A program made the translations under genes and the position numbers. Below, piece after piece: positions 1 through 64,000 of a stretch of DNA of 64,000 nucleotides (positions are counted from its first letter, which is position 1; the number at the start of each line of letters is the position of its first letter). Origin of the DNA: Escherichia coli. GTDB lineage: Bacteria > Pseudomonadota > Gammaproteobacteria > Enterobacterales > Enterobacteriaceae. The notes beneath the pieces are model-generated. The model searched no databases, was not told the origin of the DNA, and saw only the letters and a program-made list of their open reading frames with translations. The stretch is from NCBI RefSeq assembly GCF_965641715.1, contig NZ_OZ282455.1; one strand, 5' to 3'.

Positions 1-390
1 CTCATCTCCCTTTTCTATTGCTGTATGCATATACAGTATTCTAATAACTGAATCCACACACAGTCAAATGTCATTATTGTGACTAAAAAACGCTCAATTC
101 TCTGAGCGTGTGGCTGTATGCCTGCTGTGGACTGCTGTGTCCAGCTTATCCACAGCATTTTGCGCACGGTTCTGTGGACAAAATACCTGGTTACCCAGGC
201 CGTGCCGGCACGTTAACCGGGCTGCATCCGATGCAAGTGTGTCGCTGTCGCCGGCCTCCTCACCCGGTCACGTTTCGTCGTTCCTCCTCCACGCGCTGCG
301 GCTTCGGGGCCGCACCTGCATTCGTATGCGGTCGCCCGGTTACAGGTGCGGCACGGCCTGATGGAGGCCGCATGTGAGAGGAGAATTCCC

Positions 391-1317
391 ATGCCAAACT
401 GGTGCTCGAATCGTATGTATTTTTCTGGTGAACCGGCACAGATCGCTGAGATTAAACGACTGGCCAGCGGCGCAGTCACACCGTTTTATCGCCGCGCCAC
501 AAATGAAGGTATTCAGCTGTTTCTGGCCGGAAGTGCCGGACTTCTGCAGACCACTGAAGATGTGCAGTTTGAACCGTGCCCCGGACTGACGGCTGCCGGA
601 CGTGGTGTTGTATCGCCGGAGAATATCGCGTTCACACGCTGGCTGACACACCTGCAGAACGGTGTGCTACTGGATGAACAAAACTGCCTGATGCTGCATG
701 AACTCTGGCTGCAGAGCGGTACTGGACAGCGTCGCTGGGAAGGATTACCGGACGATGTCAGGGATACCATCACCGCACTTTTCACCGCAAAAAGAGGTGA
801 CTGGTGTGGCTTCTGGAGTAACGAGGATGTATCGGTGTGGTGGAACCGTCTTTGTGACAACGTACTGCCGGAAAAAACCATGCCGTTTGACCTGCTGACG
901 GTTCTGCCCACCCGCCTGGATGTTGAAGTGAATGGCTTTAACGGTGGTGTTCTGAACGGTGTTCCTTCTGCATATCACTGGTATACGGAACAGTATGGCG
1001 TGAAGTGGCCTGTGGGGTATGAGGTGAATATCAGCAGTCAGGGAGACAACTTCATTCAGGTTGATTTCGACACGCCGTGGTGTCAGCCGGAAAGCGACGT
1101 TATTGCAGAATTAAGCCGCCGTTTCAGCTGCACGCTGGAGCACTGGTATGCCGAACAGGGCTGTGATTTCTGTGGCTGGCAGTTGTATGAGCGCGGAGAG
1201 CTCGTTGATGTGCTGTGGGGGGAACTGGAATGGTCTTCCCCGACAGATGACGATGAGCTGCCGGAAGTCACCGGACCTGCGTGGATAGTCGACAATGTGG
1301 CGCATTATGGCGGATGA
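391..1317 (+). CDS. hypothetical leading-region protein (308 aa)
   Basis: Track ORF 346..1317; first ATG at 391 preceded by GAGAGGAG; Cys/Trp-rich; no motif I recognise. Confidence 0.55.
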   Translation: MPNWCSNRMYFSGEPAQIAEIKRLASGAVTPFYRRATNEGIQLFLAGSAGLLQTTEDVQFEPCPGLTAAGRGVVSPENIAFTRWLTHLQNGVLLDEQNCLMLHELWLQSGTGQRRWEGLPDDVRDTITALFTAKRGDWCGFWSNEDVSVWWNRLCDNVLPEKTMPFDLLTVLPTRLDVEVNGFNGGVLNGVPSAYHWYTEQYGVKWPVGYEVNISSQGDNFIQVDFDTPWCQPESDVIAELSRRFSCTLEHWYAEQGCDFCGWQLYERGELVDVLWGELEWSSPTDDDELPEVTGPAWIVDNVAHYGG

Positions 1318-1700
1318 AGTATGACGGAGACGGGCGGGAAACCGCCCGTTTCTTTTCCGACAAAGGATGTCGCCGTGCTCCTCTTTTTACTGCGCCGGCT
1401 GACGCGGCGCGGCATAAACGCTGCCTGTGGTCAGTGTCCCGCGTCCGGCGGGCACGGGACGGGCGCTTTTACCGCTCCCGGCTGGCGTCGGTGACAGTGT
1501 ACGCCAGCCCGTCGCCCTTTTCTGATGAACGCCCTTCAAGCCGCTTTCGCGGCATAACCTCGCCGTCAAAAAGACGACGGCTGCGGTATTCCACGGTCGG
1601 CCTGACCCGTTACCGGACGCGGTGAACAGCCCACAGGCAGCGGGGAACGGGCGCCACAGGGGTGCCCTCCCGGTGCCCTCTGTAAGAGAAGGAGTTTTGT

Positions 1701-2384
1701 ATGTCCCGTTTTATCCAGGGTAACTGCGTGCGTGTTATGGCCACGTTTCCGGGCAATGCTGTCGATTTCATCCTTACCGACCCGCCATATCTCGTCGGTT
1801 TTCGTGACCGACAGGGGCGTACCATCGCCGGCGATAAAACCGATGAATGGCTGCAACCGGCCTGTAATGAAATGTACCGCGTACTCAAAAAAGACGCGTT
1901 AATGGTGAGCTTCTATGGCTGGAACCGCGTCGATCGCTTTATGGCCGCCTGGAAAAATGCGGGATTCAGCGTGGTTGGCCACCTGGTCTTCACCAAAAAC
2001 TACACATCGAAGGCCGCATATGTGGGCTATCGCCACGAATGCGCCTACATCCTGGCAAAAGGCCGTCCACGTCTGCCACAAAACCCGCTGCCGGACGTGC
2101 TGGGCTGGAAATATTCAGGCAATCGCCATCACCCGACGGAAAAGCCCGTTACCAGCCTGCAACCGCTGATTGAGAGCTTCACACACCCGAACGCAATTGT
2201 GCTGGACCCGTTTGCAGGCAGCGGCTCAACCTGCGTCGCCGCCCTCCAGTCCGGACGCCGGTATATCGGTATCGAGCTGCTTGAGCAGTATCACCGTGTC
2301 GGGCAGCAACGCCTTGCCGCCGTGCAACGGGCCATGCAGCAGGGGGCCGCGAATGATGACTGGTTTATGCCGGAGGCTGCGTAA
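1701..2384 (+). CDS. orphan DNA amino-methyltransferase (N6-adenine/N4-cytosine class)
   Basis: DPPY catalytic motif near N-terminus and FAGSGST SAM-binding motif near C-terminus; no restriction endonuclease gene adjacent. Confidence 0.85.
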   Translation: MSRFIQGNCVRVMATFPGNAVDFILTDPPYLVGFRDRQGRTIAGDKTDEWLQPACNEMYRVLKKDALMVSFYGWNRVDRFMAAWKNAGFSVVGHLVFTKNYTSKAAYVGYRHECAYILAKGRPRLPQNPLPDVLGWKYSGNRHHPTEKPVTSLQPLIESFTHPNAIVLDPFAGSGSTCVAALQSGRRYIGIELLEQYHRVGQQRLAAVQRAMQQGAANDDWFMPEAA

Positions 2385-2606
2385 ATGAACTATGCCGGAC
2401 ACGAAAAACTTCGCGCCGAAGTGGCGGAGGTGGCCAATGCCATGTGTGACCTGCGTACAACCATGAATGAGATGGAGCGGCGGTACAGCTTTAATGCTGA
2501 CACCCTGCCGGAACGTCTGGTGCGTCAGACGTTGTTTCGCGCAAACCGCCTCCTGATGGAGGCATATACCGAAATTCTTGAACTGGATGCGTGCTTCAAA
2601 GATTAA
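2385..2606 (+). CDS. hypothetical protein (73 aa)
   Basis: Track ORF; start overlaps stop of methyltransferase gene (TAAATG), suggesting translational coupling. Confidence 0.45.
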   Translation: MNYAGHEKLRAEVAEVANAMCDLRTTMNEMERRYSFNADTLPERLVRQTLFRANRLLMEAYTEILELDACFKD

Positions 2607-2618
2607 GGAGGAGACGAA

Positions 2619-3053
2619 ATGTACGGAACATGCGAAACGCTCTGCCGTGAGCTGGCAGCAAAGTATCCGGGAAACACGCCGCTGATGCTGCTTATCTGGT
2701 CCCCGGAAGAGATTCAGGCACTGGCCGACGGTATGGAAATTTCTCTGACCGATCATGAAATCAGGACTGTCCTGGCGCACCTGGAGGACATCCCGGAAGA
2801 CCAGCGGACTGAGTCCGGTATTTCTTCCGCCGCGGCGATGGAGATTATCAGCAACGTGAGCGAAAACCGCCTGGTGACCGTCCCTGCTGAACTGCTGGCG
2901 TCCCTGATTCAGACCGCTGAACAGGCACTGTGGAAACGTGAATGGGCCGCCCGTGATAACGGCCTTGCCGTCCCGGAATGTGTTACCCGCCGTCAGGCAG
3001 TGATTAATCAGGCCCGCACCCTGCTGAAAAACAACACACACGAAAACAACTGA
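2619..3053 (+). CDS. hypothetical protein (144 aa), paralog of 4762..5184
   Basis: Track ORF with AGGAGG-like SD; shares SLTD.E..TV...L.D and VTVPA motifs with ORF 4762..5184. Confidence 0.6.
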
Positions 3054-3103
3054 TGTTATCGCCGCCTGCCCTGCGGGCGGCGATACAGGGAGAACGCTTA
3101 ATC

Positions 3104-3874
3104 ATGAACAAAACGCTGAATGCACTGGTTTGTCGTCACGCCCGTAACCTGCTGCTGGCGCAGGGCTGGCCGGAAGAGACGGATGTTGACCAGCGAAATC
3201 CGAACTATCCGGGCTGGATCAGCATTTACGTGCGGCTGGATGCGCCCCGGCTGGCGACGTTACTTATCAACCGTCACGGCGGCGTACTGCCGCCGCTCCT
3301 GGCCTCCGCCATTCAGAGACTGACCGGAACCGGGGCGGAACTGGTACTGTCCGGCAGTCAGTGGCAATCGCTGCCGGTACTTCCGGCAGACGGAACGCAG
3401 GTGTCTTTCCCGTATGCCGGAGAATGGCTGACCGAAGACGAAATCAGGGCTGTTCTTGATGCGGTGCACGATGCGGTACGAAGCATCTGTTACCAGGTGG
3501 CAGACGATGCGCGGCGTATCCGTGCGGCGCTGACCACCACCGGTCAGACGTTGCTGACCCGCCAGACGCGCCGCTTTCGCCTGGTCGTGAAGGAAAGCGA
3601 TCACCCCTGCTGGCTCGATGAAGATGACGAAAACCTGCCCGTGGTGCTCGATGCCATCGTGAACCGGGGAGCACGTTTTTCGTCGGTGGAAATGTACCTG
3701 GTCAGCGATTGTATTGAGCATATCCTGTCCAGTGGGCTGGCCTGCGATGTGCTGCGTATACCTGATGAATCGCCCCGCCGCTGGTTTGACCGTGGTGTTC
3801 TGCGGGAGGTGGTCCGGGAAGCCCGGACCGAAATCCGCAGCATGGCGGATGCCCTGGCAAAAATCCGGAAATGA
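3104..3874 (+). CDS. hypothetical protein (256 aa)
   Basis: Track ORF 3053..3874; ATG at 3104 follows a stem-loop (3056..3082) and a GGGAGA SD-like sequence. Confidence 0.55.
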
Positions 3875-3882
3875 TGACACTG

Positions 3883-3905
3883 GCGGGGAAAATCCCCGCC
3901 TTTTT
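3883..3905 (+). terminator. Rho-independent terminator
   Basis: GGCGGGG-aaaat-CCCCGCC hairpin followed by TTTTT directly after stop of 3104..3874. Confidence 0.5.
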
Positions 3906-3932
3906 CCTGCCGGTCCCCGGACAGAGCACAAA

Positions 3933-4270
3933 GGAAGTCGCCGCCGGCTCCGCTTTACCCGGCCATGCAGAGCATGGCCTTGTGGTTTTCAGTTATGTGG
4001 CCTCAGCGTCGTGTGCGGGCTGTGCCGTGCCTCCATCTTAGCCGGGCTGGCGTTGATGCAAGGGTACGCTTCGCCGCTGCGGTCACCCGGTCCCTCCTTC
4101 CCGTCTGCCGTGATTTTCCGGTCGTTCACCCGCTCAGATTTCGCGGTCTCACCCTCCAACTCCCGCCAGCCGTGTGCGTCAGGCTGCGGCTTCCCTTGCG
4201 CCCCTGCATCCCCGCCTTATCGCCCGGCTTTTCTGGAGGCACGGCACCGCCCGGTGTCGCGGAATATGTG
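3933..4270. repeat. dispersed leading-region repeat, family A copy 1 (candidate ssDNA promoter / ssi element)
   Basis: About 340 nt nearly identical to 10878..11218; GC-rich, non-coding, ends about 20 nt before klcA start. Confidence 0.7.
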
Positions 4271-4289
4271 AACAACGGAGGAAAACATC

Positions 4290-4715
4290 ATGCAATATGC
4301 GAAACCTGTCACTCTGAACGTTGAAGAGTGCGACCGTTTGTCTTTTCTGCCTTACCTGTTTGGCCAGGATTTTCTGTATGCCGAAGCGTCTGTATACGCG
4401 CTGGCGAAACAAATGATGCCGGAATATGAAGGCGGATTCTGGCACTTCATCCGCCTGCCGGACGGTGGCGGTTACATGATGCCGGACGGTGACCGTTTCC
4501 ACATGGTGAACGGTGCAAACTGGTTTGACCGTACCGTGAGTGCTGATGCCGCAGGCATCATCCTTACCTCCCTTGTGATTAACCGCCAGTTGTGGCTGTA
4601 CCACGACAGCGGGGATGCAGGACTGACCCAGCTTTACCGGATGCGCGATGCGCAGTTGTGGCGTCACATCGAATTTCACCCTGAATGCAACGCGATTTAC
4701 GCAGCACTGGACTGA
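4290..4715 (+). CDS. klcA: KlcA/ArdB-family antirestriction protein
   Basis: 141 aa; RLSFLP, GGFWHF and C-terminal AIYAALD motifs matching my memory of KlcA/ArdB. Confidence 0.8.
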
Positions 4716-4761
4716 TTAACGGACGGGGCGGCAATGCCGCCCCTGTAAAGGAGACGAGAAC

Positions 4762-5184
4762 ATGTACTGTACTGTTAAAGAAATTATCCGTGATGTACTG
4801 GATACAGACGTGCCGGACAGTGAATGCGTTTTTGCCGTGGTGCTGACCCGTGGGGATGTGCGTCACATAGCCCAGGACTGGAGTCTGACAGACGATGAGC
4901 TGGAAACCGTCATGCAGCGGCTGGACGATGCCTTTGAATATGGTGCGGATGTCAGCGTTGTTCACGGCGTTGTTCGTGAACTGATGGAAGAAAAGCGCGC
5001 CAGCCGTCAGGTGACAGTCCCGGCGGTGATGCTGGAAAAAGTGATGGCGCTGGCAGGCAGTGAAATGAAGCGCCTGTATGCCGTCGGGAGTGAGAACGGG
5101 GGCGACGGTGACGCATTCGTCAGGGAGGAACGCGAAGCAATGGACGTTGTGTTACAGGCGCTGGACGGGGAGACGATGTCATGA
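4762..5184 (+). CDS. hypothetical protein (140 aa), paralog of 2619..3053
   Basis: Track ORF with GGAGACGAG SD; shared motifs with 2619..3053. Confidence 0.6.
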   Translation: MYCTVKEIIRDVLDTDVPDSECVFAVVLTRGDVRHIAQDWSLTDDELETVMQRLDDAFEYGADVSVVHGVVRELMEEKRASRQVTVPAVMLEKVMALAGSEMKRLYAVGSENGGDGDAFVREEREAMDVVLQALDGETMS

Positions 5185-5372
5185 ATATCAGCACAGAAAC
5201 CCGCGAAATTCTGCGCAATTACAAAGCCGTGATTAATGCGCGGCGTCGTGAAATGGGGCAGAAACCGCTCACCACTGCGCAGATTGTTGATGAAATCTGC
5301 GATTTTGTGGCGAATCAGCAGGCGGTTTTCCTCGGTGGTCACTATATCCTTCAGGGCAGCAGAAACAGGTGA
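5181..5372 (+). CDS. hypothetical protein (63 aa)
   Basis: Track ORF; start overlaps upstream stop (ATGTCATGA). Confidence 0.4.
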   Translation: MNISTETREILRNYKAVINARRREMGQKPLTTAQIVDEICDFVANQQAVFLGGHYILQGSRNR

Positions 5373-5411
5373 TACAGGGCAGGCGGTAGAGGCCGCCTGT
5401 CAGCCCGCGCG

Positions 5412-6125
5412 AAAACCCCTGGCAGGCTGACGCCTGCCGGAAATGCGGGGTGCAGCGCCTGCGGCGCTGCCGGCCCGGCTTTCCGGTCAGAAGGTAGTGT
5501 ATGGCTGTATGCAGGGAACAGGTGTGATATTCCGTGACACTGTCACTGTTTCTGGCTGTCTTTTATTGCGCCCACTTCGGCTCCCGGCTGCCTGGCGGCA
5601 TCCGGTCGTCAGGCCCGACTCCGACAGGCAGCTGCTGGCGCACCCGCCAGTCTCCGCCGAACCCGCTGGCGCGGTTTCGGGCTGCCGCTACGGTCCGATG
5701 CGTGAAAACCCGGCTTGCAGCGACCGTTCCGGTCGCGCCGCCCCTGTCGCGCCGTGACCTGCGCTCCCTGCACACCTGACGGTGTGTGAGGAAACTGCGC
5801 CTGATGGCGCAGCAGTCTTCCCTCCTGCCGCCACCCCTGCGGCCTGTTTCCCGCTGTGGACTTTCCGGGGGGCAGACGTAACCCCCTCCCGTTCCATCTG
5901 TCCAGGGTGAGATGCACCGGCCACAAAATTTTTAGCCATGAACCCGGCTAAAAATTTTGCGTCCGCCCCCGGACAGCTGTCCCGTGAGGCGGTAAACGGG
6001 CCCCCATCGGAAAGGTCCACTGCGGGGAGAAACCCCTGTGAAGTGGACGGCAGGAGGAGCTTTCGCTCCTCTGAAGGGGCACATGAACGTCCCGTCGCCG
6101 GTATCCGGTTTATCTCACATCTTTC
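5412..6125. repeat. dispersed leading-region repeat, family B copy 1 (candidate ssDNA promoter / Frpo-ssi-like element)
   Basis: About 700 nt highly similar to 11782..12445; 3' part (about 5745..6125) also shared with 14961..15315; contains AT-rich palindrome CAAAATTTTTAGCC-N9-GGCTAAAAATTTTG; ends at ssb SD. Confidence 0.7.
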
Positions 6126-6140
6126 AGTCAGGAGGTTCTT

Positions 6141-6668
6141 ATGAGTGCACGTGGTATCAACAAGGTCATCCTCGTCGGGCGTCTGGGCAATGATCCGGAA
6201 GTCCGTTACATCCCCAACGGGGGCGCAGTGGCAAACCTGCAGGTGGCCACATCAGAAAGCTGGCGTGACAAACAGACGGGGGAGATGCGGGAGCAGACGG
6301 AATGGCACCGCGTGGTGCTGTTCGGCAAGCTCGCGGAAGTGGCAGGTGAATATCTGTGCAAGGGTGCGCAGGTCTACATCGAAGGTCAGCTTCGCACCCG
6401 TAGCTGGGAAGATAACGGTATCACCCGTTACGTCACTGAAATTCTTGTTAAGACCACGGGCACCATGCAGATGCTGGGGAGTGCACCACAGCAGAACGCT
6501 CAGGCGCAACCGAAGCCTCAGCAGAATGGGCAGCCACAGAGTGCTGACGCGACGAAAAAAGGTGGCGCGAAAACGAAAGGCCGTGGACGTAAGGCCGCGC
6601 AGCCCGAGCCTCAGCCGCAACCGCCGGAGGGGGAGGATTACGGGTTTTCAGACGATATCCCGTTCTGA
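6141..6668 (+). CDS. ssb: single-stranded DNA-binding protein (plasmid SSB)
   Basis: 175 aa; OB-fold N-terminus ([16 protein letters not shown]...), Gln/Pro-rich linker, acidic tail DDIPF. Confidence 0.95.
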
Positions 6669-6686
6669 CTGGCCTGACTGTGATAA

Positions 6687-6959
<273 letters not shown>

Positions 6960-7011
6960 GAGAGGTGCCGGACGCGCGAACGTCCGGCAGGACATAAGCA
7001 ATTATAAGGGG

Positions 7012-8976
7012 ATGATTATGCCTGTAACGAAGTGTGAACCAGAAACCACCCGCAAAGCAAGCCGTAAATCTGCAAAAACGCAGGAAACAGTCCTGTCTGC
7101 CCTGCTGGCGCAGACGGAGGAAGTGAGCGTGCCGCTGGCCTCACTGATTAAGTCACCGCTGAATGTGCGCACGGTGCCGTATTCTGCGGAGTCCGTCAGC
7201 GAACTGGCAGGGTCCATTCAGGGCGTCGGACTGCTGCAGAATCTGGTCGTGCATACCCTGCCTGGTGAGCGCTACGGTGTCGCCGCAGGTGGTCGCAGAC
7301 TGGCAGCACTCAATATGCTGGCTGAGCGTGGAATCATTCCGGCTGACTGGCCTGTCCGCGTGAAAATTATTCCGCAGGAACTGGCGACGGCTGCATCGAT
7401 GACCGAGAACGGTCATCGCCGGGATATGCACCCTGCCGAACAGATTGCCGGATTCCGCGCAATGGCGCAGGAAGGCAAAACAGCGGCACAAATCGGTGAT
7501 TTGCTGGGCTATTCACCCCGCCACGTTCAGCGAATGCTGAAACTGGCAGACCTTGCGCCTGTCATCCTTGATGCGCTGGCAGAAGACCGCATCACCACAG
7601 AGCACTGTCAGGCGCTGGCGCTGGAGAACGACACCGCGCGTCAGGTGCAGGTGTTTGAAGCTGCCTGTCAGTCGGGATGGGGCGGAAAACCGGAAGTACA
7701 GACCATTCGTCGTCTGGTGACCGAAAGTGAAGTGGCGGTGGCGGGGAACACTAAATTCCGCTTCGTGGGGGCTGATGCCTTCTCGCCAGATGAACTGCGC
7801 ACTGATTTGTTCAGCGACGATGAGGGTGGCTATGTGGACTGTGTTGCGCTCGATGCCGCCCTGCTGGAAAAACTCCAGGCTGTTGCAGAGTACCTTCGGG
7901 AAGCTGAGGGCTGGGGATGGTGTGCCGGACGCATGGAGGCCGTTGGTGAGTGCCGTGAAGATGCCCAGGCATACCGCAACCTGCCGCAGCCGGAAGCAGT
8001 GCTGACGGAGGCGGAAGAAGAACGCCTGAACGAACTGATGGCACGTTACGACGCACTGGAAAACCAGTGTGAGGAATCTGACCTGCTGGAAGCAGAAATG
8101 AAGCTGATGCGCTGCATGGCGAAGGTCAGAGCGTGGACGCCGGAGATGCGTGCCGGAAGCGGTGTGGTGGTGTCCTGGCGTTATGGCAACGTGTGTGTCC
8201 AGCGTGGTGTGCAGTTGCGCAGCGAGGATGACGTGGCTGACGACGCTGACCGCACGGAACAGATGCAGGAGAAAGCGTCAGTGGAGGAAATCAGTCTGCC
8301 ACTGCTGACGAAAATGTCTTCCGAACGCACGCTGGCAGTCCAGGCGGCACTCATGCAGCAACCGGACAAATCTCTGGCACTGCTGGCATGGACGCTCTGC
8401 CTGAATGTGTTTGGCAGCGGGGCGTACAGTAGTCCCGCCAGAATTTACCTGGAATGTGGGCATTACTCACTGACCAGCGCTGCGCCGTCAGGGAAGGAAG
8501 GTACCGCATTCATGGCGCTGATGGCAGAGCACTTTCGCCTTGCTGCCCTGCTGCCGGATGAATGGGAACGGGACATGACGACGTTCCTGTCACTCAGCCA
8601 GGAGGTGCTGTTATCCCTGCTCAGTTTCTGCACTGCATGCAGCATCCACGGCGTTCAGACCCGTGAGTGTGGTCACACGTCACGCAGTCCGCTGGACTCG
8701 CTGGAAACCGCCATCGGCTTTCACATGCGCGACTGGTGGCAGCCGACAAAAGCAAACTTCTTCGGACACCTGAAAAAGCCGCAGATTATCGCAGCCCTGA
8801 ATGAGGCAGGACTGTCCGGTGCCGCACGGGACGCGGAGAAGATGAAGAAAGGTGATGCGGCTGAACATGCAGAGCACCATATGAAAGACAACCGCTGGGT
8901 TCCAGGCTGGATGTGTGCACCACATCCACAGACAGATGCCACTGAACGCACCGATAACCTGGCTGATGCCGCCTGA
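7012..8976 (+). CDS. ParB-like nuclease-domain protein (large leading-region ParB/Srx homolog)
   Basis: Track ORF 6928..8976; ATG at 7012 after AAGGGG; N-terminal ParB box (VAAGGRRLAAL) followed by HTH-like segment. Confidence 0.8.
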   Translation: MIMPVTKCEPETTRKASRKSAKTQETVLSALLAQTEEVSVPLASLIKSPLNVRTVPYSAESVSELAGSIQGVGLLQNLVVHTLPGERYGVAAGGRRLAALNMLAERGIIPADWPVRVKIIPQELATAASMTENGHRRDMHPAEQIAGFRAMAQEGKTAAQIGDLLGYSPRHVQRMLKLADLAPVILDALAEDRITTEHCQALALENDTARQVQVFEAACQSGWGGKPEVQTIRRLVTESEVAVAGNTKFRFVGADAFSPDELRTDLFSDDEGGYVDCVALDAALLEKLQAVAEYLREAEGWGWCAGRMEAVGECREDAQAYRNLPQPEAVLTEAEEERLNELMARYDALENQCEESDLLEAEMKLMRCMAKVRAWTPEMRAGSGVVVSWRYGNVCVQRGVQLRSEDDVADDADRTEQMQEKASVEEISLPLLTKMSSERTLAVQAALMQQPDKSLALLAWTLCLNVFGSGAYSSPARIYLECGHYSLTSAAPSGKEGTAFMALMAEHFRLAALLPDEWERDMTTFLSLSQEVLLSLLSFCTACSIHGVQTRECGHTSRSPLDSLETAIGFHMRDWWQPTKANFFGHLKKPQIIAALNEAGLSGAARDAEKMKKGDAAEHAEHHMKDNRWVPGWMCAPHPQTDATERTDNLADAA

Positions 8977-9030
8977 TGAACAACCACACCGCCCCGCCGG
9001 AGACGGGGCGGCAGCAAGGGAGATACCGTG

Positions 9031-9465
9031 ATGAAAACTGAACTGACCCTGAATGCCCTGCAGTCCATGAACGCACAGGAATATGAAGATATCCGTGCTG
9101 CGGGAAGCGATATGCGCCGTAATCTCACTCACGAGGTGATGCGTGAAGTGGACGCACCGGCTAACTGGATGATGAATGGCGAGTATGGCAGTGAGTTCGG
9201 GGGCTTTTTCCCCGTCCAGGTTCGTTTCACGCCAGCCCACGAACGTTTCCACCTGGCATTATGTTCGCCGGGAGACGTCTCTCAGCTCTGGATGCTGGTT
9301 CTGGTGAATTGTGGTGGACAGCCTTTCGCCGTCGTTCAGGTGCAACATATCTTCACGCCTGTCGCTATCAGTCACACGCTGGCGCTTGCCGCGACACTTG
9401 ATGCGCAGGGGTACAGTGTTAACGACATCATCCATATCCTGATGGCAGAAGGAGGTCAGGCATGA
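9031..9465 (+). CDS. psiB: plasmid SOS inhibition protein PsiB
   Basis: About 144 aa; [27 protein letters not shown]... matches PsiB as I recall it. Confidence 0.95.
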
Positions 9466-10181
9466 GCGCACGTTCACGGGCACTGATCCCCCTCAGCGCA
9501 GAGCAACAGGCCGCCATGCAGGCTGTGGCTGTCACCGAACAACGTCGTCGTCAGGGACGCACACTTTCAGCATGGCCTTATGCCAGCGCTTTCTTTCGCT
9601 GCCTGAATGGCAGTCGCCGGATTTCGCTGACCGATCTCCGCTTTTTTGCTCCTGCGCTGACGAAGGAGGAATTTCATGGCAACCGTCTCCTGTGGCTGGC
9701 TGCCGTGGATAAACTGATTGAAAGTTTTGGTGAAGTCTGTGTTCTTCCCCTGCCATCCGATGCGGGGCATCGTCTGTTCCCGTCCGTTCCTTTTCGTGAA
9801 GGTGAGCGGCGTCGTCAGAAAACCACGCTGACAGAGCAGAAATACAGCCGCCAGCGGGAACGTGAGGCAGAACGACGGGAACTGGAATACCAGACATGTT
9901 TTGCTCAGGCGCAGATTGACCTTGCGTTTCATACTCCCGCCACGGTCGGAAGCTGGTTGTCCCGCTGGTCTGGTGTTGTTGAGGAGCATGATCTGGAAAC
10001 GATTTTCTGGGGGTGGTGCGGGCGTTTTCCATCACTGTCATCATTTGACCGGTTTTTCTGGCAGGAGGAACCACTCTGGCGGCTGATTTTTGAAGCCGGT
10101 GAGGCCGGTCGTGGTGCACCGGTACAGGTACGTGCACTTGAGCAGTGGATGATCCCGAACAAGCTGGAGAACGCAATATGA
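9462..10181 (+). CDS. psiA: plasmid SOS inhibition protein PsiA
   Basis: 239 aa, start overlaps psiB stop; matches PsiA as I recall it. Confidence 0.9.
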
Positions 10182-10774
10182 TGAAATCAGACGAACAATA
10201 TCACGTTCCCGTGTGGATGCGACCTCTGTTGCCGTTGCTCTGCAATACCGGTGGTAATGATCCGGAGGAACTGCTGAATGATACAGAAACCACCGCCAGT
10301 GCGAATATTGTCCGTTATGTACTGATAGTTGCAGTGCGGTCGCAGATTGATCTGCTGCAGCTACTGTACAGGAAAGGACTGTTGCGCACAGAGATACCAG
10401 GTGGCTTTTCACCGGAAGAAGCGCAGGAACTCCTGGATAATCTGGTGCGCAGCCATATCAGCAAGGCGCTGTCGGGTGAGCGAATGGCAGCCCGTGACAG
10501 AAATGCCGATCTGACCTGGATTCGCCAGCAACTGGTCGATGCCGCCTGGTTTGTCCGTGCCACACTGGAAGCGCATGGGATGGGCGTCGGAAATGAGAGT
10601 CCCTCTGCTCCGCCGGAGACAATGCCGGACATACAGACACGGGAACTGGTTATGTTGATCAAGCGACTGGCATCATCGCTGAAAGCGGTGAAACCCGACA
10701 GTAGCGTGGTGCGTGAAGCGCAGGACTGGCTGTGCGACAGAAAACTTGTGGATATCACAGATATTCTCCGGTGA
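10178..10774 (+). CDS. hypothetical protein (198 aa)
   Basis: Track ORF 10145..10774; ATG at 10178 overlaps psiA stop. Confidence 0.55.
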   Translation: MMKSDEQYHVPVWMRPLLPLLCNTGGNDPEELLNDTETTASANIVRYVLIVAVRSQIDLLQLLYRKGLLRTEIPGGFSPEEAQELLDNLVRSHISKALSGERMAARDRNADLTWIRQQLVDAAWFVRATLEAHGMGVGNESPSAPPETMPDIQTRELVMLIKRLASSLKAVKPDSSVVREAQDWLCDRKLVDITDILR

Positions 10775-10877
10775 ACCAGACATGTATATTTTACGCAGGG
10801 ACACGCCGATCATGATCGTTTCATATCAGGGGTGGTCTGGAGGTCATGCGGCGTGTCCTCTGCACTCGCCGGAATAA

Positions 10878-11218
10878 GGAAGTCGCCGGCGGCTCCGCTT
10901 TTACCCGGCCATGCGGGGCATGGCCTTGTGGGTTTTCAGCTCTGTGGCCTCAGCGTCGTGTGCGGGCTGTGCCGTGCCTCCATCTTAGCCGGGCTGGCAG
11001 GGATGCAAGGGTACGCTTCGCCGCTGCGGTCACCCGGTCCCTCCTTCCCGTCTGCCGTGATTTTCCGGTCGTTCACCCGCTCAGATTTCGCGGTCTCACC
11101 CTCCAACTCCCGCCAGCCGTGTGCGTCAGGCTGCGGCTTCCCTTGCGCCCTGTGCATCCCCGCCTTATCGCCCGGCTTTTATGGAGGCACGGCACCGCCC
11201 GGTGCCGCAGAACATGTG
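10878..11218. repeat. dispersed leading-region repeat, family A copy 2 (candidate ssDNA promoter / ssi element)
   Basis: Near-identical to 3933..4270; ends about 18 nt before ardA start. Confidence 0.7.
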
Positions 11219-11236
11219 ACTATGGAGGATTCGGGA

Positions 11237-11737
11237 ATGTCTGTTGTTGCACCTGCTGTATACGTTGGAACCTGGCACAAATACAACTGTGGAAGTATCG
11301 CCGGACGCTGGTTTGACCTGACCACGTTTGATGATGAGCGCGACTTTTTCGCCGCCTGCCGTGCTCTTCACCAGGATGAAGCCGATCCTGAACTGATGTT
11401 TCAGGATTATGAGGGATTCCCGGGGAATATGGCCTCTGAATGCCATATCAACTGGGCCTGGGTTGAAGGCTTCCGCCGGGCACGGGATGAAGGCTGCGAA
11501 GAGGCTTATCGTCTCTGGGTGGATGATACCGGTGAGACGGATTTTGACACCTTCCGCGATGCCTGGTGGGGCGAGGCTGACAGTGAGTAGGCTTTTGCGG
11601 TTGAGTTCGTCAGTGATACCGGCCTGCTGGCTGACGTGCCGGAGACGGTGGCGCTCTATTTTGACTATGAGGCGTATGCGCGGGATTTATTCCTGGACTC
11701 CTTCACCTTTATTGACGGTCATGTGTTCCGTCGGTGA
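11237..11737 (+). pseudogene. ardA: ArdA antirestriction gene interrupted by in-frame TAG at codon 118
   Basis: [20 protein letters not shown]... matches ArdA; reading frame stops at TAG 11588..11590 (…GEADSE*) and resumes in frame with the ArdA C-terminus (AFAVEFVSDTGLLADVPETVALYFDYEAYARD…RR*) to TGA 11735..11737. Confidence 0.85.
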
Positions 11738-11781
11738 TTTACTCCCCCGCTCCGGCGGGGGTATGGCCTGCCAGGCCGCCG

Positions 11782-12445
11782 GAAAACCCTGGCAGGCTTA
11801 CGCCTGCCTGAAATGCAGGAGGGCCGCGCCTGCGGCGCTGCCCTTCCTGCCCGTCATGGTGTGAGGCATTTTTCTGTTATGTCGTTTCTGTTGTTCTGAT
11901 TTCCGGAGGCGGGGACACCTTCGGCTCCCGGCTGCCTGGCGGCATCCGGTCGTCAGGCCCGACTCCGACAGGCAGCTGCTGGCGCACCCGCCAGTCTCCG
12001 CCGAACCCGCTGGCGCGGTTTCGGGCTGCCGCTACGGTCCGATGTCTGAAAAACCAGGCTTGCAGCGACCGTTCCGGTCGCGCCGCCCCTGTCGCGCCGG
12101 AAACGGCGCTCCCTGCACACCTGACGGTGTGTAAGGCCACTGCGCCTGATGGCGCAGTCAACCCTTCCGCCGCCACCCCTGCGGCCTGTTTCCCGCTGTG
12201 GACTTTCCGGGGGCTGGAGTAACCACATCCCGTTTCAGCAGTCTAGGGGAAGATATACCGTCCACAAAATTTTTAGCCATAAACCCGGCAAAAAATTTTG
12301 CGTCCGCCCCCGGACAGCTGCCCCGTGACGTGGTGACGGACGCCCCATCGGAAAGGTCCACTGCGGGGAGAAACCCCGAAGAAGTGGACGGCAGAAGGGG
12401 CTTTCGCCCCTCCGGGGAGCAACCGGTCGGCCCGGCGACCTGATT
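11782..12445. repeat. dispersed leading-region repeat, family B copy 2
   Basis: Similar to 5412..6125 over about 660 nt; ends at SD of ORF 12466. Confidence 0.7.
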
Positions 12446-12465
12446 CAGCAGAAGGAGACGTTTTC

Positions 12466-12900
12466 ATGACAGTCAGCAGCACGATTTCCGTTTTTTGCCG
12501 CGACGGGGTGTTCCGTACCGTTTACTGCCACCTGCACGGGGAGCCGACCTGGAACGGTCGCATCCTGCATACCCACTATGCCACCGGTCAGCAGGCCGAA
12601 GCCCTGGTTGAACACGGTGATATCCGTTGCCTCGGTCCCCGTTGCGACAAACCCGCCGGGCATACGCTTCAGAACCCGGTGGACGGTGTGACGGCTTATT
12701 ACGGACGTGACAGTGGTTTCCGGATGGACAGTGAGGCGCGTGAGTACCGTTCTTTCAGGGAGGCTATTGCCACTGAAAGCACTGAAGAGGTGCGCTTCCA
12801 TTATGTGTTCATCGACGGCTACTGGAAGGTGATGTACCGCACGCCGGAAGGCTGGAAGATGAAAGCGCTCGCGCTGGCACTGCGTCGCTGTCCGAAATGA
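12466..12900 (+). CDS. hypothetical protein (144 aa)
   Basis: Track ORF with GAAGGAGA SD; immediately downstream of family B repeat; hairpin after stop. Confidence 0.6.
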   Translation: MTVSSTISVFCRDGVFRTVYCHLHGEPTWNGRILHTHYATGQQAEALVEHGDIRCLGPRCDKPAGHTLQNPVDGVTAYYGRDSGFRMDSEAREYRSFREAIATESTEEVRFHYVFIDGYWKVMYRTPEGWKMKALALALRRCPK

Positions 12901-12993
12901 AAAAAAGGCAGGGCGATAAACCCTGCCTCTCTCCGCCGGCGCTTCCCCGCCAGGAAGTCCGGCATCTCAATCACTATCTATGGAGATTATGCC

Positions 12994-13260
12994 ATGAGAC
13001 CATCAATTATCTTCGCAACCGCCGAGTATGTAAAGCGTCTGCGTGAAGAGTGCCTGCGGGAGAATAAACCCCTGCACCGCCATACCCGCTTCAGACGTCA
13101 GGAGCTGGCACAGGATGAGATTAACCCGGACGTCCTGGCGATGAGCGGCCATATCGCCAGACGCTGCAGTGAGCAGAAGCGGGTGCGTATCCCCGCTATG
13201 AAAGTCAGCGAATGGGGCCACCTGCTCCGCGCGCTTGAAATTGAGCGGGTCTGCCACTGA
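12994..13260 (+). CDS. hypothetical protein (88 aa)
   Basis: Track ORF with GGAG SD. Confidence 0.5.
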   Translation: MRPSIIFATAEYVKRLREECLRENKPLHRHTRFRRQELAQDEINPDVLAMSGHIARRCSEQKRVRIPAMKVSEWGHLLRALEIERVCH

Positions 13261-13324
13261 TTAACCCTTGCCGTCTGCCTGTGCAGGCGGCAGGATACGT
13301 TCAGACATCTCACCAGGAGGAACC

Positions 13325-14251
13325 GTGAGTAAGAAGAAAACCACCACGACGCCCACGCCGCATGATGCCGCGTTCCGGTCGTTCCTGGCGAATCCCGACG
13401 TCGCCAGAGATTTTCTGGAACTGCATCTTCCGGCGGAGTACCGGCAGTTGTGCGACCTGTCCACGCTGAAGCTGGAACCCGCCACCTTTGTTGAGCCGGA
13501 CCTGCATCAGTACGCCAGCGATATCCTCTGGAGTGTGAAAACCACCGGGGGTGAAGATGGCTATGTTTATACGCTCATCGAGCACCAGAGCACCGAAAAT
13601 CTGTACATGCCTTTCCGCATGTTACGTTACAGTGTGGCGGCGATGCAGAGACATCTGGAGCAGCACAAAACGTTGCCACTGGTCATTCCGGTGCTGTTCT
13701 ATCACGGTGAGCGCAGCCCGTACCCGTACAGCATGAACTGGCTGGACTGTTTTGAGAATCCGGCGCTTGCGGCTAAAATATACACAAAGCCGTTTCCGCT
13801 GGTTGATATCACTGTCGTTGATGACAATGAAATCATGAACCATCGCCGGATGGCCGCACTGACGCTGCTGATGAAGCATATCCGCCATCGTGACATGATG
13901 GAGCTGCTGGACAAACTCCCGCAGGTCATGGTGGAAATTTCAGACGAGCAGGTGCGTGTTCTGATTCATTACATCGTTAACGCAGGGGACTCTGTATCAC
14001 CGGAATTTATGCGGGCGCTGGCTGAGCGTCTGCCGCAGCATGAGGATAAACTGATGACTATCGCAGAACGTCTTGAGCAAAAAGGTCGCCAGGAAGGCAG
14101 GATGGAAGGACGCATGGAAGGACGCATGGAAGGAGCGCTTGAAAAAGCCCTGGCTATTGCGTGCCAGCTTCAGAAAATGGGGATGACGCCGGAGCAGATT
14201 AAGCAGGCTACCGGACTTTCCGATGACGAACTGAAGAAAATCACTCACTGA
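13325..14251 (+). CDS. Rpn-family recombination-promoting nuclease (YhgA-like, PD-(D/E)xK)
   Basis: Track ORF 13268..14251; GTG at 13325 after CAGGAGG; YhgA-like N-terminal region; C-terminal tandem GRMEGRMEGRMEG repeat (about 14096..14134). Confidence 0.75.
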   Translation: MSKKKTTTTPTPHDAAFRSFLANPDVARDFLELHLPAEYRQLCDLSTLKLEPATFVEPDLHQYASDILWSVKTTGGEDGYVYTLIEHQSTENLYMPFRMLRYSVAAMQRHLEQHKTLPLVIPVLFYHGERSPYPYSMNWLDCFENPALAAKIYTKPFPLVDITVVDDNEIMNHRRMAALTLLMKHIRHRDMMELLDKLPQVMVEISDEQVRVLIHYIVNAGDSVSPEFMRALAERLPQHEDKLMTIAERLEQKGRQEGRMEGRMEGRMEGALEKALAIACQLQKMGMTPEQIKQATGLSDDELKKITH

Positions 14252-14262
14252 GTAAACATCAC

Positions 14263-14288
14263 AGCCCGGCAAAATGCCGGGCTTTTTT
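14263..14288 (+). terminator. Rho-independent terminator
   Basis: AGCCCGGC-aaaat-GCCGGGC followed by TTTTTT after Rpn stop. Confidence 0.6.
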
Positions 14289-14312
14289 GTCAGCAGGAGC
14301 AGAGCAAACAGC

Positions 14313-14471
14313 ATGACGATTGCAGAACGTCTTATTCAAAAAGGCGCACTTGAAGTGGCGCGGGAAATAGCCTGCCGGCTGCGGGATATGGGCTGGACGC
14401 CGGAACGGATTCAGGAGGCAACCGGACTTTCCGGTGAAGAACTGAAAAAGCTGTTTCCTGATGAGCAGTAG
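14313..14471 (+). CDS. small protein homologous to the Rpn C-terminal tail (RpnS/YpaA-like)
   Basis: 52 aa (MTIAERLIQKGALEVAREIACRL…) aligns with the last about 60 aa of the upstream Rpn protein but lacks the GRMEG repeats. Confidence 0.5.
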   Translation: MTIAERLIQKGALEVAREIACRLRDMGWTPERIQEATGLSGEELKKLFPDEQ

Positions 14472-14501
14472 CCTGGCATTCAGCCAGGCTGTGAATCACG
14501 C

Positions 14502-14753
14502 TCACACATCCTCTGCCGTTTCCCCCAGTTCATTTTCCAGTCGCCTGATGATATCTGCCTTACGCATCCCCTGCATGTGAGGCAGCAGGTCACGGACTGA
14601 AAGTGCCTGGGTGGTCCTCCAGACGGTGACGTCCACCTGTTCCGCATTTTCCCAGGCGTGCCATGTTCTCTGCGTCACGCCAAATTCTCTGGCCGCTTTT
14701 TCGCGTGACCAGAGCATGCTTTTTCGCCAGATTCGCAGTTCCCAGCCGGTCAT
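14502..14753 (-). CDS. small HTH DNA-binding protein (XRE/Cro-like candidate regulator)
   Basis: 83 aa; HTH-like segment SREKAAREFGVTQRTWHAWEN; AAGGTG SD; divergent from leading genes. Confidence 0.6.
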   Translation of the reverse strand: MTGWELRIWRKSMLWSREKAAREFGVTQRTWHAWENAEQVDVTVWRTTQALSVRDLLPHMQGMRKADIIRRLENELGETAEDV

Positions 14754-14767
14754 AAAACACCTTTAAA

Positions 14768-14788
14768 AAAGTGAAAAAACTTCACTTT
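14768..14788. promoter_or_regulatory. operator-like palindrome AAAGTGAA-N5-TTCACTTT (site 1)
   Basis: Perfect 8-bp inverted repeat about 15 nt upstream of the HTH gene start. Confidence 0.5.
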
Positions 14789-14834
14789 ATTTTATCATCA
14801 TAATCACCAAATTAACGCGATAAATAAGTGTGAA

Positions 14835-14855
14835 AAAGTGAAGAAATTTCACTTT
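14835..14855. promoter_or_regulatory. operator-like palindrome AAAGTGAA-N5-TTCACTTT (site 2)
   Basis: Second identical palindrome 67 bp from site 1 in an AT-rich divergent promoter region. Confidence 0.5.
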
Positions 14856-14960
14856 TTTTGCTTGTAAATGTCGTGCGGTTTTCTCTGTTTTCACCTGTGC
14901 GGGAGTGGTGTGCCAGTGACCACCACATGCCATTGTTGTGCCGTCGTTTTTCTTCAGTCG

Positions 14961-15315
14961 CGCCGTATGCGGCGCTCCCTGCACACCTTACGGTGTGTAA
15001 GGCCACTGCGCCTGATGGCGCAGCTGTCTCTGCCTGTCTGCCGCCGCACTGCGGCCTGTTCTCCGCAGACGGACTTTCCGGGGGTACATACATGACCACA
15101 TCCCGTTTCAGTCGTCCAGGGGAGAGATGTACCAGCCACAAAACTTTTTGCCGCAGGCGTCAAAAACTTTTGCGTCTGCCCCCGGACAACTGCCCCGTGA
15201 CGTGGTGAGCGTCCCCCGTCGGAAAGGTCCACTGCGGGGAAATCCCCGAAGACCCGGACGGCAGAAGGAGCTTCGCTCCTCCGGGAAATGACCTGGCTGA
15301 CCCGGCAGTCGTGAC
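14961..15315. repeat. dispersed leading-region repeat, family B copy 3 (3' unit only)
   Basis: Matches only the 3' about 355 nt of copies 1 and 2; ends at SD of ORF 15330. Confidence 0.65.
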
Positions 15316-15329
15316 GATGAGGAGACAAT

Positions 15330-16181
15330 GTGATGAATCAGACTTTACCCACTGCTGACCTGAATACTGCCGGCACGACAGATGTTATTCCGTCTGTGGC
15401 TATCGACCGCATCATCGCGCAGCGTAACGAAGGTATTGCACTGTTCATGCAGGCGATGGAATGCCTGGCGACAGCGCGCAAGATTCTGCTCGATGCGTCA
15501 GGTGATATTTTTCTTTACGGGTTTGAAGACTGCGTGACTGATTCCGTTCGTCGCATAGATAAACCGGAAGAAGCGAAAAGGAATATCACCCGTCTTGCCG
15601 ACCGGAAAATCTGGGATCGCCTGATGACAGATACGGGCATGTACACCTTCATGAGTTCATGCCAGCGTGATGAGTGGAACAGCCAGCTGATGAGCGACAC
15701 CTGTCCTGAAATCACCCTGGACAATGTACTGGCAACATTCCGCCATCTGAATGCCTGCAAGATGCAGACATTTGAACAGGGACTGATTGATGTCTACCGG
15801 AAATTGTCATGGGATTACAGAACCAATAATCCCTGCCGTCTGGGTAAGAAAATCATTATTGAAAACCTGCTGTACCGCTGGAGTAACGGGCGTGTGACGC
15901 TGGACTGCAGCGGACGGGAGGCACTGGATGACCTGGTACGTCCGTTTTATCTGCTGGAGGGGCGCAACGTTCCTGACTTCAGGAACAGTATCGGGGCGCA
16001 GTATGGTGAATTTCTCGGGAACGGCGACAATGTCGGTAAGCTGTTAGAAGGGGAATATTTTACGGTGCGTGGCTACCAGAAAGGGACCGTACACATTGTC
16101 TTTAAGCGTTCTGACCTTGTTGAAAAACTGAATGATATTATTGCACGGCATTATCCAGGTGCATTGCCGCCACGAGTCTGA
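15330..16181 (+). CDS. hypothetical protein (283 aa), oriT-proximal leading gene
   Basis: Track ORF with GAGGAGA SD; hairpin plus T-run after stop. Confidence 0.6.
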   Translation: MMNQTLPTADLNTAGTTDVIPSVAIDRIIAQRNEGIALFMQAMECLATARKILLDASGDIFLYGFEDCVTDSVRRIDKPEEAKRNITRLADRKIWDRLMTDTGMYTFMSSCQRDEWNSQLMSDTCPEITLDNVLATFRHLNACKMQTFEQGLIDVYRKLSWDYRTNNPCRLGKKIIIENLLYRWSNGRVTLDCSGREALDDLVRPFYLLEGRNVPDFRNSIGAQYGEFLGNGDNVGKLLEGEYFTVRGYQKGTVHIVFKRSDLVEKLNDIIARHYPGALPPRV

Positions 16182-16266
16182 TTAAACAGAAAAGCCCTGG
16201 TATTTATGCCGGGGCTTTTTTTTCTGTAATCATCATAATCTCAGAACACGATGTGACATTGTCACA

Positions 16267-16602
16267 TCAATTGTTGTTCATATCGATGCCATCTTTCCTG
16301 CCTGAATCTGTCTTTTTAGGTGCTGTTTTAGAGGAAGAACGGCGGGATGGTTTTTTCGATTCTGCTTCCCGAATAATGTCACGAAGTGCCTTCTCTCCTA
16401 CTTCATACCCTGCATTTTTGAGCGTGTCACGAACATCTGCCAGTGTATAACCCTTTGTCCTTACCAGGACAATAATGTCATCACGAATGGCATCAAGAAA
16501 ATCACGCAATGTTTTCCGTTGAGCGGTGAGATCTGGCAATTCCGATAAAGCAGCTTTTGCCAGCTGGATGTCATCATCTGAGTAAAATTTTTTAGAAGCC
16601 AT
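16267..16602 (-). CDS. hypothetical small protein with basic C-terminal tail (111 aa)
   Basis: Track ORF 16267..16608 (GTG); ATG at 16602 with GGAGAG SD; tail SKKPSRRSSSKTAPKKTDSGRKDG suggests nucleic-acid binding. Confidence 0.5.
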   Translation of the reverse strand: MASKKFYSDDDIQLAKAALSELPDLTAQRKTLRDFLDAIRDDIIVLVRTKGYTLADVRDTLKNAGYEVGEKALRDIIREAESKKPSRRSSSKTAPKKTDSGRKDGIDMNNN

Positions 16603-16660
16603 TGGCACTTTCTCTCCGTTTCATGTTGAAGTCTGATTTTATCATCAAAAACTGACTCCT

Positions 16661-16791
16661 GGCAGGGCTGCGCCCTGCCTCTGCCGTCTGCATAAGACTA
16701 TGATGCACAAAAATAACAGGCTATAATGGCCTGAAAAACGGGACAGGATGTGCAATTGTAATACCGTCACACGCGACGCTATTACAATTGC
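16661..16791 (-). other. oriT: oriT (origin of transfer) with predicted nic site on the - strand
   Basis: 12-bp inverted repeat GCAATTGTAATA / TATTACAATTGC (16752..16763, 16780..16791); on the - strand the repeat is followed by ACATCCTG then TCCC, matching the IncP-type nick consensus ATCCTG|Y, which places the nick between + coordinates 16744/16743, 8 nt from the repeat; second palindrome GGCAGGGCTGCGCCCTGCC at 16661..16679; directly upstream of nikA. Confidence 0.7.
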
Positions 16792-16835
16792 CATCTGGTC
16801 AGGGCTTCGCCCCGACACCCCGTAAGGAGCCTGAA

Positions 16836-17168
16836 GTGAGTGATAGTGCGGTAAGAAAGAAAAGTGAGGTACGGCAAAAGACAGTTGTCAGGACACTCAG
16901 ATTCTCTCCTGTTGAGGATGAAACCATCAGGAAAAAAGCTGAAGATTCCGGACTTACTGTATCTGCTTACATCCGAAATGCAGCACTGAATAAGCGAATT
17001 AACTCCCGTACAGATGATGCTTTTCTGAAGGAGTTAATGAGACTGGGAAGGATGCAGAAGCATCTGTTTGTTCAGGGAAAAAGAACCGGTGACAAGGAAT
17101 ACGCAGAAGTGCTTGTTGCCATAACCGAACTTACAAATACATTGCGTAAACAGTTAATGGAAGGTTGA
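16836..17168 (+). CDS. nikA: relaxosome accessory protein NikA
   Basis: Track ORF 16788..17168; GTG at 16836 after AAGGAG gives 110 aa; adjacent to oriT and nikB. Confidence 0.85.
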   Translation: MSDSAVRKKSEVRQKTVVRTLRFSPVEDETIRKKAEDSGLTVSAYIRNAALNKRINSRTDDAFLKELMRLGRMQKHLFVQGKRTGDKEYAEVLVAITELTNTLRKQLMEG

Positions 17169-17178
17169 GGATTCTCCG

Positions 17179-19878
17179 GTGAATGCAGTCATTCCAAAAA
17201 AGAGAAGGGACGGCAAGTCTTCGTTCGAAGACCTGGTATCCTACGTCTCTGTCCGGGATGACATGACCGATGAGGAACTGGATTTATCTTCTTCTTCGCA
17301 GGCTGAACAACCGCACCGAAGCCGTTTCAGTCGCCTTGTTGATTATGCGACACGTCTTCGAAATGAGTCATTCGTGGCGCTGGTTGATGTCATGAAGGAC
17401 GGCTGCGAATGGGTCAACTTTTATGGTGTCACCTGCTTTCATAACTGTACTTCTCTTGAAACTGCCGCTGCAGATATGGAGTACATTGCCCGGCAGGCAC
17501 ACTATGCAAAAGATGACACTGATCCTGTTTTTCACTACATTCTTTCCTGGCAGTCACATGAAAGCCCGCGTCCGGAACAGATTTATGACAGTGTACGTCA
17601 TACGCTGAAATCACTCGGCCTTGCCGACCATCAGTATGTCTCTGCCGTGCATACTGATACAGATAATCTGCACGTCCATGTGGCTGTTAACCGGGTACAC
17701 CCTGAAACGGGTTATCTGAACCGGTTATCCTGGAGTCAGGAAAAACTCAGTCGTGCCTGCCGTGAGCTTGAACTGAAGCATGGTTTTGCTCCGGATAACG
17801 GTTGCTGGGTCCATGCACCGGGAAATCGTATCGTTCGCAAAACCGCCGTTGAACGTGATCGCCAGAACGCGTGGACACGCGGGAAAAAACAAACTTTTCG
17901 CGAGTATGTCGCGCAGACAGCGGTCGCTGGTTTACGCAGTGAACCTGTAAATGACTGGTTATCCCTGCATCGTCGTCTTGCGGAAGATGGTCTGTACCTG
18001 TCTCAGATGGACGGAAAATTTCTGGTGATGGATGGCTGGGATCGCAACAGGGAAGGTGTACAGCTTGACTCGTTTGGTCCCTCCTGGTGTGCAGAAAAAC
18101 TCATGAAAAAAATGGGTGACTACACGCCAGTACCAAAAGACATTTTCAGCCAGGTGGAAGCACCAGGACGCTATAATCCGCACTTCATTGCCGCTGATGT
18201 TCGCCCGGAAAAAATCGCTGAAACAGAAAGTCTGCAGCAGTATGCCTGTCGTCATCTTGGAGAACGTCTGCCGGAAATGGCACGGGAAGGACGGCTGGAA
18301 AACTGCCAAGCTATTCACCGCACACTGGCTGAAGCGGGATTATGGATGCGTGTTCAGCATGGTCACCTGGTTATCTGTGACGGTTATGATCATAACCAGA
18401 CTCCCGTTCGTGCTGACAGCGTATGGTCGCTGCTGACGCTCGACAATGTGAATCAACTCGATGGTGGCTGGCAGCCTGTACCAACAGATATTTTCCGCCA
18501 GGTTACGCCAACAGAACGCTTCCGTGGTCGTCGTATGGAGAGCTGTCCTGCGACCGATAAAGAATGGCACCGTATGCGTACAGGCACGGGGCCGCAGGGG
18601 GCTATCAAACGCGAACTGTTTTCTGACAAAGAAAGTCTGTGGGGATACAGCATCAGCCATTGTAGCCCTCAGATTGAAGAAATGATCACACAGGGTGAGT
18701 TTACCTGGCAGCGTTGTCATGAGCTGTTTGCACAACAGGGACTGATGCTACAGAAACAACATCACGGGCTTGTTGTCGTTGATGCCTTTAATCATGAGCA
18801 AACGCCGGTGAAGGCCAGCAGCATTCATCCTGATCTGACACTGGGGCGTGCAGAGCCACAGGCCGGACCTTTTGTGAGTGCCCCAGCAGATTTGTTTGAC
18901 AGGGTGCAACCTGAAAGTCGCTATAACCCGGAGCTGGCTGTCAGTGACAGGTACGGGGTCAGCAGTAAACGTGACCCAATGCTGCGCCGGCAGCGACGTA
19001 AAGCCAGAGCTGAGGCCCGTGCTGACCTGCGTGCCCGCTATCTGGCATGGCGTGAACAATGGCGTAAACCAGATCTGCGTTATGGGGAACGTTGTCGGGA
19101 AATTCATCAGGCATGCCGTCTGCGGAAGTCACACATTCGTGCGCAGTACGATGATCCGGCATTACGTAAGCTGCATTATCACATTGCAGAAGTTCAGCGA
19201 ATGCAGGCATTGATCAGGCTGAAAGAAGACATCAGGGATGAGCGACAGAAACTTATTGCTGACGGGAAGTGGTATCCACCCTCTTACCGTCAGTGGGTCG
19301 AAACTCAGGCTGCTCAGGGAGACAGGGCTGCTGTATCGCAGCTGAGAGGCTGGGATTATCGCGATCGCCGTAAAGACAGGTCACGCACAACGACGACAGA
19401 CCGCTGTGTCGTGCTTTGTGAACCGGGCGGAACGCCGGTATACGGTAATACCGGTGATCTCGAGGCCCGTCTGCAGAAGAACGGGAGTGTTCGTTTCCGT
19501 GACCGTCGGACGGGAGAGTTTGTCTGTACGGATTATGGTGACAGGGTTGTTTTCCGTAATCACCATGACCGCAATGCGCTGGCAGATAAACTGGATTTGA
19601 TTGCACCGGTATTATTCGGGCGTGATCCTCGCATGGGTTTTGAACCAGAAGGAAACGACAAACAATTTAACCAGGTCTTTGCTGAAATGGTTGCCTGGCA
19701 TAATGTGACAGGCCGTACCGGTCACGAAGACTACAGGATTACGCGACCGGACGTGGATCATCACCGTGAAGGAAGTGAACGCTACTACCGCGATTATATC
19801 GCGGCGAACAGCAACGATGACGCATCACTGCCTCCGCCGGAGCAGGATAAACGCTGGGAACCGCCTTCTCCAGGTTAA
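17179..19878 (+). CDS. nikB: relaxase NikB (MOBP family)
   Basis: 899 aa; histidine triad HTDTDNLHVHVAVN typical of relaxases. Confidence 0.95.
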   Translation: MNAVIPKKRRDGKSSFEDLVSYVSVRDDMTDEELDLSSSSQAEQPHRSRFSRLVDYATRLRNESFVALVDVMKDGCEWVNFYGVTCFHNCTSLETAAADMEYIARQAHYAKDDTDPVFHYILSWQSHESPRPEQIYDSVRHTLKSLGLADHQYVSAVHTDTDNLHVHVAVNRVHPETGYLNRLSWSQEKLSRACRELELKHGFAPDNGCWVHAPGNRIVRKTAVERDRQNAWTRGKKQTFREYVAQTAVAGLRSEPVNDWLSLHRRLAEDGLYLSQMDGKFLVMDGWDRNREGVQLDSFGPSWCAEKLMKKMGDYTPVPKDIFSQVEAPGRYNPHFIAADVRPEKIAETESLQQYACRHLGERLPEMAREGRLENCQAIHRTLAEAGLWMRVQHGHLVICDGYDHNQTPVRADSVWSLLTLDNVNQLDGGWQPVPTDIFRQVTPTERFRGRRMESCPATDKEWHRMRTGTGPQGAIKRELFSDKESLWGYSISHCSPQIEEMITQGEFTWQRCHELFAQQGLMLQKQHHGLVVVDAFNHEQTPVKASSIHPDLTLGRAEPQAGPFVSAPADLFDRVQPESRYNPELAVSDRYGVSSKRDPMLRRQRRKARAEARADLRARYLAWREQWRKPDLRYGERCREIHQACRLRKSHIRAQYDDPALRKLHYHIAEVQRMQALIRLKEDIRDERQKLIADGKWYPPSYRQWVETQAAQGDRAAVSQLRGWDYRDRRKDRSRTTTTDRCVVLCEPGGTPVYGNTGDLEARLQKNGSVRFRDRRTGEFVCTDYGDRVVFRNHHDRNALADKLDLIAPVLFGRDPRMGFEPEGNDKQFNQVFAEMVAWHNVTGRTGHEDYRITRPDVDHHREGSERYYRDYIAANSNDDASLPPPEQDKRWEPPSPG

Positions 19879-19884
19879 AAAAAA

Positions 19885-19909
19885 GGCCGCGCCAGAATCC
19901 GGCGCGGCC
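19885..19909 (-). terminator. Rho-independent terminator (for trbC; sits between convergent nikB and trbC)
   Basis: GGCCGCGCC-agaatcc-GGCGCGGCC hairpin with A-run on + strand (U-run on - strand). Confidence 0.5.
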
Positions 19910-19914
19910 ACTGT

Positions 19915-22206
19915 TCAGTACATTCCGTCCCAGTCCGGACGGTTGGTTTTTTTATGATGAAACCCGTTTACAGGACGCCCTGTCGGGTGGTTATTGTCCT
20001 GTGGAAGCGTTAACAGGTTTATACCTGCTCTTTCTGCTCTCACTGATATCTGATTTTCCTCTTTTGTTTCAGGTAGTTCTGGTCTGTTCAGCGTGATATA
20101 GCGAATTCGTCGCTCTTCCCGTGTGGTCGTTTTAAGCGTATTCACCGCTGTTTCCCACAAGGCACTTTCACGTGCGTTGATATCTGTGTCGTACTCTTCC
20201 AGCATTGCCATAGCCGCCTGACGTCCTGCAATGCGTTGCTGGAATGTATCCACGATCGTGTGCGGCTCTGTGCGAATTTTTCGTCTTTTTCTGGAGGGTT
20301 TTGCAGTCAGGACGCCAATGATGGCACTGACATTTTCCGGTGACGGTATTCGACGTTGAGTAGTACGGGGAACAAGACGGCGGAGACGGTCCAGGCGTGG
20401 CGCATCCACGCTGATATACCTGTTTATAACAACGGGATCGCTGCTGCAGCTTTTCTCATCGTCAGGGATGAAGAATGATGCTGATGGTACGGTTTCTCCC
20501 CGGAAAATAGAAAAGAACTCGCCAGGATGAAGTTCAATCAACTCCTGAACATTTATCTTGCTTTCCATCAGGATGCTGATTTGTGGGCTGTCAATCCATG
20601 ATTCACCAAATATGCCGTCCTGACGCTGCAGGTTGTTCATTCTCGCCCTGGCTTCTTCACCGGCGGCGCTTTTCAGCGTTCTGGCCGTACTACCCTCGCT
20701 GACAATCCTGCCGGCAAATTTTGTCCCCGTGTTCTGCATCAGTGTTGCAGTATTCGTGGCTGTTGTCTGTCCTTCTATACGTTCCTGGTCCTGTGCCATC
20801 AAAATCAGAGCAAAATCCAGTGAACGCACCTGAGTGGCTTCCACAGCAATACGGTCCGTATAGTATGCCCCCACTTCATCAAGGAAACACAGATAAGGGA
20901 AACGCCCCTTATATTTTTTGACTTCCAGTGCATCGGAATCAGTTCCTTCGAGGCGGTAGCCCAAATCACGGGCGAGAATCATACTTTTCTGGGTGATAAA
21001 CATTCGTCCAAGAGCAGACGTTGTATGCGCTGATGTATCCAGAGCGGGGATCATTACCATCAGAATCCTGTCGCTGTGAATGCTGTCACGGATATCGATA
21101 TCACCGGAATCTTCAGCAAAAATATCCCCGAATGCTTCCGTGAATGTGCTGAAAGTTTCAGAAAACTGCCCGGAGAGATAAGCATGTTGTTTTCTGGGTT
21201 CTTCCGTCCAGGCTGATGGTGTCCTGACCAGCGACAGGTCGAAACCGGGAACGTCCTGAAGGTAGTTACGTAACGGTGCGATAGCTTCTTCCGGCCACTG
21301 ATCATCGAGGCCACGACAGTAAAGTTTGGCCATCCCTTCGAGAGTCATATGTTCACGGAGCATCTGCAGCGACATTGTTTTGCCTTCGCGCACACACCAG
21401 AATTTAGTACCAAATACCAGTGCCTTATTCATGGCAATGGCCCGGGACTGCCACTCGCCCCCCTGGACGTTCTGGGGCAGCATTGACTGCATTGTCTCCG
21501 CTGTGAATGCCTCAGTGCTGTAACAGAAGGGATTCCAGGTATTTGACTGAGGACGCGTTTTTTCACCACTCAGAATGATTTCACTGCGGGATTTTCCTCC
21601 GTTCATGAAGTTAATGACTTCCACATCGTCTTCACGTCCAAAGCGTCTGGCCAGATACCAGATCGTTCTTGCCGTATCATTCTGTGCCTTGCCATCGACA
21701 AGGGTGAATCCTCTTGCCCAGCAAAGTGGGTTAATCGCCCAGGCAAAGATGGTTTCCGTTTTACCGCCACCGGTGGTGGCGAAAAACATTATATGGCGGG
21801 TCAGATCGTCCATACTCAGCCATAACTCCCTGCCAATATCCCTGACGCGTTGATAACCAACATAGAATATGCCGCTGGCCGGTGATTCCAGAATGACCTC
21901 ATACTGGAACAGGGTTGGCCAGAAGCTGAAAAGACTTCTTTTAATCATTCTGTCCTGTGACGGGTCAGCACATTCCAGCGTCATGGGCATACGAAGAGGG
22001 CAGCGCCATCGCTGCAGACTAAATACCAGCATTGTTATCAGTGTGAACAACAGACATGCCGGTAATGCAAGTGGCCAGATAAAACTGGCCACAAGACTTG
22101 CCACCAGGCAAAAGCCATAGATATTGAGACTCTGGAGTGCATTCCAGACAGGATTTCCCCAGGCTGTACGGTGTAAAAGCTCGGGGTTAACGCGATGTTC
22201 ACTCAT
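19915..22206 (-). CDS. trbC: conjugal transfer protein TrbC (NTP-binding)
   Basis: 763 aa; Walker A-like ATTGGGKTE; N-terminal TM segments; position matches R64 trbC. Confidence 0.8.
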   Translation of the reverse strand: MSEHRVNPELLHRTAWGNPVWNALQSLNIYGFCLVASLVASFIWPLALPACLLFTLITMLVFSLQRWRCPLRMPMTLECADPSQDRMIKRSLFSFWPTLFQYEVILESPASGIFYVGYQRVRDIGRELWLSMDDLTRHIMFFATTGGGKTETIFAWAINPLCWARGFTLVDGKAQNDTARTIWYLARRFGREDDVEVINFMNGGKSRSEIILSGEKTRPQSNTWNPFCYSTEAFTAETMQSMLPQNVQGGEWQSRAIAMNKALVFGTKFWCVREGKTMSLQMLREHMTLEGMAKLYCRGLDDQWPEEAIAPLRNYLQDVPGFDLSLVRTPSAWTEEPRKQHAYLSGQFSETFSTFTEAFGDIFAEDSGDIDIRDSIHSDRILMVMIPALDTSAHTTSALGRMFITQKSMILARDLGYRLEGTDSDALEVKKYKGRFPYLCFLDEVGAYYTDRIAVEATQVRSLDFALILMAQDQERIEGQTTATNTATLMQNTGTKFAGRIVSEGSTARTLKSAAGEEARARMNNLQRQDGIFGESWIDSPQISILMESKINVQELIELHPGEFFSIFRGETVPSASFFIPDDEKSCSSDPVVINRYISVDAPRLDRLRRLVPRTTQRRIPSPENVSAIIGVLTAKPSRKRRKIRTEPHTIVDTFQQRIAGRQAAMAMLEEYDTDINARESALWETAVNTLKTTTREERRIRYITLNRPELPETKEENQISVRAERAGINLLTLPQDNNHPTGRPVNGFHHKKTNRPDWDGMY

Positions 22207-23269
22207 GGCCAGACTCGCTGTCGGTGGTTTTCAGGAATAAATTAAGCGTGCCAGTTTCCTGCAGAATTCCTGTAGGCAGATGCCAGCCGGTGTCGGACAG
22301 CACCCATGGGGTACCGGCAAATCCGAACTTACGGAAGGCGACATTGTTAACATCAATCGCAGCTCTGGCTGCTTTCAGGCATGTTTCATCTGCAGGCGTT
22401 GTTTCTTCTGATGGCGTCATCATTCCGTTATCTGCGGAATACAGTCGGTGCCAGCCGGCAGCACGTTTCTGAGCATCTTTTTCACACAGCAGTGGTGCCA
22501 CACGGTCGGTGGATTCCTCTCCACCAATAACTGAAACCGGGTAGATAACGACATTGAAGTCGCTGGCCAGGCGTTTTAAGGCCGGCTCCAGAAGTCTGCA
22601 GTTAGGACAGGCAGGATCGAGAAATGCGAACAGGGTTCGTTCATGACCGGATGACAGGTTGATGGTAAACATGCCCCGATCGGCGTTCCGCTTCAGAACA
22701 GTAGCCAGATTATGTCGCGCAGCTGCGGCTTCCGGATTTTTGCTTGTGATTGTTTTCTCCGGGACCTGGACGTCTTTTTTCGGGGGAACCGGGAGTTGAA
22801 TGCCTTCATTTAATGGCACAGTGTGATTCAGGTGAGGGGGTAGCAGTCGTGGCTCACCTGCTGTCTGTACTGCTTCAGGCGTTGTATCATCCCAGAATAC
22901 ACGATCAACATAGCGGAACAGAGAGAAGCCAATCGTTGCCATTACGAACAGCACAACGCTGGCGATTATGCCACGGAACAAAGGTGTTCTGCTGAAGCGG
23001 CGTTCCATCAGATATTCAAGGCGCAGGCAGGAATCAATAGCTGTAAGTATCTGGTCAGCGTTATGCTCCTGTTTATCAATCAGGACGGTTTCTCTGTTAC
23101 GGGTGCCCATGGCGTCAAAGGCTATATGAATCAGTTGATTATTTCGTGTTACCAGCCCTGACAGGGCATCCCGTGGAAGGACGGCAATAATTTCTGTCCT
23201 GCCATCCGGCCAGATTGCCTGCACGGAAATATGTTTTGCAATGCGTGTTGCAAAGTACTCGATTGTCAT
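22199..23269 (-). CDS. trbB: TrbB thioredoxin-fold disulfide isomerase-like protein
   Basis: 356 aa; CPNC active-site motif; N-terminal TM segment. Confidence 0.8.
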   Translation of the reverse strand: MTIEYFATRIAKHISVQAIWPDGRTEIIAVLPRDALSGLVTRNNQLIHIAFDAMGTRNRETVLIDKQEHNADQILTAIDSCLRLEYLMERRFSRTPLFRGIIASVVLFVMATIGFSLFRYVDRVFWDDTTPEAVQTAGEPRLLPPHLNHTVPLNEGIQLPVPPKKDVQVPEKTITSKNPEAAAARHNLATVLKRNADRGMFTINLSSGHERTLFAFLDPACPNCRLLEPALKRLASDFNVVIYPVSVIGGEESTDRVAPLLCEKDAQKRAAGWHRLYSADNGMMTPSEETTPADETCLKAARAAIDVNNVAFRKFGFAGTPWVLSDTGWHLPTGILQETGTLNLFLKTTDSESGHE

Positions 23270-23287
23270 TTTCAGTTCTCCGGATAA

Positions 23288-24496
23288 TCAGAATTCGTTG
23301 TCTGTAGCAGGTGTGCGGGGCAGGATGTCGTCGGTGAGGGACCAGTTGGTCAGGATGCGGCGTTTCCGGTCGCGATCTGGTTGTGGTTCATCCCAGATAA
23401 GACCGAGACTGAGCATATCCCGCCGTAAGCCTTCCACCGCTTCATCAACACAGGGTTCAGGGCAGGGAAGACCAAAACGCATGGCTTCGGCCTCTGCACG
23501 TGCAACGGCCACCACGCCAGCGCCTTCAATAAATCCTTTCGTGGTATTGGCGCGGTGTAATGCATAAAACAGCGTCCTGTCCACGCCTTTCAGCCAAATC
23601 CAGTTGGGTGGCGTAAGCCGCAGGTCATGTGCATACAGCCAGACCAGCCCACTGCGGACGTAGCGATGTTGTTTCAGCCATTGCTGTGCTCCGTTGCTTT
23701 TAATCACTCTCTGGAAAGCTGATTTGGCCAGTGAATAAACAGGGGTACAGAATTTCCCACTGTCCCGTTTGCTTTTAATTCTGCATGAGAGGTTCAGTGT
23801 ATCCATGAGCTTTAATGCTGCCTTACGATCATCCAGGAAATACTGAAGACCAAATATGGCAAAGAGCGCTTTTTCATGTGGTGCCATGTCTTTCCAGGAC
23901 GTTAAAGGTTTACCCAACTGGGCCATGAAACATCGTCTTGCAGCTGCAACATCGAGCTGCATATTGGTGATGAGAGTATGCTGCTCGACAAATGCTTCCG
24001 GGGTGAGAGCAACCCGCCGTTCAGGTCGTTTGCCACCATGAAAGAGTTTTTCCGGATCACCATCTGCCAGTACAGGGGCGATAGCAGGGGACAACGAAGC
24101 AAAGATGTGTGGCAGTCGGGTAATATCTACTGGTCTGCGGGTGAAACGGCTTTGTCCCGGATGTTGATACCATTCCCACAAACACCAGAGTGTCACAGGT
24201 AAGAGGTACATCCACAGAATACCTATGGTCTGCTCCATGACGTTAACCCACTGGCTATAGCTTATGTTGGCGGCGTTGTTACCGGTCATGGCAAGCAGGT
24301 TGTATCGTGGTGCTGCATAGTTATGAAATGGCCCCCAGTCGACCAGTCCCCATAAGGTATGAAGAATCAGGCAGCTGGCGTAAACCACTTCCGGCAAGAA
24401 TAACCATATGACGAATAGCAGCAGGATAAGAAGGACACCAACAGCGCCCCATATCTGCATAGGATCTTCTGCGACAGGCTGTCGATTGTAAGACAT
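23288..24496 (-). CDS. trbA: conjugal transfer membrane protein TrbA
   Basis: 402 aa; N-terminal hydrophobic segments; synteny. Confidence 0.75.
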   Translation of the reverse strand: MSYNRQPVAEDPMQIWGAVGVLLILLLFVIWLFLPEVVYASCLILHTLWGLVDWGPFHNYAAPRYNLLAMTGNNAANISYSQWVNVMEQTIGILWMYLLPVTLWCLWEWYQHPGQSRFTRRPVDITRLPHIFASLSPAIAPVLADGDPEKLFHGGKRPERRVALTPEAFVEQHTLITNMQLDVAAARRCFMAQLGKPLTSWKDMAPHEKALFAIFGLQYFLDDRKAALKLMDTLNLSCRIKSKRDSGKFCTPVYSLAKSAFQRVIKSNGAQQWLKQHRYVRSGLVWLYAHDLRLTPPNWIWLKGVDRTLFYALHRANTTKGFIEGAGVVAVARAEAEAMRFGLPCPEPCVDEAVEGLRRDMLSLGLIWDEPQPDRDRKRRILTNWSLTDDILPRTPATDNEF

Positions 24497-24648
24497 GACA
24501 AAGTCTCCATTTCTGGAATTTAAATCAAACGGAAAGGTTAAAAATTTATTTGCAGGCGATAAGAGCTAACCAGAGGAATTAGCCGTGCGATAAAAGGATT
24601 GTTGCAGATACGAAAGTCGTTAGAATAGCTGCGGGCGCTTGAGGCTGT

Positions 24649-24933
24649 ATGCCGAAAGCGTTTTGTGGACGGTATACAGCAGAAAGCCCCTGGAGATTTT
24701 TTTATCAATCAACCAAGGGCTCTACTGTAATGCCTAGACAACATTATAGTAGCCCGATAACCGCCGTAAGGCAATGGAGGGGCTATGATGCCACAGCGAA
24801 CGTTTTTAATGATGTTAATCGTCATCTGTGTGACGATTCTGTGTTTTGTCTGGATGGTGAGGGATTCGCTTTGCGTACTCCGGCTCCAGCAGGGAAACAC
24901 AGTGCTTGTGGCAACGTTAGCCTACGAAGTTAA
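24649..24933 (+). CDS. pndC: PndC-like (Mok-equivalent) overlapping reading frame
   Basis: Track ORF overlapping pndA in another frame, as in hok/mok loci; true start probably internal. Confidence 0.4.
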   Translation: MPKAFCGRYTAESPWRFFYQSTKGSTVMPRQHYSSPITAVRQWRGYDATANVFNDVNRHLCDDSVFCLDGEGFALRTPAPAGKHSACGNVSLRS

Positions 24934-24940
24934 ACGTTAA
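24788..24940 (+). CDS. pndA: PndA, Hok/Gef-family type I toxin
   Basis: 50-aa ORF found by hand (MPQRTFLMMLIVICVTILCFVWMVRDSLCVLRLQQGNTVLVATLAYEVKR); Hok-family hallmarks SLC…G…LAYE; GGAGGGG SD. Confidence 0.8.
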   Translation: MPQRTFLMMLIVICVTILCFVWMVRDSLCVLRLQQGNTVLVATLAYEVKR

Positions 24941-25011
24941 CGGGCAACACGGCGGCAGGTTTTCTGCCGCCGCTTTGTTGCGAAGGCTGACCTCATTGCG
25001 CCCTTTCTTCT

Positions 25012-25263
25012 TCAATGAAGCGTATCCGGTATTGTTTCATTTCCCCTGAAGCCGATTAGCTCCAGCCGAATGCCTTTGCCATCGGGGGCCACGTTCTGCA
25101 TTTCGCAGATACCACGTCGGGTCATGAGTGTGAAGGCTGTCATTGCCAGCATGGCTAACGCGTTTTCCTCGCTTCCGCTGCGTTTCTCGAGAGCATCGGC
25201 AATTTCTTCTATGCTCCCCACCTGAAAGCAAGAGTCGAATTCTTTACTCCACTTTTCTGACAT
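25012..25263 (-). CDS. hypothetical protein (83 aa)
   Basis: Track ORF; ATG with GAGAG SD. Confidence 0.45.
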   Translation of the reverse strand: MSEKWSKEFDSCFQVGSIEEIADALEKRSGSEENALAMLAMTAFTLMTRRGICEMQNVAPDGKGIRLELIGFRGNETIPDTLH

Positions 25264-25416
25264 CGGATTTTCTCTCTGTATTTATGGGTAGTTATCGAAC
25301 TGAATGTGCCAGTTTTTTCAGGAGACGGCAAAGTTGAGATGATTGGTTCTGATTCAGAGCATGAGTTTCCTCGGTGTGACGGGCATGTCGGGCGGATTTT
25401 GAGAAACAACAGATGT

Positions 25417-25503
25417 AAAAAAACCGACTGGTGAGGTCGGTTTTTTTACTGTTCCGTTACAGAGTGGGTGGCCCTGACCGGAGGAAATCTCTTTTCAACT
25501 AAC
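25417..25503 (-). ncRNA. candidate trans-acting antitoxin sRNA (about 87 nt)
   Basis: - strand promoter TTGCTA-17 nt-TATTAT (about 25510..25540); 5' 24 nt complementary to 25667..25690; terminator A7-CCGAC-loop-GTCGG-T7 at 25417..25447. Confidence 0.45.
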
Positions 25504-25761
25504 GTTCTTATAATAGCGAGCTGTTCATTTGATAGCAACCATCCTTATAATCCGCAGGTTAGCTCTGTCTGGCGACACTTCTGCCGTGATATCCATCGGG
25601 ACTATGGATGCAAGATTTTAAGTCCTGGCTGAACAAACAGGTGGTGCTGTGTTCAGTGCTCTGGCAGGAGGAAGTCTCTTTTCAACTAACACTGAAAGTG
25701 CCGTTGTGACAGGCAATGTAAGAGTAAGCAACGGTGATTTCCTCCAGTGATGGAGAAGCGG

Positions 25762-25857
25762 ATGATTAATCTGTTAATCATCGTTCTCAGGGCAGTAGTT
25801 GCCGTTGCAAACGCGCTGATTGCTGTTCTGGAACTGATCCGGGAACTTGTCGACTGA
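25762..25857 (+). CDS. candidate type I toxin, 31-aa hydrophobic peptide
   Basis: ORF found by hand: MINLLIIVLRAVVAVANALIAVLELIRELVD; GGAG 8 nt upstream; long 5' UTR holding the sRNA target site; hairpin after stop. Confidence 0.45.
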   Translation: MINLLIIVLRAVVAVANALIAVLELIRELVD

Positions 25858-25921
25858 TAAGCCTGGAAACGTAACTAAGGGCAGGGAGTTACCGCTTCCT
25901 GCCCTTTAACAAAAAGAGATC

Positions 25922-26098
25922 TCACGTTAAAAATTTGTACCCTTCTTTAACTTCCAGTGCCTGCTCCTTTGACTCAAACATCAGTCTTGTTTTCCCGGGA
26001 ACACCCCATGAAATGTATTCAACATCTATCCACCATTTTCCATATTCTTCATATGGCCCGGATATTACTTTTTTGACAAAGGCGTCTACCAGATTCAT
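25922..26098 (-). CDS. hypothetical small protein (58 aa)
   Basis: Inside track ORF 25922..26206; ATG at 26098 follows AAGGAAAA; AT-rich context. Confidence 0.35.
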   Translation of the reverse strand: MNLVDAFVKKVISGPYEEYGKWWIDVEYISWGVPGKTRLMFESKEQALEVKEGYKFLT

Positions 26099-26483
26099 TA
26101 TTTTTTCCTTTTTGTGTTGAAAATAATTAATGCCAGAGCACAGCGAAAATAATGAATGCGCTGGCTGTGATAATTGCGATTTTCTCCCATATGATATTTT
26201 TCTCATGGGGGATTCTACGGAGATTATTTCTTCGCATTGAGATACCGGTATTCATGTTTTATCTTGGACTTTTGTTTTGTTGTCTGTCTGGCAGGCTGTT
26301 CTGCGCCCGTTTGTGACAAGGTTAGCTTATGGGGTTAAATGGTCACGGACATCATGCGGACGGTTCCCTGTCACATGCCATCTGGTTTTTTCATTCAAAT
26401 TGAGAGATATTGCTAAGTTGAGTCGCTTGCGATAGTGGACTCCTGTTTGTAAGTGAGTGCCATTGTTTATTTCATGAAGAGGA

Positions 26484-26699
26484 TTGATTATGAGCATGCC
26501 TCCTGCGATAGCTAATACTTTCTTGTTTGAAATGATGAAGAGTAAATCAAAAGACGTTACACTTGCTGCGATCTATGCATTAGGTGAAGGCCGGTGTCAG
26601 GCGGAGAACATTACTCGTGAATTACATAGATTGAGTCAAAGTGATGATATGGAAATAAAAATTGCTGCGATTAAAGCACTTGGTCGAATTTATCGGTAA
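26484..26699 (+). CDS. hypothetical small protein (71 aa) with HEAT-like repeats
   Basis: Track ORF with GAGGA SD; two AAI.ALG helical repeats; AT-rich. Confidence 0.35.
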   Translation: MIMSMPPAIANTFLFEMMKSKSKDVTLAAIYALGEGRCQAENITRELHRLSQSDDMEIKIAAIKALGRIYR

Positions 26700-26770
26700 C
26701 GGCATAAGTTATCTGTTGTAATGAACAAAAGCCGGCTCATTTGAACCGGCTGTTATGGAGGGAGCTTATC

Positions 26771-27445
26771 TTAAAATACTTCGGCTACAGGCATGCCTGC
26801 AATCTGCTCCCACTCCTTACGCTTCTCCTGAATTAGGCGAGGAAAGTCGACAGGGTAATCATATCCTCTTTCTGCCATTGCATGCATTGTATCCGCCATC
26901 ATTTTGGGATGGATGCATCCTGACGGAATTGAGACCATTGGTATATTTATGTATTTTGTATAAATCTCTAGTGTCTTGGCGTCGGTCACAGTGCGTGTGA
27001 AGTTGTCAATGTCAAAGCCGATAATATCCATTATATTTCCAGGGTAAGCACGAGCATACAGCATAGTGCCTTTTTTGGTATCCACGCCAAAATAGACGCC
27101 CTGAGTAAAAGACAGTCCCTCATATTCTTTGTCAGGTGAATAAAAACCGGTGTTTTTTATCTCCGCGACAATTTTTTTTATTTTGTCTTTTCTTGAGCTT
27201 GCTCGGGAATACATCAATATTGCAGGGGCAATTAGTAAAAACAGACAGACGCAAGTATAAATATAATCTTCTTGCGTCACATATCTTGAAGATGTAATGG
27301 AGAGCACTCCGAAAAGAATAAAAATGGATAACACTGGTATGCTTATGAAATATATAAATCTAAGGGCGTAATATAATGTCCACCAAGCAGGATATCTATT
27401 GATTGTTTTTACCATTTGCATAATAAACCCTCCATAAACACTCAT
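26771..27445 (-). CDS. excA: entry exclusion protein ExcA
   Basis: 224 aa inner-membrane protein immediately downstream of traY as in R64; strongly AT-rich. Confidence 0.7.
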
Positions 27446-27494
27446 CGATATTTTAATGCGATTGAGTGTTTATGGCAAGGTTGTTTTATTAAAA

Positions 27495-29732
27495 TTATCC
27501 TTTTATTCCATCTTTATTATCATCCTTTGTGACATTTTTTAGTCTGTCCTCTCTAACTCCAGGGCTGTGTCTAATATTTCTATTAGAACCTGCAAAAATA
27601 TCTTTTACTGATGAGGTGAGGTTGCCAAGAGTATTTACACCATCTCTACCACCCAAGAAATTGATAACATGGTCAGGAAGATATGCTTGTAAAGCAAATA
27701 TTGCAGCTACAGACGTTGTACACATACGGGCGTAAATTAGCAGGAACCCGGCAAGGCTGAATATCCCTGTTAATGATTTTACCTGTACGTTAACTAGTGC
27801 TGCGCCAAACAGTGAGTTTAATATTGTGCCGACGGCAATGATGGCGACAGAGGCAAAAAAGAAACCGAATACCATGAGAGGTGGTCTTATCATGCTGTCA
27901 ATTAAGTATATATATCCGTAAGCTGCTCGACTTCCTCTGTCCTCTGATGTTCCTAGATGTGTTGCTGCCCACAGAGGCCCGGCGGTGCATCCTATTAATA
28001 CGCTTACTATCCAGTTCCCAATGCCTGTCATCCAGAAAATGAATGGTATAAATGGTAGGTAAATTGATAAGGAAAAACCCGCACAAAACAACAGGAACAA
28101 CAAGAAATATATTGGGGGAGCTGCAGCATCCAGCAGAGCAACAAATCCTTTAGGTAATCCAGAGAACAAATTAACAGCCTTTCCGAAAATAGAGTTATCA
28201 CCCATTGTCGCGAGAACTCTGACAGTTGTATATCCTGTCCAGAGAATTTCTGTTGTACCCAATGTATAATCGCCGATGTTTTTCATCTTAATTAATGGGT
28301 TAACTTGGTTGCTGGTTGTTCCTGTTCCTGACCATTCAGTAGCAGCTTGGTTTGTCCATTTTAATATGGTTGGCGCTATACTTTTCATGACCACACTTTG
28401 TGGGTCTGTGCTATTAGCTGCATTACTTTCATCTTGAGTTGTTATCGTTCCTATCGTTGGAGTATATGTGGAGTTCTGCAATTGAGTCTTGTATGCCCCC
28501 ATAACAGCACTAAATAAATCAGTATCGCCAACTTCCCCAAGTGATGACATTGAAGTTACAGCTGGAGCTCGGTCTGCCAGCTCTGCCAGACGTTGGTTAG
28601 CAGTGGCAAAGGTCTGATACCACGCGCCAAGCGTCACCCATCCATAGGTTGTGAGATAAGACTTGAGAGCTTCTTTCCTGGATTGTTCTCCGTTATCAAT
28701 AGGTAATGATTTTTGTACAGCACGTTCATACTCGTCGGCTGCTCTCTGAATCCGTGTCTCGATATCCGGCAATGTTCCGTTGCCAGAATTTCTTTTTTCC
28801 AGAAATGTTGTCACAAACTCACTGGCAGCGTTGTCCATGTCGCTAATCATATTATCCATGGCTGCACGTTGTGCTGAGATAACACCGCTGTATTCGTTTT
28901 TACTGAAGGGATTAAAGAATTTTCCAATCGTCGATTGATCTGTTGTTCCGTTTCCTTCTACTGACAGGCTGGCTGAACCACAGATACCGCTGCCATTGGA
29001 TACCGTGACAGTGTAATTACCACTGGCGGTTTTAGCTGATTCTGTCATCAGTGAAGTCGAGGATTTGACCGTCTGATTAAAATCATTTAGTCCTGCGTTA
29101 ACCGCATACTTACACAGTTCCATTTCAAAAATGCCACGCGCTGCTGTTCGTGTGGATGCCTGAACTGGCTGTACAGTCATTGAATAACCATTTGCGATAT
29201 TATCAGCGGCAAGTTGCACCATCACATTGGCGGACCCAACCCCCATTATCGATGCGCCCCATAACATAATGAGCTGAGCGATACTCCAGCCATTTCCGGT
29301 TGGAACGATCATCAGAAAACCTGCAACGACACTCAGTGTGCCGACGATATCGCGTCCGGTGCTGAATACCTGTCCCTGATGCCCCGAACGCACAACATGA
29401 CGGATACCAATGAACATAAACCAGACAACGGCAAGTACGGCGATGATACTGTTGAACGCCCCGAACATGCTTCCGATCAGAGTGGGGGCGCTGGTTGACA
29501 GTGGATTGGTGACTACATCACCGAATATCGTGACCAGCGCCTGACGGGACAGATCGTCAGGATTGGTTGCGGCAGACACAATATCCTGATAGGTCACTGA
29601 AGCCATTGCCGGCAGTGAGGATATAGCAAGGCCTGCACAGAGTGCGCGAAGTAAAATTTTCACAGTAACTCCGGAATAGAATTGCGTATGGGCAAAGGCC
29701 ACACAGGATTTAATTAAGGGGGATGGCGACAT
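27495..29732 (-). CDS. traY: conjugal transfer integral membrane protein TraY
   Basis: 745 aa polytopic membrane protein; size and position match R64 TraY. Confidence 0.85.
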   Translation of the reverse strand: MSPSPLIKSCVAFAHTQFYSGVTVKILLRALCAGLAISSLPAMASVTYQDIVSAATNPDDLSRQALVTIFGDVVTNPLSTSAPTLIGSMFGAFNSIIAVLAVVWFMFIGIRHVVRSGHQGQVFSTGRDIVGTLSVVAGFLMIVPTGNGWSIAQLIMLWGASIMGVGSANVMVQLAADNIANGYSMTVQPVQASTRTAARGIFEMELCKYAVNAGLNDFNQTVKSSTSLMTESAKTASGNYTVTVSNGSGICGSASLSVEGNGTTDQSTIGKFFNPFSKNEYSGVISAQRAAMDNMISDMDNAASEFVTTFLEKRNSGNGTLPDIETRIQRAADEYERAVQKSLPIDNGEQSRKEALKSYLTTYGWVTLGAWYQTFATANQRLAELADRAPAVTSMSSLGEVGDTDLFSAVMGAYKTQLQNSTYTPTIGTITTQDESNAANSTDPQSVVMKSIAPTILKWTNQAATEWSGTGTTSNQVNPLIKMKNIGDYTLGTTEILWTGYTTVRVLATMGDNSIFGKAVNLFSGLPKGFVALLDAAAPPIYFLLFLLFCAGFSLSIYLPFIPFIFWMTGIGNWIVSVLIGCTAGPLWAATHLGTSEDRGSRAAYGYIYLIDSMIRPPLMVFGFFFASVAIIAVGTILNSLFGAALVNVQVKSLTGIFSLAGFLLIYARMCTTSVAAIFALQAYLPDHVINFLGGRDGVNTLGNLTSSVKDIFAGSNRNIRHSPGVREDRLKNVTKDDNKDGIKG

Positions 29733-29759
29733 GCCAGTGGTACTGGCATCTGGACGTGA

Positions 29760-30344
29760 TCAGTATTGTTTACTGGTTACGGCAATTAATGTGGCATTGC
29801 GCCAGCCATTGCGGTCGTTCAGAAAATCACGGAAAGTCCCCTGCTCGGGTTCGCTGACTTTTCGTTCATGCAACTGCCAGAGGCGGTATGTAACAATCAG
29901 TGCTCTGGAAGCACAAAGAGCGACGCCTGACAGTATCAACACAAGAGTGCTGATGGCGCGTACCAGAGTCGTAAGAGGTAATGAAGAGGCGGCAAAGAGC
30001 ATACCACTGAGAAACAAAGCGATGGCCAGCAGACTCCAGCAACAGAATCGCCATACTGTTCTGCGCCGGCGGAAACGACGATCCAGATCGTCTACTGACA
30101 TATGGCTGGCCTGCAGAGCTTCTTCCCACGTGAGGTGGAGTTGCGCCTTTTTATTATTTACCTGACGAAATCTGTCCAGCCTGCGTTTTTGTTGTTCCAG
30201 CATATGCTGTACAGAATTCGTTATCAGGCGAGTCTCCATCAGAGGAACAAAAATGTTAATAATCCCCCGGGTGGCTATGCGGGTTATGGATGGTGATTTT
30301 TTGACGTTTTTCGTCTGGTCTGAATTTTCCGGTAACTTATTCAT
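29760..30344 (-). CDS. traX: conjugal transfer protein TraX
   Basis: 194 aa with TM segments; synteny. Confidence 0.7.
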   Translation of the reverse strand: MNKLPENSDQTKNVKKSPSITRIATRGIINIFVPLMETRLITNSVQHMLEQQKRRLDRFRQVNNKKAQLHLTWEEALQASHMSVDDLDRRFRRRRTVWRFCCWSLLAIALFLSGMLFAASSLPLTTLVRAISTLVLILSGVALCASRALIVTYRLWQLHERKVSEPEQGTFRDFLNDRNGWRNATLIAVTSKQY

Positions 30345-30372
30345 TTTTTCAGTCCTGTTCTGACGTCAGCTT

Positions 30373-31575
30373 TCAACGTGCGTTTGCCTGATTGATTGTT
30401 TTCTCAAGGCTACCGAGTTGTTTTTCATAATACTGGCGGGCGGTCAGAGCCAGTTGCTGTCCAGAGATGACATTACCCTGGCGGATCTGTTCTTTCAGGT
30501 CGTTCAGTTGCCAGTTCATTTGCGCAGTGATTCTTACCAGTTCACGGAGCAGGTTATCTCCCTGCATTTCCTGTAAATCCACCAGGTATGCTGTGTTGGC
30601 GTAGCGCCGGCCAGCCTCAAAAGCTTCAAACTCACGGGTACTCATATATCCCCGTGCTTTTGCTTCTGGTGAAGCCACCTGGTCGAAGTAAGCGGCCGCT
30701 GAGTCTGACTGCAGTGTTTCAGCCAGTGCTTTACGTGTGCTTTCATTAGGCGTGCTGTCAGCAATCAGCGTCAGTTGGGGATTCGACGCAGAATCAATGA
30801 TGCCGTTGTATTCGTTCTGGAGTCCGACGTAGGTTCGCCCACTCTGGGTATTCACTTCTCCTTTACCCAGAGCACGACCGGCAGAGGGGCGGGAAGTGTT
30901 TTTCATGTAAGCCGTCGCTGCATCTATTTGCTTCTGATCCCATGTCAGTGCTGCAGGTGTGTCCGCTGTACCTGCGCCGTGGTAAATCGAGCGTACCTGA
31001 CTGTCTCCACCTGGTATTTCGCCCACAGAAGGACAAACGGCGGTTCCTCCAAAACGTGCATATTCTGCTTCTGTACAGTAACTGGCGTGTATGGCCGCGC
31101 CATCATAAGCTTCCCGCACGGGAGAGTTTGCTGCGCTGGCCAGACGGTCGCGGATGCTACGGTTGCTCACACCGCCACCTTTACTGAGTTTTGAGGCTGC
31201 GGATGCTGAGGCACTTTTGCTTTCTGTTGCAATCCCTGATGCGGATTCACTGCAGATGGAGTCTGGCACGGTGAAGCTTTTCCGTGCCTCCTCGAGGCGC
31301 TGAGTTTCATTACTGAAAATCATCTGCTGACGTGTCGCCTGTCCGTTCTGGGCAATGACACTTGCCAGCTTTTCAGAGTTCTGATTGATAGCGGTACCCG
31401 TGGCTGTCTGGGTACTCAGTATGTTGCCAAGGACATCTTTGATGGCTTCCATTCTGGGGATGACCTGCTCTTCAACAGGCCGGCTGGCGACGACGGTGAC
31501 TGAATAAGCATGAGCCTGGCATGCCGTTCCACTCAGGGTGGCTATAAGGGCTGCGAGTAATGTTTTTCTTTGCAT
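30373..31575 (-). CDS. traW: conjugal transfer protein TraW
   Basis: 400 aa with signal peptide; synteny. Confidence 0.7.
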   Translation of the reverse strand: MQRKTLLAALIATLSGTACQAHAYSVTVVASRPVEEQVIPRMEAIKDVLGNILSTQTATGTAINQNSEKLASVIAQNGQATRQQMIFSNETQRLEEARKSFTVPDSICSESASGIATESKSASASAASKLSKGGGVSNRSIRDRLASAANSPVREAYDGAAIHASYCTEAEYARFGGTAVCPSVGEIPGGDSQVRSIYHGAGTADTPAALTWDQKQIDAATAYMKNTSRPSAGRALGKGEVNTQSGRTYVGLQNEYNGIIDSASNPQLTLIADSTPNESTRKALAETLQSDSAAAYFDQVASPEAKARGYMSTREFEAFEAGRRYANTAYLVDLQEMQGDNLLRELVRITAQMNWQLNDLKEQIRQGNVISGQQLALTARQYYEKQLGSLEKTINQANAR

Positions 31576-32156
31576 TTTATTGTCTCCTGCTCGGGATGGA
31601 GCACAAGGTCAGGAAGGCTGTCGTATTTTCTGTTTTCAGGTAGTGGGGCCAGTGGGAAACACTGAAATCGCCTGGTGATATAACCTTTCCTGTTCCGGTT
31701 ATCGATGATGCTGAAAGAACGACGTCTGACGCGCCGTAAGGTGGAAGGGTCAGTATCCATAACAGGCCAGTCACCGGCACTCAGTGCCGGCGTTCCGGGA
31801 ACGGATGGCCATAACCAGGTATCATCGGACATCAGCGAAGCCAGCGGTGAAGGGAGTATCCACTGGATGACATGCTGAACGTCGAATGGTGCTTCATCCG
31901 GGACAGAAACCTGCCATATTGCCGTTGTTATCAGCTCATCTGTGCTGGACGGCAACAACAACCGCATGCCTGTAACCTTTCCCTGTGTTCTGGCATCCGA
32001 GGCGTATATCACTCTGGGATTGGGGGCCGGATGTAATCTGAAGACACGTGACGGCAGAGTGAATGAGAAACTGTCACCTTTTACCTCAAGTTTTTTAAGA
32101 AATACCTGCCCTCTGGCAGGTCTCCGGCAGCGTGGGGTGATATGAATTGTACACAT
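31542..32156 (-). CDS. traV: conjugal transfer protein TraV
   Basis: 204 aa; overlaps traW start; synteny. Confidence 0.7.
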   Translation of the reverse strand: MCTIHITPRCRRPARGQVFLKKLEVKGDSFSFTLPSRVFRLHPAPNPRVIYASDARTQGKVTGMRLLLPSSTDELITTAIWQVSVPDEAPFDVQHVIQWILPSPLASLMSDDTWLWPSVPGTPALSAGDWPVMDTDPSTLRRVRRRSFSIIDNRNRKGYITRRFQCFPLAPLPENRKYDSLPDLVLHPEQETIKCKEKHYSQPL

Positions 32157-35100
32157 CAGAGATTGTATCCCTGTTTTCGGATGAGCTCCGAGGCCAGTTC
32201 TTCAATAACATTGTCACTGTTATGTTGGCCCGCCCGGTGCTCAATTAATGACGTTGCAGAACCTCTGGGGAAGTTTTCGGCCAGAATCTTACGTGCCCGA
32301 ACTGAACCTAACTTATTTGTCAGTGTTTTACGCAGGGCACTGTCTTTTGGCGATGAGTTCAGCGCCCATAGCTCCAGTGGACCGACGGTAAATTTGAGTA
32401 TTCTCGCAAGCGTGCCACTTTTTACCCTGAATACTCCCAGAACAGGAACACCACTACCATCTGGTGCCGGGCCTTCCGGCATTTTCAGGAAGCGTTTCAG
32501 CATAAATTCAGGAACGTTGAAGTTATCCCTCAGTACGGGGATATCTTCGGGTTTGTAGCGCAGTAACCAGAGAGTATTTGCTGACTTAAGAACGCTTTCC
32601 GGGTAGTCCCTCAGATACTGCGTACTCAGAACCGTGCGGATAGCAAACTTGCGTTGCTCACGCTCCTGGGTATCCAGATTTTCCCAGATGAAGTCAATGC
32701 CCCGGGCGTTATGCAGTTCATCATAAACTTTTGTCTTAACCTCCTGATCAAGTTGGTTAATACGTTTAAGAGCGATTTCATGGTATTCCCGTGGAAGCTG
32801 CTTTAACACTTCATCCCTGTATTGTGGCAGGGTGAAGTCACCACCGGCGATCTGACCTGCAAGCAGGTACATGATGCCGGTTTTAAGCCTGCCTGCAGGC
32901 GTTTTGTCACCGGCAACATTATTCAGATCGACAGCGATGACCCGGGTTTCCGGGTTGATCATAAACCGGGTATACCCGGATATCATGGGGTAGTCGTTAT
33001 GTCCCTGCTCCAGGGCGCGGCGGATGTAGTCCAGCAGAAGCTCGTTTGAACCATCACGCTGAACAGTACCGAAAACATCCCTGAGACTGGTATGGCCCAG
33101 CATCGAGGACACTTCGGGAAGCTGGGGCATTGCCTGATAATGTGCCCGCTGAGCCGCCATGATATACCCGGCATTGTGGAGCATATCCCGGACTTCAAAC
33201 CAGGTTGATCTGGCCCACCAGGCTGCATCATGTTTTTCATACAGTCCCGAGTCCTGCAGTGCTGAATCCACCAGTTCTTCCGTTGAGGCGCGATAAAGTC
33301 GCGGATTATTTTCACCGTACTCTTTAAAAGCCAGCTCGATAAGCTGGTTGATAATTTGTCGGGTGTCTCCGGGGTTACAGGGTTGACCGGTACCGGTATC
33401 GACACAGAGAGCACACAGCACCGATGACATGAAATTCTTTTCCGGCGTAATAGGCTTTTTAGCGCCGTACATCACGTCAAAAAGGTTACGGGTGTAGTCC
33501 GGATCATTGCTCAGAATAATACCGACAGCTTCGTCTTTTCTTTCCTGAGGAAGACTGTCGCGAATAAGCTGAACCAGTCCCTGAGCACTGTATCCCTTAT
33601 CGATATAGGCAATGAAGGGCAGGTTTTTCTGAGCAGATGATATCTGTATTTCCGACAACGTATTAATCAGAACTGATTTACCCAGTCCCGGATCGCCTGG
33701 TGCCAGTTCTGTATGTTTATTTTGTTGGGATGACGCCAGACCAACCTCAAATGCGGAACCGTCTTCTGTATGTAACATCAGATTCCCTTTGCCTCGCCAG
33801 ACAGAGCCTGCCCTGTTAAGCGGGAAAAGCGAGATGGCATGTGACAACGGGGGATACAGGGGAACCGGGCCGGAGCCTCCGGATGCCGCGAGAATGGTAT
33901 TCACCCAGGCGCGTCGGGGATCGCCAAATGTTGTCGTGGTGCCACATACGCCCCAGCCTTCAATGGCCGATTTCAGAATGGCCTGGTTTCGTGTGCATAT
34001 TTCACGTGTTTTTCCCCACGTGGAGGCCATGATGGTCATTATGCAGACAGGTTCTTTTTCATCCGTTGCCGCCAGGGTCATAACGGATTCATACATTGGA
34101 CGAACGGCAGAAATGAAGCTGCTGTAAGTCAGAAGCGTTTTCTTCAGATTAAGAGCCTTCATCCCGCCGGGCATCAGATCCATTCTGATGCGCCAGGGGA
34201 CTGCGCGGGGGACGGCACGGACCAGTTCGTTAAACGTCTGCAGATTTTGCGGAGGTAAAGTAATCGATACCATTCCGTGCCAGAGTCCACCCGCCTGAAC
34301 CAGGTTGCCCTGTGTGGTCACCTGAGTGTTGAATAACTGCAAATGCAATGAAGGAGCATGTAGTACGGATTCATCGTCAGTCCAGCGATATCCCGCTGGC
34401 TGGGCATCTTCAGGCAGGTGGGGTTGCCAGTTACGCGGTGTGCTGTGCCGTTCTGTCTGACGACGTATTTCACGCCCGACCTCGTGTATATCCAGTAGCC
34501 GGAGAATCAGGCCATCAGATGAATGTCTCAGTGCCTGTTCCACATTATCAAGAAAAGCTTCGTGGCGGATTTTCAGTGCAGATAAGGTCCACTGCCAGGG
34601 GGACTGGGCAAAGCGTGCTTTCGGTACCCGTTCAGCCAGTCTTCTGACAAGCTCATCATGGGCGGTGCGATCGCTGTTGCTGATAAGGTCGGGTCCACTC
34701 CAGATCGCCAGCCAGCAACGCTCCCGGACCAGCCATGGGGACAGTGTTGTGACTTTCTCATCGACCACATCCTGTAACTGGATACCTGTATTAGCCAGTG
34801 AGCGCTTTTGTGGGGCGACCATGTCTTCGATTTCTTCTTTCCCCATGTCAGGATCACGCTCAAAAACGAAGCTGATTTTATGACCGCTGTTTTTATATGC
34901 CGTATTCAGGCTGTCACTCATGCTGGTGATCAGCGATTCCAGTGAACCTGGGCCAGTCTGGTCGGATGCTTCATCCATTTCCCTGAAAGCACCGCTGACT
35001 TCAAAGACAGAGAGATATTCTCCACGCTTTGTGGCTGCAATATAGGGCGAATTCAGCCATGGGCGACGTTCACGATCCTGTCTGTCCAGACCTATTACAG

Positions 35101-35293
35101 TACGTAAATCGCAATACTCAACAAAACTGCTTGCGACAGAGAAACGGGATAGCGTGTTCAGACAGTCTTCGATAGTGAAGATTAAACGGTTTATGTTCAT
35201 AGGTGAGGGAACTCCGGACTTACAGGAGGGAGGTTTGTGCAGTTTGATTTTTTTAATGCCACCCCGCGCTGGAGTGGCATGAAGAAAAATCAA
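32156..35293 (-). CDS. traU: conjugal transfer ATPase TraU
   Basis: 1045 aa; Walker A-like GDPGLGKS; synteny. Confidence 0.8.
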   Translation of the reverse strand: MIFLHATPARGGIKKIKLHKPPSCKSGVPSPMNINRLIFTIEDCLNTLSRFSVASSFVEYCDLRTVIGLDRQDRERRPWLNSPYIAATKRGEYLSVFEVSGAFREMDEASDQTGPGSLESLITSMSDSLNTAYKNSGHKISFVFERDPDMGKEEIEDMVAPQKRSLANTGIQLQDVVDEKVTTLSPWLVRERCWLAIWSGPDLISNSDRTAHDELVRRLAERVPKARFAQSPWQWTLSALKIRHEAFLDNVEQALRHSSDGLILRLLDIHEVGREIRRQTERHSTPRNWQPHLPEDAQPAGYRWTDDESVLHAPSLHLQLFNTQVTTQGNLVQAGGLWHGMVSITLPPQNLQTFNELVRAVPRAVPWRIRMDLMPGGMKALNLKKTLLTYSSFISAVRPMYESVMTLAATDEKEPVCIMTIMASTWGKTREICTRNQAILKSAIEGWGVCGTTTTFGDPRRAWVNTILAASGGSGPVPLYPPLSHAISLFPLNRAGSVWRGKGNLMLHTEDGSAFEVGLASSQQNKHTELAPGDPGLGKSVLINTLSEIQISSAQKNLPFIAYIDKGYSAQGLVQLIRDSLPQERKDEAVGIILSNDPDYTRNLFDVMYGAKKPITPEKNFMSSVLCALCVDTGTGQPCNPGDTRQIINQLIELAFKEYGENNPRLYRASTEELVDSALQDSGLYEKHDAAWWARSTWFEVRDMLHNAGYIMAAQRAHYQAMPQLPEVSSMLGHTSLRDVFGTVQRDGSNELLLDYIRRALEQGHNDYPMISGYTRFMINPETRVIAVDLNNVAGDKTPAGRLKTGIMYLLAGQIAGGDFTLPQYRDEVLKQLPREYHEIALKRINQLDQEVKTKVYDELHNARGIDFIWENLDTQEREQRKFAIRTVLSTQYLRDYPESVLKSANTLWLLRYKPEDIPVLRDNFNVPEFMLKRFLKMPEGPAPDGSGVPVLGVFRVKSGTLARILKFTVGPLELWALNSSPKDSALRKTLTNKLGSVRARKILAENFPRGSATSLIEHRAGQHNSDNVIEELASELIRKQGYNL

Positions 35294-36090
35294 TCAACGT
35301 ATTCTTTTTTGATGAATGAATCTGGTGTCAGAATCAGGGCAATCCCGTTCATTTTTTCACGCAGGGGCGAACGACCGGAAGGTGGATAGCGACGAAAAAC
35401 GTCAGCGAAATCGGCCGGGCGGAAACTGCGGAATTTATCCTCAACCGCCAGTCTGTTTTGCATCAGTGCAGAGAGCGCTTCCCGTCCCCGCCGGACCCGG
35501 AACTTATCATTACTGAAAACTTCCTGTAATGAACGACGGTTAAGGGCCACGACCGTGGATGGATGAAGGTCGGGTAGCCACACCATAACGCCCTGTGCTG
35601 CGGCATAACCATTCAGTGAATGCCAGGCGTGGCAGAAAGCACATAAGCTGTAAGGCGGGCCGTCTTCATGAAACAGTTCCTGCTCTTTCTCTGACAACGA
35701 CTCTGTACTGGTGATTTCAGCTTTCTGTACATGGCGGAGTGAAAGACGTCTGGCAGACAGACGGGCCTGCTCAAGCGCCCGTTCAGCGGCTTTTACTGCC
35801 GTGTTGTACTTTTCCTTTTCGCCGGTTGCGACTGGTTCACCACGCTTTTTTAACTTATCCAGATGTTCTGTGGCCTTATTAAGACGAACTCGTGTGTCAC
35901 TGATTGTGTCGGTAAGCTGTCTGAGTGGCCATGAGTCATCCAGTCTGAAACGGTGCCTGACGTTTTGCCGGCAGCAGATACATCGACCGGGCGTTGTTAA
36001 TTCCGGTTCCGGTAACAGTGGCTCCTGTGTATGAACCACATCAATTTCTGGAAAGGGATACAACCACAAGTCTTTAATGCTGTGTTGCAT
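35290..36090 (-). CDS. traT: conjugal transfer protein TraT
   Basis: 266 aa; synteny. Confidence 0.7.
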   Translation of the reverse strand: MQHSIKDLWLYPFPEIDVVHTQEPLLPEPELTTPGRCICCRQNVRHRFRLDDSWPLRQLTDTISDTRVRLNKATEHLDKLKKRGEPVATGEKEKYNTAVKAAERALEQARLSARRLSLRHVQKAEITSTESLSEKEQELFHEDGPPYSLCAFCHAWHSLNGYAAAQGVMVWLPDLHPSTVVALNRRSLQEVFSNDKFRVRRGREALSALMQNRLAVEDKFRSFRPADFADVFRRYPPSGRSPLREKMNGIALILTPDSFIKKEYVD

Positions 36091-36262
36091 GAGCAGGCTC
36101 CGTACTGGTGTAACGTTTCACGGCTTCCAGAATGATGTTTGCGATTTCATCGGAACAGCATTCTGCAAAAATGAATTCCTGATCGTCCCGACTGTCGTGG
36201 GCAATCACATTGCCGTTTTCTGTTCGTCGTAACGTTATGTGCTCCGGGCTCCAGGCAGACAT
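36074..36262 (-). CDS. traS: conjugal transfer protein TraS
   Basis: 62 aa; synteny. Confidence 0.55.
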   Translation of the reverse strand: MSAWSPEHITLRRTENGNVIAHDSRDDQEFIFAECCSDEIANIILEAVKRYTSTEPAHATQH

Positions 36263-36325
36263 ATGTGCCTCCTTGTATTGCCGAACAGGAAGGGCACCGG
36301 ATAAATGCCAGTGCCCTGGACAAGA

Positions 36326-36730
36326 TTAGCCAATGGAAATTGTGGAAATCCCCAGCTGTTTCTGGCTGCGACTCATCATTTCAGGTCCGGCGACAAGTAG
36401 CGCCCCAATGACGATAGATACAATGCAACCAGCCAGTCCCATCCCCCCTTGTTTCCCAACTTTTTTCAGGCCAATCAGGCCCCCGAGAAACAGAATTACG
36501 CCGATGAACTGCGCAATAGTCAGTGATGATGACTGTGCTGTTTTGGCACCTTGTTCGACATTGCGAACCATATCGGCAAGATCTCCATCGGCAAGAACGG
36601 CTTTGGGCAGCAACATCATGGGAATGAGCAGCAGGAACTTAGTCAGTTTGCTCCGGCATGACATTACAAACAGTTGTGCGTGGATAAATGCGGCGTACAG
36701 ACGGGCCGCTACGACACGAATACGTGACAT
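36326..36730 (-). CDS. traR: conjugal transfer membrane protein TraR
   Basis: 134 aa with TM segments; synteny. Confidence 0.65.
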   Translation of the reverse strand: MSRIRVVAARLYAAFIHAQLFVMSCRSKLTKFLLLIPMMLLPKAVLADGDLADMVRNVEQGAKTAQSSSLTIAQFIGVILFLGGLIGLKKVGKQGGMGLAGCIVSIVIGALLVAGPEMMSRSQKQLGISTISIG

Positions 36731-36780
36731 AGTTTCTCCTTAAATGGATATATCAGTGGTTTATATGAAGGTGAAAAAAA

Positions 36781-37308
36781 TCAGAAGACGATTCCAATGC
36801 TTGCCAGCAGGGCATTGAGGACACGATCGATAAAGACCAGCAGGACGCCGGCAATAAATTTGACGTTTCCCTTACTGACGGATTCACTGGCACTCAGTGC
36901 GGTATGTCCATCGAGTCCGGCCTTGCGCCAGATGGATATCCCGTTCATTACAAATCCAACACCGGCCAGCTTGGCCAGCGACAGAACTGCATTTGCTGCG
37001 CCAGCAGCAGCGCCAAACGTCTGAGGTTGTACATATGCAATCGGGCCAAATGAGTCAGCCCTGAATCCCATTTGTACGCCTCCGGCGTTAATCATTGCCG
37101 GGAGTGATACGAGCATGCAGCTGGTTAACATCCCCGCAATAAATTTTCCGGGAGACATTTTTACCGGACCGGCTGAACGGGCGCGGGCAAACAGGGTAAT
37201 CATGCTGATCACCCCGATGAATTCTCCCCAGGTAAACAGGAAATCCATTCCGGCACTGAAAATACTGCTGGCAAAGTTCTCAATGGCGGTCAGGGCATCC
37301 ATGTTCAT
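36781..37308 (-). CDS. traQ: conjugal transfer membrane protein TraQ
   Basis: 175 aa hydrophobic; synteny. Confidence 0.7.
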   Translation of the reverse strand: MNMDALTAIENFASSIFSAGMDFLFTWGEFIGVISMITLFARARSAGPVKMSPGKFIAGMLTSCMLVSLPAMINAGGVQMGFRADSFGPIAYVQPQTFGAAAGAANAVLSLAKLAGVGFVMNGISIWRKAGLDGHTALSASESVSKGNVKFIAGVLLVFIDRVLNALLASIGIVF

Positions 37309-38012
37309 CAGCGTAACGTCCCTGCACTGGTGATGATGGTCCGGGTCGTCGGATCAATCCGCTGGATCACCACATTGCCCAGAGTCTGACCTTCTCTGAC
37401 AGCCCAGGTACTACCCTGCCAGCGAATCCAGGCCATGCCAGTTTCCATCGACATGATTTTCATTCCGTTAAGTACAGACGACGTTTTTTTCTTTGCTGGA
37501 TGCGGTGTGGAAGAGGATTCGGTGACGCTTTTCTGTGTCATCATTCCGTTCAGGTGGCTCCGGATATCATCCAGCTGACGGCGCGTTTCCTGTGCGTATT
37601 CTTCATCCTTTTTTATAGCTTCGCCCAGCTTGTTAATGCTGTCGTGAAGCATATTCAGTGTTGCCTGAATTTTTTCATCGCGGTTATCCAGCTCTGTTTT
37701 TACATCCCGGGCAAGCTGGCTCATATCTTCTCCTGTCCGGACAGTCATGGTCTCAGTGGACTGAACGGAAGGTGATGATTCTTGTGTGGTTTGCCAGGTC
37801 TGTACGCCAGCATCCGCATCATTAAACGGAGGCATGCCTGTTTCCGATGGTGCTCTCAGGAACAGATACCATATGGCTGCGAGCAATACTACTGCACATA
37901 GCCCCCATGTTGCTACAGATATCCCCCAGACGGAACGTTTCCAGAAAGGGGCGGGTTTCTCTTCGGGTTCACCGAAGCTGCCGGTTTCATCTATTTCTGT
38001 TTCAGGTTTCAT
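37308..38012 (-). CDS. traP: conjugal transfer protein TraP
   Basis: 234 aa with N-terminal TM segment; synteny. Confidence 0.7.
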   Translation of the reverse strand: MKPETEIDETGSFGEPEEKPAPFWKRSVWGISVATWGLCAVVLLAAIWYLFLRAPSETGMPPFNDADAGVQTWQTTQESSPSVQSTETMTVRTGEDMSQLARDVKTELDNRDEKIQATLNMLHDSINKLGEAIKKDEEYAQETRRQLDDIRSHLNGMMTQKSVTESSSTPHPAKKKTSSVLNGMKIMSMETGMAWIRWQGSTWAVREGQTLGNVVIQRIDPTTRTIITSAGTLR

Positions 38013-39301
38013 TATGGTGTCTCCGGTTGTTCATCATACCGACGTTGCATCACAGCTTTTCTTTGCTCCATGGCTGTCTGCATTCGTGCCTGCGAGCGTT
38101 GTTCCGTCTGTGATGTACGATTAACTGAAGGGGAAATGCCACTGGAAAGGGAAGATGACCTGGCGTCGTTTGTCATTACCGGGTCAACAAACAGAATTGA
38201 TACGACTTCATGCTGATACACTTCTACCTGTTTATAGGGCTCACTTTCTGCCTGGCGGGTTAATATCTGACTTCCTCTTTCCGCCATACCACCGGCAATA
38301 ACGCCCGCAACAGCTTCACCACTGGGCATTCCCACGCGTCCGGTAACCGTGCCATAGTTACCCTGAATAACCTGCGTGTTGGCATCTTTATAAAGTGTGC
38401 CAATACTGCCCACACCTCCTAACACTGACGGCAGAATGATATGTTTAAACCAGCGTGTATTCACATTGCTGGCCACGGATGACATCAGGTTGTCTTCCCG
38501 TTGAGCATATGCATTGACCTTAAGGTCCATGCCGTTCCAGCTCATCCGGTCGAAATGGATCTCCACGCCGTTACCCACCAGTTTGACTCCCGGACTGAAC
38601 AGCGTTGCCCCTGCCCAGGGGCCAGCGGGAATGGTTGCGATAACCTTGGATGACGGGTTATCAGAATCCACTGCCGTATCAATATATGCTGGTATACGGG
38701 TCAGAGCAGGTATCAGTTGTATCCCTTTTTCTGCTACCGGCGTGGACAGGCTGGCATTCTGTAATGCGAATTGCTGCGTACCATTCTGCCCTGTTGTTTC
38801 TGCCGGAGATTTATTCCACATAGCCGTTGCTATGGTTGGTGTACTACCGGCAGGATGCTGATCTTTTATTCTTACAATCAGCTTTTGCAGCCGCTCCATA
38901 CGTTTTTCACTGGCTGCTCGATCCTCCTGTGGTGTGCCGGAAGCCTGGCGATGAGCATAGTTTTCCGGTTTTGCTGCAGGCTGTTGTTGCTTTTCCGGAG
39001 TGTCCGGAATATCAAGCCCCTGTGGAAGACTGGCAATGAACGTCTGATTATTGCGGGCTGCAGCTGCGGCCCCTCGTTCATTATCAGCTCTTAACAGTTC
39101 ACGATAGTGAGGCGTTTCGGTAACGCTGCGCGTTCCGCCGCTTGCTGCACTGTTAATGTTCACGGCTGACTGCATATCGCTGTTACTCCCTGATATTTTG
39201 GAAAACGCGATATAGCCGACGCCAAATAAGATGATGCTGCCCAGTCCAAGCAGGGCAGCCAGTTTCTTTCCGGATTTACCGGCATCCTGTTCAGCACTCA
39301 T
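38012..39301 (-). CDS. traO: conjugal transfer protein TraO
   Basis: 429 aa; TM segment then Pro/Gln-rich region; synteny. Confidence 0.75.
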   Translation of the reverse strand: MSAEQDAGKSGKKLAALLGLGSIILFGVGYIAFSKISGSNSDMQSAVNINSAASGGTRSVTETPHYRELLRADNERGAAAAARNNQTFIASLPQGLDIPDTPEKQQQPAAKPENYAHRQASGTPQEDRAASEKRMERLQKLIVRIKDQHPAGSTPTIATAMWNKSPAETTGQNGTQQFALQNASLSTPVAEKGIQLIPALTRIPAYIDTAVDSDNPSSKVIATIPAGPWAGATLFSPGVKLVGNGVEIHFDRMSWNGMDLKVNAYAQREDNLMSSVASNVNTRWFKHIILPSVLGGVGSIGTLYKDANTQVIQGNYGTVTGRVGMPSGEAVAGVIAGGMAERGSQILTRQAESEPYKQVEVYQHEVVSILFVDPVMTNDARSSSLSSGISPSVNRTSQTEQRSQARMQTAMEQRKAVMQRRYDEQPETP

Positions 39302-39303
39302 GA

Positions 39304-40287
39304 TTACTCCAGTTCTGGTGTCACGTGAACGGACTGGCCATTCACAGAGAAAGTCAGTAGTGGGGTGACGGGAAGTTTCCAGAGATGAGTTCCGTCGGCA
39401 GAGGACAAGGTCTGTTCAAATTCATCGCGCAACATCGCCCGGGAACGAACCAGTAGGTCATCGCCGTGTTGCCAGATCGTTGTATCCGGGACATTACCTG
39501 TGAATTTCAGCCTCTTAACTGAAGGGTCCCGGGGAGGAATACCATCCAGAAATGCCTGTAATGTTGCATCATGCAGGGCGATTTTATCCGTCGGGATGGA
39601 GACAACCGGGCTGGTTGGTCCCTGCCGTGGTATTCGCAGATCCAGACGACTGTCCATTTCCTGACTGGATGACGGCGTATCTGTTTCGCCACTGGTTACG
39701 TTCAGGATGACCGGTACCGACAGACCTTTCAGGTAGACAGAAATGTTTCCGGATGCCCATGGCCGCAATGGTGTGATTGTCACCATGTTCTCGTTGTACT
39801 GCACATCAAAGAGTTTTGGTGCCGCGTTATAAGGAGGATCGGATTGTGGCCATGGTGAACCGTTGATATCGGTAAATGTCACTACGCTCAGGTTGTTCAT
39901 GGCTGTGCGAACAAGAGGAAGGCTGGCACCGGGGGACAGATTAACTGTCAGAGAGCTGATACGGGGTACAACACTGGTGATGGGCGCATTGATGGCCCGC
40001 TCGTTATCCGCCATGAGACTGCGTAGTGAGCGAATCTCATCGGCGGAGAGCTCAGAATCAAGTCTTGCCGCATCCTGTACCAGCGGGCTGGCCTGCCCGG
40101 GGGCAGGCAGCTCACCTTTTACCAGTGTTGCCGGAACACCTCCGGTGTTTTGGGAGGCGTTCTGAACGTGATCGCTGGCAGAATTTGTCGTTTGTGGTGT
40201 GCGTGCGTTCTGCCATCCTGCGTTATCTGCAGACGTGGCGGCGCTGCACACCAGGAGCAGTGTGCTCAGTAAATAACGTGATTGCAT
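39304..40287 (-). CDS. traN: conjugal transfer protein TraN
   Basis: 327 aa with signal peptide; synteny. Confidence 0.7.
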   Translation of the reverse strand: MQSRYLLSTLLLVCSAATSADNAGWQNARTPQTTNSASDHVQNASQNTGGVPATLVKGELPAPGQASPLVQDAARLDSELSADEIRSLRSLMADNERAINAPITSVVPRISSLTVNLSPGASLPLVRTAMNNLSVVTFTDINGSPWPQSDPPYNAAPKLFDVQYNENMVTITPLRPWASGNISVYLKGLSVPVILNVTSGETDTPSSSQEMDSRLDLRIPRQGPTSPVVSIPTDKIALHDATLQAFLDGIPPRDPSVKRLKFTGNVPDTTIWQHGDDLLVRSRAMLRDEFEQTLSSADGTHLWKLPVTPLLTFSVNGQSVHVTPELE

Positions 40288-40297
40288 ATTACTTATC

Positions 40298-40990
40298 TCA
40301 GGAGTTCGGTCCGGCGTTACGGGAGATCATCTGCCGGATTTCCATACCGGATGGTTTCAGTCTGGGGTCAACACGCTGGATGGTGATTTCGAAAACAAAA
40401 GACTGTTCTGGCTTGCTGGTTGTCTGGCCGACCAGACGCATACGGACAGGATACTGAAATGTCCAGAACCATACGCCGTCGGACATTTGTCCCTGTCGTA
40501 CCAGAACGCCAGCGCCTGTCGTGGCGGTCAGATTCATCTTCTCTTTCTTGATCGTCTCCAGAATGTTAGATGCCTGTAATGCATTCACATATCCGGCAAA
40601 ACCTTCGTCAGAAAAACGCGGAGACAGAGAGGAAATCTGTGAACGATAGTGCACAAAATCCAGGTTGAATGCGGTCGCCAGTGCCTGGCTGCCAAAGGCC
40701 ATTGCGTCATTCTGACTCCATGCTGGCTGATTTGTTGGTGCCAGCCTGACCAGACGACCATTGTCTGTAGCGAAATATTCGCGCTCCACATTCGTTGAGT
40801 GCCAGTACTGAATGGCGTTACCAGTAATACTGATAAGAAGACATGTGCCCGTACATAAAAGCGCTTTTATCAGCGCAGGGACATTATTTGCCCGCTGTTC
40901 TGACTGCTTCATAGCCCTGATTGTGCTCTTCAGTATTTCCGGGTCAGGTGCCGGATGTGATGGCGAGGATGGCTCGGTATTTTCGGTCAT
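40298..40990 (-). CDS. traM: conjugal transfer protein TraM
   Basis: 230 aa; synteny. Confidence 0.7.
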   Translation of the reverse strand: MTENTEPSSPSHPAPDPEILKSTIRAMKQSEQRANNVPALIKALLCTGTCLLISITGNAIQYWHSTNVEREYFATDNGRLVRLAPTNQPAWSQNDAMAFGSQALATAFNLDFVHYRSQISSLSPRFSDEGFAGYVNALQASNILETIKKEKMNLTATTGAGVLVRQGQMSDGVWFWTFQYPVRMRLVGQTTSKPEQSFVFEITIQRVDPRLKPSGMEIRQMISRNAGPNS

Positions 40991-41334
40991 AGGTTGTAGT
41001 CCTTCCAGGGATCAATATTCCCCGGCAGCTTTTCATTCACCTTGTCCACGACCGCGTCGCAGACCTGGTTTTCCAGCTGCGACAGAATGTCGTCAAGGCT
41101 GGGGAACTGGGGGAGGTTTATGCTGATTTTTTTGATTCGTGACAGACAGGACTGCAGGGATGAGGAAACATCGTTTTCACGTTGTGACCATGCATCCGCA
41201 GCTGCACGTGCTCGCTCATATCCTGTATTACTACCGGCCTGTGCCGCGCTACCCGCACGACAGGTTGCAGCACTTGCCGTGGATGAAATCAGGATAAGGC
41301 CGAGCACGGCAACCAGAGACTTATGCATGTTCAT
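40987..41334 (-). CDS. traL: conjugal transfer protein TraL
   Basis: 115 aa with signal peptide; synteny. Confidence 0.7.
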   Translation of the reverse strand: MNMHKSLVAVLGLILISSTASAATCRAGSAAQAGSNTGYERARAAADAWSQRENDVSSSLQSCLSRIKKISINLPQFPSLDDILSQLENQVCDAVVDKVNEKLPGNIDPWKDYNL

Positions 41335-41351
41335 ATGGCTTCCTTACCGGC

Positions 41352-44300
41352 TCATCGGCCGGGGCTGTGGGAGAGATCCTGATGCAGAGTTTTTTCCTGC
41401 CTGTCCTCCGGCTTTTGGCTGTTGGACCACTGCTGCCATGACTGCTCGAAGCCCAGGTTCCGGTACAACGCATCAGGTTGTTTTTCCGGCGTGTAGACAG
41501 CAGCAAAAAGCGGTTCTTCCCGGGTTTTCAGATGAAACTGCATAAGCTCCGGTGCGGGGCGATTCGTGCTGTCAGCATCGTGGTTTACCGCTTCACCATA
41601 ACCTGCAAAGCGTAAACCTTTGTCGGTCAGCGCATTGATAACCAGCTGACTGTTGTCGGCTGATGGGGTGGCCAGTGCCGGATACAATGTGCCGTTCAGC
41701 CGGACCACACCCTGCAGATGTTCATCGGCACTCTGGACAAGTAGCAGGTTGAGTTCACGCGTATCCTTATCCACTGATCCCAGAACAGGTGTCAGCTTGT
41801 CAGGGGCTGCGCTGGTTATTTCTGTTACCTGATTTGCGTTCTGTGGCGCGGAGACCGGATGTCGGTCTTCACCGATAAACAGATGTGAGCCGACGTTTTC
41901 TGGCATACGTAACGTTTTCATCTCTTCGGGCCACCCCTGGCTGATTTGCGCAGCCACTTTCATAAAGGTTTCGACCGGAATCGCCTGAATACGCTGACCT
42001 TTATCCGGATTATCATGTGATACCGAGATCCCGTTGGTAACTGACTCCATGGACCACTTATTCCGGAAACGTGCTTTTTGCTCTCCCGGGAGGATGAATT
42101 GTTCGCGGTTCTGAAGTGTCAGTGTCACCACGTCACCTTTCTGATGGTTTTTGACCAGACTTTCCAGTTGCTCCCCCCAGTAGAGTTTGCTGCCACTGCG
42201 GTTTTTAAGCTCAACAAAGAAACTCTCTCCTTTGCCGGGTGCATATTCAGCACGACCAAAATTGTGCAGTACGGCAGTCACGCTCTCTCCCGGGCGAAGT
42301 TTTCCTGGTGGTTCTTCACCTTGTGCCGCATCTGCCGTTTTGCCAGGTTCAGCCGGTGATGATGCAGGGACGGTGCTGACGGTTGATGCTTCAGGGGCTA
42401 TTGGGGACGCCGGGGATTGTGTGGCTTCTTTTTCCTGAACAGGGTCTGGGACTGCTGGTTGTTCAGGGGTATTCCGGTTAAGTTCCGGTGTTGGCTTATG
42501 GGTGACAACAGCATCCTTACTGACAGCCATTTCCTTGCGTAATTTTTCTAGTTCAGCCCGTTGATCTGGCAATTTCATCCGGACATCGATGTTGTGCTCG
42601 ATAATCAACTGCATTGCTTTTTGCTTAAAGGCATCACTGCCCGTCAGCTCTATGACGCCCCCATAAAATTTGGTGGCCACAGCAAGTGCGGCCAGAACGC
42701 TGCGATCGTCATTGCTGGCACCGTTGACCATTTCCAGCCGGTTTACCCGGTCAATGAAGGCAGGTTTGCCATCCAGTTTGTACAGGACGGTTCTGTCTGC
42801 TCGTTTTTCCCAGTCGAGCTCTTTAAGAATTTCGTCCATGTTGAGCGATATCGGTGCATCAGAACGTTCCGGGGCGTAGACAATACTGTCAGGTATCGGT
42901 GGAGTCGTCGTGGTTTCCGCTGAGGGCGTGGGATCACTGTTCTCATGTGCCTGTGAATCCGTTTTTTTACGCGTAAAAAAGCCACGCGCTTTGTCGAGAA
43001 ACGATGAAGTATTATCAGAAGGTGATGTGCTCTGAACAGGTTGCTGTGGAGTGGGTTCATCCCGGACAGCCGGTTCTGCAGTATCTGTTGTGGCCTGAAG
43101 TTCTGACTCATCTGCCTGAACGTGGTCTGTGTCCGGTTGCGACGGCATATCACTGTTTTCCTGCAGATGCTCAGGATTTTCATTGTTCATCAGCTCCTGA
43201 TATGCGCTGTAGTTTTCGTATTCTTCGGGGCCATCTGACTCAGGAAGGAACGGCTCTGGCTGAAGGGGAATGTCTTCAGTTACATGGTTGACCGCCTCTT
43301 CCCGGGGAGTATCCGGGGATATTCCGGTGCTTTGTTTGTCATCAGGCTCCGTCATCACGGTCATTTCCTCTTTGACTGCATCAGGGGAAGGTGATGGCTC
43401 GGCTGATTCATTCATGGTTTCAGATGAGGGACTGTCTTCAGGGGATGCGGGGGCGGCAGCAGGGGCCGGTATTTCAGGTGAAGTGCCGGATTCCTGTTGT
43501 GACTCGTTTTTTTCCGGTTGTGACAGTTCGGCTTCAAATTCACGCCAGTCTTTATCTGTGGCCACCGAGACAACTTTTTCCGGAGGTTCCGCCGGATGAG
43601 CGGGTTCATCAGGGGCAGATGCCGTTGTACTTTCCGGGGACGCCGGTGATTCTGCAGGGGAGTCCTGAACTACAGAGCTTTCCGTTTGCGCCTGAACGTT
43701 ATCAGCGTGCCGCTCATCTTTGCCGTTATTTTCAGTGGCGTGACTGGTAAATGACTGTGTTTCATCAGCAATGTTACTGCTGGAAGCAGCTGGTTGTTCC
43801 TGCTGCGTGGCGGACGGCAGAGAAGGTCCCTGGTCATGGCTGTGCCCTGTATCGGGTGATGTTTCAGGATATTCTGTCGGAGTCATGGTTTTTTCCTCAG
43901 TGTGGACCGGTGTAAAAACGAGGTTGCCGATCACCAGTGCCTCGCGGATTTCCGGGGTGTTACTGTTGGGGGTGGAAACCCCGATGTGTTCTAACTGGGC
44001 GTTGATGACATGCTGAAAAGCGGCCCGTCCCCGGCTTGCGTCCAGGTCATTGAAATCGGTCAGCCCCTGCGCTTTTTCGGCATCGGTGAACGCAGGAAAG
44101 ATGACCGTTCCTCCTGTCAGTTCTGCGGCTTTTGTTGCACTGACGATACCTTTGTTAACCCGGATTGCATGATCGTTGTCGGCACAGAAGATAAAGGGGC
44201 TTTGCGTCCACTTTTGCCGGGCATTTTCGGCAACGGCAATCATGTTGCCTCCATCCACCGTCATCAGTACCGGAAGGCCCGTGGCTTCGTGCAGGGAGGC

Positions 44301-45155
44301 CGCAGTGGCATAGCCCTCGGCAAACAGTACCGGCTGACCGTTGCGCGGTGTGCCCAGCGCAAACCAGTTACCGGTTTTCTCTGAATCTTTCAGGATGCGG
44401 GCATCCTTCCCCCCGGTGACCGGAATACGCTGGTAAGAGCGTATCGCGCCGTTACGGTTACTGAAGGGAATAACCAGTTCATTTTTGTTGTTTACCCGCA
44501 CCCCCGGTGCAGCCTGAATGCCTTTCCGGGTCAGGTATTCATGTGCTGTGGCCTGCGGCCATTTGTTGACATAGCGGCGGGCATACGCGGCCTGTCGGTT
44601 GTACTGTGCTTTCAGTTCCCGCTCCGCGTCCTCCCTGCGTTGCATTGAATGCGCTTTCAGGTGGAGTCTTGCGCGGGGATCTGTCTGTTCTCCGCCGGAG
44701 AAGGTCCAGGTGATCGGCGAATCATCCGCGCTGCGATAATCCCTGTACCAGCCGGCAGGTCTGCCGTCCAGGAATCCGCGATATGCGCCACTTTTTTGTC
44801 CTTTTTTGTCATCGGCGGTCGGGACACGGTGGATTTTCCCGTCCATGACCGGCAGTTCTTTCAGAACCAGTCCGGCATTCTCCAGAACCTGGGCAAACTC
44901 GGTGACCGGATCACTGCCGTTCATGGAGACGTCCTGTGGCCGGGGCAGCCAGCGGTCCAGCCTGGACAGGTCCGCCCCCGGGCGGGCGAACCAGAGTTTG
45001 TGCTCCTTGTCCCAGATGACGGGCGTGTGCCCGTTCATCGGGGGATGTGCTTTTTTGAGATCTTCTATTTCATCTGCAGGCACGGCAAGCCAGGTGCGGT
45101 AGCGGGATACAGACGGCATGAGTGCTTCTCCTGAAAAAAGACGGAAAAAAACCAC
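41352..45155 (-). CDS. sogL: Sog DNA primase (SogL; SogS expected from in-frame internal start)
   Basis: 1267 aa; N-terminal primase region with EGYATAASL motif; about 350-aa acidic Pro/Ser/Glu/Thr-rich low-complexity linker; size matches IncI1 sog. Confidence 0.9.
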   Translation of the reverse strand: MVFFRLFSGEALMPSVSRYRTWLAVPADEIEDLKKAHPPMNGHTPVIWDKEHKLWFARPGADLSRLDRWLPRPQDVSMNGSDPVTEFAQVLENAGLVLKELPVMDGKIHRVPTADDKKGQKSGAYRGFLDGRPAGWYRDYRSADDSPITWTFSGGEQTDPRARLHLKAHSMQRREDAERELKAQYNRQAAYARRYVNKWPQATAHEYLTRKGIQAAPGVRVNNKNELVIPFSNRNGAIRSYQRIPVTGGKDARILKDSEKTGNWFALGTPRNGQPVLFAEGYATAASLHEATGLPVLMTVDGGNMIAVAENARQKWTQSPFIFCADNDHAIRVNKGIVSATKAAELTGGTVIFPAFTDAEKAQGLTDFNDLDASRGRAAFQHVINAQLEHIGVSTPNSNTPEIREALVIGNLVFTPVHTEEKTMTPTEYPETSPDTGHSHDQGPSLPSATQQEQPAASSSNIADETQSFTSHATENNGKDERHADNVQAQTESSVVQDSPAESPASPESTTASAPDEPAHPAEPPEKVVSVATDKDWREFEAELSQPEKNESQQESGTSPEIPAPAAAPASPEDSPSSETMNESAEPSPSPDAVKEEMTVMTEPDDKQSTGISPDTPREEAVNHVTEDIPLQPEPFLPESDGPEEYENYSAYQELMNNENPEHLQENSDMPSQPDTDHVQADESELQATTDTAEPAVRDEPTPQQPVQSTSPSDNTSSFLDKARGFFTRKKTDSQAHENSDPTPSAETTTTPPIPDSIVYAPERSDAPISLNMDEILKELDWEKRADRTVLYKLDGKPAFIDRVNRLEMVNGASNDDRSVLAALAVATKFYGGVIELTGSDAFKQKAMQLIIEHNIDVRMKLPDQRAELEKLRKEMAVSKDAVVTHKPTPELNRNTPEQPAVPDPVQEKEATQSPASPIAPEASTVSTVPASSPAEPGKTADAAQGEEPPGKLRPGESVTAVLHNFGRAEYAPGKGESFFVELKNRSGSKLYWGEQLESLVKNHQKGDVVTLTLQNREQFILPGEQKARFRNKWSMESVTNGISVSHDNPDKGQRIQAIPVETFMKVAAQISQGWPEEMKTLRMPENVGSHLFIGEDRHPVSAPQNANQVTEITSAAPDKLTPVLGSVDKDTRELNLLLVQSADEHLQGVVRLNGTLYPALATPSADNSQLVINALTDKGLRFAGYGEAVNHDADSTNRPAPELMQFHLKTREEPLFAAVYTPEKQPDALYRNLGFEQSWQQWSNSQKPEDRQEKTLHQDLSHSPGR

Positions 45156-45208
45156 CGCCGGAAGCCGGGGGTGGCTGGGGGGATAGAAAATCGGGGGAGA
45201 AATGTTTG

Positions 45209-45760
45209 TCAGGGTTTCCAGTCTGTACCCTTATTCCAGCGATCCTGCCAGTGTTCAAGATATTGTGCGGCTACATCCGGCATATTCTTGAGCACAACGA
45301 CATTCTCTGAATTCTTGCGTGCAGCAGCACGAGAGAAGTTATAGGAGCCAGTTTCAACCGTGTTTCCGTCAACAATGATGACTTTGTCGTGATGGATGGG
45401 GAAGGCATCTACAGTCCGGAGAGGAATGTCCAGCAGGTTGATATATTTCATCGCTTCCTGACTTGCCCGGTTCGTATTCCCCTTGTCATCAACAACAATA
45501 CGGACGTCCACTCCGCGTTTTTTCGCTTTTGCCAGCGCATGCATTACATCCGGGTCGGTGAAGGAATATGCCATCATCCTGATGGAGCTTTCCGCACTGT
45601 TGATTGTGTCAAGCACCAGAGCGGATGCGCTTCCTTCAGGAGAAAAGCCGACCTTCACGGATGGCGTGTCGATCATTGCAAACGATGGTGTCGTGAACAG
45701 TAACGGGCATGCCAGTAGCGATACCCGGAGCAGAGTAACGATAGTTTTTTTACCTGACAT
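45209..45760 (-). CDS. nuc: Nuc endonuclease (phospholipase D/HKD family), secreted
   Basis: Inside track ORF 45209..46120; ATG at 45760 after GGAG gives signal peptide MSGKKTIVTLLRVSLLACPLLFTTPSFA; HKD motif HDKVIIVDG. Confidence 0.8.
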   Translation of the reverse strand: MSGKKTIVTLLRVSLLACPLLFTTPSFAMIDTPSVKVGFSPEGSASALVLDTINSAESSIRMMAYSFTDPDVMHALAKAKKRGVDVRIVVDDKGNTNRASQEAMKYINLLDIPLRTVDAFPIHHDKVIIVDGNTVETGSYNFSRAAARKNSENVVVLKNMPDVAAQYLEHWQDRWNKGTDWKP

Positions 45761-45774
45761 AAAGACTCCAGAAT

Positions 45775-46065
45775 TTAATCGAGGCCAGTCCAGTCTCGTG
45801 GTGATTCCGTATGGTGGCGATACCACCATGGACGACCGGAGGCGATGGCCCCTCTCAGAATGCTGAAAATGCGTGTACAGATAGTCCTGACAGTCCAGCC
45901 TGAACGGTCGAGAATAACGAAAAATAAAATGATGCCGGTGCAAATCCAGAAGGTTGTTTTGGAGGGAAAGGGGCATATAAACAGATAAATCATGGTGAAC
46001 GGCAGAGGTACGCCCTGGATGTTGACTGGCGGTGTTGCATATCGCCAGAAACCTTCTCTTTTCAT
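45775..46065 (-). CDS. traK: conjugal transfer membrane protein TraK
   Basis: 96 aa hydrophobic; overlaps traJ stop; synteny. Confidence 0.55.
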   Translation of the reverse strand: MKREGFWRYATPPVNIQGVPLPFTMIYLFICPFPSKTTFWICTGIILFFVILDRSGWTVRTICTRIFSILRGAIASGRPWWYRHHTESPRDWTGLD

Positions 46066-47210
46066 GACCGTAACTCCCCTGGCGGGATAAAAAGAATCGC
46101 TTCTCTTCGGTCAACTTCATTCCGGATATACATTTCCAGAATCTGGTCCCGGATACGGCGCTTCTCCTGCCGGATTATGGCATCAATGTGATGCCCCCAC
46201 TCTGCATGCGGCATTCCGGAAAGATTGTCGCGAAGCTCATCGTTAATGACGATATATTCCCGGACGGCTTTACGACCACCGTCATTTGTTCTGACCAGAA
46301 CCTGAACCAGAATGAACTGCAACAGTGACAGGACAGCCCAGGCCATCGAATCCCTGATGACAGGGGGAAACAGCCCAAGAAGACGTGCCAGCGTTTCACC
46401 AGGAGATTTCGTATGCATGGTGCTCAGGCAGTAATGCCCGGTGTTGCCTGCCTGTACCGCTGCGTCGGCGGTTTCGTTATCCCTGATCTCACCAACACCG
46501 ATAATTTCGGGATTACGTCGTACAGCAGAACGCAGTCCGGCAGCAAAACTGACCACATCACGCCCGATTTCTGCCTGATGCGGTGGGAGCAGATCGTTTT
46601 CATTTCCCAGGATATATTCCACCGGGTCTTCATATGTCACGATTTTGGCGTCGGGGAAATTGTCCATAATGTAACGGTACAGTGCTGAACACAGCGTTGA
46701 TTTTCCTGACCCGGTTTCACCACATACAAATCCCAGACCGCTTTTGCAGACCATTGCTTCAAGCAGGTCTGGTTCAATGTTCATGGAGAGAATGTCCGGT
46801 ATTTCTGTCGGGATGACACGCATGGTTATTGAGATTGCTTTCTCCTCCGCACCAGATGTGCCCTGAATGAGGTGAGAGCGTAACCGGATGCGTTCTCCGC
46901 GTTTAAGACCATAGCGCCCGGATGCATCCCCGTTAATCTGTATCGTCCTGTCAACCGGATTGCCTGCCAGAACGCGGGGAATGACTTCCCGACCGAACAG
47001 TTCATCAATCAGGGAGGACATGAGTGTGGTTGGTAACGTTGCACTGGAACAACGCACCCGTCGGCCAAAGCGACTGACAGATACAGGTGACCCGCCGGTC
47101 AGATCCACATCACTGACTTTATGTGCGGCACACCAGACAAAGAAATGCCGTAGTTCATCTGCAGTGAAACGCTGAAACGGAAAAAGACCAAACTCATCAG
47201 GAATATTCAT
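46062..47210 (-). CDS. traJ: conjugal transfer ATPase TraJ
   Basis: 382 aa; Walker A GETGSGKST; synteny. Confidence 0.8.
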   Translation of the reverse strand: MNIPDEFGLFPFQRFTADELRHFFVWCAAHKVSDVDLTGGSPVSVSRFGRRVRCSSATLPTTLMSSLIDELFGREVIPRVLAGNPVDRTIQINGDASGRYGLKRGERIRLRSHLIQGTSGAEEKAISITMRVIPTEIPDILSMNIEPDLLEAMVCKSGLGFVCGETGSGKSTLCSALYRYIMDNFPDAKIVTYEDPVEYILGNENDLLPPHQAEIGRDVVSFAAGLRSAVRRNPEIIGVGEIRDNETADAAVQAGNTGHYCLSTMHTKSPGETLARLLGLFPPVIRDSMAWAVLSLLQFILVQVLVRTNDGGRKAVREYIVINDELRDNLSGMPHAEWGHHIDAIIRQEKRRIRDQILEMYIRNEVDRREAILFIPPGELRS

Positions 47211-48025
47211 CGGGAGCCTCCTTCAGTGCCTATAAGCGGACGCCAGTGAGATTTCTGAAGATTGAATTCCGCATGATTTTTAAGGCGACGAACACGATCT
47301 CCAGTGACCAGTTTTTTCCCGTCACCTGTAACGGTTTGCATTTGATCAGAAACATCCGGACGGGTGATCATGCCCTGACGCCAGAGAAGTGAGTACAGCA
47401 TCATGCCCCGGTAATCACGGGTGAGGGTTTTCTGGTTGGCTTCAAGCGTCAGGTCGGCGTTTTGTCTTCCTTCCTGCCATCCCTGCCGTAATGCGGTTTC
47501 CCACACTTTTCGTTGCACGCTGTCTTCTGGAACGACGCTGCCTTCTGTACCCGGAGTGGCTGTTGTTGAAAGCCCCCGGAGAAGCCAGTCACGCCAGCCC
47601 GGTGGATTGCTGACAAAGCGTTCAGGGCGAATGATGGTCCAGACCCGGGAAGAGGTCCGGATTTGATCTGGCGTGATATGAGCTACGTCCTGTGCTTCAT
47701 CAATAACCGGTGGTAGCCAGCCTTCCGGGCTAATCAGTGGCCGGAAATCGTATAAGGCATTAAGTGTGCTTTCCCGGGCGTTGAGCGCCTGAATCAGCTC
47801 CCATGAACGCTGAGCCTTGCCACCACGAAATCCAAGCGTTTTACCTGCGTCGGTCAGCATTTTCCAGCGTGTTTCTGACAGACTATCCGGCTTTTCACTT
47901 CGTGGTTTAAGCCATGCATTAATGTCAGGTGGTGGCGTATTGACACCACCTGGCGAGATGGTAGGGGAAGAAGAACAACCAGTAAGCAGTATTACTGGCA
48001 AAAGGAGAGAGGTGAGTGCTTTCAT
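47207..48025 (-). CDS. traI: conjugal transfer lipoprotein TraI
   Basis: 272 aa; lipobox LLTGC; synteny. Confidence 0.7.
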   Translation of the reverse strand: MKALTSLLLPVILLTGCSSSPTISPGGVNTPPPDINAWLKPRSEKPDSLSETRWKMLTDAGKTLGFRGGKAQRSWELIQALNARESTLNALYDFRPLISPEGWLPPVIDEAQDVAHITPDQIRTSSRVWTIIRPERFVSNPPGWRDWLLRGLSTTATPGTEGSVVPEDSVQRKVWETALRQGWQEGRQNADLTLEANQKTLTRDYRGMMLYSLLWRQGMITRPDVSDQMQTVTGDGKKLVTGDRVRRLKNHAEFNLQKSHWRPLIGTEGGSR

Positions 48026-48480
48026 TTTTTCCGGTTCTCCGGCTGCATGAAGCTGACCTGTAACAAGCCCGGATATTGATGGATTGTTGCTCTCCAGGCT
48101 GTCTGGGCTTCAATAAGTCTCAACGTATTGGAAAACGTCATATCCCGGACGTGAAGGTTGACTGGTAACGGCAGGCGGACACCATTGTAGTTAAACTGCA
48201 TCCCCCTGACTCTGGCCAGTTCGTTCAGTAATTCAATTGCATCACCTTCCCAGTCAAAGGAAAGGCGATCGCTGTTAGCTGTCAGAAGATGAGACCCCGT
48301 TGAAACCGGAAGTTGGCCGGAAAATACACCTTTGTCCCATAATGTGTACTGAGTGTGCCGGGTAACCGCCACATCAGAGGCAGCACCGTAGTTACGCGGA
48401 ACAGGAGTATGCTGAGAAGGGGAGTTGCAGCCAGCCAGAAAAAGGGCGGCAAGACACCCCGCAGGTATAATACGGTTCAT
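48022..48480 (-). CDS. traH: conjugal transfer lipoprotein TraH
   Basis: 152 aa; lipobox LAGC; synteny. Confidence 0.7.
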   Translation of the reverse strand: MNRIIPAGCLAALFLAGCNSPSQHTPVPRNYGAASDVAVTRHTQYTLWDKGVFSGQLPVSTGSHLLTANSDRLSFDWEGDAIELLNELARVRGMQFNYNGVRLPLPVNLHVRDMTFSNTLRLIEAQTAWRATIHQYPGLLQVSFMQPENRKK

Positions 48481-48874
48481 AATAATTCCTGAGCAGTTAA
48501 ATCAGAATGGGATATACCGGTGCTCCGGTACAGACAGGATGATGTTTGTTTCCGGCTATACTTGCGTTACCGGAAATAAATGCCAGTGTGGCCAGGTAAA
48601 TAGCCTCATAGTTTACTGAAGGTGATTATTCCTGATACTGGCTGGTTGATGTGTCGTCAGACATAAAACGAATATGAGCGTAATCTTTAACGCTCCGCGC
48701 CGAATCGATCCATGATGGATGACTCGACGATTTATGAATCGAACGTACCGGCGCTTGTCCCTGAAACAGTTCCCGGCCCTCGTCCGGATAACCTGCAATT
48801 CAGACAGGCACATGTGCCCGTACACTCTTGTATCTTACTGAGTATATCAGAATTTATGTAAATTCAAATATCCT

Positions 48875-49459
48875 CTATGCCTCTTTGTTGTATTTTCCGT
48901 CAAGTATGAGCCGGGTACCATCGTAATGCATGATCAGGGCATCAAGGTACGCCGGTTTGAATTTCTTGCCGAGCCTATCTCTGGCCAGAAATGATAAACA
49001 ATGATTATGTGTCATTATTACTATGTTCCTTTTATGAGATTCTCTTGCGATTGATTCAAGCGTCTTATAAAGATCATTATTGCAGTCTGATAAACTGTCC
49101 ATAACGACGGGTTCTTTACCGGAGAAGAATTTTGCAGTTTGTATGGTTCTTACCGCATTGCTGGAGTAAATATCATATTCACTGAAGATTGTTGCGAACT
49201 TAATACCTTCCTGCTGTGCTTTCTCTGTACCGGTAATAGTGATTCCGCTTTTATCCGAATAGCATGGCATATCTGAACGGTCGCAACGTTCTCCATGGCG
49301 GAAAAGGAAAATAACGGTGTTATCAGCATTAATTTCTTTTGCCTGTTCCAGGGTGATATCGGGAAGCGAGCTTTTTGCTTTTGTCACTGCCGCTACCAGG
49401 AAAACAGAAAATAAAAGAATGAATGCTGTTTTTGAATAAGAAGAACGTGGTTTCATCAT
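48875..49459 (-). CDS. secreted histidine phosphatase, Ais/PmrG-like (occupies the traG position)
   Basis: 194 aa; signal peptide; RHG-type catalytic motif LFRHGERCDRS and later HNHC histidine; resembles Ais from memory; AT-rich. Confidence 0.7.
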   Translation of the reverse strand: MMKPRSSYSKTAFILLFSVFLVAAVTKAKSSLPDITLEQAKEINADNTVIFLFRHGERCDRSDMPCYSDKSGITITGTEKAQQEGIKFATIFSEYDIYSSNAVRTIQTAKFFSGKEPVVMDSLSDCNNDLYKTLESIARESHKRNIVIMTHNHCLSFLARDRLGKKFKPAYLDALIMHYDGTRLILDGKYNKEA

Positions 49460-49518
49460 GTTATTTAAACTGAATATAAAAATACCCCCGGGTTTAGTGC
49501 CGGGGGCGGGGACAGTAA

Positions 49519-50721
49519 TCAGAAAGTGAACTGAAGTTGTGCCATTGCACCGTAATCGTGGTCAGTTCCTACCAGGCCGGAAACATCGATATGTACGACG
49601 TCAAATGGAGAGATACCAACGCCAGCGGTGAAGGCGCTTCCGGAGTTTGATGCCATGTTCTGACGATAACCGGCACGCAATTGCGCCCATTTCCATGCGT
49701 TAAATTCAGCACCAACACTTGCAAACTGACGTTTGCTGTCAGAAGTGAAGCCACTGGCAGGAGTCAGATCAATGTCAAGAGCAGTGGTAAACAGGTCATT
49801 ATGCCAGGATACACCGGCGGTTGCCTGCGGACGAACTTTGAAGGTTTCTTTAAAGCCATTGACGACTTTAGTATCAATACTGCGTGGAATGATGTTCTGG
49901 GCAACAAGACCGACAGTCCAGTTGTCATTCAGGTCTGTATAAGCACCAATATCGGCGTTGAATCCGTTTTTCGTGTTGTGGTACTTGTCACCGTCAAAAT
50001 CGTCTTTGTCGTAATCACGAACCGTTACGTTGTAGTTAAACAGGTCCACACGCTGATATTTTGGTGTGACGCCAAGAGACCATTTTTGTCCGGCCGTTTC
50101 CAGTTCTTTGGCAAATGAAATTCCGACGTCGGTAATTACAGCTGCACGCCCGAATGCGCGTGAGGTCAGGGCATTCTTATCGACGTCGGTAATTGTTCCA
50201 TTGGCAACTTTGTCCAGATAATCCAGGTCTGCATCGTTTACTTTTCCGTTTACGCTGACAGTTCCGTAAGACTTGACCATAAGGGCAAACGGCAGAGTGT
50301 CATTTGCCATGGCTGCTACAGCTGATACACCTACCTGAGCATCTGCATTGATATTGCGGAATTCCTGCAGACGATGTTTAAGATTTGCCGCTGCCTGTTG
50401 TACGCCATGCTGGTTATCTACAGCACTGTCAAACAAATCCCAGTCATCTTTAACATCATCAGCTTTATTTGATACATCATCAGGATCAGCAACTTGTGCC
50501 CCAACAGACGGCAGAAGAAGGCTGAAATCATCATTGCTGTTGTGCTTTGTCAGTAAAGCCGGGTTTGCCAGAGGTGCCACACCATAATGGGAAGATGCTA
50601 CCCCGGTACCACCCATTGCATCGTTACGCGCTTCAAAATATGACGTCGCTGCTGCAGCGTTAAAGGAAAATAATACAGCAGATGCAATGATGGTGCGGGT
50701 AATATGATTTTTCTTCATCAT
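49519..50721 (-). CDS. traF: conjugal transfer outer-membrane protein TraF
   Basis: 400 aa; signal peptide; C-terminal aromatic residue (…QFTF) typical of beta-barrel OMPs; synteny. Confidence 0.7.
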   Translation of the reverse strand: MMKKNHITRTIIASAVLFSFNAAAATSYFEARNDAMGGTGVASSHYGVAPLANPALLTKHNSNDDFSLLLPSVGAQVADPDDVSNKADDVKDDWDLFDSAVDNQHGVQQAAANLKHRLQEFRNINADAQVGVSAVAAMANDTLPFALMVKSYGTVSVNGKVNDADLDYLDKVANGTITDVDKNALTSRAFGRAAVITDVGISFAKELETAGQKWSLGVTPKYQRVDLFNYNVTVRDYDKDDFDGDKYHNTKNGFNADIGAYTDLNDNWTVGLVAQNIIPRSIDTKVVNGFKETFKVRPQATAGVSWHNDLFTTALDIDLTPASGFTSDSKRQFASVGAEFNAWKWAQLRAGYRQNMASNSGSAFTAGVGISPFDVVHIDVSGLVGTDHDYGAMAQLQFTF

Positions 50722-50805
50722 TTAATTTCCTGTTTATCAGAATTTAGACAAAACAACGCTATGACACGGATGTGCCGTAATTTTTACTTTGGTACTATCT
50801 GGTAT

Positions 50806-51630
50806 TTACCAGGGTAATAAAGACGTATTAAATAAGCTAACAGGTAGTATTTGCCCTGTAATAAGGTTCCCGGCAAGGCCAGGTCTCAACGTGACGCGTC
50901 GCAAAGACATTGTTGTATTCTGCCTGGTTGTATATTCAGTTAACCATTTTCTTTTTTCATCGTTCAGAAGTGTTGGTGATAATGATAGTGCCGGATATAT
51001 TACAGAGCCATTTATTTCTTTTTTCTGTCTCAATATTACCCCGCAATATTCTCTTTTCGTGTTTCCGGCGAAGGGGAAACTATGCCAGAAAATAACTTCA
51101 GTGTTGCTGCTATCACTAATAAGCATTCTGAAATTATCAGCAGTATCTGGCCATTCACCGGACAACGCTATCGGATAGTTTTCATGGCCATTCAGCCAGT
51201 CCGGATTGAGATTAAAACATTCAGCAAGATGTTCGAGAGCGTCAGCTGAAAGATAGTCTGCAAGTCTGGCCGGGTCCTGTATAACCGTGGAGCGGATATT
51301 CCATGGCGACAGCAATGTTGCCAGTAATGGCGCATTTATATCATGCGACAGCATGATGTATTCAATTCTGCTTATTATGTTTCCTGTGGTGTTATCCGCA
51401 GGCATAAACATATTATGAAGAGCATCCTCAAGCAGGATTCGGGTTAAATCAGCGGTGGATATGGCTAATTGTTCGCTCATTATCCCCAGAACTTCTCTTA
51501 CCCCTTGGGGGTAACGGACCTGCAGAGGTGTCGGGTTTATCTGACGACCGTTGATGAGTTTTTCGCCGATTGCTTTTTTGTCCAGCGAGAGCATCATTCG
51601 GGCCGCAATACCGGTCGTATTCAGTCTCAT
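50806..51630 (-). CDS. traE: conjugal transfer protein TraE
   Basis: 274 aa; synteny (between rci and traF). Confidence 0.65.
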   Translation of the reverse strand: MRLNTTGIAARMMLSLDKKAIGEKLINGRQINPTPLQVRYPQGVREVLGIMSEQLAISTADLTRILLEDALHNMFMPADNTTGNIISRIEYIMLSHDINAPLLATLLSPWNIRSTVIQDPARLADYLSADALEHLAECFNLNPDWLNGHENYPIALSGEWPDTADNFRMLISDSSNTEVIFWHSFPFAGNTKREYCGVILRQKKEINGSVIYPALSLSPTLLNDEKRKWLTEYTTRQNTTMSLRRVTLRPGLAGNLITGQILPVSLFNTSLLPW

Positions 51631-51780
51631 TGTTCCTCCGACTGAAAAAGTCTTTTCAGCTCATGTGGTTATTGTATCTTCGGTGTTTTTTCTGGTGAAA
51701 CGAATAATTTCGATCATGCAGATCGAATGTGTTTGGCGAGTTGTTGCAACTCGCCTTTCTGTATGTGTTTTGAATGATGT

Positions 51781-52935
51781 TTACAGCGGGGTGCTGCCCG
51801 GGTTCAGAGGGCAAATCATAATGTAGTCAGGGTCGTTAACAGGTAACGCTCCGGGAGATGGGACACGTTCGCCTTTCTGTGCTGCAATGGCCAGTGTACG
51901 CAACAAAACCTCACTGGCGCGGTGAACTGCTTCCTCTTTCGTTGTGGCAGTGACGTGAAGGTTATCAAAATCACCGATCTCAATACGATGCGCTTTCTGC
52001 CCATTTTCTTCATCGATGGTCGTGATATGGGCAGGATACGGCACAAACCATGCTGCCACTTTTTGTGTCTGCCGCCGGCGGGCATCAAGCTTACTGACCA
52101 GTTGCCATGCACGAAGATGAGTATACCGTTTCAGCATATTCATGGAACGATGTCCTGATATTGCAGCAATCTCCATTACATTCAGGCTACCCAGTTCGAA
52201 GAAGCGGCTTATTGCTTCATGCCGTAGATCGTGAAAATGCAGGTCCTCGATGCGAAGTCGTTGTGTGGCTATTCTCCAGGCATTTTTAAAGCCGGATGCG
52301 GTGTAATCAAAAACATTGCCGTGGAGATTAACGGGCATCATCTGAAGAAAGTTACGGGCACGTCTGGACAGAGGAACATCCCGTGAGTGACCGTTTTTGG
52401 TTTCAGGTAAATGAGCCACACCGTGGCGCAAATCAATGTGCTCCCAACGTAAGGCCAGTATTTCGCCCTGCCGCATGGCTGTCTCAAGGGCAAGATGGAA
52501 AATGACATACAACATCAGATTTTTTTCGCGGAAATAGCGAGAAAGGCGACGTTCTTCTGAAGACGTTAGCCGGCGATCTCGTCCCGAGGATACTTTCGGC
52601 TTGCGAACCAGTTCAACCGGGTTAGTACGACAGGTTCCCCATTCAACACGAGCAATATTGAACAGAGATGACAGAAGGGCGAGTTCAAGACGTACAGTAT
52701 TACCTGTAATGGGTTTACCCGTTCGGGGGTTGATTTCTGCTAAACGAACGTCTCTGTATGTAGCAATATCAACGGTTGTTATTTCGTCCATATTCCGAAG
52801 GGCAATGGGATATCGCTTGATAACATTGCTCCGGTAAAACTCCTGTTGATGCCCTTTCTTGTGAACAGAAACTGTTTTCAGGTACTTATCCAGTGCGCGT
52901 GACAGGGACATTTTACGGATGCGTGGAGACGGCAT
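51781..52935 (-). CDS. rci: shufflon-specific tyrosine recombinase Rci
   Basis: Track ORF 51781..52971; ATG at 52935 gives 384 aa; C-terminal HxxR…Y integrase signature; adjacent shufflon. Confidence 0.9.
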
Positions 52936-52986
52936 GCTAACCTCAAAAGAGGCAAAAAATAATGCCAACAATCATTCTCTGCAAGC

Positions 52987-54595
52987 GTGCCAATCCGGTA
53001 CCTGGGGCGCTCCTAAAATTCAATTCACAACGCAGACCTACAACATAGCTAAAAACACTCGTAATTTAAGGCTCGGGGTCCATGCATATTGCTCATGGAC
53101 TTACCTGAATGGCTCACCCTTTGGTGGTTTTCAACAGGTATATTCCGACCAAAACAACGTTTGGTATGTGAGTAATTATGCTTGGGGAAATTATGAGTCT
53201 GGTGGGACCATATCAGTCACATGCCTCAATCTTCCTGGTGCTGGAGCTTAATTAAAGGGGCAACAGTAGGCATCGACATGTTCCTCATCAACACCATCAC
53301 CAATACCGTACATGCGTGTTCCAGTCATAATGTATCCAGTCGGACATTGAATCGGCTTGTAATAGATCGAACCACCACTCTTACCGCCGATAAAGTGATT
53401 CATTGCTACGGATGATTTGTACCAATTACATGCTGAGTAATTAATTTTATTACCCCCTGACCACCGACCGGATTGGCACTGGCCTACGTGCCAATCCGGT
53501 ACCTGGAAATCATCATCAGCGTCGATATGGACGAATATAAAAACATTTACGTTATATCCCAAAAACACACAGGTCTTAGGGAGGTTTAAACTGTGTATTA
53601 ACACCTATCGTATTGACGGGCGTGAAATGGCAGAAACAGAAGTCGTTCCTATTGACATGCCTGACTCTAACGGCGAGATGACTTGGCAAGCCAAAAACTA
53701 CACACAGTATTCGTCCTACTTTATGAAGATTACTTGCTTGAAATAGCTTATTGGCAAATGGCATATACAGTTATTGAACCATTCTGATCTTCGGTTGTAT
53801 CGCACGCAGCCGACCATGAGTTATTGGCTGATGGGAATGACCTGGTAAGCCATATGTAACCAGTTCGTGAGGTGCATATTCCGCCGCCACCTGTAACACG
53901 TTTTCCAGTTGGACAGGTAGCTGTTGCTCCAGGAAAGCGCCAACCTGTGGCCTGTGCTGTAGCAATTTGAAGCTCACCAGATCCTACCTTTCTCCAGGTA
54001 CCGGATTGGCACGTAGGCCAGTGCCAATCCGGTACGTGGGGGACAATAGGTGGAAAACTCAAAGTTACTCAGCTTTCCACCACAGGTTATCTGGGGCAAT
54101 TCGACTTCTGTGCCATTGCCAGAATGGGCAACGCAGAGGATGCCCACTACTGCCAGGTAGTTGAGAGCCCAGCAGGTTCACGCAAATGGTACAAATACGA
54201 GCATAAGACAGGTTGTATTGCGTCGTGTGTAACGCTCAATTAAGTTTGATATCCAAATACTGAAAATACCCCGGCACCACATGATGTATTTTCTGTTGGA
54301 TAGGATGTTATCTGATAGGAAGTACCTGCAGGTACAGCAAAGCTGATAAAGGCTGTTTTTCCATATGCAGGGTTATTACTGGCATTCACGCTAATTAGCG
54401 TCCCACCAACATATCCCTGCAGTCGGGATGTATTTGCACATGCACCTCCGGCAGATCCTCCATTACCTCCAGATGCATAAATAAACAATGTACTGCCCCC
54501 TGAATTCCGCCCTGAGAATGAACCTCTATGTGAACCTAAGTTTGTGTAAGAACCATTGAGCGAACCAGAAGTCTTCCACGTACCGGATTGGCACG
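52987..54595. other. shufflon (clustered multiple-inversion region for PilV C-termini)
   Basis: At least six copies of the sfx core GTGCCAATCCGGT(N3)TGG in alternating orientation (about 52987-53005 +, 53461-53479 -, 53488-53506 +, 53994-54012 -, 54021-54039 +, 54576-54594 -) bounding three segments; partial ORFs on both strands all read CQSG(T/R)W across the repeats. Confidence 0.85.
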
Positions 54596-55676
54596 AAAGT
54601 ATTGCCCCTGTATTATCGCGGCCTACAAGGCCGTTAGGCGAACATGATGCGCCAGCAACGGCAGTTCTTTCCAGTTGTAAGTATTCACCAGTATAAAGGC
54701 GACCATCAGCCCGAACAGTACCGCCTTTCACCTGACCGCCGGTATAGATGCCCTTGTTGTTTACACTTCGAACCCATGATCCGTCGGACATATAAAATCC
54801 GCCACCGTGAGTTTCATTGAGCCAGCCTTTGCTGTTACGAGTAATTAACCAACCATTATTACTTCTGATATCACCGCCAGCGGTGACATTTACGTCAAAG
54901 TTTCCGCTATTGCCTTTTACCTGACCGCTGAAAGTGCCATTTACACCATTCACATTGCCGCTGAAATTACCAGTCTGGGCATTTACTGCCCCAATGTTAT
55001 TCAGGTTATTTGATCCCATATCAATGGCCGTGTGCATTTTGTTTAAGTCAGGGCGACCATTGACCTGGAATCTGTAAAGACGATCAGTGTCCTCTGCTGC
55101 ACCACTAAGTTCATCTGTCGATAACAGTACGGCAATATGCCCGTTACCGCTTTTGGCACCATAATTACTTAAAGCTACTGACCAGGAACGTAATGCACCT
55201 GTGGCTGTTTTGCCGTCCTGGATATATCCACCAAGACCAGTGGTAATATCCTTAGCCATCTGGATAAGTGCTTTCACTGGATAAGGGGTGCCACCACTGG
55301 ATACAACCATTGCCTGTAGTAATTCCGGGTTTTGGGCGTTTCGAACTACATATGCCTGTAACCGCTGCCCCTCGCTGTTTGTCTCAATAAAGCCGCTGGA
55401 CAAAAAGCCGGTATTTTTCAGCATGGTTGTCGTGATAACGGCAGGGGTTGATGTGGTACTACTTGCCTGGAGAGTTGTGTAGTTTTTCCCTATATAAGAG
55501 CGGGCTGCACTGGCCCAGTTGCTGACAAGACGAGCTTCAGCCTGCCAACCTTTGGTTTTTAAATAGTCCTGCCATATGCCTGCTCCCCAGGCAACTATGA
55601 TCATAACAATCAATAAAGCCGCGCCAATTTCCAGCGATGCCCAGCCTCGGTCATATTTTTTCATCAGATTACCCAT
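54240..55676 (-). CDS. pilV: thin-pilus adhesin PilV (prepilin-like); C-terminus set by current shufflon arrangement
   Basis: 478 aa; prepilin-like N-terminus (RG|WASLE); CQSGTW encoded across the sfx repeat at about 54576..54593; variable segment 54240..54575. Confidence 0.85.
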
Positions 55677-56347
55677 AGTGGTTGATAAAGATTATCCAGT
55701 AGCAAAAGGACATGGCCAAGACACAGCCATGGACCCAGTGGGCCTTCTTTATGTCCTTTTATGCACCATGTTGAATGCCATAAGACAAATCCTCCTGCGC
55801 CCAGCAACACACTCCATATGGCGTTATATAGCCCTGACCATGCGGTAATACCTGCAATAAGCCACAGGTCTCCTGTGCCAATATTAAGACGATGGCGGTT
55901 AACCAGTTTATGCAGACAGAATAAGACAATTGCGGCAGAGACAATTTCTGTTGCACGGAGCCACCATATATCAGTTGTGATTTGTGATAATATTCCAGCG
56001 ATTAAAAAACGCCTGGTGAATGTACCAGGTAAGAGGCCTGTTAGTGCATCCGTTACTGCCATTTGCAGCATGAACGAAAGAATAAGAACAGCATGAATAC
56101 GGTAGAGAAGTTGGGATGGCGATAAAATAATTAATGCCACAGCTATACTATATAGCCATATTCCTGACAGAACTGCAGTGTGTGTCTTATACCAGAGATG
56201 TTCTGTATCAGATAAAAAATAACGAACTCTGAATAACAGAGTTCGTCCAATAATGGAAAATATGAACATCAATGGGAGGATATAAACAGGGGAGAGACTT
56301 ATGCCTACGATTGTCTGCATTGTCTGCCTCCCTGCCCGGGAAGGCAT
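55664..56347 (-). CDS. pilU: prepilin peptidase PilU
   Basis: 227 aa polytopic membrane protein; position downstream of pilT. Confidence 0.75.
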
Positions 56348-56865
56348 ATCCCTTTCATGTCACGATAAATTCTCCATACTTTATTAGCATATTGCTCTCT
56401 TGTTTCATGTCTGTCCTTACGGAATCCGGCATTGTATGATCCAAGGCAATTCCAGCTGACGCCACATATCTGAAAATGTCTTGCCAGTATCCAGCTTCCT
56501 ATATGGATATTAAGACATGGTTTGGTAATTAAATCCTCAGACTTTTTGATTACGCCCATCTTTATAAGCTTTGGAATATGGGTTGAGTTTATTTGCATCA
56601 ACCCATAATCCGTACTACTGGCTTTGCCTGTTTTTCTGTCCTTATTTATGTTAATTGCGCCCGGCTTCAATGAAGATTCCCCGGCAGAAATGGCCTTCAA
56701 CAATAATGGTTCAATTTGATAGCGTGCGCCGGCGGCGGCAAAGCAATTGTCCCACTTGTTAGTCCAGATTTGTTTGGGGGCGATGTATGAAGCTCGGGCG
56801 GGATAAATAAGAGAACAAAGCAGGATTAATGAAATAAGTCTGAGGGGCACTTTACCCCCGGACAT
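56305..56865 (-). CDS. pilT: lytic transglycosylase PilT
   Basis: 186 aa; signal peptide; SLT-domain motifs ES…GLMQIN. Confidence 0.8.
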   Translation of the reverse strand: MSGGKVPLRLISLILLCSLIYPARASYIAPKQIWTNKWDNCFAAAGARYQIEPLLLKAISAGESSLKPGAININKDRKTGKASSTDYGLMQINSTHIPKLIKMGVIKKSEDLITKPCLNIHIGSWILARHFQICGVSWNCLGSYNAGFRKDRHETREQYANKVWRIYRDMKGICLPGQGGRQCRQS

Positions 56866-56874
56866 TAAAACTCC

Positions 56875-57489
56875 TTAGCCATTGATGGTGAAGATTAGTT
56901 TGTTTGTACCGGTGCTGCCATTATCAGCTGTGCATTGCGCACTGGCTTCTTCAGTAGTGACTTTTCCATCATTGTGAGTCGTACTGTTCAGGGTAATACC
57001 GTTAGTTAAACCAGTACGACTGATTTGTGTGGCAATCTGGATACAGGCATCCTGTGGGACTTTTTCATAGGTGACGGTAAAACCATTGTTGAAACCTGAT
57101 GTTGAAGCCGGAGCAACAGTTACGGCACCGCCCCATGAGTTATAGAGCGTTGCAGTACCTGATGATGGAGTACCACGCACTGTCATAGTCTTGGGTACGC
57201 CACCCATCTGAATGAGAGCACCCGTCATTTTGGTTCCACTGGTAAACGTATATCCATCGCTACCTTTTAGCAGCCCCTGAGTACTTGTGATGATTGTCTG
57301 TATGTTCGAGCTTTCATTTGCCACACCGGTTCGTGAACGCAACATATACAATCCACCAAAAACAAGGGCAAGTACGATAATTACAACAAGTGCTATTGCA
57401 CCCTGTTCCATAATACCCCAGCCTTTGTCATGAGACGTTTCTTTCTCATTTTTCTTCAGAGCGTTAACATCAATATTTTGGATTAACAT
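56875..57489 (-). CDS. pilS: type IV (IVB) major pilin PilS
   Basis: 204 aa; long leader then hydrophobic helix (GWGIMEQGAIALVVIIVLALVFGG). Confidence 0.85.
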   Translation of the reverse strand: MLIQNIDVNALKKNEKETSHDKGWGIMEQGAIALVVIIVLALVFGGLYMLRSRTGVANESSNIQTIITSTQGLLKGSDGYTFTSGTKMTGALIQMGGVPKTMTVRGTPSSGTATLYNSWGGAVTVAPASTSGFNNGFTVTYEKVPQDACIQIATQISRTGLTNGITLNSTTHNDGKVTTEEASAQCTADNGSTGTNKLIFTING

Positions 57490-57505
57490 AAATACCTCGT
57501 TTTAT

Positions 57506-58591
57506 TTAAAGATTACCCATACTGTTGTCGCCAATAGACTGAATGTCTACAACGGCCATGACCAGTAACAGGAGTGACATGACAAGAAATATCAGCATAA
57601 TTAAACGCACAACAGCTGCTCGTTTTTTTACTCGCTCCAGCGTTTGTACAAGCCACCGTTGGCCATAATTGCCGATTAGCTCCGTTGCGCCATCTCCCTG
57701 TAATAAAGACAGGAAGTTGGCTGCTTCCCTGGATGGGAACTGATAACCGCACTGACGCAAAGCCAGCCCAAGGTGATCCCCCTGGCGTACGCGGTAAATA
57801 ATGCTGTCAAGGCGTGTGCTTAACCATGGTGATGCAAAGTCCTGAAGAACGTTCAGTGAGTTGAGCGTTGTCATTTTGGCTTTCAGAAGTGCAGCCATAT
57901 TCAGGAGGAATGCTGCCCCCTGTATATCCTTATAAATACTCCATGGCATTATATTGTCAGCCAAAGAGCGGCTTTTCCAGTTTTTCAGAGACCATGATAT
58001 TACACCTGTGACCACTGCAAAAAGAACGGCACATATAGCGCCGTAATTATCGACAAACAAAGATAATCCATAGAGAAAACCAAGAGCACCACTCCATGAA
58101 TCAGGGGAGCTTATTTTGCTCAGTACAGGTATTAGCTCTGTATTAAGAACATATAATGTCCCCGTCATCATGATTAACAACCCCACCGGGTAAATAGCCA
58201 TTTGCCATATGGCCTGATGGAGTTGCTTTTTGGCATCTGTAAGTGTGGTGGCAAATTGTAATGCATCCACAATGGAACCACTTCTTATTCCGGCACTGAT
58301 TACTGCAGCCTCTTCCTGGGGAACCCATAAACCAAGAGTATATTCCAGAGAGTTTTCGCCACTGTTTTCACGAAGAGACTCAATACAGTCTGTGGCCAGT
58401 TCAGCAAAGGGATGCCATTTTCGTCCAAAGTCTGTCCAGGCATCCCGCATCTGTTCCAGTGCGGTCTTTAATGGCTGTTTATTTTCCAGCAGAAAACGCA
58501 GAGCTTCGTAAAACTGCACCCTGTAGGGGGCGCTGAACGTTTTTCTGACAATGAAACGTCTCAGCCGTTGACTGAAATTCATTTCACGCAT
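57506..58591 (-). CDS. pilR: type IV pilus inner-membrane platform protein PilR (GspF/PilC-like)
   Basis: 361 aa polytopic membrane protein. Confidence 0.8.
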   Translation of the reverse strand: MREMNFSQRLRRFIVRKTFSAPYRVQFYEALRFLLENKQPLKTALEQMRDAWTDFGRKWHPFAELATDCIESLRENSGENSLEYTLGLWVPQEEAAVISAGIRSGSIVDALQFATTLTDAKKQLHQAIWQMAIYPVGLLIMMTGTLYVLNTELIPVLSKISSPDSWSGALGFLYGLSLFVDNYGAICAVLFAVVTGVISWSLKNWKSRSLADNIMPWSIYKDIQGAAFLLNMAALLKAKMTTLNSLNVLQDFASPWLSTRLDSIIYRVRQGDHLGLALRQCGYQFPSREAANFLSLLQGDGATELIGNYGQRWLVQTLERVKKRAAVVRLIMLIFLVMSLLLLVMAVVDIQSIGDNSMGNL

Positions 58592-58603
58592 GTTGTTCTC
58601 CTG

Positions 58604-60157
58604 TTAGGCATCATCGATGCTGAGGCGTTCGTCTTCGTCCAGAGGGATGATTCTGTCGGCTTCAAGAGGGTCCACCAGGCCTTCATTGATACGGCGAAGA
58701 AGATGCTCTACACGACTGATGCCATGCATGTTTTCAAGCCAGTATTTACGTGCTGCAACTTTGCCGCGTGTTTTCAGAATCTGAAATAAGCGATTATCAG
58801 GTTCTATCACTTCAGCAATTACGGTCCTGCCGGTGAGGCCTTTACCTATTTCACCGCGCTTTCTGCCGTTAATAATTACGTCGTGATTACAGTCGGAGCA
58901 TCCGTGAGGATTTCGGAACCAGATATTATCTGTACTGCAGAGTGAATCTTTATTGCAGTGCCGCTCAAGGTAAGCGCGGTCGTCTTCGCTAAGTTCTGGT
59001 ACTCGCTTTTCCCATGGAATACGGCAGGAGGGACACAGAGTTGGTACAAGACGCTGGCTGATCATCCCAATCAGTAATTGCGCATCGCAAATAAGATCGG
59101 CATTCATACCCATCGTAATCATCCGCTCCGGTATACCCAGAGCTGAGTTTGTATGTAATGTCGTCAGAACGATGTGACCGGTCTGAGCCGCGTAGGTTGT
59201 TGACATCATCGAGACAAGATCGCGCATTTCCCCTTCCATGATGGCATCGGGGTCAAGTCGCATTGCCGATGAAATAGCACGACTCCATGCCAGTTTGACG
59301 GCCTCTTCGTCGGATTTGTCACAGATAATCGGGGTTTGTGTTGCCCCCAGAATCTGTCCTTCCAGCGGATCTTCGATCGTCAGCAGGTGTCGCCCCTGAT
59401 TATCGTCAAGATATACACGGCAGGCACTGCGTAACGTTGTTGATTTACCTGAACCTGTTGGACCAGACAGAACTATTTTCCCTTCCGGGCGGCGCAGCAT
59501 GACGTTCAGCAACCGGATTTGCTCCGGTATAAAGCCCAGTTGCTTAAACGTGGGAACTTTGTCTCCGTCATCGGGTATCAGGCGCATAACTGCAATCAGA
59601 CCATCTCCCGTAGGTCTGTGACTGTATCGTGCACCAAATATTCCTATTTTTCGCATTAATTGTGGGGACAGGCGCGCATCCTGTTCCCTTTGAGGGAAGA
59701 AACTGGTTTCAGTCACATCAGCCATTGACAGAATGGCTGTTGCGCAAAGTGAATAACCCAACGCAGGTTGATCTTCATCTACAGTTTGCAGTTCACCGAA
59801 TATTCTCATGCGAACTTTGAAAATAGACTCTGAAATTAAAAAATGAATATCTGAAGCACCAAGTTTTCTGGCTGTTTCAAAATAGGAGAGAACTTTCTTC
59901 TCACTTTCACTAACATCTGCAAGATCTTTCAGATGAATAATCCGTTCTTTCGGACCTTTATTTTCATCATCCTGACCGGCTTCCTGTAACTCAGACAGCG
60001 AGACTACTTTTGGGGTGATGTCAGGGTATAAGTTTAGCAGTTCCTGGAGATTACTCTGTACGTCAGGTCTTGTTCGCTGATTTGTTTCGATGAGAATTTC
60101 ATGGGTGTCTCCCCGGGATATAAAAAGGAGAGCATCCTTCAAATTATATTTGTCCAT
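58604..60157 (-). CDS. pilQ: type IV pilus assembly ATPase PilQ (GspE-like)
   Basis: 517 aa; Walker A GPTGSGKST; tetracysteine-like motif. Confidence 0.9.
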   Translation of the reverse strand: MDKYNLKDALLFISRGDTHEILIETNQRTRPDVQSNLQELLNLYPDITPKVVSLSELQEAGQDDENKGPKERIIHLKDLADVSESEKKVLSYFETARKLGASDIHFLISESIFKVRMRIFGELQTVDEDQPALGYSLCATAILSMADVTETSFFPQREQDARLSPQLMRKIGIFGARYSHRPTGDGLIAVMRLIPDDGDKVPTFKQLGFIPEQIRLLNVMLRRPEGKIVLSGPTGSGKSTTLRSACRVYLDDNQGRHLLTIEDPLEGQILGATQTPIICDKSDEEAVKLAWSRAISSAMRLDPDAIMEGEMRDLVSMMSTTYAAQTGHIVLTTLHTNSALGIPERMITMGMNADLICDAQLLIGMISQRLVPTLCPSCRIPWEKRVPELSEDDRAYLERHCNKDSLCSTDNIWFRNPHGCSDCNHDVIINGRKRGEIGKGLTGRTVIAEVIEPDNRLFQILKTRGKVAARKYWLENMHGISRVEHLLRRINEGLVDPLEADRIIPLDEDERLSIDDA

Positions 60158-60167
60158 ATCACATCAC

Positions 60168-60620
60168 TCAGAAAGTAAGGGTGGTGCCATCACTTAACGT
60201 GACGCCAGACAATGAGATCGACTTCACCGTGACGGATGTACCCGGAAGCTGGCTACCAGTGGTGACGCTTGTCTGACGTCCATCAGCCATGCGAAGAACG
60301 GCATGAAGACGTTTATCTTTGCCGTTTATTTCCATAATAACGGGCAATTCCTTTCTGTTTTTAGATGTCGGCTGCTCTGAAACTGATGGCAAAGAGGCAG
60401 TCATACCAGAGAAACCTGAAACAGTTTCAGATGACAGATTAACATCTGATTCTTCGAGTTGTTTCTGTAGCTGTGCGCCCTGAACTTTTGCCTGTAAAAG
60501 AATATTCCGGTTTTGTTGTGCTTCAAGTTCTCCTATTGTGACAAGAGGTTGTGTTGTTGCAAATGAAAAACCGGAGAAGAAAAATATGGATGGAATAATG
60601 AGTGATTTACCTGGACGCAT
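60168..60620 (-). CDS. pilP: pilus biogenesis protein PilP
   Basis: 150 aa with signal peptide; synteny. Confidence 0.7.
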   Translation of the reverse strand: MRPGKSLIIPSIFFFSGFSFATTQPLVTIGELEAQQNRNILLQAKVQGAQLQKQLEESDVNLSSETVSGFSGMTASLPSVSEQPTSKNRKELPVIMEINGKDKRLHAVLRMADGRQTSVTTGSQLPGTSVTVKSISLSGVTLSDGTTLTF

Positions 60621-61902
60621 AAATATGACCTTCTGAGGAATAACTGAAAGTACCGCCGTTTAATTCAAAATGGATATTGCTCAGACGAACGCCGGTATCC
60701 TGAAATAAAGGGAACAACTCATCAGGATTTACAGGCGTTGATAAACTGAACTGATATTCTTTCCATTTCTGAACAGGGGCTGGTTCACCATCGTTACCTG
60801 GTAATGGTTCCGGTATGGCTATTTCATTAATGGCCGGCGTTAACTGTTTTTTCTGAAACCACGTGAACACCCGCATCAGTTGTTCTGAGGGGGCAGGGAC
60901 TGCCTCATCCCTGCGGGGCAGGGAAGGCAGTGGTCGGGTTACAGAAGCCAGGCGTGCACCATCTTTAAGGTTAAAGTCAGGAATAACATTAAAGATTTCT
61001 TTGCTTCTTGCCAGAAAGCCTTCAATAGTTCCTCCTGGCTGTCGTTCGTAAATCAGTGTGAATGTCTCGGGAGTACATGTTCCACCGGTAAGTTTCCAGC
61101 CTTCTAGCGCGACCGGTGATGGTTTTCGAAGGTCCGCGCAGGCTTTCAGAAAATCACTGATTACAGGTTGTGACGCCCATGGATGCGGGAGCTCCGGTGG
61201 TGGTTCGAGCTTTTTAAACTGTAATCTTGCCCGTGCAGCTATCTCCTCGGCGGTCGGTCCGACATCAGGCTCTGGCTGAGTCATCCAGAATACTGTGCCT
61301 GCGCCGGCTGCTACTAAAAACAGTACGGCAGGAAGTGTGAATTTGCTGCGATTGCCGACAGTAAGTTTGCAACGGCGGAGGTCTGCTGATGATAACCGGG
61401 TAATAATACTTTCCCAGTTATCAGGATGTTCCAGAGACGATACAACCTGCCATTTTTCGGGGGGCTCTTCGTTCATCGCCAGAAAAAGGCTGACCTTTTG
61501 GGCAACGTCGGCATCATTTCCTGATAAGTCAGCCATAACGGCAGGCTGGCCATTAATGGAAGCAAGGAATAAGAGCTCCTTATCGCTGTACCGGAAGACA
61601 CCGTATCCATTTCTGACCCATGAGCAGAAAGCCAGTGCCAGGGAAAAATAATGATTGCGTTCTGGCCTGGTCAGTATTCCTGTGCCGGTAAGGCGGCTGA
61701 TCTTTCCACGGGAATTTCTGCTGCCTACAGTCACTTTCAGGGAGGTAAGCCGTCTGGGTTTTACATGAGACTTGTGTTTATGATGTGAGGGGACGCGCTG
61801 TTTTTTTACGACAGGAGTCCATTTAAGACAGGCAGCCCACACGCGATGATTTACTTTAGGATCTGCGAGAAGCACTACCGGGTTGATATCTTCATCAGCC
61901 AT
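60607..61902 (-). CDS. pilO: pilus biogenesis protein PilO
   Basis: 431 aa; synteny. Confidence 0.7.
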   Translation of the reverse strand: MADEDINPVVLLADPKVNHRVWAACLKWTPVVKKQRVPSHHKHKSHVKPRRLTSLKVTVGSRNSRGKISRLTGTGILTRPERNHYFSLALAFCSWVRNGYGVFRYSDKELLFLASINGQPAVMADLSGNDADVAQKVSLFLAMNEEPPEKWQVVSSLEHPDNWESIITRLSSADLRRCKLTVGNRSKFTLPAVLFLVAAGAGTVFWMTQPEPDVGPTAEEIAARARLQFKKLEPPPELPHPWASQPVISDFLKACADLRKPSPVALEGWKLTGGTCTPETFTLIYERQPGGTIEGFLARSKEIFNVIPDFNLKDGARLASVTRPLPSLPRRDEAVPAPSEQLMRVFTWFQKKQLTPAINEIAIPEPLPGNDGEPAPVQKWKEYQFSLSTPVNPDELFPLFQDTGVRLSNIHFELNGGTFSYSSEGHIYASR

Positions 61903-63577
61903 TATTGCCTCCTGACGGGAAAGTCGGGGTAATGATGATCACAAGCGTGCTGCGTTCATTTTTCCCGGTTTGTGAACCACCAAATAATGGATTTGCTGGC
62001 GTAAATGTACCGGCTTTACTTGTCGTCGTATTGTTCTGATCGAAACCAGTAACGACAAGTGATTGCCCTTCTTTCAGATTGACCTTCTGGCTCAGTGAAC
62101 GCAGTTTGGTATATGGCATTTCGATGTAACTGTTTCCGTCTTTTGACGTAAAGCTACGGATAGTTGGGGGATCAGACAGATTAAAGTTCATCTGCAACTG
62201 GAGATTGCCTGTTTTCTGAATTAAAGGCAGCAGGGTCATATTGAATCCAGTGGTGATCATGCCCGGTGTTAATGTTGTTGTTGCTCCTACATCCGTAGTC
62301 GTAGTTGTTGCTGACTGGGCGACGTAAACTGTCTGATCTGCCATCTGGATAGGTACCGGCGTCAGGTTTGTGACAGTGCTTTCTTGTGAAGTTACAACGC
62401 TGACATCGCCTTGTTCACTCAGTGCTTTAATCAGAAGGCTGGAACCGCTGAATTTGGCGGCATTCCCTGTTGCCGTATCCAGAATTGATACGCCTGCAGA
62501 TGTAGCGCCTGTAAAATCTCCGCTTGCATTGTTCAACGTTGCTCCGGCGGAATGTAGCGATTTATAAACAAGGTTCCAGTCCAGACCGAACTGTTCGTTT
62601 CTGGTATTGCTGACGCTCAGAACCTGTACGTTCAGGGCTACCTGGCGGTTCATAATACTGTTTTGTTCGTCTACATATCGTGCGACGGCTTCCTGGACAG
62701 CTGGAGTATCAGTGACTGTCAGCGTTGAGCTCGATGCAGATAACCAGTAACGGCCTTTTTCTGGTGTCAGCATTGCTTCAATAGTTTTCCGGATATCTTC
62801 ATACAGATCGTATTCCTGACCAACGGTTGTGCTCTGAGAGGACGTTGCATCACCGGATGCTGAGTTATCCTGGCCTCCTGTTGCCCCCATTGTGCTTGTT
62901 GAGCCAGAGCTGACACTGGAACTGCTGCTGGTTTTGGTGTTCAGCATATGAAGTGGATACGTTCTGGTTTCAGTCAGATAGAATACAATCCGACCATTAT
63001 CCATGCGCCAGTACAGACCACTCCGGCTGGCCATCAGATCCAGAAGACCATTGATATCTCCCTGCCACATGAGGTTATTCAGCGTTAATGGCTGAGTGGA
63101 GGTAGCCATTGTTGTGCTGCCCAGGCTGCTTAACGGTAGACGTCCATTTTCATCTGGTGCTGGTAGTGTTCCTGTCATCTGGCGGGTAGCGCCTCCTTCA
63201 AGAGTTGAATTGGCTGCGTCAGGCGTGATGATCACAGGGATGCCGCATACGGCAGTAATACGTTGCCCCAGTTCCTGCAGAGTGATCTCTCCTTTTCTTG
63301 CCTGCGTGATGTAGCAGGCTGGAGCTGTTTGTTTTTTCTCTCTTGATACCTGAGCGACCGGAACAGGGTTTATCCATTGATTATCGAGCCAGGTAAGAGC
63401 CTGCGATTTACGGGCCGAAAGGGCTGATACCTTTTCCCGTGCATGTGCTGAGTCTTCCTGTGCTTTTTTCTGCATTTTGTTGATTTCGCTGAAAGTACAT
63501 CCGGAGATGGAAAGAGCGACGGCGATCATGCAGGGGAGCACCGCCAGCTTCATTGAACGCTGGTGTGATTTTTTCAT
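61895..63577 (-). CDS. pilN: secretin-like outer-membrane lipoprotein PilN
   Basis: 560 aa; lipobox LSISGC; Ser/Thr-rich region; secretin-like C-terminus. Confidence 0.8.
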   Translation of the reverse strand: MKKSHQRSMKLAVLPCMIAVALSISGCTFSEINKMQKKAQEDSAHAREKVSALSARKSQALTWLDNQWINPVPVAQVSREKKQTAPACYITQARKGEITLQELGQRITAVCGIPVIITPDAANSTLEGGATRQMTGTLPAPDENGRLPLSSLGSTTMATSTQPLTLNNLMWQGDINGLLDLMASRSGLYWRMDNGRIVFYLTETRTYPLHMLNTKTSSSSSVSSGSTSTMGATGGQDNSASGDATSSQSTTVGQEYDLYEDIRKTIEAMLTPEKGRYWLSASSSTLTVTDTPAVQEAVARYVDEQNSIMNRQVALNVQVLSVSNTRNEQFGLDWNLVYKSLHSAGATLNNASGDFTGATSAGVSILDTATGNAAKFSGSSLLIKALSEQGDVSVVTSQESTVTNLTPVPIQMADQTVYVAQSATTTTTDVGATTTLTPGMITTGFNMTLLPLIQKTGNLQLQMNFNLSDPPTIRSFTSKDGNSYIEMPYTKLRSLSQKVNLKEGQSLVVTGFDQNNTTTSKAGTFTPANPLFGGSQTGKNERSTLVIIITPTFPSGGNNG

Positions 63578-63590
63578 GAATATATCCAGA

Positions 63591-63959
63591 TTAGTTAACG
63601 TAGACGACAGAACCAGCAGTAATGCCTGCCGGGGGTGTCAGACCGGTTGCAGTTCCTGATAGCCAGGTGAGTTGCCCGTTTTGGAAGATCCCTATTAGTG
63701 CAGAACCACGACTTTTTGAACGCAAAGTTTCAACAAGTCCTGGTTGTTCAGGCATCCATACCCACAGACGCCCCTGTTGTAACTGATGTTTAATTCGGGA
63801 GTCCGGAGTGACAGGGAGAGCCAGTTTATCTGAGGAAATTACTCCGTCCTGCTGGCCTGATACGTATCTGATATCATTGATTCTATTAGCAATCATTAGT
63901 ATCTGACTTGCCCATACAGACGCACTTGCATATTGCTGGGCGTTTGTGGTTTCAGACAT
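63591..63959 (-). CDS. pilM: pilus biogenesis protein PilM
   Basis: 122 aa; synteny; upstream gene runs off the window end. Confidence 0.6.
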   Translation of the reverse strand: MSETTNAQQYASASVWASQILMIANRINDIRYVSGQQDGVISSDKLALPVTPDSRIKHQLQQGRLWVWMPEQPGLVETLRSKSRGSALIGIFQNGQLTWLSGTATGLTPPAGITAGSVVYVN

Positions 63960-64000
63960 CTTCTGATTCTGGTAGCTACCAGTGATAATCAGAATGGTCA

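Follow-up and report, generated by a model that had tools for sequence, protein, structure and literature searches.

Does the short reading frame at 24788..24940 of the window, the 64,000-nucleotide stretch of Escherichia coli DNA analysed here, encode a Hok-family toxin, and does it come with the leader and the antisense RNA of a complete toxin-antitoxin (TA) system of type I? The first-pass annotation had named the frame pndA, had expected a Sok-like antisense gene, PndB, on the minus strand upstream of it, and had suspected that a second type I toxin lay close by. Our analysis leaves little doubt that the segment 24598-25010 is an intact pndBCA module, a hok/sok-family type I TA (post-segregational killing) locus of the IncI-complex conjugative plasmids. 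No feature of the sequence speaks against this assignment.

The toxin gene and its plasmid setting

The toxin frame and its ribosome-binding site are as follows.

24776..24782, plus strand: pndA Shine-Dalgarno (SD) sequence GGAGGGG, read from the sequence, 5-7 nt upstream of ATG 24788
24788..24940, plus strand: pndA, 50-aa Hok/Gef-family membrane toxin MPQRTFLMMLIVICVTILCFVWMVRDSLCVLRLQQGNTVLVATLAYEVKR (Pfam, BLASTP, RefSeq CDS)

The 50-aa ORF on the plus strand is real, and its absence from the ORF track, already pointed out in the first-pass annotation, reflects the default cutoff of 60 aa. In the ORF listing the first ATG gives a frame of 51 aa (24785..24940, plus strand); the 50-aa form of PndA starts at the second ATG, at 24788, with a stop codon that ends at 24940. 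The RefSeq CDS on identical plasmids (L001 4189..4341, corresponding to 24788..24940 in the window) is the 50-aa form, and in the IncK/Z variants ATG 24788 is conserved and ATG 24785 is absent. The pndA SD aligns with the hok SD, GGAGAAG.

With Pfam PF01848 (HOK_GEF), PndA scored 45.1 bits (cutoff 22, E 7e-12), which shows that pndA is not a chance ORF. BLASTP against the Hok protein of R1 gave an E of 3e-12 at 30% identity, with the conserved SLC and AYE motifs aligned, and the product has the single transmembrane segment, the length of approximately 50 aa and the Hok/Gef signature expected of the pnd subgroup of the hok/sok family. PndA scored below the cutoffs of two NCBIfam models, the HokA equivalog NF007290 (67.3 bits versus 89) and the Hok subfamily NF007279 (42.5 bits versus 73). 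Judged by these model scores, PndA is not a HokA equivalog, and only the Pfam match places it in the Hok/Gef family. The exact protein is found on at least 999 public contigs, where it is named 'Hok/Gef family protein'.

Alignment to the pnd locus of R64 (NC_005014), which had been proposed as a check, revealed 3 base differences over 421 bp (24734, 24736 and 24876) and an intact ORF. The identification as PndA holds: the protein is one residue off R64 PndA, with V30 in place of G30 owing to base 24876, and the V30 allele is very common. The module sits between trbA and excA. The same neighbours, trbC-trbB-trbA upstream and excA-traY downstream, are present on pESBL-117 and R64, and the 421-bp locus is 100% identical in more than 800 sequenced plasmids, nearly all of them conjugative, from Escherichia, Salmonella and Shigella. 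Truncated or orphan remnants of the pnd leader also occur on related plasmids.

The leader, the mRNA folds and the antisense RNA

We compared the region upstream of pndA with the R1-type hok/sok reference loci L008, L009 and L004. Two further R1-type loci are incomplete: in L002 the sok target is disrupted by IS150, and L003 has no leader. The elements of the sense transcript are listed in order.

24599..24626, plus strand: putative promoter of the pnd mRNA, placed by position; -35 TTGTTG (24599-24604), 16-nt spacer, -10 TAGAAT (24621-24626)
24634..25010, plus strand: full-length pndC-pndA mRNA of about 375 nt with the 5' end GGCGCUUGAGG, from Rfam and alignment; the 3' end is inferred
24634..24643, plus strand: tac (translational activator) element, at the 5' end of the mRNA
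24684..24690, plus strand: ucb (upstream complementary box), the anti-SD of pndC, from folds
24715..24721, plus strand: pndC SD region AAGGGCU, 9-11 nt upstream of ATG 24730, aligned with the mok SD, GAGG
24723..24750, plus strand: PndB-recognition hairpin, whose stem holds the pndC AUG; predicted in both full-length and leader folds
24730..24933, plus strand: pndC, mok-like leader frame of 67 codons plus stop that overlaps pndA, from alignment to the hok locus
24751..24755, plus strand: dcb (downstream complementary box), AGCCC; its partner is GGGCU 24717-24721 when the leader is folded alone (truncated-type fold)
24950..24972, plus strand: GC-rich stem-loop that follows the pndA stop, a probable 'road-block', from a terminator-like scan and folds
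24992..25002, plus strand: fbi (fold-back inhibitory) element CCUCAUUGCGC, from MFE folds

Alignment to the hok mRNA of L008 places the mRNA +1 at 24634. The putative -10 ends 7 nt ahead of the conserved 5' end, the same spacing as that of TATGAT in L008, and homology with the IncK/Z variants and orphan copies begins at approximately 24598. Rfam RF01794 matched 24633..24790 (plus strand) over its full length (model positions 1-157) with 134.2 bits against a cutoff of 59. Although this model is named 'sok', we rejected the match as the antisense gene, since the model describes the sense mRNA leader and ends at the toxin AUG. At the other end, homology among the variants stops in a T-rich stretch after 25002, just past fbi, and we therefore set the 3' boundary of the mRNA near 25010.

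The start of the leader frame was fixed by the same alignment. In L008, the mok AUG (+116) is the aligned counterpart of ATG 24730 and the hok AUG (+174) that of ATG 24788; the hok mRNA numbering, with the mok AUG at +116, was checked against PMC9841398. Because ATG 24730 aligns with the mok AUG, we assign pndC to 24730..24933, and on this sequence comparison its true start is ATG 24730, giving 67 codons. This length is kept in 94 of the 116 related copies. At the sequence level, pndC is thus an overlapping leader frame that starts within the antisense target, as in the hok/sok family.

Folding of the full-length and the shortened transcript produced two alternative structures. In the MFE fold of 24634 to 25006-25014, tac pairs with fbi (24634-24638 with 24998-25002, and 24640-24643 with 24992-24995), and the ucb bases AGCCC 24685-24689 pair with GGGCU 24717-24721 in the pndC SD region. 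The fbi element is conserved as CCTCAATGCGCC in the IncK/Z variants. In the leader-only fold (-49.7 kcal/mol, z = -5.19), ucb pairs with tac instead, the SD pairs with dcb, and the loop 24733-24741 is exposed. The pndC SD is therefore predicted to pair alternately, with ucb in the full-length fold and with dcb in the leader-only fold, the latter pairing matching the 'mok SD/dcb stem' of hok (PMC9841398). The two folds correspond to the closed and open conformations described for hok in the same paper. The tac element itself takes three partners in the folds: fbi in the full-length MFE structure, ucb 24684-24690 in the isolated leader, and 24656-24661 in a short fold that, as modelled, resembles a metastable hairpin. 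Both the long-range tac/fbi pairing and the alternative tac/ucb and SD/dcb stems that characterize the hok/sok family are thus present in silico.

Comparison of 23 pnd and hok leaders supports the predicted structure. The Rfam consensus structure is 79.7% paired on these sequences, compared with 34-41% (approximately 37%) for slid controls, and 13 pairs changed on both sides, compared with 3.9 in shuffles (none of the 500 shuffles reached 13). Helix 1 is paired at 92% across the 23 sequences and helix 7 at 96%, with changes on both sides in 5 of the 9 pairs of helix 7. Since tac is invariant across the 23 leaders, covariation cannot be assessed for this element. These results indicate that the leader has the conserved RNA structure of a hok/sok-family locus. 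The 9-nt loop of the recognition hairpin, 24733-24741 (CCUAGACAA), carries a YUNR-type CUAG and is complementary to the predicted 5' tail of PndB. Downstream of the coding region, the stem-loop at 24950-24972 has 10 pairs, 8 of them G-C, is seen in every fold and aligns with the hok stem-loop, which halts 3' trimming (PMC1635323); by analogy, it probably sets the 3' end of the processed, translatable mRNA.

The antisense gene, whose ends the first-pass annotation could not place, was located on the opposite strand across the start of pndC.

24746..24774, minus strand: predicted pndB promoter; -35 TTGCCT (24774-24769), 17-nt spacer, -10 TACTAT (24751-24746), with an overlapping TATAAT (24748-24743)
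24679..24738, minus strand: PndB antisense RNA of about 55-62 nt, 5' end at 24738-24735, predicted ends

A Sok-like gene is present where the first-pass annotation had expected it, upstream of pndA on the minus strand: promoter, tail and terminator hairpin align base for base with R1-type sok. The predicted promoter aligns hexamer for hexamer with TTGCGC-17-TATCCT in L008, taken here as the sok promoter. Across the 23 leaders, the positions of both hexamers are conserved. The pndB promoter matches the consensus at 8 of 12 positions, and a strict sigma-70 consensus scan, which required at least 9 of 12, listed neither the pnd nor the pndB promoter; both were placed by alignment to the R1-type locus, and each has fewer than 9 of the 12 consensus positions. 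The perfect TATAAT at 24748-24743 was also considered as the -10 and is disfavoured. It has no -35 match 16-18 nt upstream, and TACTAT with TTGCCT is preferred for this reason. The predicted +1 of PndB is accordingly uncertain by about 3 nt, being 24738, or down to 24735 if TATAAT is the -10.

The predicted RNA begins with a single-stranded tail of 11 nt, UCUAGGCAUUA, which is followed by a stem-loop and, at 24685-24681, a UUUCU tract. Its fold has an energy of -25 kcal/mol (z = -4.85) and leaves the first 11 nt unpaired; none of 200 shuffles was as stable. It is complementary to ucb, to the pndC SD and to the pndC AUG. Sok-RNA is 64 nt long and has an 11-nt single-stranded 5' tail that contacts a loop in the mRNA after refolding (PMC1635323); in R1, the stretch that begins with ACUAGAC and ends with CUUCUUU has precisely this length of 64 nt. 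The Sok +1 used here rests on the R1 sequence, on the fit to 64 nt and an 11-nt tail (PMC1635323) and on sequence logic. The predicted PndB thus has the promoter, 5' tail and stem-loop terminator of a hok/sok-family antisense RNA. Neither of the two outcomes that would have undone the first-pass reading was found, for the toxin ORF is not degenerate and an antisense promoter is predicted in place.

Proposed action of the locus and other readings

The steps of the proposed mechanism are taken from work on hok/sok and pnd, and the window contributes the matching sequence elements only. A stable mRNA of approximately 375 nt would be made from 24634. In the full-length molecule, the 5' tac would pair with the 3' fbi and ucb would mask the pndC ribosome-binding site, and because of this pairing and masking the mRNA would be neither translated nor bound by the antisense RNA. 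Slow 3' trimming back to the hairpin at 24950-24972 would remove fbi, upon which tac would pair with ucb, the pndC SD would shift to dcb, and the 9-nt loop beside the pndC AUG would be exposed. In plasmid-carrying cells, the short-lived PndB (minus strand, from about 24738 to 24681) would dock on this loop through its 11-nt 5' tail, form a full duplex and block translation of pndC, to which translation of pndA would be coupled, and RNase III would cut the duplex. In plasmid-free cells PndB would decay first, the processed mRNA would be translated, and the 50-aa PndA would damage the inner membrane and kill the cell. Published experiments bear on several of these points. PndA of R483 is toxic on expression (bioRxiv 10.1101/2025.08.07.668861), and when pnd of IncI plasmids is inactivated or neutralised, post-segregational killing is reduced and curing becomes possible (PMC5330492, PMC7602700). 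Deletion of pnd alone did not destabilise pESBL (PMC7602700), which argues that the contribution of pnd is partly redundant.

We examined sequence variability over 372 nt in those metagenomic and plasmid copies that had no more than 15 differences from the window. In this set, positions 24734, 24736, 24737 and 24876 are where the changes concentrate, and several haplotypes differ from the window at just two of the three loop positions. Positions 24734, 24736 and 24737 all lie in the mRNA recognition loop and in the PndB tail. In PLSDB, 24733-24738 reads CCTAGA, the allele of the window, in 1250 records, CCTCAA in 656, and CTTCGA, the allele of R64 and ColIb-P9, in 579; CATGAA and CATCGA also occur, and there are at least five loop alleles altogether. 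At 24735 the U never varies, and every allele has a purine at 24737. Such bases would be needed for a U-turn (YUNR-type) loop, according to the motif of Franch et al. 1999 as cited in PMC1635323. The predicted 7-nt tail-loop duplexes range from -7.5 to -10 kcal/mol for cognate pairs and from -0.1 to -6.6 kcal/mol for non-cognate pairs, and on two contigs with tandem intact pnd copies the alleles differ between the copies.

Near-identical pnd loci that differ mainly at three loop/tail bases may, on these models, represent specificity classes. A stronger version of this idea, in which the loop bases form a specificity code so that an IncI-complex plasmid with another allele would fail to rescue the cell and plasmids would compete against each other, is speculative and in our judgement rather unlikely. 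If it were true, the orphan PndB-coding remnants on some plasmids could serve as 'anti-addiction' decoys. The rest of PndB, about 50 nt, is complementary to every allele, and the statement that 125 IncI1 plasmids have identical pndB (PMC5330492) is awkward for specificity classes.

The same observations bear on a broader proposal, that the main selected role of the locus is not vertical stabilisation and lies in competition between related plasmids, or in responses to stress or phage, with the toxin/antisense mechanism unchanged. The concentration of differences at the three contact positions, the much stronger cognate duplexes, the differing alleles of the tandem copies and the high frequency of all three main alleles in PLSDB would fit such a role; cross-neutralisation may still occur through the approximately 50 nt of PndB that are complementary to all alleles, and competition would in any case be another selective reading and not another mechanism. 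We regard this role as a doubtful candidate.

Decay is far less probable. The locus might look intact and yet be a non-functional hok-family remnant that neither kills nor stabilises, as are most chromosomal hok loci: chromosomal hokA, hokB and hokC are unable to mediate post-segregational killing (bioRxiv 10.1101/2025.08.07.668861), truncated and orphan leader remnants are known from related plasmids as noted above, the deletion of pnd only from pESBL gave no stability phenotype (PMC7602700), and the V30 substitution in PndA could be counted on the same side. However, all regulatory elements and both reading frames of the window copy are intact, its sequence is identical to that of hundreds of circulating conjugative plasmids, and near-identical IncI1 pnd loci act as active addiction systems (PMC5330492, PMC7602700), which makes a decayed locus very improbable and favours a functional pndBCA module.

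That the true product is the 94-aa ORF at 24649..24933, with the small pndA ORF incidental, deserves almost no credence: this ORF alone here passes the 60-aa cutoff and ATG 24649 is conserved among pnd variants, but that ATG lies inside the conserved tac-proximal hairpin and has no counterpart in hok leaders, which have CTTTCTGCC there, the counterpart of the mok start is ATG 24730, neither the 94-aa nor the 67-aa product gave a significant family match in Pfam or NCBIfam whereas the pndA frame has a clear Hok/Gef match, and in hok it is the act of translating mok that matters and not the Mok protein (PMC9841398). The first-pass annotation was right that the track holds an overlapping Mok-like frame, on the plus strand; its extent of 94 aa is a mechanical over-extension, and the extra 27 upstream codons fall within conserved RNA structure. 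The sole ORF displayed at pnd under the 60-aa cutoff is therefore an artefact of the upstream extension of the pndC frame.

A neighbouring dqlB/agrB module and comparison with known systems

The suspicion of a second type I toxin beside pnd, based on a candidate module at 25.4-25.9 kb, was borne out by matches to the AgrB and DqlB models. By these matches, 25415-25906 is dqlB/agrB, a second and independent DinQ-like type I system, and the two toxins lie approximately 820 bp apart.

25415..25502, minus strand: agrB-like antisense RNA, with an intrinsic terminator at 25449-25415 (Rfam RF02891, full length)
25510..25538, minus strand: promoter of the agrB-like antitoxin, TTGCTA, 17 nt, TATTAT (promoter scan, 9/12)
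25623..25642, plus strand: LexA-box-like sequence TCCTGGCTGAACAAACAGGT upstream of dqlB, a predicted site only
25658..25690, plus strand: target of agrB within the 5' UTR of dqlB; it repeats 25471-25503 directly over 33 nt at 88% identity
25762..25857, plus strand: dqlB, 31-aa DinQ-like type I toxin MINLLIIVLRAVVAVANALIAVLELIRELVD (NCBIfam NF041473)

The NCBIfam DqlB model NF041473 covered 31 of 31 residues and scored 67 bits (cutoff 35), and DqlB is 65% identical to DinQ over 17 aa. RefSeq has dqlB at matching coordinates on identical plasmids and on R64. The antitoxin RNA matched Rfam RF02891 (AgrB) with 55.3 bits against a cutoff of 40; its promoter -10 ends 7-8 nt before the start of this match, and in its fold the first 20 nt are unpaired. 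The predicted agrB:dqlB duplex has an energy of -54.5 kcal/mol. When the target was masked, the SD GGAG at 25752-25755 paired with CUCC at 25742-25745 in the fold, and such anti-SD/SD closing is in line with the model that Kristiansen et al. give for DinQ (PMC5066626). Read on the opposite strand, 25623-25642 is identical to a LexA site that was predicted for the dqlB gene of pTF2, an IncI1 plasmid, with a heterology index of 11.64; DqlB was not among the proteins detected in the proteome of that study (PMC12211044). The locus thus combines a DqlB peptide with a divergent agrB RNA complementary to the toxin 5' UTR, as in dinQ/agrB-like systems. An Rfam search with E up to 1 found no agrA at the locus and a single AgrB match. 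Published plasmid dqlB loci are likewise without agrA (PMC12317039), and we therefore do not regard agrA as defining for the plasmid dql subgroup.

The dql family was defined in 2016 (Kristiansen et al.), was shown in 2025 to act in plasmid addiction on both pOXA-48 and pOXA-484, and is reported on 67% of IncI1 plasmids (PMC12365149, PMC12317039). On pESBL, residual killing persisted without pnd and a second system was not found in the annotation (PMC7602700); by analogy, a dqlB/agrB module like that of the window would be a natural candidate for this activity.

Both pnd and dqlB/agrB are already annotated and published, so that the finding is correct but ordinary, and it leaves the known mechanism unchanged. 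Mild novelty lies only in the observation that, among pnd loci that are nearly identical, the differences fall mainly on three bases of the mRNA:PndB loop/tail contact. In practical terms, an ORF track with a cutoff of 60 aa shows neither of the addiction toxins (50 aa and 31 aa) and neither of the antisense RNA genes. The two modules help to maintain resistance plasmids of the IncI type in bacterial populations, and pnd is a demonstrated target for plasmid curing (PMC5330492).

Among known systems, the second module resembles dqlB/agrB in its 31-aa DqlB, its divergent agrB-like RNA, its 33-nt target in the 5' UTR and its anti-SD/SD arrangement. It differs in that the published tests concern IncL and IncX3 plasmids, whereas the window copy is IncI-type and known here from sequence. 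The chromosomal dinQ locus has a second sRNA, agrA, whereas the window module has one agr-type RNA only.

The first module shares with hok/sok (parB) of R1 the tac, ucb, dcb and fbi boxes, the overlapping mok-type frame and the road-block hairpin, as well as an antisense RNA made of an 11-nt tail and a stem-loop, encoded opposite the start of the leader frame, with aligned promoter hexamers. It departs from R1 in that Hok and PndA are only 30% identical, the pnd leader is about 19 nt shorter than the hok leader, no separate terminator hairpin is visible after fbi, and the tac/fbi register is GGCGC/GCGCC plus UGAGG/CCUCA in pnd, compared with GGCGCUU/AAGCGCC in hok. The closest relative is pndBCA of the IncI1 plasmids R483/R64, reportedly the subject of work by Nielsen and colleagues in 1991 and by Nielsen and Gerdes in 1995. 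R64 and ColIb-P9 differ from the window at the loop/tail contact, which reads CTTCGA there and CCTAGA here (24734 and 24736), and the genes, their order and the position between trbA and excA in R64 are as in the window.

Allelic variation in the pnd loop and predicted PndB tail

The main differences among near-identical pnd loci fall at window positions 24734, 24736 and 24737, and these three bases are contained both in the recognition loop of the pnd mRNA and in the predicted 5′ tail of the antisense RNA PndB.

24733-24741, plus strand: pnd mRNA recognition loop
24738-24728, minus strand: predicted PndB 5′ tail
24633-24790, plus strand: match to the Rfam "sok antitoxin" model, RF01794

RF01794 represents the leader of the toxin mRNA, in sense orientation and with the toxin AUG as its end point; its matches therefore lie on the strand of the toxin, and their coordinates are not those of the antisense RNA. 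Five loop alleles were seen (CCTAGA, CTTCGA, CCTCAA, CATGAA and CATCGA), CCTAGA being that of the window. All three main alleles are common, with 1250 PLSDB records for CCTAGA, 579 for CTTCGA and 656 for CCTCAA. Duplex predictions suggest that cognate tail-loop pairs would be much stronger than non-cognate ones.

Tandem copies and orphan leader remnants

Two comparison contigs each have a tandem pair of intact pnd loci, spaced by approximately 720 bp, and some IncI-like contigs show an orphan pnd-leader remnant about 970 bp downstream of the intact pnd.

L049, 2256-3133, plus strand: paired intact pnd loci
L064, 3927-4805, minus strand: paired intact pnd loci
L037, 3366-3507, minus strand: orphan remnant, Rfam sok
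L038, 2524-2665, minus strand: orphan remnant, Rfam sok
L019, L050, L052, L060, L070, L076, L095, L097: similar remnant sites

Every tandem copy encodes a 50-aa PndA variant, and in both contigs the loop alleles differ between the two copies. The Rfam sok match to the orphan remnant scored 67.5 bits. Its detailed make-up was read from a single copy, that of L037, which retains the PndB-coding part (tail allele CCTAGA, the stem-loop and the -10 TACTATAAT) and has no -35 box, inner hairpin or pndA. A second agrB copy follows this remnant; the L037 contig lacks the dqlB ORF region (window 25591-25910).

Neighbouring genes and an interrupted hok/sok locus

23288-24496, minus strand: TrbA, 402 aa
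25012-25263, minus strand: 83-aa ORF converging on the pnd 3′ end
25922-26206, minus strand: 94-aa ORF after dqlB

The Pfam DotM_C match of TrbA (E 1.6e-49) fits with IncI plasmids having a type IVB (Dot/Icm-like) transfer system. On identical plasmids the 83-aa and 94-aa ORFs bear the annotation "hypothetical protein", and neither had a match in Pfam or NCBIfam. Separately, in L002 (NZ_CP141206.1, 1-370), IS150 splits an R1-type hok/sok locus of an IncF plasmid within the Sok target region; the hok promoter and the 5′ half of the leader are lost, and hok and the sok promoter remain.

Comparison with R64 and ColIb-P9

The pnd loci of R64 and ColIb-P9 carry the loop allele CTTCGA, in contrast to CCTAGA in the window. 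PndA residue 30 is V in the window (GTA; variable base 24876, plus strand), whereas R64 has G30, as do most related copies. Despite this G30 majority the V30 allele is widespread, the exact window protein being found on at least 999 contigs.

Follow-up and report, generated by a model that had tools for sequence, protein, structure and literature searches.

Among described type I toxin–antitoxin systems, the closest to the locus analyzed here are dinQ/agrB of E. coli K-12 (PMC3567139, PMC5066626) and its relatives on plasmids. The 5′ UTR of the dinQ mRNA contains four elements. In the +1 mRNA, which is inert, element 1 pairs with element 2 and element 3 with element 4, whereas the active +44 mRNA has the 2:3 pairing (PMC5066626). 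The antitoxin RNA, agrB, binds dinQ from G88 to A119, closes the hairpin that holds the Shine–Dalgarno (SD) sequence, and triggers cleavage by RNase III (PMC5066626). The dinQ-like (dql) genes of Enterobacteriaceae chromosomes and natural plasmids were defined by Kristiansen et al. in 2016 and split into dqlA and dqlB (PMC5066626). In 2025, the DqlB/agrB module of pOXA-48 (IncL) was reported to encode a toxic peptide, to be rescued by agrB in a manner dependent on base pairing, as established with compensatory mutants, and to kill cells that had lost the plasmid (PMC12365149). The IncX3 dqlB/agrB copy of pOXA-484, also reported in 2025, was toxic and stabilized a test plasmid (PMC12317039). 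A study of the IncI1 plasmid pTF2 names dqlB and reports a proteome in which DqlB was undetected (PMC12211044), as would be expected of a repressed toxin, though this provides no positive evidence.

Here, we compare these systems with a locus lying between a pnd locus and excA. It is very probably a dqlB/agrB type I toxin–antitoxin module in its IncI1 (R64-type) version, belongs to the plasmid-borne branch of the dinQ/agrB family of E. coli, and most likely acts in post-segregational killing (addiction), a function that we infer for the IncI1 copy from its relatives.

Results

The Locus and Its Annotation

The window, by which we mean the whole 64,000-nucleotide stretch of E. coli DNA that was analyzed (contig NZ_OZ282455.1), matches plasmid R64 (NC_005014.1) at 100% identity from 25400 to 25920, as it does many other IncI1 plasmids, and the locus is identical or at least 99% identical in 481 plasmid records. 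On R64, RefSeq annotates dqlB at the same position, between the Hok/Gef gene and excA, and it does so on hundreds of IncI1 plasmids (protein WP_001303310.1). The pOXA-48 study gives the frequency of dqlB on IncI1 plasmids as 67.4% (PMC12365149). A preliminary description, made from the sequence without database searches, had taken such a module to be undescribed for IncI plasmids, and in this it was mistaken. The dqlB/agrB module is already known, the IncI1 plasmid group included, because the dql family has been named, dqlB is annotated on IncI1 plasmids, and the IncL and IncX3 members have been tested. The same is not true of its RNA partner: in a RefSeq E. coli plasmid record that we inspected, whose feature table includes RNA genes, the agrB-like sRNA has no annotation despite passing the Rfam threshold. 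What the present analysis provides beyond existing annotation is this unannotated sRNA, together with comparative support for the translational switch in plasmid copies and for their loss of SOS control.

The Toxin Gene

The toxin gene and its neighbor lie at the following positions.

24633-24940: hok/sok-type pnd locus, the neighboring module
25762-25857, plus strand: dqlB open reading frame (ATG at 25762, TGA at 25857), encoding a 31-aa hydrophobic single-helix peptide, MINLLIIVLRAVVAVANALIAVLELIRELVD

The 96-nt reading frame that had been proposed to encode a 31-aa membrane peptide is present, and its product has a GRAVY of 1.89. The peptide matches the NCBIfam model NF041473.1, "DinQ-like type I toxin DqlB", with 67 bits (cut-off 35), residues 1-31 aligning with profile positions 1-31. 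Against the DinQ equivalog, NF041472.1, it scores 20.7 bits, below the cut-off of 30, and it is thus of the DqlB and not the DinQ type. The LELIR motif that the preliminary description noted as shared with DinQ is common to both peptides, with 11 of 17 residues identical by BLASTP (E = 9e-05 in a single comparison). Across 14 distinct dqlB sequences, pN/pS is 0.158 and variable columns are distributed 11/4/21 over the codon positions; the reading frame is under purifying selection. We also considered a longer frame starting from ATG 25750 or GTG 25747 and rejected it; these upstream starts are absent from L004, L005, L007, and L009-L017 among the compared loci, while the MINLL/MVNLL start is kept in all. 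A GGAG does precede the start codon, at 25752-25755, but its spacer is 6 nt and not the 8 nt first given, a minor correction.

The AgrB-Like sRNA

On the opposite strand and upstream of the toxin gene lies an sRNA gene with its own signals.

25415-25503, minus strand: AgrB-family antitoxin sRNA, about 88-89 nt (Rfam RF02891)
25415-25449, minus strand: intrinsic terminator of the sRNA, with a 14-bp stem, a 7-nt loop, and a U run
25510-25538, minus strand: sRNA promoter, TTGCTA (25538-25533), 17-nt spacer, TATTAT (25515-25510)

The minus strand from 25502 to 25415 matches the Rfam AgrB family (RF02891) with 55.3 bits, above the gathering score of 40, over model positions 1-84 of 84, with an E value of 1.3e-6 for the whole window. 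This match is single; the whole-window Rfam scan returned no second agrB copy. The 5′ end is either 25503 (G) or 25502 (U), the latter being homologous to the annotated K-12 agrB start. When folded, the 89-nt sRNA leaves 21 nt at its 5′ end free, ahead of a small stem-loop and the terminator (−27 kcal/mol, z = −3.3), and nucleotides 1-24 (up to 33) constitute the recognition tail. The sRNA gene is divergent from the toxin gene, lies 5′ of it, and does not overlap it, with the sRNA 5′ end at 25503, the mRNA +1 at about 25558, and the two promoters back to back between them. Nearly all of 23 agrB-like genes that were compared by eye have a TTGCA/TTGACA-type −35 box and a TAnnAT −10 box at corresponding positions before a G start.

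These results agree with the preliminary description, which had read a sigma70-like minus-strand promoter (TTGCTA-17-TATTAT, found at 25538-25510), a strong Rho-independent terminator (the 14-bp stem at 25449-25415, followed by a T run), and an sRNA of about 87 nt, whose ends and strand fit the full-length AgrB match at 25502-25415. Membership in the zorO/orzO family was also considered and rejected: OrzO (RF02083) scores 33.6 bits, well short of its gathering score of 60, and the similarity is mostly in the terminator hairpin.

Pairing of the sRNA with Its Target

The sRNA is matched to a segment of the toxin mRNA leader through a direct repeat.

25658-25690, plus strand: sRNA target, which includes the core of element 2, GGAGGAAGUC (25667-25676)

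The 24-nt block GGAGGAARTCTCTTTTCAACTAAC is found at just two places in the 64-kb window, 25480-25503 and 25667-25690, where none would be expected (100 shuffles). With 88% identity, the repeat can be followed over 33 nt (25471-25503 and 25658-25690). As the preliminary description had it, the sRNA can pair with the mRNA over 24 contiguous nucleotides, one of them a G-U pair; overall, 32 of 37 positions pair, and the core duplex has an energy of −56 kcal/mol. The target spans +101 to +133 of the dqlB mRNA, a position homologous to dinQ G88-A119.

To compare the pairing across lineages, we used diverged loci from IncI-gamma/K1, IncK2/Z, IncX1, X3, X4, X5, IncFIA, IncHI2, IncL/M, and untyped plasmids, along with K-12 dinQ. 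The number of loci differs by test: 14 for pair covariation, 15 plasmid loci for the Rfam and LexA searches, 16 for the switch helices, and 17 for cognate runs. Of the 15 plasmid loci, 12 have an Rfam AgrB gene upstream of dqlB; in the remaining three (one untyped and two IncL/M) an upstream direct repeat gives 23-24 contiguous complementary nucleotides. The recognition block varies between lineages, and the sRNA and the target vary together. In the 14-locus comparison, pairing involves 96.7% of cells (78.9% in shuffles), and 17 of the 24 pairs have changed on both sides; none of 500 shuffles reached these values. Because the sRNA gene and its target form a direct repeat, part of this co-variation could stem from gene conversion instead of selection for pairing. 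Sliding the register between sRNA and target lowers pairing to 41-46%. Cognate combinations in the 17 loci pair over a mean of 23.2 of 24 positions with a run of 21.4 nt, as compared to 17.7 of 24 and a run of 7.4 nt for non-cognate ones. The preliminary description had proposed looking in related plasmids for conservation of the reading frame and of the complementarity, and both are found there, in the pN/pS of 0.158 and in the co-varying pairs.

The dqlB mRNA and Its Switch Elements

The mRNA has the following parts, in the order of their positions.

25524-25551, plus strand: dqlB promoter, TTCATT (25524-25529), 16-nt spacer, TATAAT (25546-25551), overlapping the sRNA promoter back to back
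25558-25909, plus strand: dqlB mRNA of about 350 nt with a 204-nt 5′ UTR; +1 is G25558 by homology to the mapped dinQ +1
25570-25590, plus strand: element 1, a 5′ segment able to pair with element 2 (boundaries approximate)
25629-25656, plus strand: conserved stem-loop CUGAACA / UGUUCAG; 7 of 7 pairs changed on both sides, 95.5% of cells paired
25701-25734, plus strand: conserved stem-loop CCGUUGU / GCAACGG; 3 of 7 pairs changed on both sides, 93.8% of cells paired
25736-25746, plus strand: element 3, GAUUUCCUCCA, which pairs with element 2 or with the SD (anti-SD)
25751-25755, plus strand: element 4 and Shine–Dalgarno (U-GGAG), forming a 5-bp hairpin with 25742-25746
25877-25909, plus strand: dqlB terminator hairpin with arms 25877-25888 and 25895-25906 (12 bp, 92% complementary), then UUU; 5 of 12 pairs changed on both sides

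The whole transcription unit aligns with dinQ and with 14 plasmid homologues from the −10 box to the terminator, and the −10 box and +1 of dqlB align with those of dinQ. The numbering of dinQ (PMC5066626) was mapped onto the K-12 locus (L002) and from there onto the window, which places the SD at +195 to +198 and the start codon at +205. The 12-nt arms of the terminator are those of the hairpin that the preliminary description had seen after the stop codon. The stem-loops at 25629-25656 and 25701-25734 presumably correspond to SL2 and SL4, respectively, of the dinQ model.

The 5′ UTR has four elements with mutually exclusive 1:2, 2:3, and 3:4 pairings, and these are cognate-specific. In the window, the best duplex of elements 1 and 2 has an energy of −18.8 kcal/mol, and element 2 (GGAGGAAGUC, 25667-25676) with element 3 (GAUUUCCUCC, 25736-25745) has −17.5 kcal/mol. 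Over 16 loci, the cognate mean is −20.8 kcal/mol for 1:2, against −15.6 for non-cognate combinations, and −16.9 kcal/mol for 2:3, against −11.8; in each case 0 of 20,000 permutations were as good. The 3:4 SD hairpin forms in 16 of 16 loci at −5 to −10 kcal/mol when each sequence is folded individually. Its stem reads UCCCUU/AAGGGA in L004 and CUCCA/UGGAG in the window, so that both arms differ and the pairing is kept. Counting pairs by column on alignment A1 gave only 68.8% of cells paired for this hairpin because indels in the loop shift the register, and per-sequence folding was therefore used instead. In addition, the last 5 nt of the target (25686-25690) can engage the mRNA 5′ end (25558-25562) in the a/a′ interaction, with 2 of 4 pairs co-varying. 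Taken from sequence comparison, these data directly support the operation of a dinQ-like translational switch in the plasmid copies.

Folding by itself did not demonstrate that the SD opens. Partition-function folding was applied to the full-length, 5′-truncated, and target-blocked mRNA, and element 3 was seen to change its partner: blocking the target in silico shifted the probability of 2:3 from 0.99 to 0 and that of 3:4 from 0.01 to 0.98. For the full-length mRNA, thermodynamic folding gives the 2:3 state, with an alternative fold only 1 kcal/mol worse, and in the folded "open" 2:3 state the SD is largely paired with an invariant CUCU at 25659-25662. As a positive control, partition-function folding of dinQ +44 gave a 2:3 probability of 0.02, failing to reproduce the state that is open in experiments. 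Consequently, we have not used folding as evidence on SD accessibility.

Orphan agrB Genes in Related Plasmids

While comparing related plasmids, we observed AgrB-family genes that stand without a toxin gene. CP090291.1 (L018) and NZ_CP024481.1 have three AgrB-family genes and no dqlB in the same slot. The dqlB unit beside the third agrB has been deleted from just upstream of the −10 box to just past the terminator, and the second agrB copy retains only the first ~45 nt of a dqlB mRNA; all three orphans have their promoters and terminators intact. The three-gene array is covered to at least 80% in 315 plasmid records, so that about 300 IncI-type plasmids have no toxin gene but three orphan agrB genes, one for each specificity class. 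The agrB recognition blocks and their dqlB targets fall into three or more classes without cross-pairing between them, and each CP090291.1 orphan pairs with one of three I-complex dqlB classes, at energies comparable to those of the cognate sRNAs.

L018a: −54 and −60 kcal/mol with its matching class; cognate sRNAs of that class, −67 and −58
L018b: −51 and −63 kcal/mol with its matching class; cognate sRNAs of that class, −56 and −70
L018c: −55 kcal/mol with its matching class; cognate sRNAs of that class, −56

The IncK2/Z plasmid pSH276-2 has its cognate agrB and a second copy, whose block is identical at 24 of 24 positions to the R64 dqlB target and unmatched to its own dqlB. This pattern looks like antitoxin-only immunity to the toxins of competitors. 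A tentative extension, which we consider possible but would not favor, is that the R64 module is one player in a contest of addiction and anti-addiction among I-complex plasmids, in which the orphan arrays would protect the host when a competitor plasmid is displaced. A full-text literature search found no description of orphan antitoxins acting in anti-addiction for type I (RNA antitoxin) systems, and the observation of orphan agrB arrays may be new, though it concerns related loci and not the window. Such arrays could matter for how IncI-complex resistance plasmids displace one another.

Discussion

The preliminary description had proposed a type I toxin–antitoxin module with the dinQ/agrB architecture, and this reading stands: the peptide passes the DqlB model, the sRNA passes the AgrB gathering score, and the mRNA aligns with dinQ. 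A reading of raw sequence without tools thus rebuilt a real RNA-regulated toxin module, with its strand, ends, and target correct. The family membership of both genes, the conservation and covariation of every pairing, and the purifying selection on the reading frame were computed here from the sequences.

How the module might work can be proposed by analogy. Transcription of dqlB from an unregulated sigma-70 promoter (+1 at about 25558) would give an mRNA of about 350 nt. In the full-length mRNA, element 1 and the GUUAG 5′ end could pair with the element 2 region; with this region occupied by element 1, element 3 would be free to sequester the SD in a hairpin, and the mRNA would consequently be inert. 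Trimming of the 5′ end would strip element 1, allowing element 2 (GGAGGAAGUC) to pair with element 3 (GAUUUCCUCC), so that the SD is released and the peptide is made. While the plasmid is present, the 88-nt divergent AgrB-like sRNA would use its free 5′ tail to pair with 24-33 nt including element 2, which would put element 3 back on the SD and produce a long duplex that RNase III could cut. In this scheme, the structural switch and the RNase III cleavage are carried over from experiments with dinQ. Once the plasmid is lost, the unstable sRNA would no longer be replenished, leftover mRNA would be translated, and the 31-aa peptide would insert into the inner membrane, leading to cell death. Experiments with pOXA-48 and pOXA-484 are likewise the source for the toxicity, for the rescue by agrB, including that by compensatory mutants, and for the death of cells upon plasmid loss; for the IncI1 copy, this killing, the processing step, and the half-lives of the RNAs are inferred from relatives.

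Addiction need not be the only use of such a module, and it could be intact yet have another main role, such as competition between related plasmids or abortive infection of phages. We regard this as improbable. The diversification of the recognition blocks into classes that do not cross-pair would be in keeping with such a role, as would the related plasmids whose extra or orphan agrB genes match the dqlB of other plasmids. Other type I modules have been reported to exclude phages, which counts in the same direction. However, direct experiments with the IncL and IncX3 members have demonstrated that cells are killed when the plasmid is lost (PMC12365149, PMC12317039), and roles in competition or defense and a role in addiction are not mutually exclusive. 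A function in addiction remains our preferred reading, but a hok/sok-type pnd module is already present about 800 bp away, so the share of dqlB in plasmid stability could be small.

Regulation is a second point on which the plasmid copy might be judged by its chromosomal homologue. If dqlB resembled dinQ in this respect, it would be an SOS-induced stress or persistence toxin, triggered through LexA by DNA damage and not by plasmid loss; this we consider very unlikely. The homologue dinQ is indeed under LexA control, and a LexA-like site (ACCTGTTTGTTCAGCCAGGA, heterology index 11.64) has been reported 119 nt upstream of dqlB on pTF2 (PMC12211044). The same 20-mer occurs in the window at 25622-25641. 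However, the dinQ operator overlaps the −10 box, and the homologous position in the window reads TCC...CAG. A LexA box of the form CTG-N10-CAG between −60 and +20 was found in 0 of 15 plasmid dqlB promoters, the window included, while it is present at −15 in dinQ. The LexA-like 20-mer instead lies inside the transcript, from +65 to +84. Its CTG and CAG ends fall, by eye, within family-conserved CCUG and CRGG segments that could pair in the RNA, and its center overlaps the 5′ arm of the co-varying stem-loop at 25629-25656. Furthermore, DqlB did not rise in an SOS-hyperinduced strain (PMC12211044). With no operator at the promoter and the published pTF2 site falling within the transcript, we rejected LexA as the main regulator, and the plasmid copies appear to have dropped SOS control.

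That the IncI1 copy is a decaying relic, recognizable but non-working, is scarcely credible: the toxin gene is gone from about 300 related plasmids, and the toxin is thus dispensable for that backbone, but here the reading frame is intact, as are the SD and the promoters and terminators of both genes, the sRNA has 24 contiguous pairs with its target, pN/pS is 0.158, and the locus is identical or at least 99% identical in 481 plasmid records.

Comparison with Known Systems

The tisB/istR-1 system, which the preliminary description had offered as an alternative model, resembles the locus in having a divergent, non-overlapping sRNA that acts on the 5′ leader of an mRNA that encodes a small membrane toxin and requires 5′ processing to become active. 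There is no sequence relationship; searches at E ≤ 1 returned no TisB family in NCBIfam and no IstR family in Rfam (positions 23000-28000), and membership was consequently rejected.

The neighboring pnd locus is, like dqlB/agrB, a type I addiction module with a small membrane toxin, an inert full-length mRNA that is activated by processing, and an unstable antisense RNA. However, its toxin belongs to the unrelated Hok/Gef family. The pnd antisense RNA is also cis-encoded and overlaps its mRNA; the agrB-like gene, by contrast, is located outside the transcription unit of dqlB. The mRNA of hok/sok-type modules is activated by trimming at the 3′ end, as opposed to the 5′ trimming proposed for dqlB.

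With K-12 dinQ/agrB (PMC3567139, PMC5066626), the locus shares mRNA homology that runs from the −10 box as far as the terminator and includes the four-element switch and the a/a′ interaction. The sRNAs are homologous as well: both have a free 5′ tail and the same terminator, and their targets are at homologous positions. The differences concern the peptide, which is of the 27-aa DinQ type in K-12 and of the 31-aa DqlB type in the window; the promoter, which has a LexA operator in dinQ and is without one in the window copy; and the setting, which is chromosomal with both agrA and agrB in K-12 and plasmid-borne with a single sRNA gene here.

The modules of pOXA-48 (IncL) and pOXA-484 (IncX3) are separated from the window copy by the recognition block: cross-pairing of the window copy is poor, covering 13-16 of 24 positions with the IncL/M sRNAs and 20 of 24, with a longest run of 6, with the IncX3 sRNA. 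The IncL/M sRNAs are too diverged for an Rfam AgrB match, unlike the window sRNA. The genomic slot differs as well: on IncL the module sits between repA and trbC, and the window copy occupies the transfer region, with pnd and excA on either side. The modules are alike in having a 31-aa peptide (MINLLI..LELIR..D) of the same NCBIfam equivalog, a divergent, non-overlapping sRNA gene upstream, the same target segment in the 5′ UTR, and the same mRNA architecture.

Orphan and non-cognate agrB genes

In two IncI-type plasmids, the slot between pnd and excA holds three genes of the AgrB family and lacks a dqlB toxin gene. Two further plasmids carry a second agrB copy mismatched to the dqlB of its own plasmid.

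agrB genes without a matching toxin
CP090291.1 (L018), 1141-1847: three-gene AgrB-family array
NZ_CP024481.1 (L019), 2501-3281: three-gene AgrB-family array
pSH276-2 (L006, IncK2/Z), 1499-1586: second agrB copy
IncX1 locus (L008), 1250-1337: second agrB copy

Promoters and terminators are intact in all three genes of the array. Each orphan gene corresponds to a different specificity class of dqlB (the R64/L005 type, the L003/L006 type, and the L004 type), and its fit to that class is roughly as good as that of the cognate sRNAs. In PLSDB, 315 records cover the three-agrB array at 80% or more; it may function as an anti-addiction array. As for the second copies, the recognition block on pSH276-2 is identical at 24/24 positions to the dqlB target of the window (R64). 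The 37-nt recognition block of the IncX1 copy is that of the cognate agrB of an IncHI2 locus (L013), which pairs at 24/24 positions with the target of its own locus.

Features of the dqlB transcript and its sRNA

Features in the window
25499-25503, minus strand: GUUAG, 5' end of the sRNA
25558-25562, plus strand: GUUAG, 5' end of the dqlB mRNA
25622-25641: LexA-like 20-mer, as on pTF2, inside the dqlB transcript (+65 to +84)
25655-25663: motif GUGCUCUGG, directly upstream of element 2
25761-25782: perfect 9-bp hairpin, GAUGAUUAA / UUAAUCAUC, enclosing the dqlB start codon and first codons

The sRNA and the dqlB mRNA begin with the same GUUAG. Each 5' end is complementary to one and the same CUAAC (25686-25690), so that the sRNA mimics the 5' end of the mRNA itself. 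In other lineages the sRNA 5' end, the mRNA 5' end, and the target end change together (GUCAG/CUGAC, GUUGG/CCAAC, GUCUA/UAGAC, and GUCAA/UUGAC).

The only variable positions in GUGCUCUGG are base 1 and the C of its GCU, and each varies in 2 of the 16 loci. In the predicted fold of the 2:3 conformation, its CUCU pairs with the Shine–Dalgarno GGAG (25752-25755) at a probability of about 0.75. If real, this pairing would complicate a simple "open SD" picture. The start-codon hairpin is paired in every predicted fold and is kept in homologs.

The LexA-like 20-mer has been published for the IncI1 plasmid pTF2, with a heterology index of 11.64 (PMC12211044). Its CTG and CAG ends lie within CCUG/CRGG segments. 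By eye, these segments show family-wide conservation and could pair in the RNA, so the 20-mer may have arisen as a side effect of RNA structure.

Neighborhood and annotation

Genes around dqlB/agrB in the window
24633-24940: pnd module of the hok/sok type (134 bits for sok in Rfam; Hok/Gef ORF of 51 aa at 24785-24940)
25012-25263, minus strand: conserved hypothetical gene, 83 aa (WP_001291964.1)
25922-26098, minus strand: conserved hypothetical gene, 58 aa (WP_001054897.1)

The pnd module lies about 800 bp upstream of dqlB/agrB, so two unrelated type I toxin–antitoxin modules are almost adjacent on one plasmid. Both hypothetical genes flank dqlB/agrB; the 58-aa gene accompanies dqlB in the IncI and IncK loci, and those of IncX and IncL plasmids have dqlB without it. 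The AgrB-like sRNA (window 25415-25503; L001 3036-3124) scores above Rfam's gathering score and is unannotated in the inspected RefSeq E. coli plasmid record, whose feature table lists RNA genes.

Comparison with dinQ/agrB of E. coli K-12

At the position of the dqlB start-codon hairpin, dinQ has a shorter stem, GAUUG/CAAUC, in which both arms differ. The second agrB copies of pSH276-2 and the IncX1 locus have a chromosomal parallel in agrA of the K-12 dinQ locus, which is likewise non-cognate.

Follow-up and report, generated by a model that had tools for sequence, protein, structure and literature searches.

Sog is a plasmid-encoded primase that is described in the older literature as migrating anomalously slowly in SDS-PAGE. 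Sog of ColIb-P9 is known to have primase activity and to be delivered into recipient cells (PMC8406263, PMC7213743), and the protein has been proposed to coat ssDNA (PMC6112013). Its export is given as DNA-independent and as involving hundreds of copies in the passage of PMC8406263 that cites Wilkins and Thomas 2000. Two forms have been reported, SogL of 1255 aa and SogS of 844 aa (PMC6112013), and transposon insertions have shown transfer to depend on the SogS region (PMC4288162). TraC of RP4 (IncP) is another plasmid Toprim primase that passes into the recipient during conjugation (PMC7213743, PMC5512222).

On homology and gene order, the gene at 41352–45155 of the window (the whole stretch of DNA that was analysed, 64 kb) is assigned as sog of an IncI1 conjugative plasmid. 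The flagged ORF lies on the minus strand, which the first-pass annotation had left unstated, and runs from a GTG, the first possible start, to the stop codon, giving the 1267 aa named in that annotation. ColIb-P9 Sog and SogL from this locus share 98 % amino acid identity, gap-free over the full 1255 aa, and the gene is located between nuc/traK and traL/traM of the tra operon, with an ORF order equal to that of the annotated pUR5084 and ColIb-P9 loci. Together with a Toprim domain and an EGYATA motif, this upholds the earlier identification as the Sog primase. Comparison at the DNA level detected 100 % identity to sog of this locus in CP114352.1 and coverage of at least 80 % of sog in 1318 plasmids. 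The position between traK (IcmT) and traL/traM (DotI) was also observed in 10 homologous loci.

The most likely start of SogL is the ATG at 45119, which gives a CDS at 41352..45119 (minus strand; 1255 aa plus stop) with the same start and length as the annotated sog of ColIb-P9 and pUR5084. A Shine–Dalgarno sequence, AGGAG, was recognized from the sequence at 45128..45132, 8 nt 5′ of this ATG. SogL numbering, used below, equals ORF numbering minus 12. The first-pass annotation considered the internal start of SogS impossible to place from sequence alone, but several lines of evidence put it at M412 (ATG, 43884..43886, minus strand). The difference between the published lengths (1255−844=411; PMC6112013, and Table 2 of PMC4288162) leads to this residue. 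The alignment with ColIb-P9 sog that had been recommended for the purpose shares the Met column at 412, which is invariant in seven aligned relatives. A GAGGA Shine–Dalgarno sequence (43894..43898, minus strand) lies 7 nt 5′ of the ATG and is shared by ColIb-P9, the IncK2/Z homologue and a natural SogS-only gene (L013/L014, found on at least four contigs). This natural gene starts at the same point, with Shine–Dalgarno sequence, start codon and acidic N-terminal arm and no primase. The SogS CDS would therefore occupy 41352..43886 (minus strand; 844 aa plus stop), in frame within sogL (PMC6112013). No sigma-70-like promoter was found within sog, which makes a single mRNA plausible. One sog frame, with an internal ATG at 43886 and its own Shine–Dalgarno sequence, is thus predicted to encode two proteins, SogL and SogS.

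SogL consists of five segments rather than three, all encoded on the minus strand: primase, acidic arm, LPD7, Pro-rich linker and beta-barrel C-terminal domain. Pfam matches were obtained for a DUF5710 domain at SogL 8–59 (44943..45098; PF18974, E=1.3e-8) and for a Toprim_3 primase domain at SogL 266–365 (44025..44324; PF13362, E=7.5e-5), the latter at 23.5 bits, slightly under the Pfam gathering score of 27.2. The EGYATA motif (SogL 268–273; 44301–44318) is inside the Toprim_3 region, and its residues E268, G269, Y270, T272 and A273 are near-invariant among 33 family members. Identity in the Toprim_3 region ranged from 36 to 99 % across 10 plasmid homologues, drawn from IncB/O, IncK2/Z and IncL/M and from plasmids of Salmonella, Enterobacter, Klebsiella, Serratia and Pseudomonas. 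The LPD7 region (SogL 751–875; 42495..42869; PF18821, E=3.7e-14, with the match itself at 42534–42797) is predicted to be folded, with pLDDT of 79–92 in the AlphaFold2 model, and here forms part of a multidomain protein encoded beside T4SS genes, as expected of a polyvalent protein. The C-terminal domain (SogL 939–1255; 41355..42305) is modelled as two small beta-barrels, with many ssDNA-binding OB-fold proteins among their best structural matches, followed by a conserved tail ending in SHSPGR (...KPEDRQEKTLHQDLSHSPGR). Between LPD7 and the C-terminal domain is a second predicted disordered linker (SogL 876–938; 42306..42494), a Pro/Ala/Glu-rich segment (P 22 %, A 16 %, E 13 %; pLDDT ~31–44) that is shorter than the arm and absent from the first-pass annotation.

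The acidic arm, examined by composition, AlphaFold2 and charge-hydropathy, extends over SogL 412–750 (ORF residues 424–762; 42870..43886, minus strand). Its 339 aa include 71 D+E and 15 K+R (net charge −56, pI 4.05), and account for 56 of SogL's 64 net negative charges. The composition is 14 % P, 13 % E, 13 % S, 10 % T and 8 % D, with P/S/T/E amounting to 49 % and hydrophobic residues to 14 %. Sliding 40-aa windows had net charges of −5 to −11, 40–62 % P/S/T/E and 5–28 % (mostly 5–20 %) hydrophobic residues over ORF residues ~401–780, while the regions flanking the arm were near neutral with 22–40 % hydrophobic residues. This agrees with the first-pass description of residues 430–780 as acidic and of low complexity. 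The most acidic 339-aa window had a net charge of −59, and the corresponding value in 5000 shuffled versions of the protein averaged −32.3 (sd 4.5) and never fell below −54; chance is excluded as the source of the acidity. Among all ORFs of at least 200 aa in the window, the top 200-aa stretch of sog was at −43 and that of the next ORF at −24. Intrinsic disorder of the arm, which the first-pass annotation had assumed, is predicted by both approaches applied, with no ordered fold: AlphaFold2 gave pLDDT values of ~30–38 over SogL 412–739, with two short predicted helices only in the arm, compared with 75–92 for LPD7 and the C-terminal domain in the same run and alignment, and the charge-hydropathy value was +0.29 past the order/disorder boundary, on the disordered side.

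An artefact of the DNA, namely a foreign insertion, a repeat expansion or a gene overlapping in another frame or strand, is an extremely improbable source of these properties. ORFs of 109–161 aa in alternative frames do overlap the arm region on both strands, but none of six overlapping ORFs had a Pfam match above threshold and no promoter-like sites were found. A search for tandem repeats within the arm detected none, its G+C content (0.49–0.55) is like that of the flanks, and 1300 plasmids share the open, conserved sog frame.

Three semi-conserved motifs, again on the minus strand, are located within the arm. Motif A, DKDWREFEAEL (SogL 522–532; 43524..43556), coincides with a short helix predicted by AlphaFold2 at SogS 113–121, and its pattern, D-W-x-x-F-x-x-E-[LM], recurs in the IncK2/Z and IncB/O homologues, P0121 and P0002. 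Motif B, EEYENYSAYQELM (SogL 632–644; 43188..43226), is an acidic-aromatic predicted helix (SogS 221–234, pLDDT ~60) whose core, Y-x-x-hydrophobic, was present in 15 of 30 family linkers compared with 5.1 expected from shuffles. Motif C, SFLDKARGFFTRKK (SogL 706–719; 42963..43004), is the sole basic patch of the arm, with a net charge of ~+1 in windows 701–740, and is conserved in P0002, Salmonella CP053415, the IncB/O homologue, P0121 and P0123. These motifs suggest binding of a specific partner, which a purely physical role would leave unexplained.

Acidity was found well beyond the IncI1 plasmids. The linkers of the 10 plasmid homologues were 150–421 aa in length, with net charges of −12 to −66 in all of them. 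For representatives of 50 %-identity clusters, the inter-domain region was 115–727 aa with a net charge of −11 to −65 in every case (29 of 29), and the rest of each protein was near neutral. Overall, ~40 diverged Sog-family proteins from I-type (Dot/Icm-like) transfer systems have an acidic low-complexity stretch directly upstream of LPD7, among them proteins that lack a primase domain and the natural SogS-only gene, and the second linker was mildly acidic or neutral in distant family members. A plasmid-specific expansion, an outcome that the first-pass annotation had allowed for, does not account for the arm because every full-length homologue examined has an acidic segment. Among IncI1-type plasmids, linker DNA was present at 95 % identity or above in 1327 of 1340, with a span of 1017 or 1014 bp in those sampled. 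Taken across these alignments, the family conserves negative charge and low hydrophobicity just upstream of LPD7, with an arm that varies in sequence and length.

Such variation bears on the view, which we consider unlikely, that the arm is a largely neutral spacer marking an evolutionary seam between exchanged modules, with a charge of no specific function, tolerated because any soluble disordered sequence suffices. The arm cannot be aligned between the IncI1 and IncB/O homologues and contains many indels, in addition to the family-wide range in length. A recombination breakpoint is located at the start of the arm, just 3′ of M412, in the IncK2/Z homologue, and natural deletions have removed ~90 aa including motif B (P0002) or the entire arm plus the Toprim domain (P0001). 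Ratios of non-synonymous to synonymous differing codons, based on small counts, were 10:7 and 12:12 for the linker compared with 18:43 for the primase domain. However, a neutral spacer has no need of acidity, and the net charge is negative in every one of the ~40 diverged members while the second linker drifts to neutral. Other observations against a neutral spacer are the fixed length of the arm in the sampled IncI1 plasmids, the recurrence of motifs A, B and C, and the retention of the arm in genes lacking any primase that would need spacing.

The acidic segment begins at the SogS start codon and therefore serves both as the N-terminal third to 40 % of SogS and, in SogL, as the tether of the primase. 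Its first-pass description as a linker between primase and C-terminus is accurate for SogL, where it separates the two, but is incomplete in that the same segment is the N-terminus of SogS and is retained without the primase. Five family members lacking a primase domain still have the acidic stretch before LPD7, and the breakpoint just past M412 in the IncK2/Z homologue likewise speaks for the arm as part of the SogS module. A disordered and P/E/S/T-rich segment in this position might alternatively be a protease-sensitive, PEST-like hinge, at which host proteases split the primase from SogS or clear Sog after delivery. Such a hinge would suit the processing of polyvalent proteins into separate units; that processing has been proposed to follow delivery (PMC5512222), and Sog has LPD7, which Pfam terms large-polyvalent-protein-associated. 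We nevertheless regard a hinge as very doubtful: a Pfam search found no peptidase domain in Sog, the separated SogS module is already made by internal initiation so that cleavage is unnecessary, and the acidity in particular is not accounted for.

The reading that we favour, with about even confidence, is that the arm serves the SogS module as a flexible, polyanionic leash and as an electrostatic shield. The arm would act through its physical properties. A part in secretion or in coating of ssDNA, suggested in the first-pass annotation, is likewise hypothetical. As a flexible leash, with a contour length of ~120 nm at 0.36 nm per residue, it could leave the primase free to move along the incoming strand with the C-terminal module still attached, and it may keep the abundant exported Sog soluble and extended. 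It is probably also a shield or ssDNA mimic, limiting how far the C-terminal module binds nucleic acids too early, in the donor; the acidic tails of E. coli SSB, T7 gp2.5 and T4 gp32 are a proposed parallel for this role. The main export determinants would lie outside the arm, in the LPD7 and C-terminal modules. MOBQ4 relaxases, which have no acidic arm, also carry a Sog-like C-terminal domain, and LPD7-like sequence is present at relaxase C-termini. The transposon data cannot split the arm from the downstream domains because the insertions truncate those domains. Against a leash and shield, the natural variants P0002 and P0001 and one Pantoea homologue annotated without an arm suggest that a large part of it may be dispensable.

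The main competing proposal casts the arm as an acidic signal for multivalent recruitment. Its Glu/Asp stretches, perhaps along with motifs A and B, would bind TrbA at its basic cytoplasmic domain and so drive the DNA-independent, many-copy export described above. This would resemble Legionella DotM and its Glu-rich E-block tails: in both systems an acidic, Glu-rich unstructured sequence is found in a type IVB substrate and a DotM homologue is encoded (PMC5802825). The gene for the hypothesized basic partner, trbA, is at 23288..24496 (minus strand). Its product contains a DotM_C domain (Pfam, E=1.6e-49) that is basic (pI 9.8; 27 K+R compared with 15 D+E), and matches DotM structures (PDB 6exe, E=2e-8). 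Arg patches of DotM bind acidic Glu-rich peptides, in a modelled interaction that includes a Phe adjoining Glu (PMC5802825), and the equivalent of DotM R314 is kept in TrbA, as VDRT. The role of TrbA and of conjugative type IVB coupling complexes is described as unknown in the literature (PMC5802825, PMC12365149), and the conservation of acidity across the I-type transfer family is consistent with a ligand. Nonetheless, this proposal is improbable in our judgement, and TrbA–arm binding is itself hypothetical. Most of the peptide-binding Arg residues of DotM are not conserved in TrbA, with no Arg aligned to R196/R197 or R217. E-block signals are short and form the C-terminal tail of Legionella effectors, whereas the acidic segment of Sog, at SogL 412–750, is 339 aa long and internal in SogL or N-terminal in SogS. 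In addition, the MOBQ4 relaxases have the Sog-like C-terminal domain and lack the arm, yet are efficiently mobilized by R64 (PMC6856555).

For a leash and shield, the tails of SSB, gp2.5 and gp32 are comparable in that a polyanionic disordered segment is attached to a predicted, possibly OB-like, beta-barrel module. TraC of RP4 is, like Sog, a Toprim primase delivered to the recipient, and is also made as two in-frame products, but it is exported by a type IVA system. Its domain order differs as well, with Toprim at the C-terminus, combined with DUF1738/ArdC-N and a metallopeptidase (PMC7213743, PMC5512222). The MOBQ4 relaxases of small enterobacterial plasmids share 42–47 % identity with Sog 947–1235 over their C-terminal ~280 aa, a similarity noted before along with the finding that R64 is their best helper plasmid (PMC6856555), but they have an N-terminal relaxase instead of a primase and neither the acidic arm nor LPD7. 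Closer counterparts are Pri of the IncM plasmid pCTX-M3 and its IncL counterpart on pOXA-48-type plasmids, which belong to an I-type system, occupy the same operon position and match Sog in domain order (primase, acidic linker, LPD7, C-terminal domain). In pCTX-M3, an internal in-frame start close to where the primase meets the linker likewise gives two proteins, of 1070 and 689 aa (PMC6112013). The folded domains of these Pri proteins are only 22–36 % identical to those of Sog, and their linker is Ala/Glu/Pro-rich with tandem 15-aa repeats resembling VASAPAA(A/D)EPEE, whereas the IncI1 arm is non-repetitive. Sog of ColIb-P9/R64 is the same gene, with the same nuc-sog-traL order, Toprim/EGYATA primase and internal start giving an 844-aa SogS (PMC6112013). 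The differences from ColIb-P9 sog are allelic only and patchy, with 10 % nucleotide divergence in the LPD7 segment compared with 0.3–1.9 % in the flanks. This locus offers a useful refinement of an already known protein rather than a new kind of system.

The minus strand of the window holds a single ORF of 1267 aa at 41352-45155 with GTG as its first codon; the ORF placed here by the first-pass annotation, which omitted the strand, is therefore real. The DNA of the interval is 100% identical to E. coli plasmid CP114352.1 and matched 1839 plasmid records; most of these are conjugative MOBP/MPF_I plasmids from Escherichia, Salmonella and Shigella. Gene order around sog (traH-traI-traJ-traK-nuc-sog-traL-traM-traN-traO) equals that of the annotated pUR5084 and ColIb-P9 loci. 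The product aligned without gaps to ColIb-P9 Sog, with 98% identity, from the ATG at 45119, which has AGGAG 8 nt upstream. Because the start of this alignment and the AGGAG both place initiation at ATG 45119, SogL comprises 1255 aa, the published length (PMC6112013), and the GTG at 45155 merely marks the earliest point at which the open frame could begin. Pfam domains were DUF5710 (ORF residues 20-71), Toprim_3 (ORF residues 278-377, slightly under the Pfam cut-off) and LPD7 (ORF residues 787-874), with the EGYATA primase signature at SogL 268-273 (SogL numbering is ORF numbering minus 12). Divergence between sog alleles was patchy. Relative to ColIb-P9, the LPD7 segment (window 42495-42869) differed at 10% of nucleotides and its flanks at 0.3-1.9%, while relative to pUR5084 the divergent patches were the primase part (5%) and the second linker (7%). 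This pattern suggests segmental recombination among IncI1 alleles.

SogS, of 844 aa, has been described as the product of initiation within the sog frame (PMC6112013), and the same lengths of 1255 and 844 aa appear in the pESBL annotation, which was copied from R64 (PMC4288162, Table 2). These published lengths put the SogS start at SogL M412 (ATG 43886-43884), which has GAGGA 7 nt upstream. In seven aligned relatives, whose primase domains were down to 60% identical to that of SogL, M412 was invariant and lay within a conserved context of F-T-P-V-x-x-E-E-x-x-M. Most of ten remoter homologues also had an in-frame ATG close to where the primase meets the linker, in many cases together with a Shine-Dalgarno-like sequence, and products of 1070 aa and 689 aa have been proposed for Pri of pCTX-M3 (PMC6112013). 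A natural gene encoding SogS alone (loci L013 and L014) starts at the SogS Met. The start had initially been considered impossible to place from sequence alone; the GAGGA, the conserved Met, the 844-aa length and the natural gene together place it at M412, and both the identity of the gene as sog and the existence of two starts are strongly supported. An internal promoter for SogS was rejected, as a weak consensus scan of 41200-45400 found no sigma-70-like site where 2.0 were expected, a result compatible with one mRNA carrying two starts. With SogS initiated at M412, the acidic segment that follows, here termed the arm, begins at residue 1 of SogS.

The limits of the arm (SogL 412-750; window 42870-43886, minus strand) were set by domain boundaries. 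Its 339 aa include 71 D+E vs 15 K+R, giving a net charge of -56 and a pI of 4.05, and are rich in P (14%), E (13%), S (13%) and T (10%). The arm provides most of the net negative charge of SogL (56 of 64). In 40-residue windows across about ORF residue 401-780, net charge was -5 to -11, Pro/Ser/Thr/Glu made up 40-62% and hydrophobicity was low. The most acidic 339-aa window of SogL had a charge of -59, which was equalled in none of 5000 SogL shuffles (minimum -54), and no other ORF of the 64-kb window approached the acidity of the arm. The acidic low-complexity stretch reported at roughly residues 430-780 is thus borne out by both window composition and shuffling. The calculated masses of SogL and SogS are 138.0 and 92.4 kDa, and Sog products reportedly ran at about 210 and 160 kDa in the literature of the 1980s; such migration would fit an acidic disordered segment common to both proteins.

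An AlphaFold2 model of SogS, with 16 family sequences in the input alignment, gave a pLDDT of about 30-38 for the arm (SogL 412-739) and 31-44 for the second linker (SogL 869-938), as against 79-92 for LPD7 (SogL 745-870) and 75-92 for the C-terminal domain (SogL 946-1241). The low values for the arm are informative because the folded parts were modelled confidently with the same shallow alignment. Secondary structure in the arm was limited to two short helices, at SogL 524-532 (DWREFEAEL) and SogL 632-645 (EEYENYSAYQELM, pLDDT about 60). By charge and hydropathy, the three folded regions plotted on the ordered side and both the arm and the second linker on the disordered side. Predicted disorder of the arm, the check proposed originally, is strongly supported. 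A role for this segment as a protease-sensitive hinge was judged highly improbable. Three possible origins or alternative contents were rejected: repeat expansion, as Tandem Repeats Finder detected no repeats in the arm; foreign insertion, as its G+C of 0.49-0.55 equals that of the flanks; and overlapping genes, as six ORFs of 109-161 aa in other frames or on the opposite strand had no Pfam match above threshold.

Acidity of the arm was conserved across the family to a greater extent than its sequence. Identity to the IncB/O homologue (1353 aa) was 76% for the primase domain, 68% for LPD7 and 64% for the C-terminal domain; the linker of that homologue, 421 aa long, could not be aligned and had many indels, yet was acidic (net charge -63). 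Ten homologues were compared; their sources were IncK2/Z plasmids, IncL/M plasmids and plasmids found in Salmonella, Enterobacter, Klebsiella, Serratia and Pseudomonas. All ten were located between traK/icmT and traL/traM of I-type transfer operons and all had linkers of 150-421 aa with a net charge of -12 to -66 (D+E 16-22%, K+R 1.5-10.6%). In the IncL/M pOXA-48-type homologue (L011:2784-3480) the linker consisted of tandem 15-aa repeats, VASAPAA(A/D)EPEE(T/V)AP-like, each opening with an in-frame GTG. A search of 1.84 billion cluster representatives yielded 29 further full-length members (50%-identity clusters), all with an inter-domain region of 115-727 aa and net charge -11 to -65, the rest of each protein being near neutral (-3.3 to +1.0 per 100 aa). 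In some of the longest of these regions additional folded domains were inserted, for instance an HTH domain in one member (P0151). SogL has a second low-complexity segment between LPD7 and the C-terminal domain (SogL 876-938; P 22%, A 16%, E 13%), but in distant members this second linker was near neutral, which shows the acidity to be a specific feature of the first segment. Within IncI1, linker DNA was present at >=95% identity in 1327 of 1340 plasmids, with a length of 1017 or 1014 bp in the rows sampled; that the arm is a sequence artefact is scarcely credible. Negative charge is thus a strongly supported family-wide property, and comparison of the ten homologues, the 29 cluster members and the IncI1 plasmids rejected a plasmid-specific expansion, the outcome that the first-pass annotation had named as counting against its proposal.

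Natural variants were informative about which part of Sog the arm accompanies. In a plasmid lineage found on at least four contigs (L013:3889-6274 and L014; Logan SRR10058834, ERR10754172), nuc and the primase domain are deleted, and traK is followed by a remnant of about 100 bp from the 3' end of the primase region, which carries the SogS Shine-Dalgarno sequence (GTGAGGAAAAAACATG). The resulting SogS-only gene encodes 757 aa, begins MTSTEHPETSPD and has an acidic N-terminal arm of 275 aa (net charge -23) from which about 90 aa, including motif B, are absent. Five other proteins without a primase domain (P0135, P0155, P0161, P0027 and P0031) had an acidic low-complexity stretch directly before LPD7 (net -14 to -54), and among primase-less members only one annotated Pantoea protein had no such stretch. 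On the E. albertii IncK2/Z plasmid pEA26_3 (L008:1281-4988), Sog was about 95% identical to IncI1 over residues 1 to about 430 and only 20-40% identical beyond, indicating a recombination breakpoint just after M412. A 688-aa Sog (P0001; L015:3001-5067, Logan SRR14854327) has an in-frame deletion joining about SogL 168 to about 736, with loss of Toprim, the SogS start and the entire arm in an otherwise intact traH-traO operon. There is strong support for the arm travelling with the SogS (LPD7) module and not with the primase. Its initial description as a linker between the primase and the C-terminal region holds for SogL, but is incomplete, as the arm is also the N-terminal arm of SogS and is kept where the primase is absent. 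A neutral spacer would leave unexplained both this persistence and the acidity in every family member, and was considered unlikely.

The modules flanking the arm resemble parts of relaxases. The Sog C-terminal domain (SogL about 947-1235, window 41355-42200) was 42-47% identical to the C-termini of MOBQ4 relaxases (P0061-P0120), a similarity already published together with the finding that R64 is the most efficient helper of MOBQ4 plasmids (PMC6856555). One 127-bp patch of this domain was 86.7% identical at the DNA level to a MOBQ4 relaxase gene (NZ_CP117634.1), which suggests a recent exchange. LPD7 (window 42534-42797) shows weak similarity to the C-terminal end of MOBP relaxases: it matched the NCBIfam TraI/MobA(P) relaxase model over the final 64 positions of the model (E = 3e-4, well short of the cut-off), and in tblastn it matched a Xanthomonas relaxase. 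This hints at a module common to Sog and relaxases. As both folded SogS modules recur on other conjugative substrates, these comparisons point to the folded modules, rather than the arm, as the probable site of export determinants. The arm as main translocation signal was downgraded, a Sog-like C-terminal domain being present on arm-less MOBQ4 relaxases (PMC6856555). The extreme C-terminus (SogL 1250-1255, window 41355-41372) is SHSPGR in close relatives and P-x-R-P-G-like in distant ones, with P1253 nearly invariant in 33 sequences, and is a candidate C-terminal export signal. Transposon sequencing of pESBL found the SogS region to be fully required for transfer, and classed 26% of SogL as non-essential (PMC4288162). 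The latter fits a dispensable primase part (411 of 1255 residues), but these data cannot single out the arm because insertions in it truncate the downstream domains.

How the arm acts is a matter of inference, and we put the chance that its physical properties are what counts, over the other readings, at about even. As a leash and shield, flexible and polyanionic, it would keep the abundant Sog protein soluble and extended and let the primase reach out from a C-terminal module bound to DNA. In SSB-type proteins acidic tails restrain nucleic-acid binding, and by analogy the arm would probably hold back premature binding. Recurring motifs may lie within it: motif A, D-W-x-x-F-x-x-E-[LM], in the IncI1, IncK2/Z and IncB/O homologues and in P0121 and P0002; motif B, a Tyr-rich, acidic helix of amphipathic character (for example EEYENYSAYQELM), with variants at shifting positions in most homologues; and motif C, SF[LM]DKARGFF[TS]R[KR], the sole basic patch of the arm. 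A Y-x-x-hydrophobic core occurred in 15 of 30 linkers vs 5.1 expected from shuffles, an enrichment that is indicative only, the pattern having been written after seeing instances. On the main alternative reading, the arm would serve as a multivalent acidic ligand of TrbA (window 23288-24496, minus strand). TrbA is homologous to DotM (DotM_C, E = 1.6e-49), and its cytoplasmic domain is basic (pI 9.8). Legionella DotM recruits effectors via Glu-rich tails (PMC5802825), although the known Glu-rich signals are C-terminal, and of the DotM Arg residues only the R314 equivalent is kept in TrbA (VDRT), R196/R197 and R217 not being aligned with Arg. MOBQ4 relaxases also do without an arm. TrbA binding is doubtful, about on a par with the neutral spacer. 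Somewhat less probable again is the fuller proposal, in which the arm has a function throughout the family as part of exported SogS and is no spacer, and in which its acidic stretches and the acidic-aromatic motifs A and B would be multivalent ligands of the basic cytoplasmic domain of TrbA within the IncI coupling complex. The role of TrbA and of the coupling complexes of conjugative type IVB systems has been described as unknown (PMC5802825, PMC12365149); if true, the proposal would give these complexes their first defined protein-recruitment role and would explain the DNA-free export of hundreds of Sog molecules.

Among the major carriers of ESBL and carbapenemase genes are IncI1 plasmids and the related IncB/O/K/Z and IncL/M plasmids, and Sog is among the few non-relaxase proteins known as exports of a conjugation machine. 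The arm may bear on recruitment of protein substrates in type IVB conjugation systems and on the role of the DotM-like TrbA, and its start at M412, its charge conserved with the LPD7 module and its three recurring motifs are clear targets for deletion and charge-swap work. The sog gene, both products and their sequence were already known, and an acidic arm would be no surprise to a specialist, although literature searches found no paper that discusses the arm itself. So far, the finding refines the description of a protein that has been public in sequence for a long time, with modest additions: the exact SogS start, the linker as N-terminal arm of SogS, family-wide conservation of charge, natural SogS-only and arm-less variants, and a testable link to TrbA. 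Compared with known systems, the IncI1 arm is non-repetitive, in contrast to the repetitive linker of the IncL/M pOXA-48-type homologue, and it has no counterpart in the MOBQ4 relaxases of about 4-kb plasmids, in which the Sog-like C-terminal domain is present.

What the first reader, a model, noticed from the sequence alone, without database searches (positions are those of the whole stretch)
48875..49459. traG position encodes a secreted Ais/PmrG-like histidine phosphatase
The gene between traH and traF has a signal peptide and the RHG histidine-phosphatase signature (LFRHGERCDRS … THNHC), and resembles the LPS core heptose(II)-phosphate phosphatase Ais as I recall it. It is markedly more AT-rich than its neighbours. 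IncI thin-pilus PilV adhesins recognise recipient LPS, so an LPS-core-modifying enzyme inside the transfer operon could tune donor surface properties, e.g. avoiding donor-donor mating, or alter recipient recognition.
Basis: partly seen in the sequence, partly recalled or inferred. Interest (0 to 1): 0.6.

Follow-up and report, generated by a model that had tools for sequence, protein, structure and literature searches.

The report
IncI1 TraG: Ais-like periplasmic phosphatase
The gene between traF and traH of this IncI1 (R64-type) plasmid does encode an exported relative of the LPS-core phosphatase Ais/PmrG. Public databases already name it so, published genetics show it is not needed for plasmid transfer, and it sits in a variable accessory slot, so its biological role is still untested.

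Summary
Window 48875-49459 (- strand) is a 194-aa ORF with a positively charged, hydrophobic N-terminus, the RHGERCDRS and THNHC motifs, and 40% GC, which is the 2nd percentile of the window.

It is a real Ais-family member:
- 43% identical to E. coli K-12 Ais (E 2e-51).
- 295 bits against NCBIfam PRK15416 (cut-off 142).
- It keeps every invariant family residue.
- The AlphaFold model is confident (pLDDT 93.7) and has a branch-1 histidine-phosphatase fold.

None of this is new. RefSeq and UniProt already call it "LPS core heptose(II)-phosphate phosphatase" or TraG. R64 genetics and a pESBL Tn-seq screen show traEFG are dispensable for transfer.

What this analysis adds:
- The traF-traH gap is a variable slot downstream of a terminator-like hairpin.
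- About 500 I-complex plasmids have no phosphatase gene in the slot.
- A few IncK2/Z plasmids carry a different Ais-family clade there (39% identity).
- One IncI1 variant has a swapped allele (72% aa) between about 99% identical flanks, with dN/dS 0.15.

The most likely function is a plasmid-supplied, PmrA-independent LPS inner-core phosphatase that acts as an accessory trait. A role in mating or surface exclusion is neither tested nor supported.

The parts
48875..49459 (-). traG coding sequence, 194 aa: an Ais/PmrG-family branch-1 histidine phosphatase.
   Evidence: ORF. NCBIfam PRK15416 scores 295 bits against a cut-off of 142. 43% identity to K-12 Ais. AlphaFold model pLDDT 93.7. RefSeq names it 'histidine phosphatase family protein' or 'LPS core heptose(II)-phosphate phosphatase'.
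49376..49459 (-). Codons 1-28: N-terminal export signal, either a Sec signal peptide or a signal anchor.
   Evidence: The n-region carries +3/-0 charge, the hydrophobic core spans residues 11-25, candidate SPase I sites lie at residues 23-30, and there is no lipobox. AlphaFold models residues 10-28 as a separate helix. Cleavage was not tested.
49274..49300 (-). RHGERCDRS (residues 54-62): catalytic Arg54 and nucleophile His55, plus Cys59 and Asp60.
   Evidence: R54, H55 and C59 are invariant in 52 family members. E57, R58, D60 and S62 are at least 90% conserved.
49133..49153 (-). VRTIQTA (residues 103-109): the second catalytic Arg (R104).
   Evidence: R104 is invariant. It aligns with the 'RTIQTA' arginine of fructose-2,6-bisphosphatase in a profile-against-PDB alignment.
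48998..49012 (-). THNHC (residues 150-154): the second catalytic His (H151) and conserved Cys154.
   Evidence: T150, H151 and C154 are invariant. The motif aligns with the 'CHQ' histidine segment of fructose-2,6-bisphosphatase.
49484..49507 (-). G+C-rich terminator-like hairpin just after the traF stop codon, 24 nt upstream of the traG ATG.
   Evidence: 8 base pairs, 7 of them G-C, followed by ATTTTTAT. MFE -19.2 kcal/mol, z -2.5. A hairpin at the same place but with a different sequence occurs in all six I-complex lineages compared.
48481..48874 (-). 394-bp traG-traH intergenic region: the ancestral part of the slot, presumably holding the regulatory region of traH and downstream genes.
   Evidence: A Salmonella salamae plasmid that lacks traG has a region about 67% identical over about 450 nt, and the homology resumes at the traG stop codon. 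Substitutions show no codon periodicity, so it is probably non-coding.
49519..50721 (-). traF: the upstream neighbour, a FadL/PorV-like outer-membrane beta-barrel.
   Evidence: NCBIfam PorV/PorQ family E 5.6e-15, below its cut-off. Pfam TraF_2 on its homologue. Present in 1936 plasmid records.
48022..48480 (-). traH: the downstream neighbour, a DotD-like lipoprotein and the first core T4BSS gene.
   Evidence: NCBIfam DotD E 8.5e-6. RefSeq name 'IncI1-type conjugal transfer lipoprotein TraH'.

Best explanation
TraG of this R64-type IncI1 plasmid is an exported phosphatase of the Ais/PmrG family (histidine phosphatase superfamily, branch 1).

Proposed mechanism:
- Its N-terminal signal takes the catalytic domain to the periplasmic side of the inner membrane.
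- There His55 acts as the phospho-accepting nucleophile, assisted by Arg54, Arg104 and His151.
- Four family-conserved cysteines probably form periplasmic disulfides.
- By analogy with Salmonella PmrG, the most likely substrate is the phosphate on heptose II of the LPS inner core.

The plasmid would thus give its host a dephosphorylation of the LPS core that does not depend on the chromosomal PmrAB regulon, lowering the negative charge of the inner core.

TraG is an accessory, cargo-like gene and not a mechanical part of the type IVB transfer machine. It lies in a variable slot between two transcription units (traE-traF and traH onward). Different I-complex plasmids carry different contents in that slot, or none.

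Shown here: family membership, intact catalytic residues, an export-type N-terminus, purifying selection and slot variability. Inferred: the substrate, the disulfides and the physiological benefit.
For: Homology and family membership:
- 43% identity to K-12 Ais, E 2e-51.
- NCBIfam PRK15416 scores 295 bits against a cut-off of 142, the highest of the non-chromosomal clades scored.

Catalytic residues and fold:
- TraG keeps all 9 invariant and 13 near-invariant positions of a 52-member family alignment: R54, H55, R104, H151 and four Cys among them.
- The family profile aligns the RHG, RTxQTA and TH motifs to the catalytic residues of fructose-2,6-bisphosphatase.
- The AlphaFold model has pLDDT 93.7 and pTM 0.85. 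Its best PDB matches are all branch-1 histidine phosphatases. Its best AFDB matches are Ais or 'LPS core heptose(II)-phosphate phosphatase' entries.

Export: an export-type N-terminus is present in TraG and in the six other family members examined.

Reference activity: PmrG dephosphorylates heptose II (PMC8129183, citing Nishino 2006).

Selection:
- dN/dS is 0.155 between R64 traG and a diverged IncI1 allele.
- dN/dS is about 0.2 against the IncK2/Z gene.
- The gene covers at least 80% of the query in 1392 of 1441 plasmid records.

Accessory status:
- Not needed for transfer.
- Absent from the slot in about 500 I-complex plasmids.
- A clean one-gene insertion/deletion relative to a plasmid lacking it.
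- Low GC.
- Relatives occur as cargo on IncF plasmids and islands, next to fimbrial, Mig-14 and SPATE genes.
Against: - No enzymatic or LPS data exist for TraG. The substrate is inferred from a homologue only 43% identical, and even E. coli Ais is annotated 'putative'.
- TraG scores below the cut-off of the NCBIfam PmrG equivalog model (123.7 against 170). K-12 Ais also fails it (145.8), so this criterion does not discriminate.
- The Pfam His_Phos_1 match is weak (E 3.5e-4).
- No promoter-like site or Shine-Dalgarno sequence was seen upstream of traG, and a terminator-like hairpin precedes it. Its expression is therefore unproven.
- A gene kept in essentially all (about 1370) IncI1 records, inside the tra cluster, may have a conjugation-linked role that laboratory matings did not reveal.
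Confidence: 0.6

Rival explanations
1. TraG remodels the LPS core of plasmid-bearing cells to serve conjugation itself. It could make them poor targets for the PilV thin pilus (a surface-exclusion or anti-self-aggregation function). Or it could lower surface charge so that mating pairs form more readily, especially in liquid.
For: - The gene lies inside the tra cluster, about 3 kb from the shufflon and pilV, and is kept in essentially all IncI1 records.
- PilV adhesins bind recipient LPS core.
- An Ais-family gene of a different clade sits in the same traF-traH slot in some IncK2/Z plasmids. This could mean repeated recruitment.
- A precedent exists. Cells that acquire PAPI-1, which uses an R64-like type IVb pilus, alter their LPS and become poor recipients (PMC5297154).
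- Published dispensability tests measured donor ability only.
Against: - traEFG are dispensable for R64 transfer, and pESBL Tn-seq gave TraG 0.00 for 'required for transfer'.
- About 500 I-complex plasmids with thin pilus and shufflon lack any such gene.
- Reported R64 PilV ligands are outer-core disaccharides.
- In IncI2 TP114, the Hep(II) phosphate added by WaaY is not needed for PilVA' recognition (PMC10654706).
- A 1998 paper, known here only from its title in a reference list, reports PilV-specific aggregation of cells carrying R64 or ColIb-P9. That suggests self-recognition is not abolished.
- IncI1 already has ExcA/TraY entry exclusion.
Confidence: 0.17
2. TraG is an active periplasmic phosphatase with a substrate other than Hep(II)-phosphate. 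Candidates are another LPS phosphate (Hep(I)-P, or lipid A 1- or 4'-phosphate or diphosphate), a phosphorylated envelope glycan, or a phosphorylated periplasmic or pilus protein.
For: - TraG is only 39-49% identical to every other Ais clade, and the family tree is star-like with deep, unresolved clades. Such divergence often accompanies shifts in specificity.
- It fails the PmrG equivalog cut-off.
- Branch-1 histidine phosphatases act on very varied substrates, as the structural neighbours show: RosC, phosphoserine phosphatase, SixA and PGAM5.
Against: - All residues invariant across the family, including those around the active site, are kept.
- The PRK15416 score is high.
- K-12 Ais fails the same equivalog cut-off.
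Confidence: 0.15
3. TraG is a silent or decaying passenger with no current function. The AT-rich foreign gene would be poorly expressed behind a terminator and simply hitch-hikes with a very young, nearly clonal IncI1 backbone.
For: - A terminator-like hairpin lies directly upstream, with no recognisable promoter or Shine-Dalgarno sequence.
- The gene is dispensable.
- Most IncI1 copies are at least 99% identical, so intactness alone says little.
- Scattered truncated or frameshifted variants and IS-disrupted copies exist.
Against: - dN/dS is 0.155 over dS of about 1.06 between two IncI1 alleles, and all catalytic residues are kept in alleles at 87%, 73% and 60% identity.
- The gene is full length in about 97% of records.
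Confidence: 0.06
4. TraG acts as a regulator. This follows the UniProt name of its relative AfrS ('transcriptional activator' of AF/R1 fimbriae).
For: AFDB lists Q07682 AfrS, 38% identical with TM-score 0.88. An AfrS-like gene ends a PefC/AfrB-type fimbrial operon on an IncF plasmid.
Against: TraG has an export signal, a complete phosphatase active site, and no DNA-binding domain. Any effect on expression would be indirect, through the envelope.
Confidence: 0.02

Closest known systems
Ais / PmrG (E. coli b2252; Salmonella PmrG), the LPS core heptose(II)-phosphate phosphatase
   Same: - Same family (NCBIfam PRK15416).
- 43% identity over the whole mature domain.
- Same length.
- Same export-type N-terminus.
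- Same RHxERCDRS, RTIQ(T/S)A and THNHC motifs and the same four cysteines.
- Low GC relative to surroundings (ais 0.433 in a 0.498 region).

   Different: - TraG is plasmid-borne inside a conjugation gene cluster. Ais/PmrG is chromosomal, divergently placed next to arnB, and under PmrA control.
- TraG forms a separate deep clade.
- Its activity has not been tested.
Ais-family gene in the traF-traH slot of some IncK2/Z plasmids (e.g. NZ_CP134667.1, NZ_CP055049.1)
   Same: Same slot, same orientation, same family (PRK15416 172 bits). RefSeq annotates it as LPS core heptose(II)-phosphate phosphatase.
   Different: - Only 39% aa identity to R64 TraG. The neighbouring proteins are 56-87% identical.
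- GC 0.52 against 0.40.
- Different flanking intergenic DNA.
- Found at 99% identity or above in only 3 plasmid records.
- Not resolved as sister to the R64 clade.

AfrS-like Ais-family genes attached to plasmid fimbrial operons and virulence islands
   Same: Same family and predicted fold (AFDB Q07682, TM-score 0.88). These are also accessory genes beside a surface-appendage operon on a conjugative plasmid.
   Different: - A different clade, 36-40% identical.
- Associated with chaperone-usher fimbriae, EAL-domain genes, SPATE or Mig-14 genes, not with a T4SS.
- Named a transcriptional activator in UniProt.
PAPI-1 LPS-based surface exclusion (Pseudomonas aeruginosa, R64-like type IVb pilus)
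   Same: A conjugative element whose PilV-type pilus binds recipient LPS, and whose carriers have altered LPS and receive poorly (PMC5297154).
   Different: PAPI-1 has no identifiable LPS-modifying gene, and the change is in the amount of CPA O-polysaccharide, not in core phosphate. No such phenotype is known for IncI1.

Membership tests
Histidine phosphatase superfamily, branch 1 | RHG motif carrying the nucleophilic His and its Arg | tested here: met
   R54-H55-G56 is present. R54 and H55 are invariant in 52 relatives.
Histidine phosphatase superfamily, branch 1 | Second catalytic Arg and second catalytic His | tested here: met
   R104 and H151 are invariant. They align to the RTIQTA and CHQ segments of fructose-2,6-bisphosphatase.
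Histidine phosphatase superfamily, branch 1 | Alpha/beta fold of the superfamily | tested here: met
   The AlphaFold model has pLDDT 93.7. All top Foldseek PDB hits are branch-1 enzymes, with probability 1.00 and TM-score about 0.5-0.6.
Histidine phosphatase superfamily, branch 1 | Significant Pfam His_Phos_1 (PF00300) match | tested here: inconclusive
   There are two partial matches, with i-E 3.5e-4 and 0.042. The family is divergent from the Pfam seed.
Ais/PmrG family (NCBIfam PRK15416, LPS core heptose(II)-phosphate phosphatase) | Score above the curated cut-off of the subfamily model | tested here: met
   295.1 bits against a cut-off of 142, full length. For calibration, K-12 Ais scores 391.9.
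Ais/PmrG family (NCBIfam PRK15416, LPS core heptose(II)-phosphate phosphatase) | N-terminal export signal placing the enzyme in the periplasm | tested here: met
   The N-terminus has a charged n-region plus a 15-residue hydrophobic core, in TraG and in six relatives. Whether it is cleaved or acts as an anchor was not resolved, and localisation has not been shown experimentally.
Ais/PmrG family (NCBIfam PRK15416, LPS core heptose(II)-phosphate phosphatase) | Family-specific conserved residues (RCDRS...C loop, GIT, RTxQTA, C126, THxxC, Y171) | tested here: met
   All 16 invariant and 12 near-invariant columns of the enteric alignment are present in TraG. The same holds for the 52-sequence alignment.
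PmrG equivalog (NCBIfam NF052369) | Score above the equivalog cut-off (170 bits) | tested here: not met
   TraG scores 123.7 bits. K-12 Ais also fails at 145.8, as do all nine other family members scored. The criterion therefore does not separate true orthologues in enterics.
PmrG (functional definition) | Removes the phosphate from heptose II of the LPS core | not testable with these tools
   This needs enzyme assays or LPS mass spectrometry. The activity is known for Salmonella PmrG only (PMC8129183, citing Nishino 2006).
PmrG (functional definition) | PmrA-regulated gene next to the arn/pmrHFIJKLM operon | tested here: not met
   The gene lies between traF and traH on a plasmid. K-12 ais lies next to arnB.
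Core component of the IncI/Dot-Icm type IVB secretion machine | Required for DNA transfer | tested here: not met
   From the literature: traEFG are not required in R64, and pESBL TraG has probability 0.00 of being required for transfer.
Core component of the IncI/Dot-Icm type IVB secretion machine | Conserved across MPF_I systems | tested here: not met
   It is absent from IncM pCTX-M3. It is also absent from the slot in IncK2/Z, Enterobacter and S. salamae plasmids that keep traE, traF and traH. Plasmid records: 1936 with TraF against about 1373 with an R64-type TraG.
Surface-exclusion factor | Presence in the recipient lowers mating-pair formation or transfer | not tested
   No published or computable test was found. 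This needs exclusion-index assays.

The most novel reading that the evidence does not exclude
Ais-family phosphatases may be repeatedly captured by operons that build surface appendages. Two different clades sit in the same traF-traH slot of I-complex transfer regions, and AfrS-like copies sit at the end of plasmid fimbrial operons. The reason would be that dephosphorylating the LPS inner core makes the outer membrane permissive for pilus or adhesin function, or masks the cell from its own pilus. On this reading, IncI1 TraG would be an LPS-based surface-exclusion or mating-tuning factor, expressed with the tra genes and overlooked because only donor ability on standard recipients was ever measured.
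Probability: 0.15. Interest if true: 0.6.

Novelty: already known. Interest (0 to 1): 0.3.

Why it matters
IncI1 plasmids are among the main carriers of ESBL and AmpC resistance genes in E. coli and Salmonella from poultry, livestock and people. In the plasmid collection searched, about 1370 records carry this gene.

If TraG really removes the Hep(II) phosphate, every IncI1 host receives an LPS-core modification that is independent of PmrAB. That could change metal and cationic-peptide tolerance, phage susceptibility, or cell-cell contact. It would be an unrecognised plasmid-conferred envelope trait.

At present the finding restates an existing database annotation, and the gene is known to be dispensable for transfer. 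Its value is as a cheap, well-defined hypothesis to test, not as a discovery.

Tried and rejected
- **PDB sequence search with the single protein:** no hit at E of 1 or below. No Ais-family structure has been solved. Only the family profile reached other branch-1 enzymes.
- **Rfam scan of 47500-52500:** nothing found.
- **Sigma-70 promoter scan:** no site upstream of traG. The only - strand hit near it lies inside the gene, and there were fewer hits than in shuffled sequence.
- **Possible small gene in the 394-bp traG-traH spacer:** a 70-aa GTG ORF at 48613-48825 (-) stays open in three lineages, but substitutions show no codon-position bias. It was rejected as coding.
- **Remnant of a phosphatase gene in 'empty' slots (L010, L011, L012):** tblastn found none.
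- **Deep phylogeny, to decide between one ancient occupant and two captures:** the neighbour-joining tree is star-like, with 14-56% bootstrap support on the deep nodes, so the question is unresolved. A first tree script timed out.
- **dS between R64 and the IncK2/Z genes:** saturated (dS above 1.6 for every gene, above 3 for traG, and incalculable for rci). Only the R64/L006 ratio is reliable.
- **Papers not held in the library:** Komano 2000, Ishiwa & Komano 2003, Yoshida 1998 and Foley 2021. Their content is cited second-hand.
- **AfrS:** no paper could be found.
- **IncI1 plus histidine phosphatase:** no paper links the two.
Full report
**1. What is at the coordinates**

Window 48875-49459 on the - strand is a 194-aa ORF with an ATG start. 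The gene order on that strand is:
- rci (51781-52971)
- traE (50806-51630)
- traF (49519-50721)
- this gene
- traH (48022-48480)
- traI, traJ, traK, nuc

The 1.1 kb around the gene is 100% identical to plasmid R64 (NC_005014.1) and to several other IncI1 plasmids. RefSeq annotates the CDS there as 'histidine phosphatase family protein' between TraF and TraH. The wider 24 kb matches many IncI1 plasmids at about 99%. So the window is an R64-type IncI1 transfer region and the ORF is the gene historically called traG.

**2. Checking each element of the observation**

- **Motifs.** LFRHGERCDRS (residues 51-62) and THNHC (residues 150-154) are present.
- **N-terminus.** MMKPRSSYSKTAFILLFSVFLVAAVTKAKSS has three positive charges and no negative ones. 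It has a 15-residue hydrophobic core, several possible signal-peptidase I sites between residues 23 and 30, and no lipobox. AlphaFold models residues 10-28 as a helix detached from the domain. Export is therefore well supported. Whether the segment is cleaved ('secreted') or acts as an inner-membrane anchor could not be decided. Two relatives (the IncK2/Z gene and P0020) have no obvious cleavage site.
- **Base composition.** GC is 0.403 and GC3 is 0.395, the 2nd percentile of 585-bp windows (window mean 0.51, sd 0.054). traH, traI and traJ are 0.51-0.53. Low GC is a family habit: K-12 ais is 0.433 in a 0.498 region, and a variant IncI1 allele is 0.364.

**3. Is it really Ais-like?**

Yes, on several independent lines:
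- BLASTP against E. coli K-12 Ais (b2252, taken from the annotated genome) gives 43% identity over 164 residues, E 2e-51.
- The separate 'PmrG' equivalog model (NF052369) scores 123.7, below its cut-off of 170. K-12 Ais also fails it (145.8), as do all nine other family members scored. That failure is therefore uninformative.
- An exhaustive HMMER scan of 1.84 billion representative proteins found a small family: 131 representatives at E of 1e-3 or below, and 13 at 1e-30 or below.
- In a 52-sequence alignment, R54, H55, C59, C66, G72, R104, T150, H151 and C154 are invariant. E57, R58, D60, S62, Q107, C126 and Y171 are nearly invariant. TraG has all of them.
- The family profile hits only branch-1 histidine phosphatases in the PDB. 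It aligns RTxQTA and TH(S/N)xC to the catalytic Arg and His segments of fructose-2,6-bisphosphatase. No family member has a solved structure.
- The AlphaFold model is confident (pLDDT 93.7, pTM 0.85).
- Its PDB neighbours are RosC, phosphoserine phosphatase, SixA, PGAM5 and PhoE, at TM-scores of about 0.5-0.6.

The four conserved cysteines are absent from cytoplasmic branch-1 enzymes. This fits oxidative folding in the periplasm, but that is an inference: model coordinates could not be inspected.

**4. What was already known**

The annotation is not new.
- That paper classifies it as non-essential 0.79, essential for maintenance 0.21, required for transfer 0.00. TraE and TraF are also not required (PMC4288162).
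- A study of IncM pCTX-M3 states, citing Komano et al. [quoted passage not shown]
- The activity of the reference enzyme is known from Salmonella: 'PmrG dephosphorylates Heptose II' (PMC8129183, citing Nishino 2006).
- I found no paper that tests IncI1 TraG biochemically or asks whether it affects LPS, exclusion or aggregation.

**5. New context from this analysis: the traF-traH gap is a variable slot**

*How often the gene is present*
- TraF is found in 1936 plasmid records: 1370 at 95% identity or above, 31 at 80-90%, 505 at 60-80%, and 30 below 60%.
- An R64-type TraG (at least 80% identity) is found in 1373 records. All Ais-like hits together number 1441.
- So IncI1 essentially always has the gene, and the roughly 500 other I-complex plasmids do not.

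*Examples of slot contents*

| Plasmid lineage | Slot contents |
|---|---|
| Typical IncK2/Z plasmid | 358-bp gap with a 56-aa hypothetical ORF |
| Enterobacter plasmid | Unrelated 138-aa hydrophobic protein |
| S. salamae plasmid | 520 bp with no phosphatase remnant |
| Three IncK2/Z records | Ais-family gene of another clade |

*The IncK2/Z Ais-family gene*
- It is 39% identical to R64 TraG at the protein level, with GC 0.52.
- In the same pair of plasmids, TraF is 86.5% identical, TraH 67%, TraI 63%, TraE 58% and TraJ 56%.
- A bootstrap neighbour-joining tree shows at least six deep enteric clades, each 37-50% identical to the others: chromosomal Ais, R64 TraG, the IncK2/Z slot gene, and the AfrS-like, P0033 and P0039/P0047 groups.
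- The deep branching of that tree is unresolved.
- I therefore cannot tell whether the two slot genes descend from one ancient occupant or were captured separately.

*The clean insertion/deletion*
- The S. salamae plasmid has a counterpart of the whole 394-bp R64 traG-traH spacer, about 67% identical.
- The homology resumes at the traG stop codon, and a short shared motif (TATATTCAGT) lies upstream.
- R64 thus differs by a clean one-gene insertion or deletion.

*The allele swap within IncI1*
- One IncI1 variant (L006) has traE, traF, traI and traJ about 99% identical in DNA to R64, and traH 95%.
- Its traG is only 76% identical in DNA and 72% in protein, with dN 0.163, dS 1.06 and dN/dS 0.155.
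- This is an allele swap by recombination, with clear purifying selection on the protein.
- A 60%-identical member of the TraG clade sits in a non-tra island.

**6. Transcription context**

- A G+C-rich hairpin follows the traF stop codon directly (49507-49484, - strand; 8 pairs, then ATTTTTAT).
- A hairpin at the same position but with a different sequence is present in all six lineages compared.
- traE-traF therefore looks like a unit that ends before the slot.
- traG starts 24 nt after the hairpin, with no Shine-Dalgarno sequence and no consensus promoter.
- Its expression is unproven and may depend on read-through.

**7. Relatives elsewhere**

Ais-family genes are common accessory cargo:
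- At the end of a PefC/AfrB-type fimbrial operon next to an EAL gene on an IncF plasmid.
- Next to an EAL-domain gene and a SPATE autotransporter.
- Next to mig-14.
- On other IncF plasmids.
- UniProt's AfrS ('transcriptional activator' of AF/R1 fimbriae) is a family member by fold and sequence.

The recurrent placement beside surface-appendage or envelope-defence genes is suggestive, but it is not evidence of mechanism.

**8. Most likely function**

I commit to this reading, with about 0.6 confidence overall. TraG is a periplasm-facing histidine phosphatase that removes the Hep(II) phosphate of the LPS inner core, as PmrG does. It gives plasmid carriers a charge reduction that does not depend on PmrAB. 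It is an accessory trait lodged in a recombination-prone slot, not a part of the T4BSS.

My confidence differs by step:
- Family membership and catalytic competence: about 0.9.
- The specific substrate: about 0.55.

A precedent for LPS-based exclusion exists in PAPI-1.

Against that role:
- The known R64 PilV ligands are outer-core disaccharides.
- The Hep(II) phosphate is irrelevant for TP114 PilVA'.
- Hundreds of thin-pilus plasmids do without the gene.

The other rivals are a different periplasmic substrate (0.15), a silent passenger (0.06, contradicted by dN/dS) and a regulator like the name of AfrS (0.02).

**9. Verdict**

- The identification is already in public annotation, and the gene's dispensability for transfer is published.
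- The mating-related interpretation is speculative.
- The additions here are slot variability, a second Ais clade in the same slot, an allele swap under purifying selection, and the upstream hairpin. These are modest.
- They sharpen the experiments to run (LPS mass spectrometry and exclusion assays) but do not change the classification.

Noticed in passing
window 49484-49507 (- strand); same position in L005, L006, L010, L011, L012: A G+C-rich hairpin sits directly after the traF stop codon in six I-complex lineages. The stem sequences differ, so the structure is conserved and the sequence is not. Only some copies have a T-run. It looks like a terminator or an RNA 3'-end stabiliser that separates traE-traF from the downstream genes.
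   Followed up: partly
window 48481-48874: The 394-bp traG-traH spacer is conserved (about 67% over about 450 nt) in a Salmonella salamae plasmid that lacks traG, with near-identical blocks such as CATGGATCGATTCGGCGCGGAGCGT. Two overlapping reading frames stay open in three lineages, including a 70-aa GTG ORF at 48613-48825 on the - strand. Substitutions show no codon periodicity, so it is probably regulatory DNA or RNA for traH and downstream genes. Its function is unknown.
   Followed up: partly
window 49519-50721 (traF): TraF resembles FadL/PorV/PorQ-type outer-membrane beta-barrels (NCBIfam PorV_fam E 5.6e-15, below its cut-off; Pfam TraF_2 and a weak PorP_SprF on homologues). It is dispensable for transfer yet is the best conserved gene of the traE-J stretch (86.5% aa between R64 and an IncK2/Z plasmid, dN/dS 0.04).
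   Followed up: no
L006 5001-5579 compared with window 48875-49459: An IncI1 variant has traE, traF, traI and traJ about 99% identical in DNA to R64 (traH 95%) but a traG allele only 76% identical in DNA (72% in protein). The recombination breakpoints lie near the 3' end of traF and in the traG-traH spacer or traH.
   Followed up: yes
L003 470-8558; L014 4464-6582; L013 1580-3102: Ais-family paralogues recur beside EAL-domain genes and surface or virulence loci: a PefC/AfrB-type fimbrial operon, a SPATE autotransporter, and mig-14. UniProt names one relative (AfrS, Q07682) a transcriptional activator, which looks like a misnomer for an exported phosphatase.
   Followed up: partly
PMC4288162 Table 2 (pESBL TraG row): The Tn-seq classification gave TraG a probability of 0.21 for 'essential for maintenance'. 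That is higher than Nuc, TraF and Rci (0.00) and TraE (0.07). This may only reflect insertion density in a short AT-rich gene, and it was not examined.
   Followed up: no
L011 5318-5734 (Enterobacter hormaechei plasmid pEclE2-1): In this I-complex-like plasmid the traF-traH slot holds an unrelated 138-aa hypothetical protein with hydrophobic segments. This is another example of variable cargo at this position.
   Followed up: no
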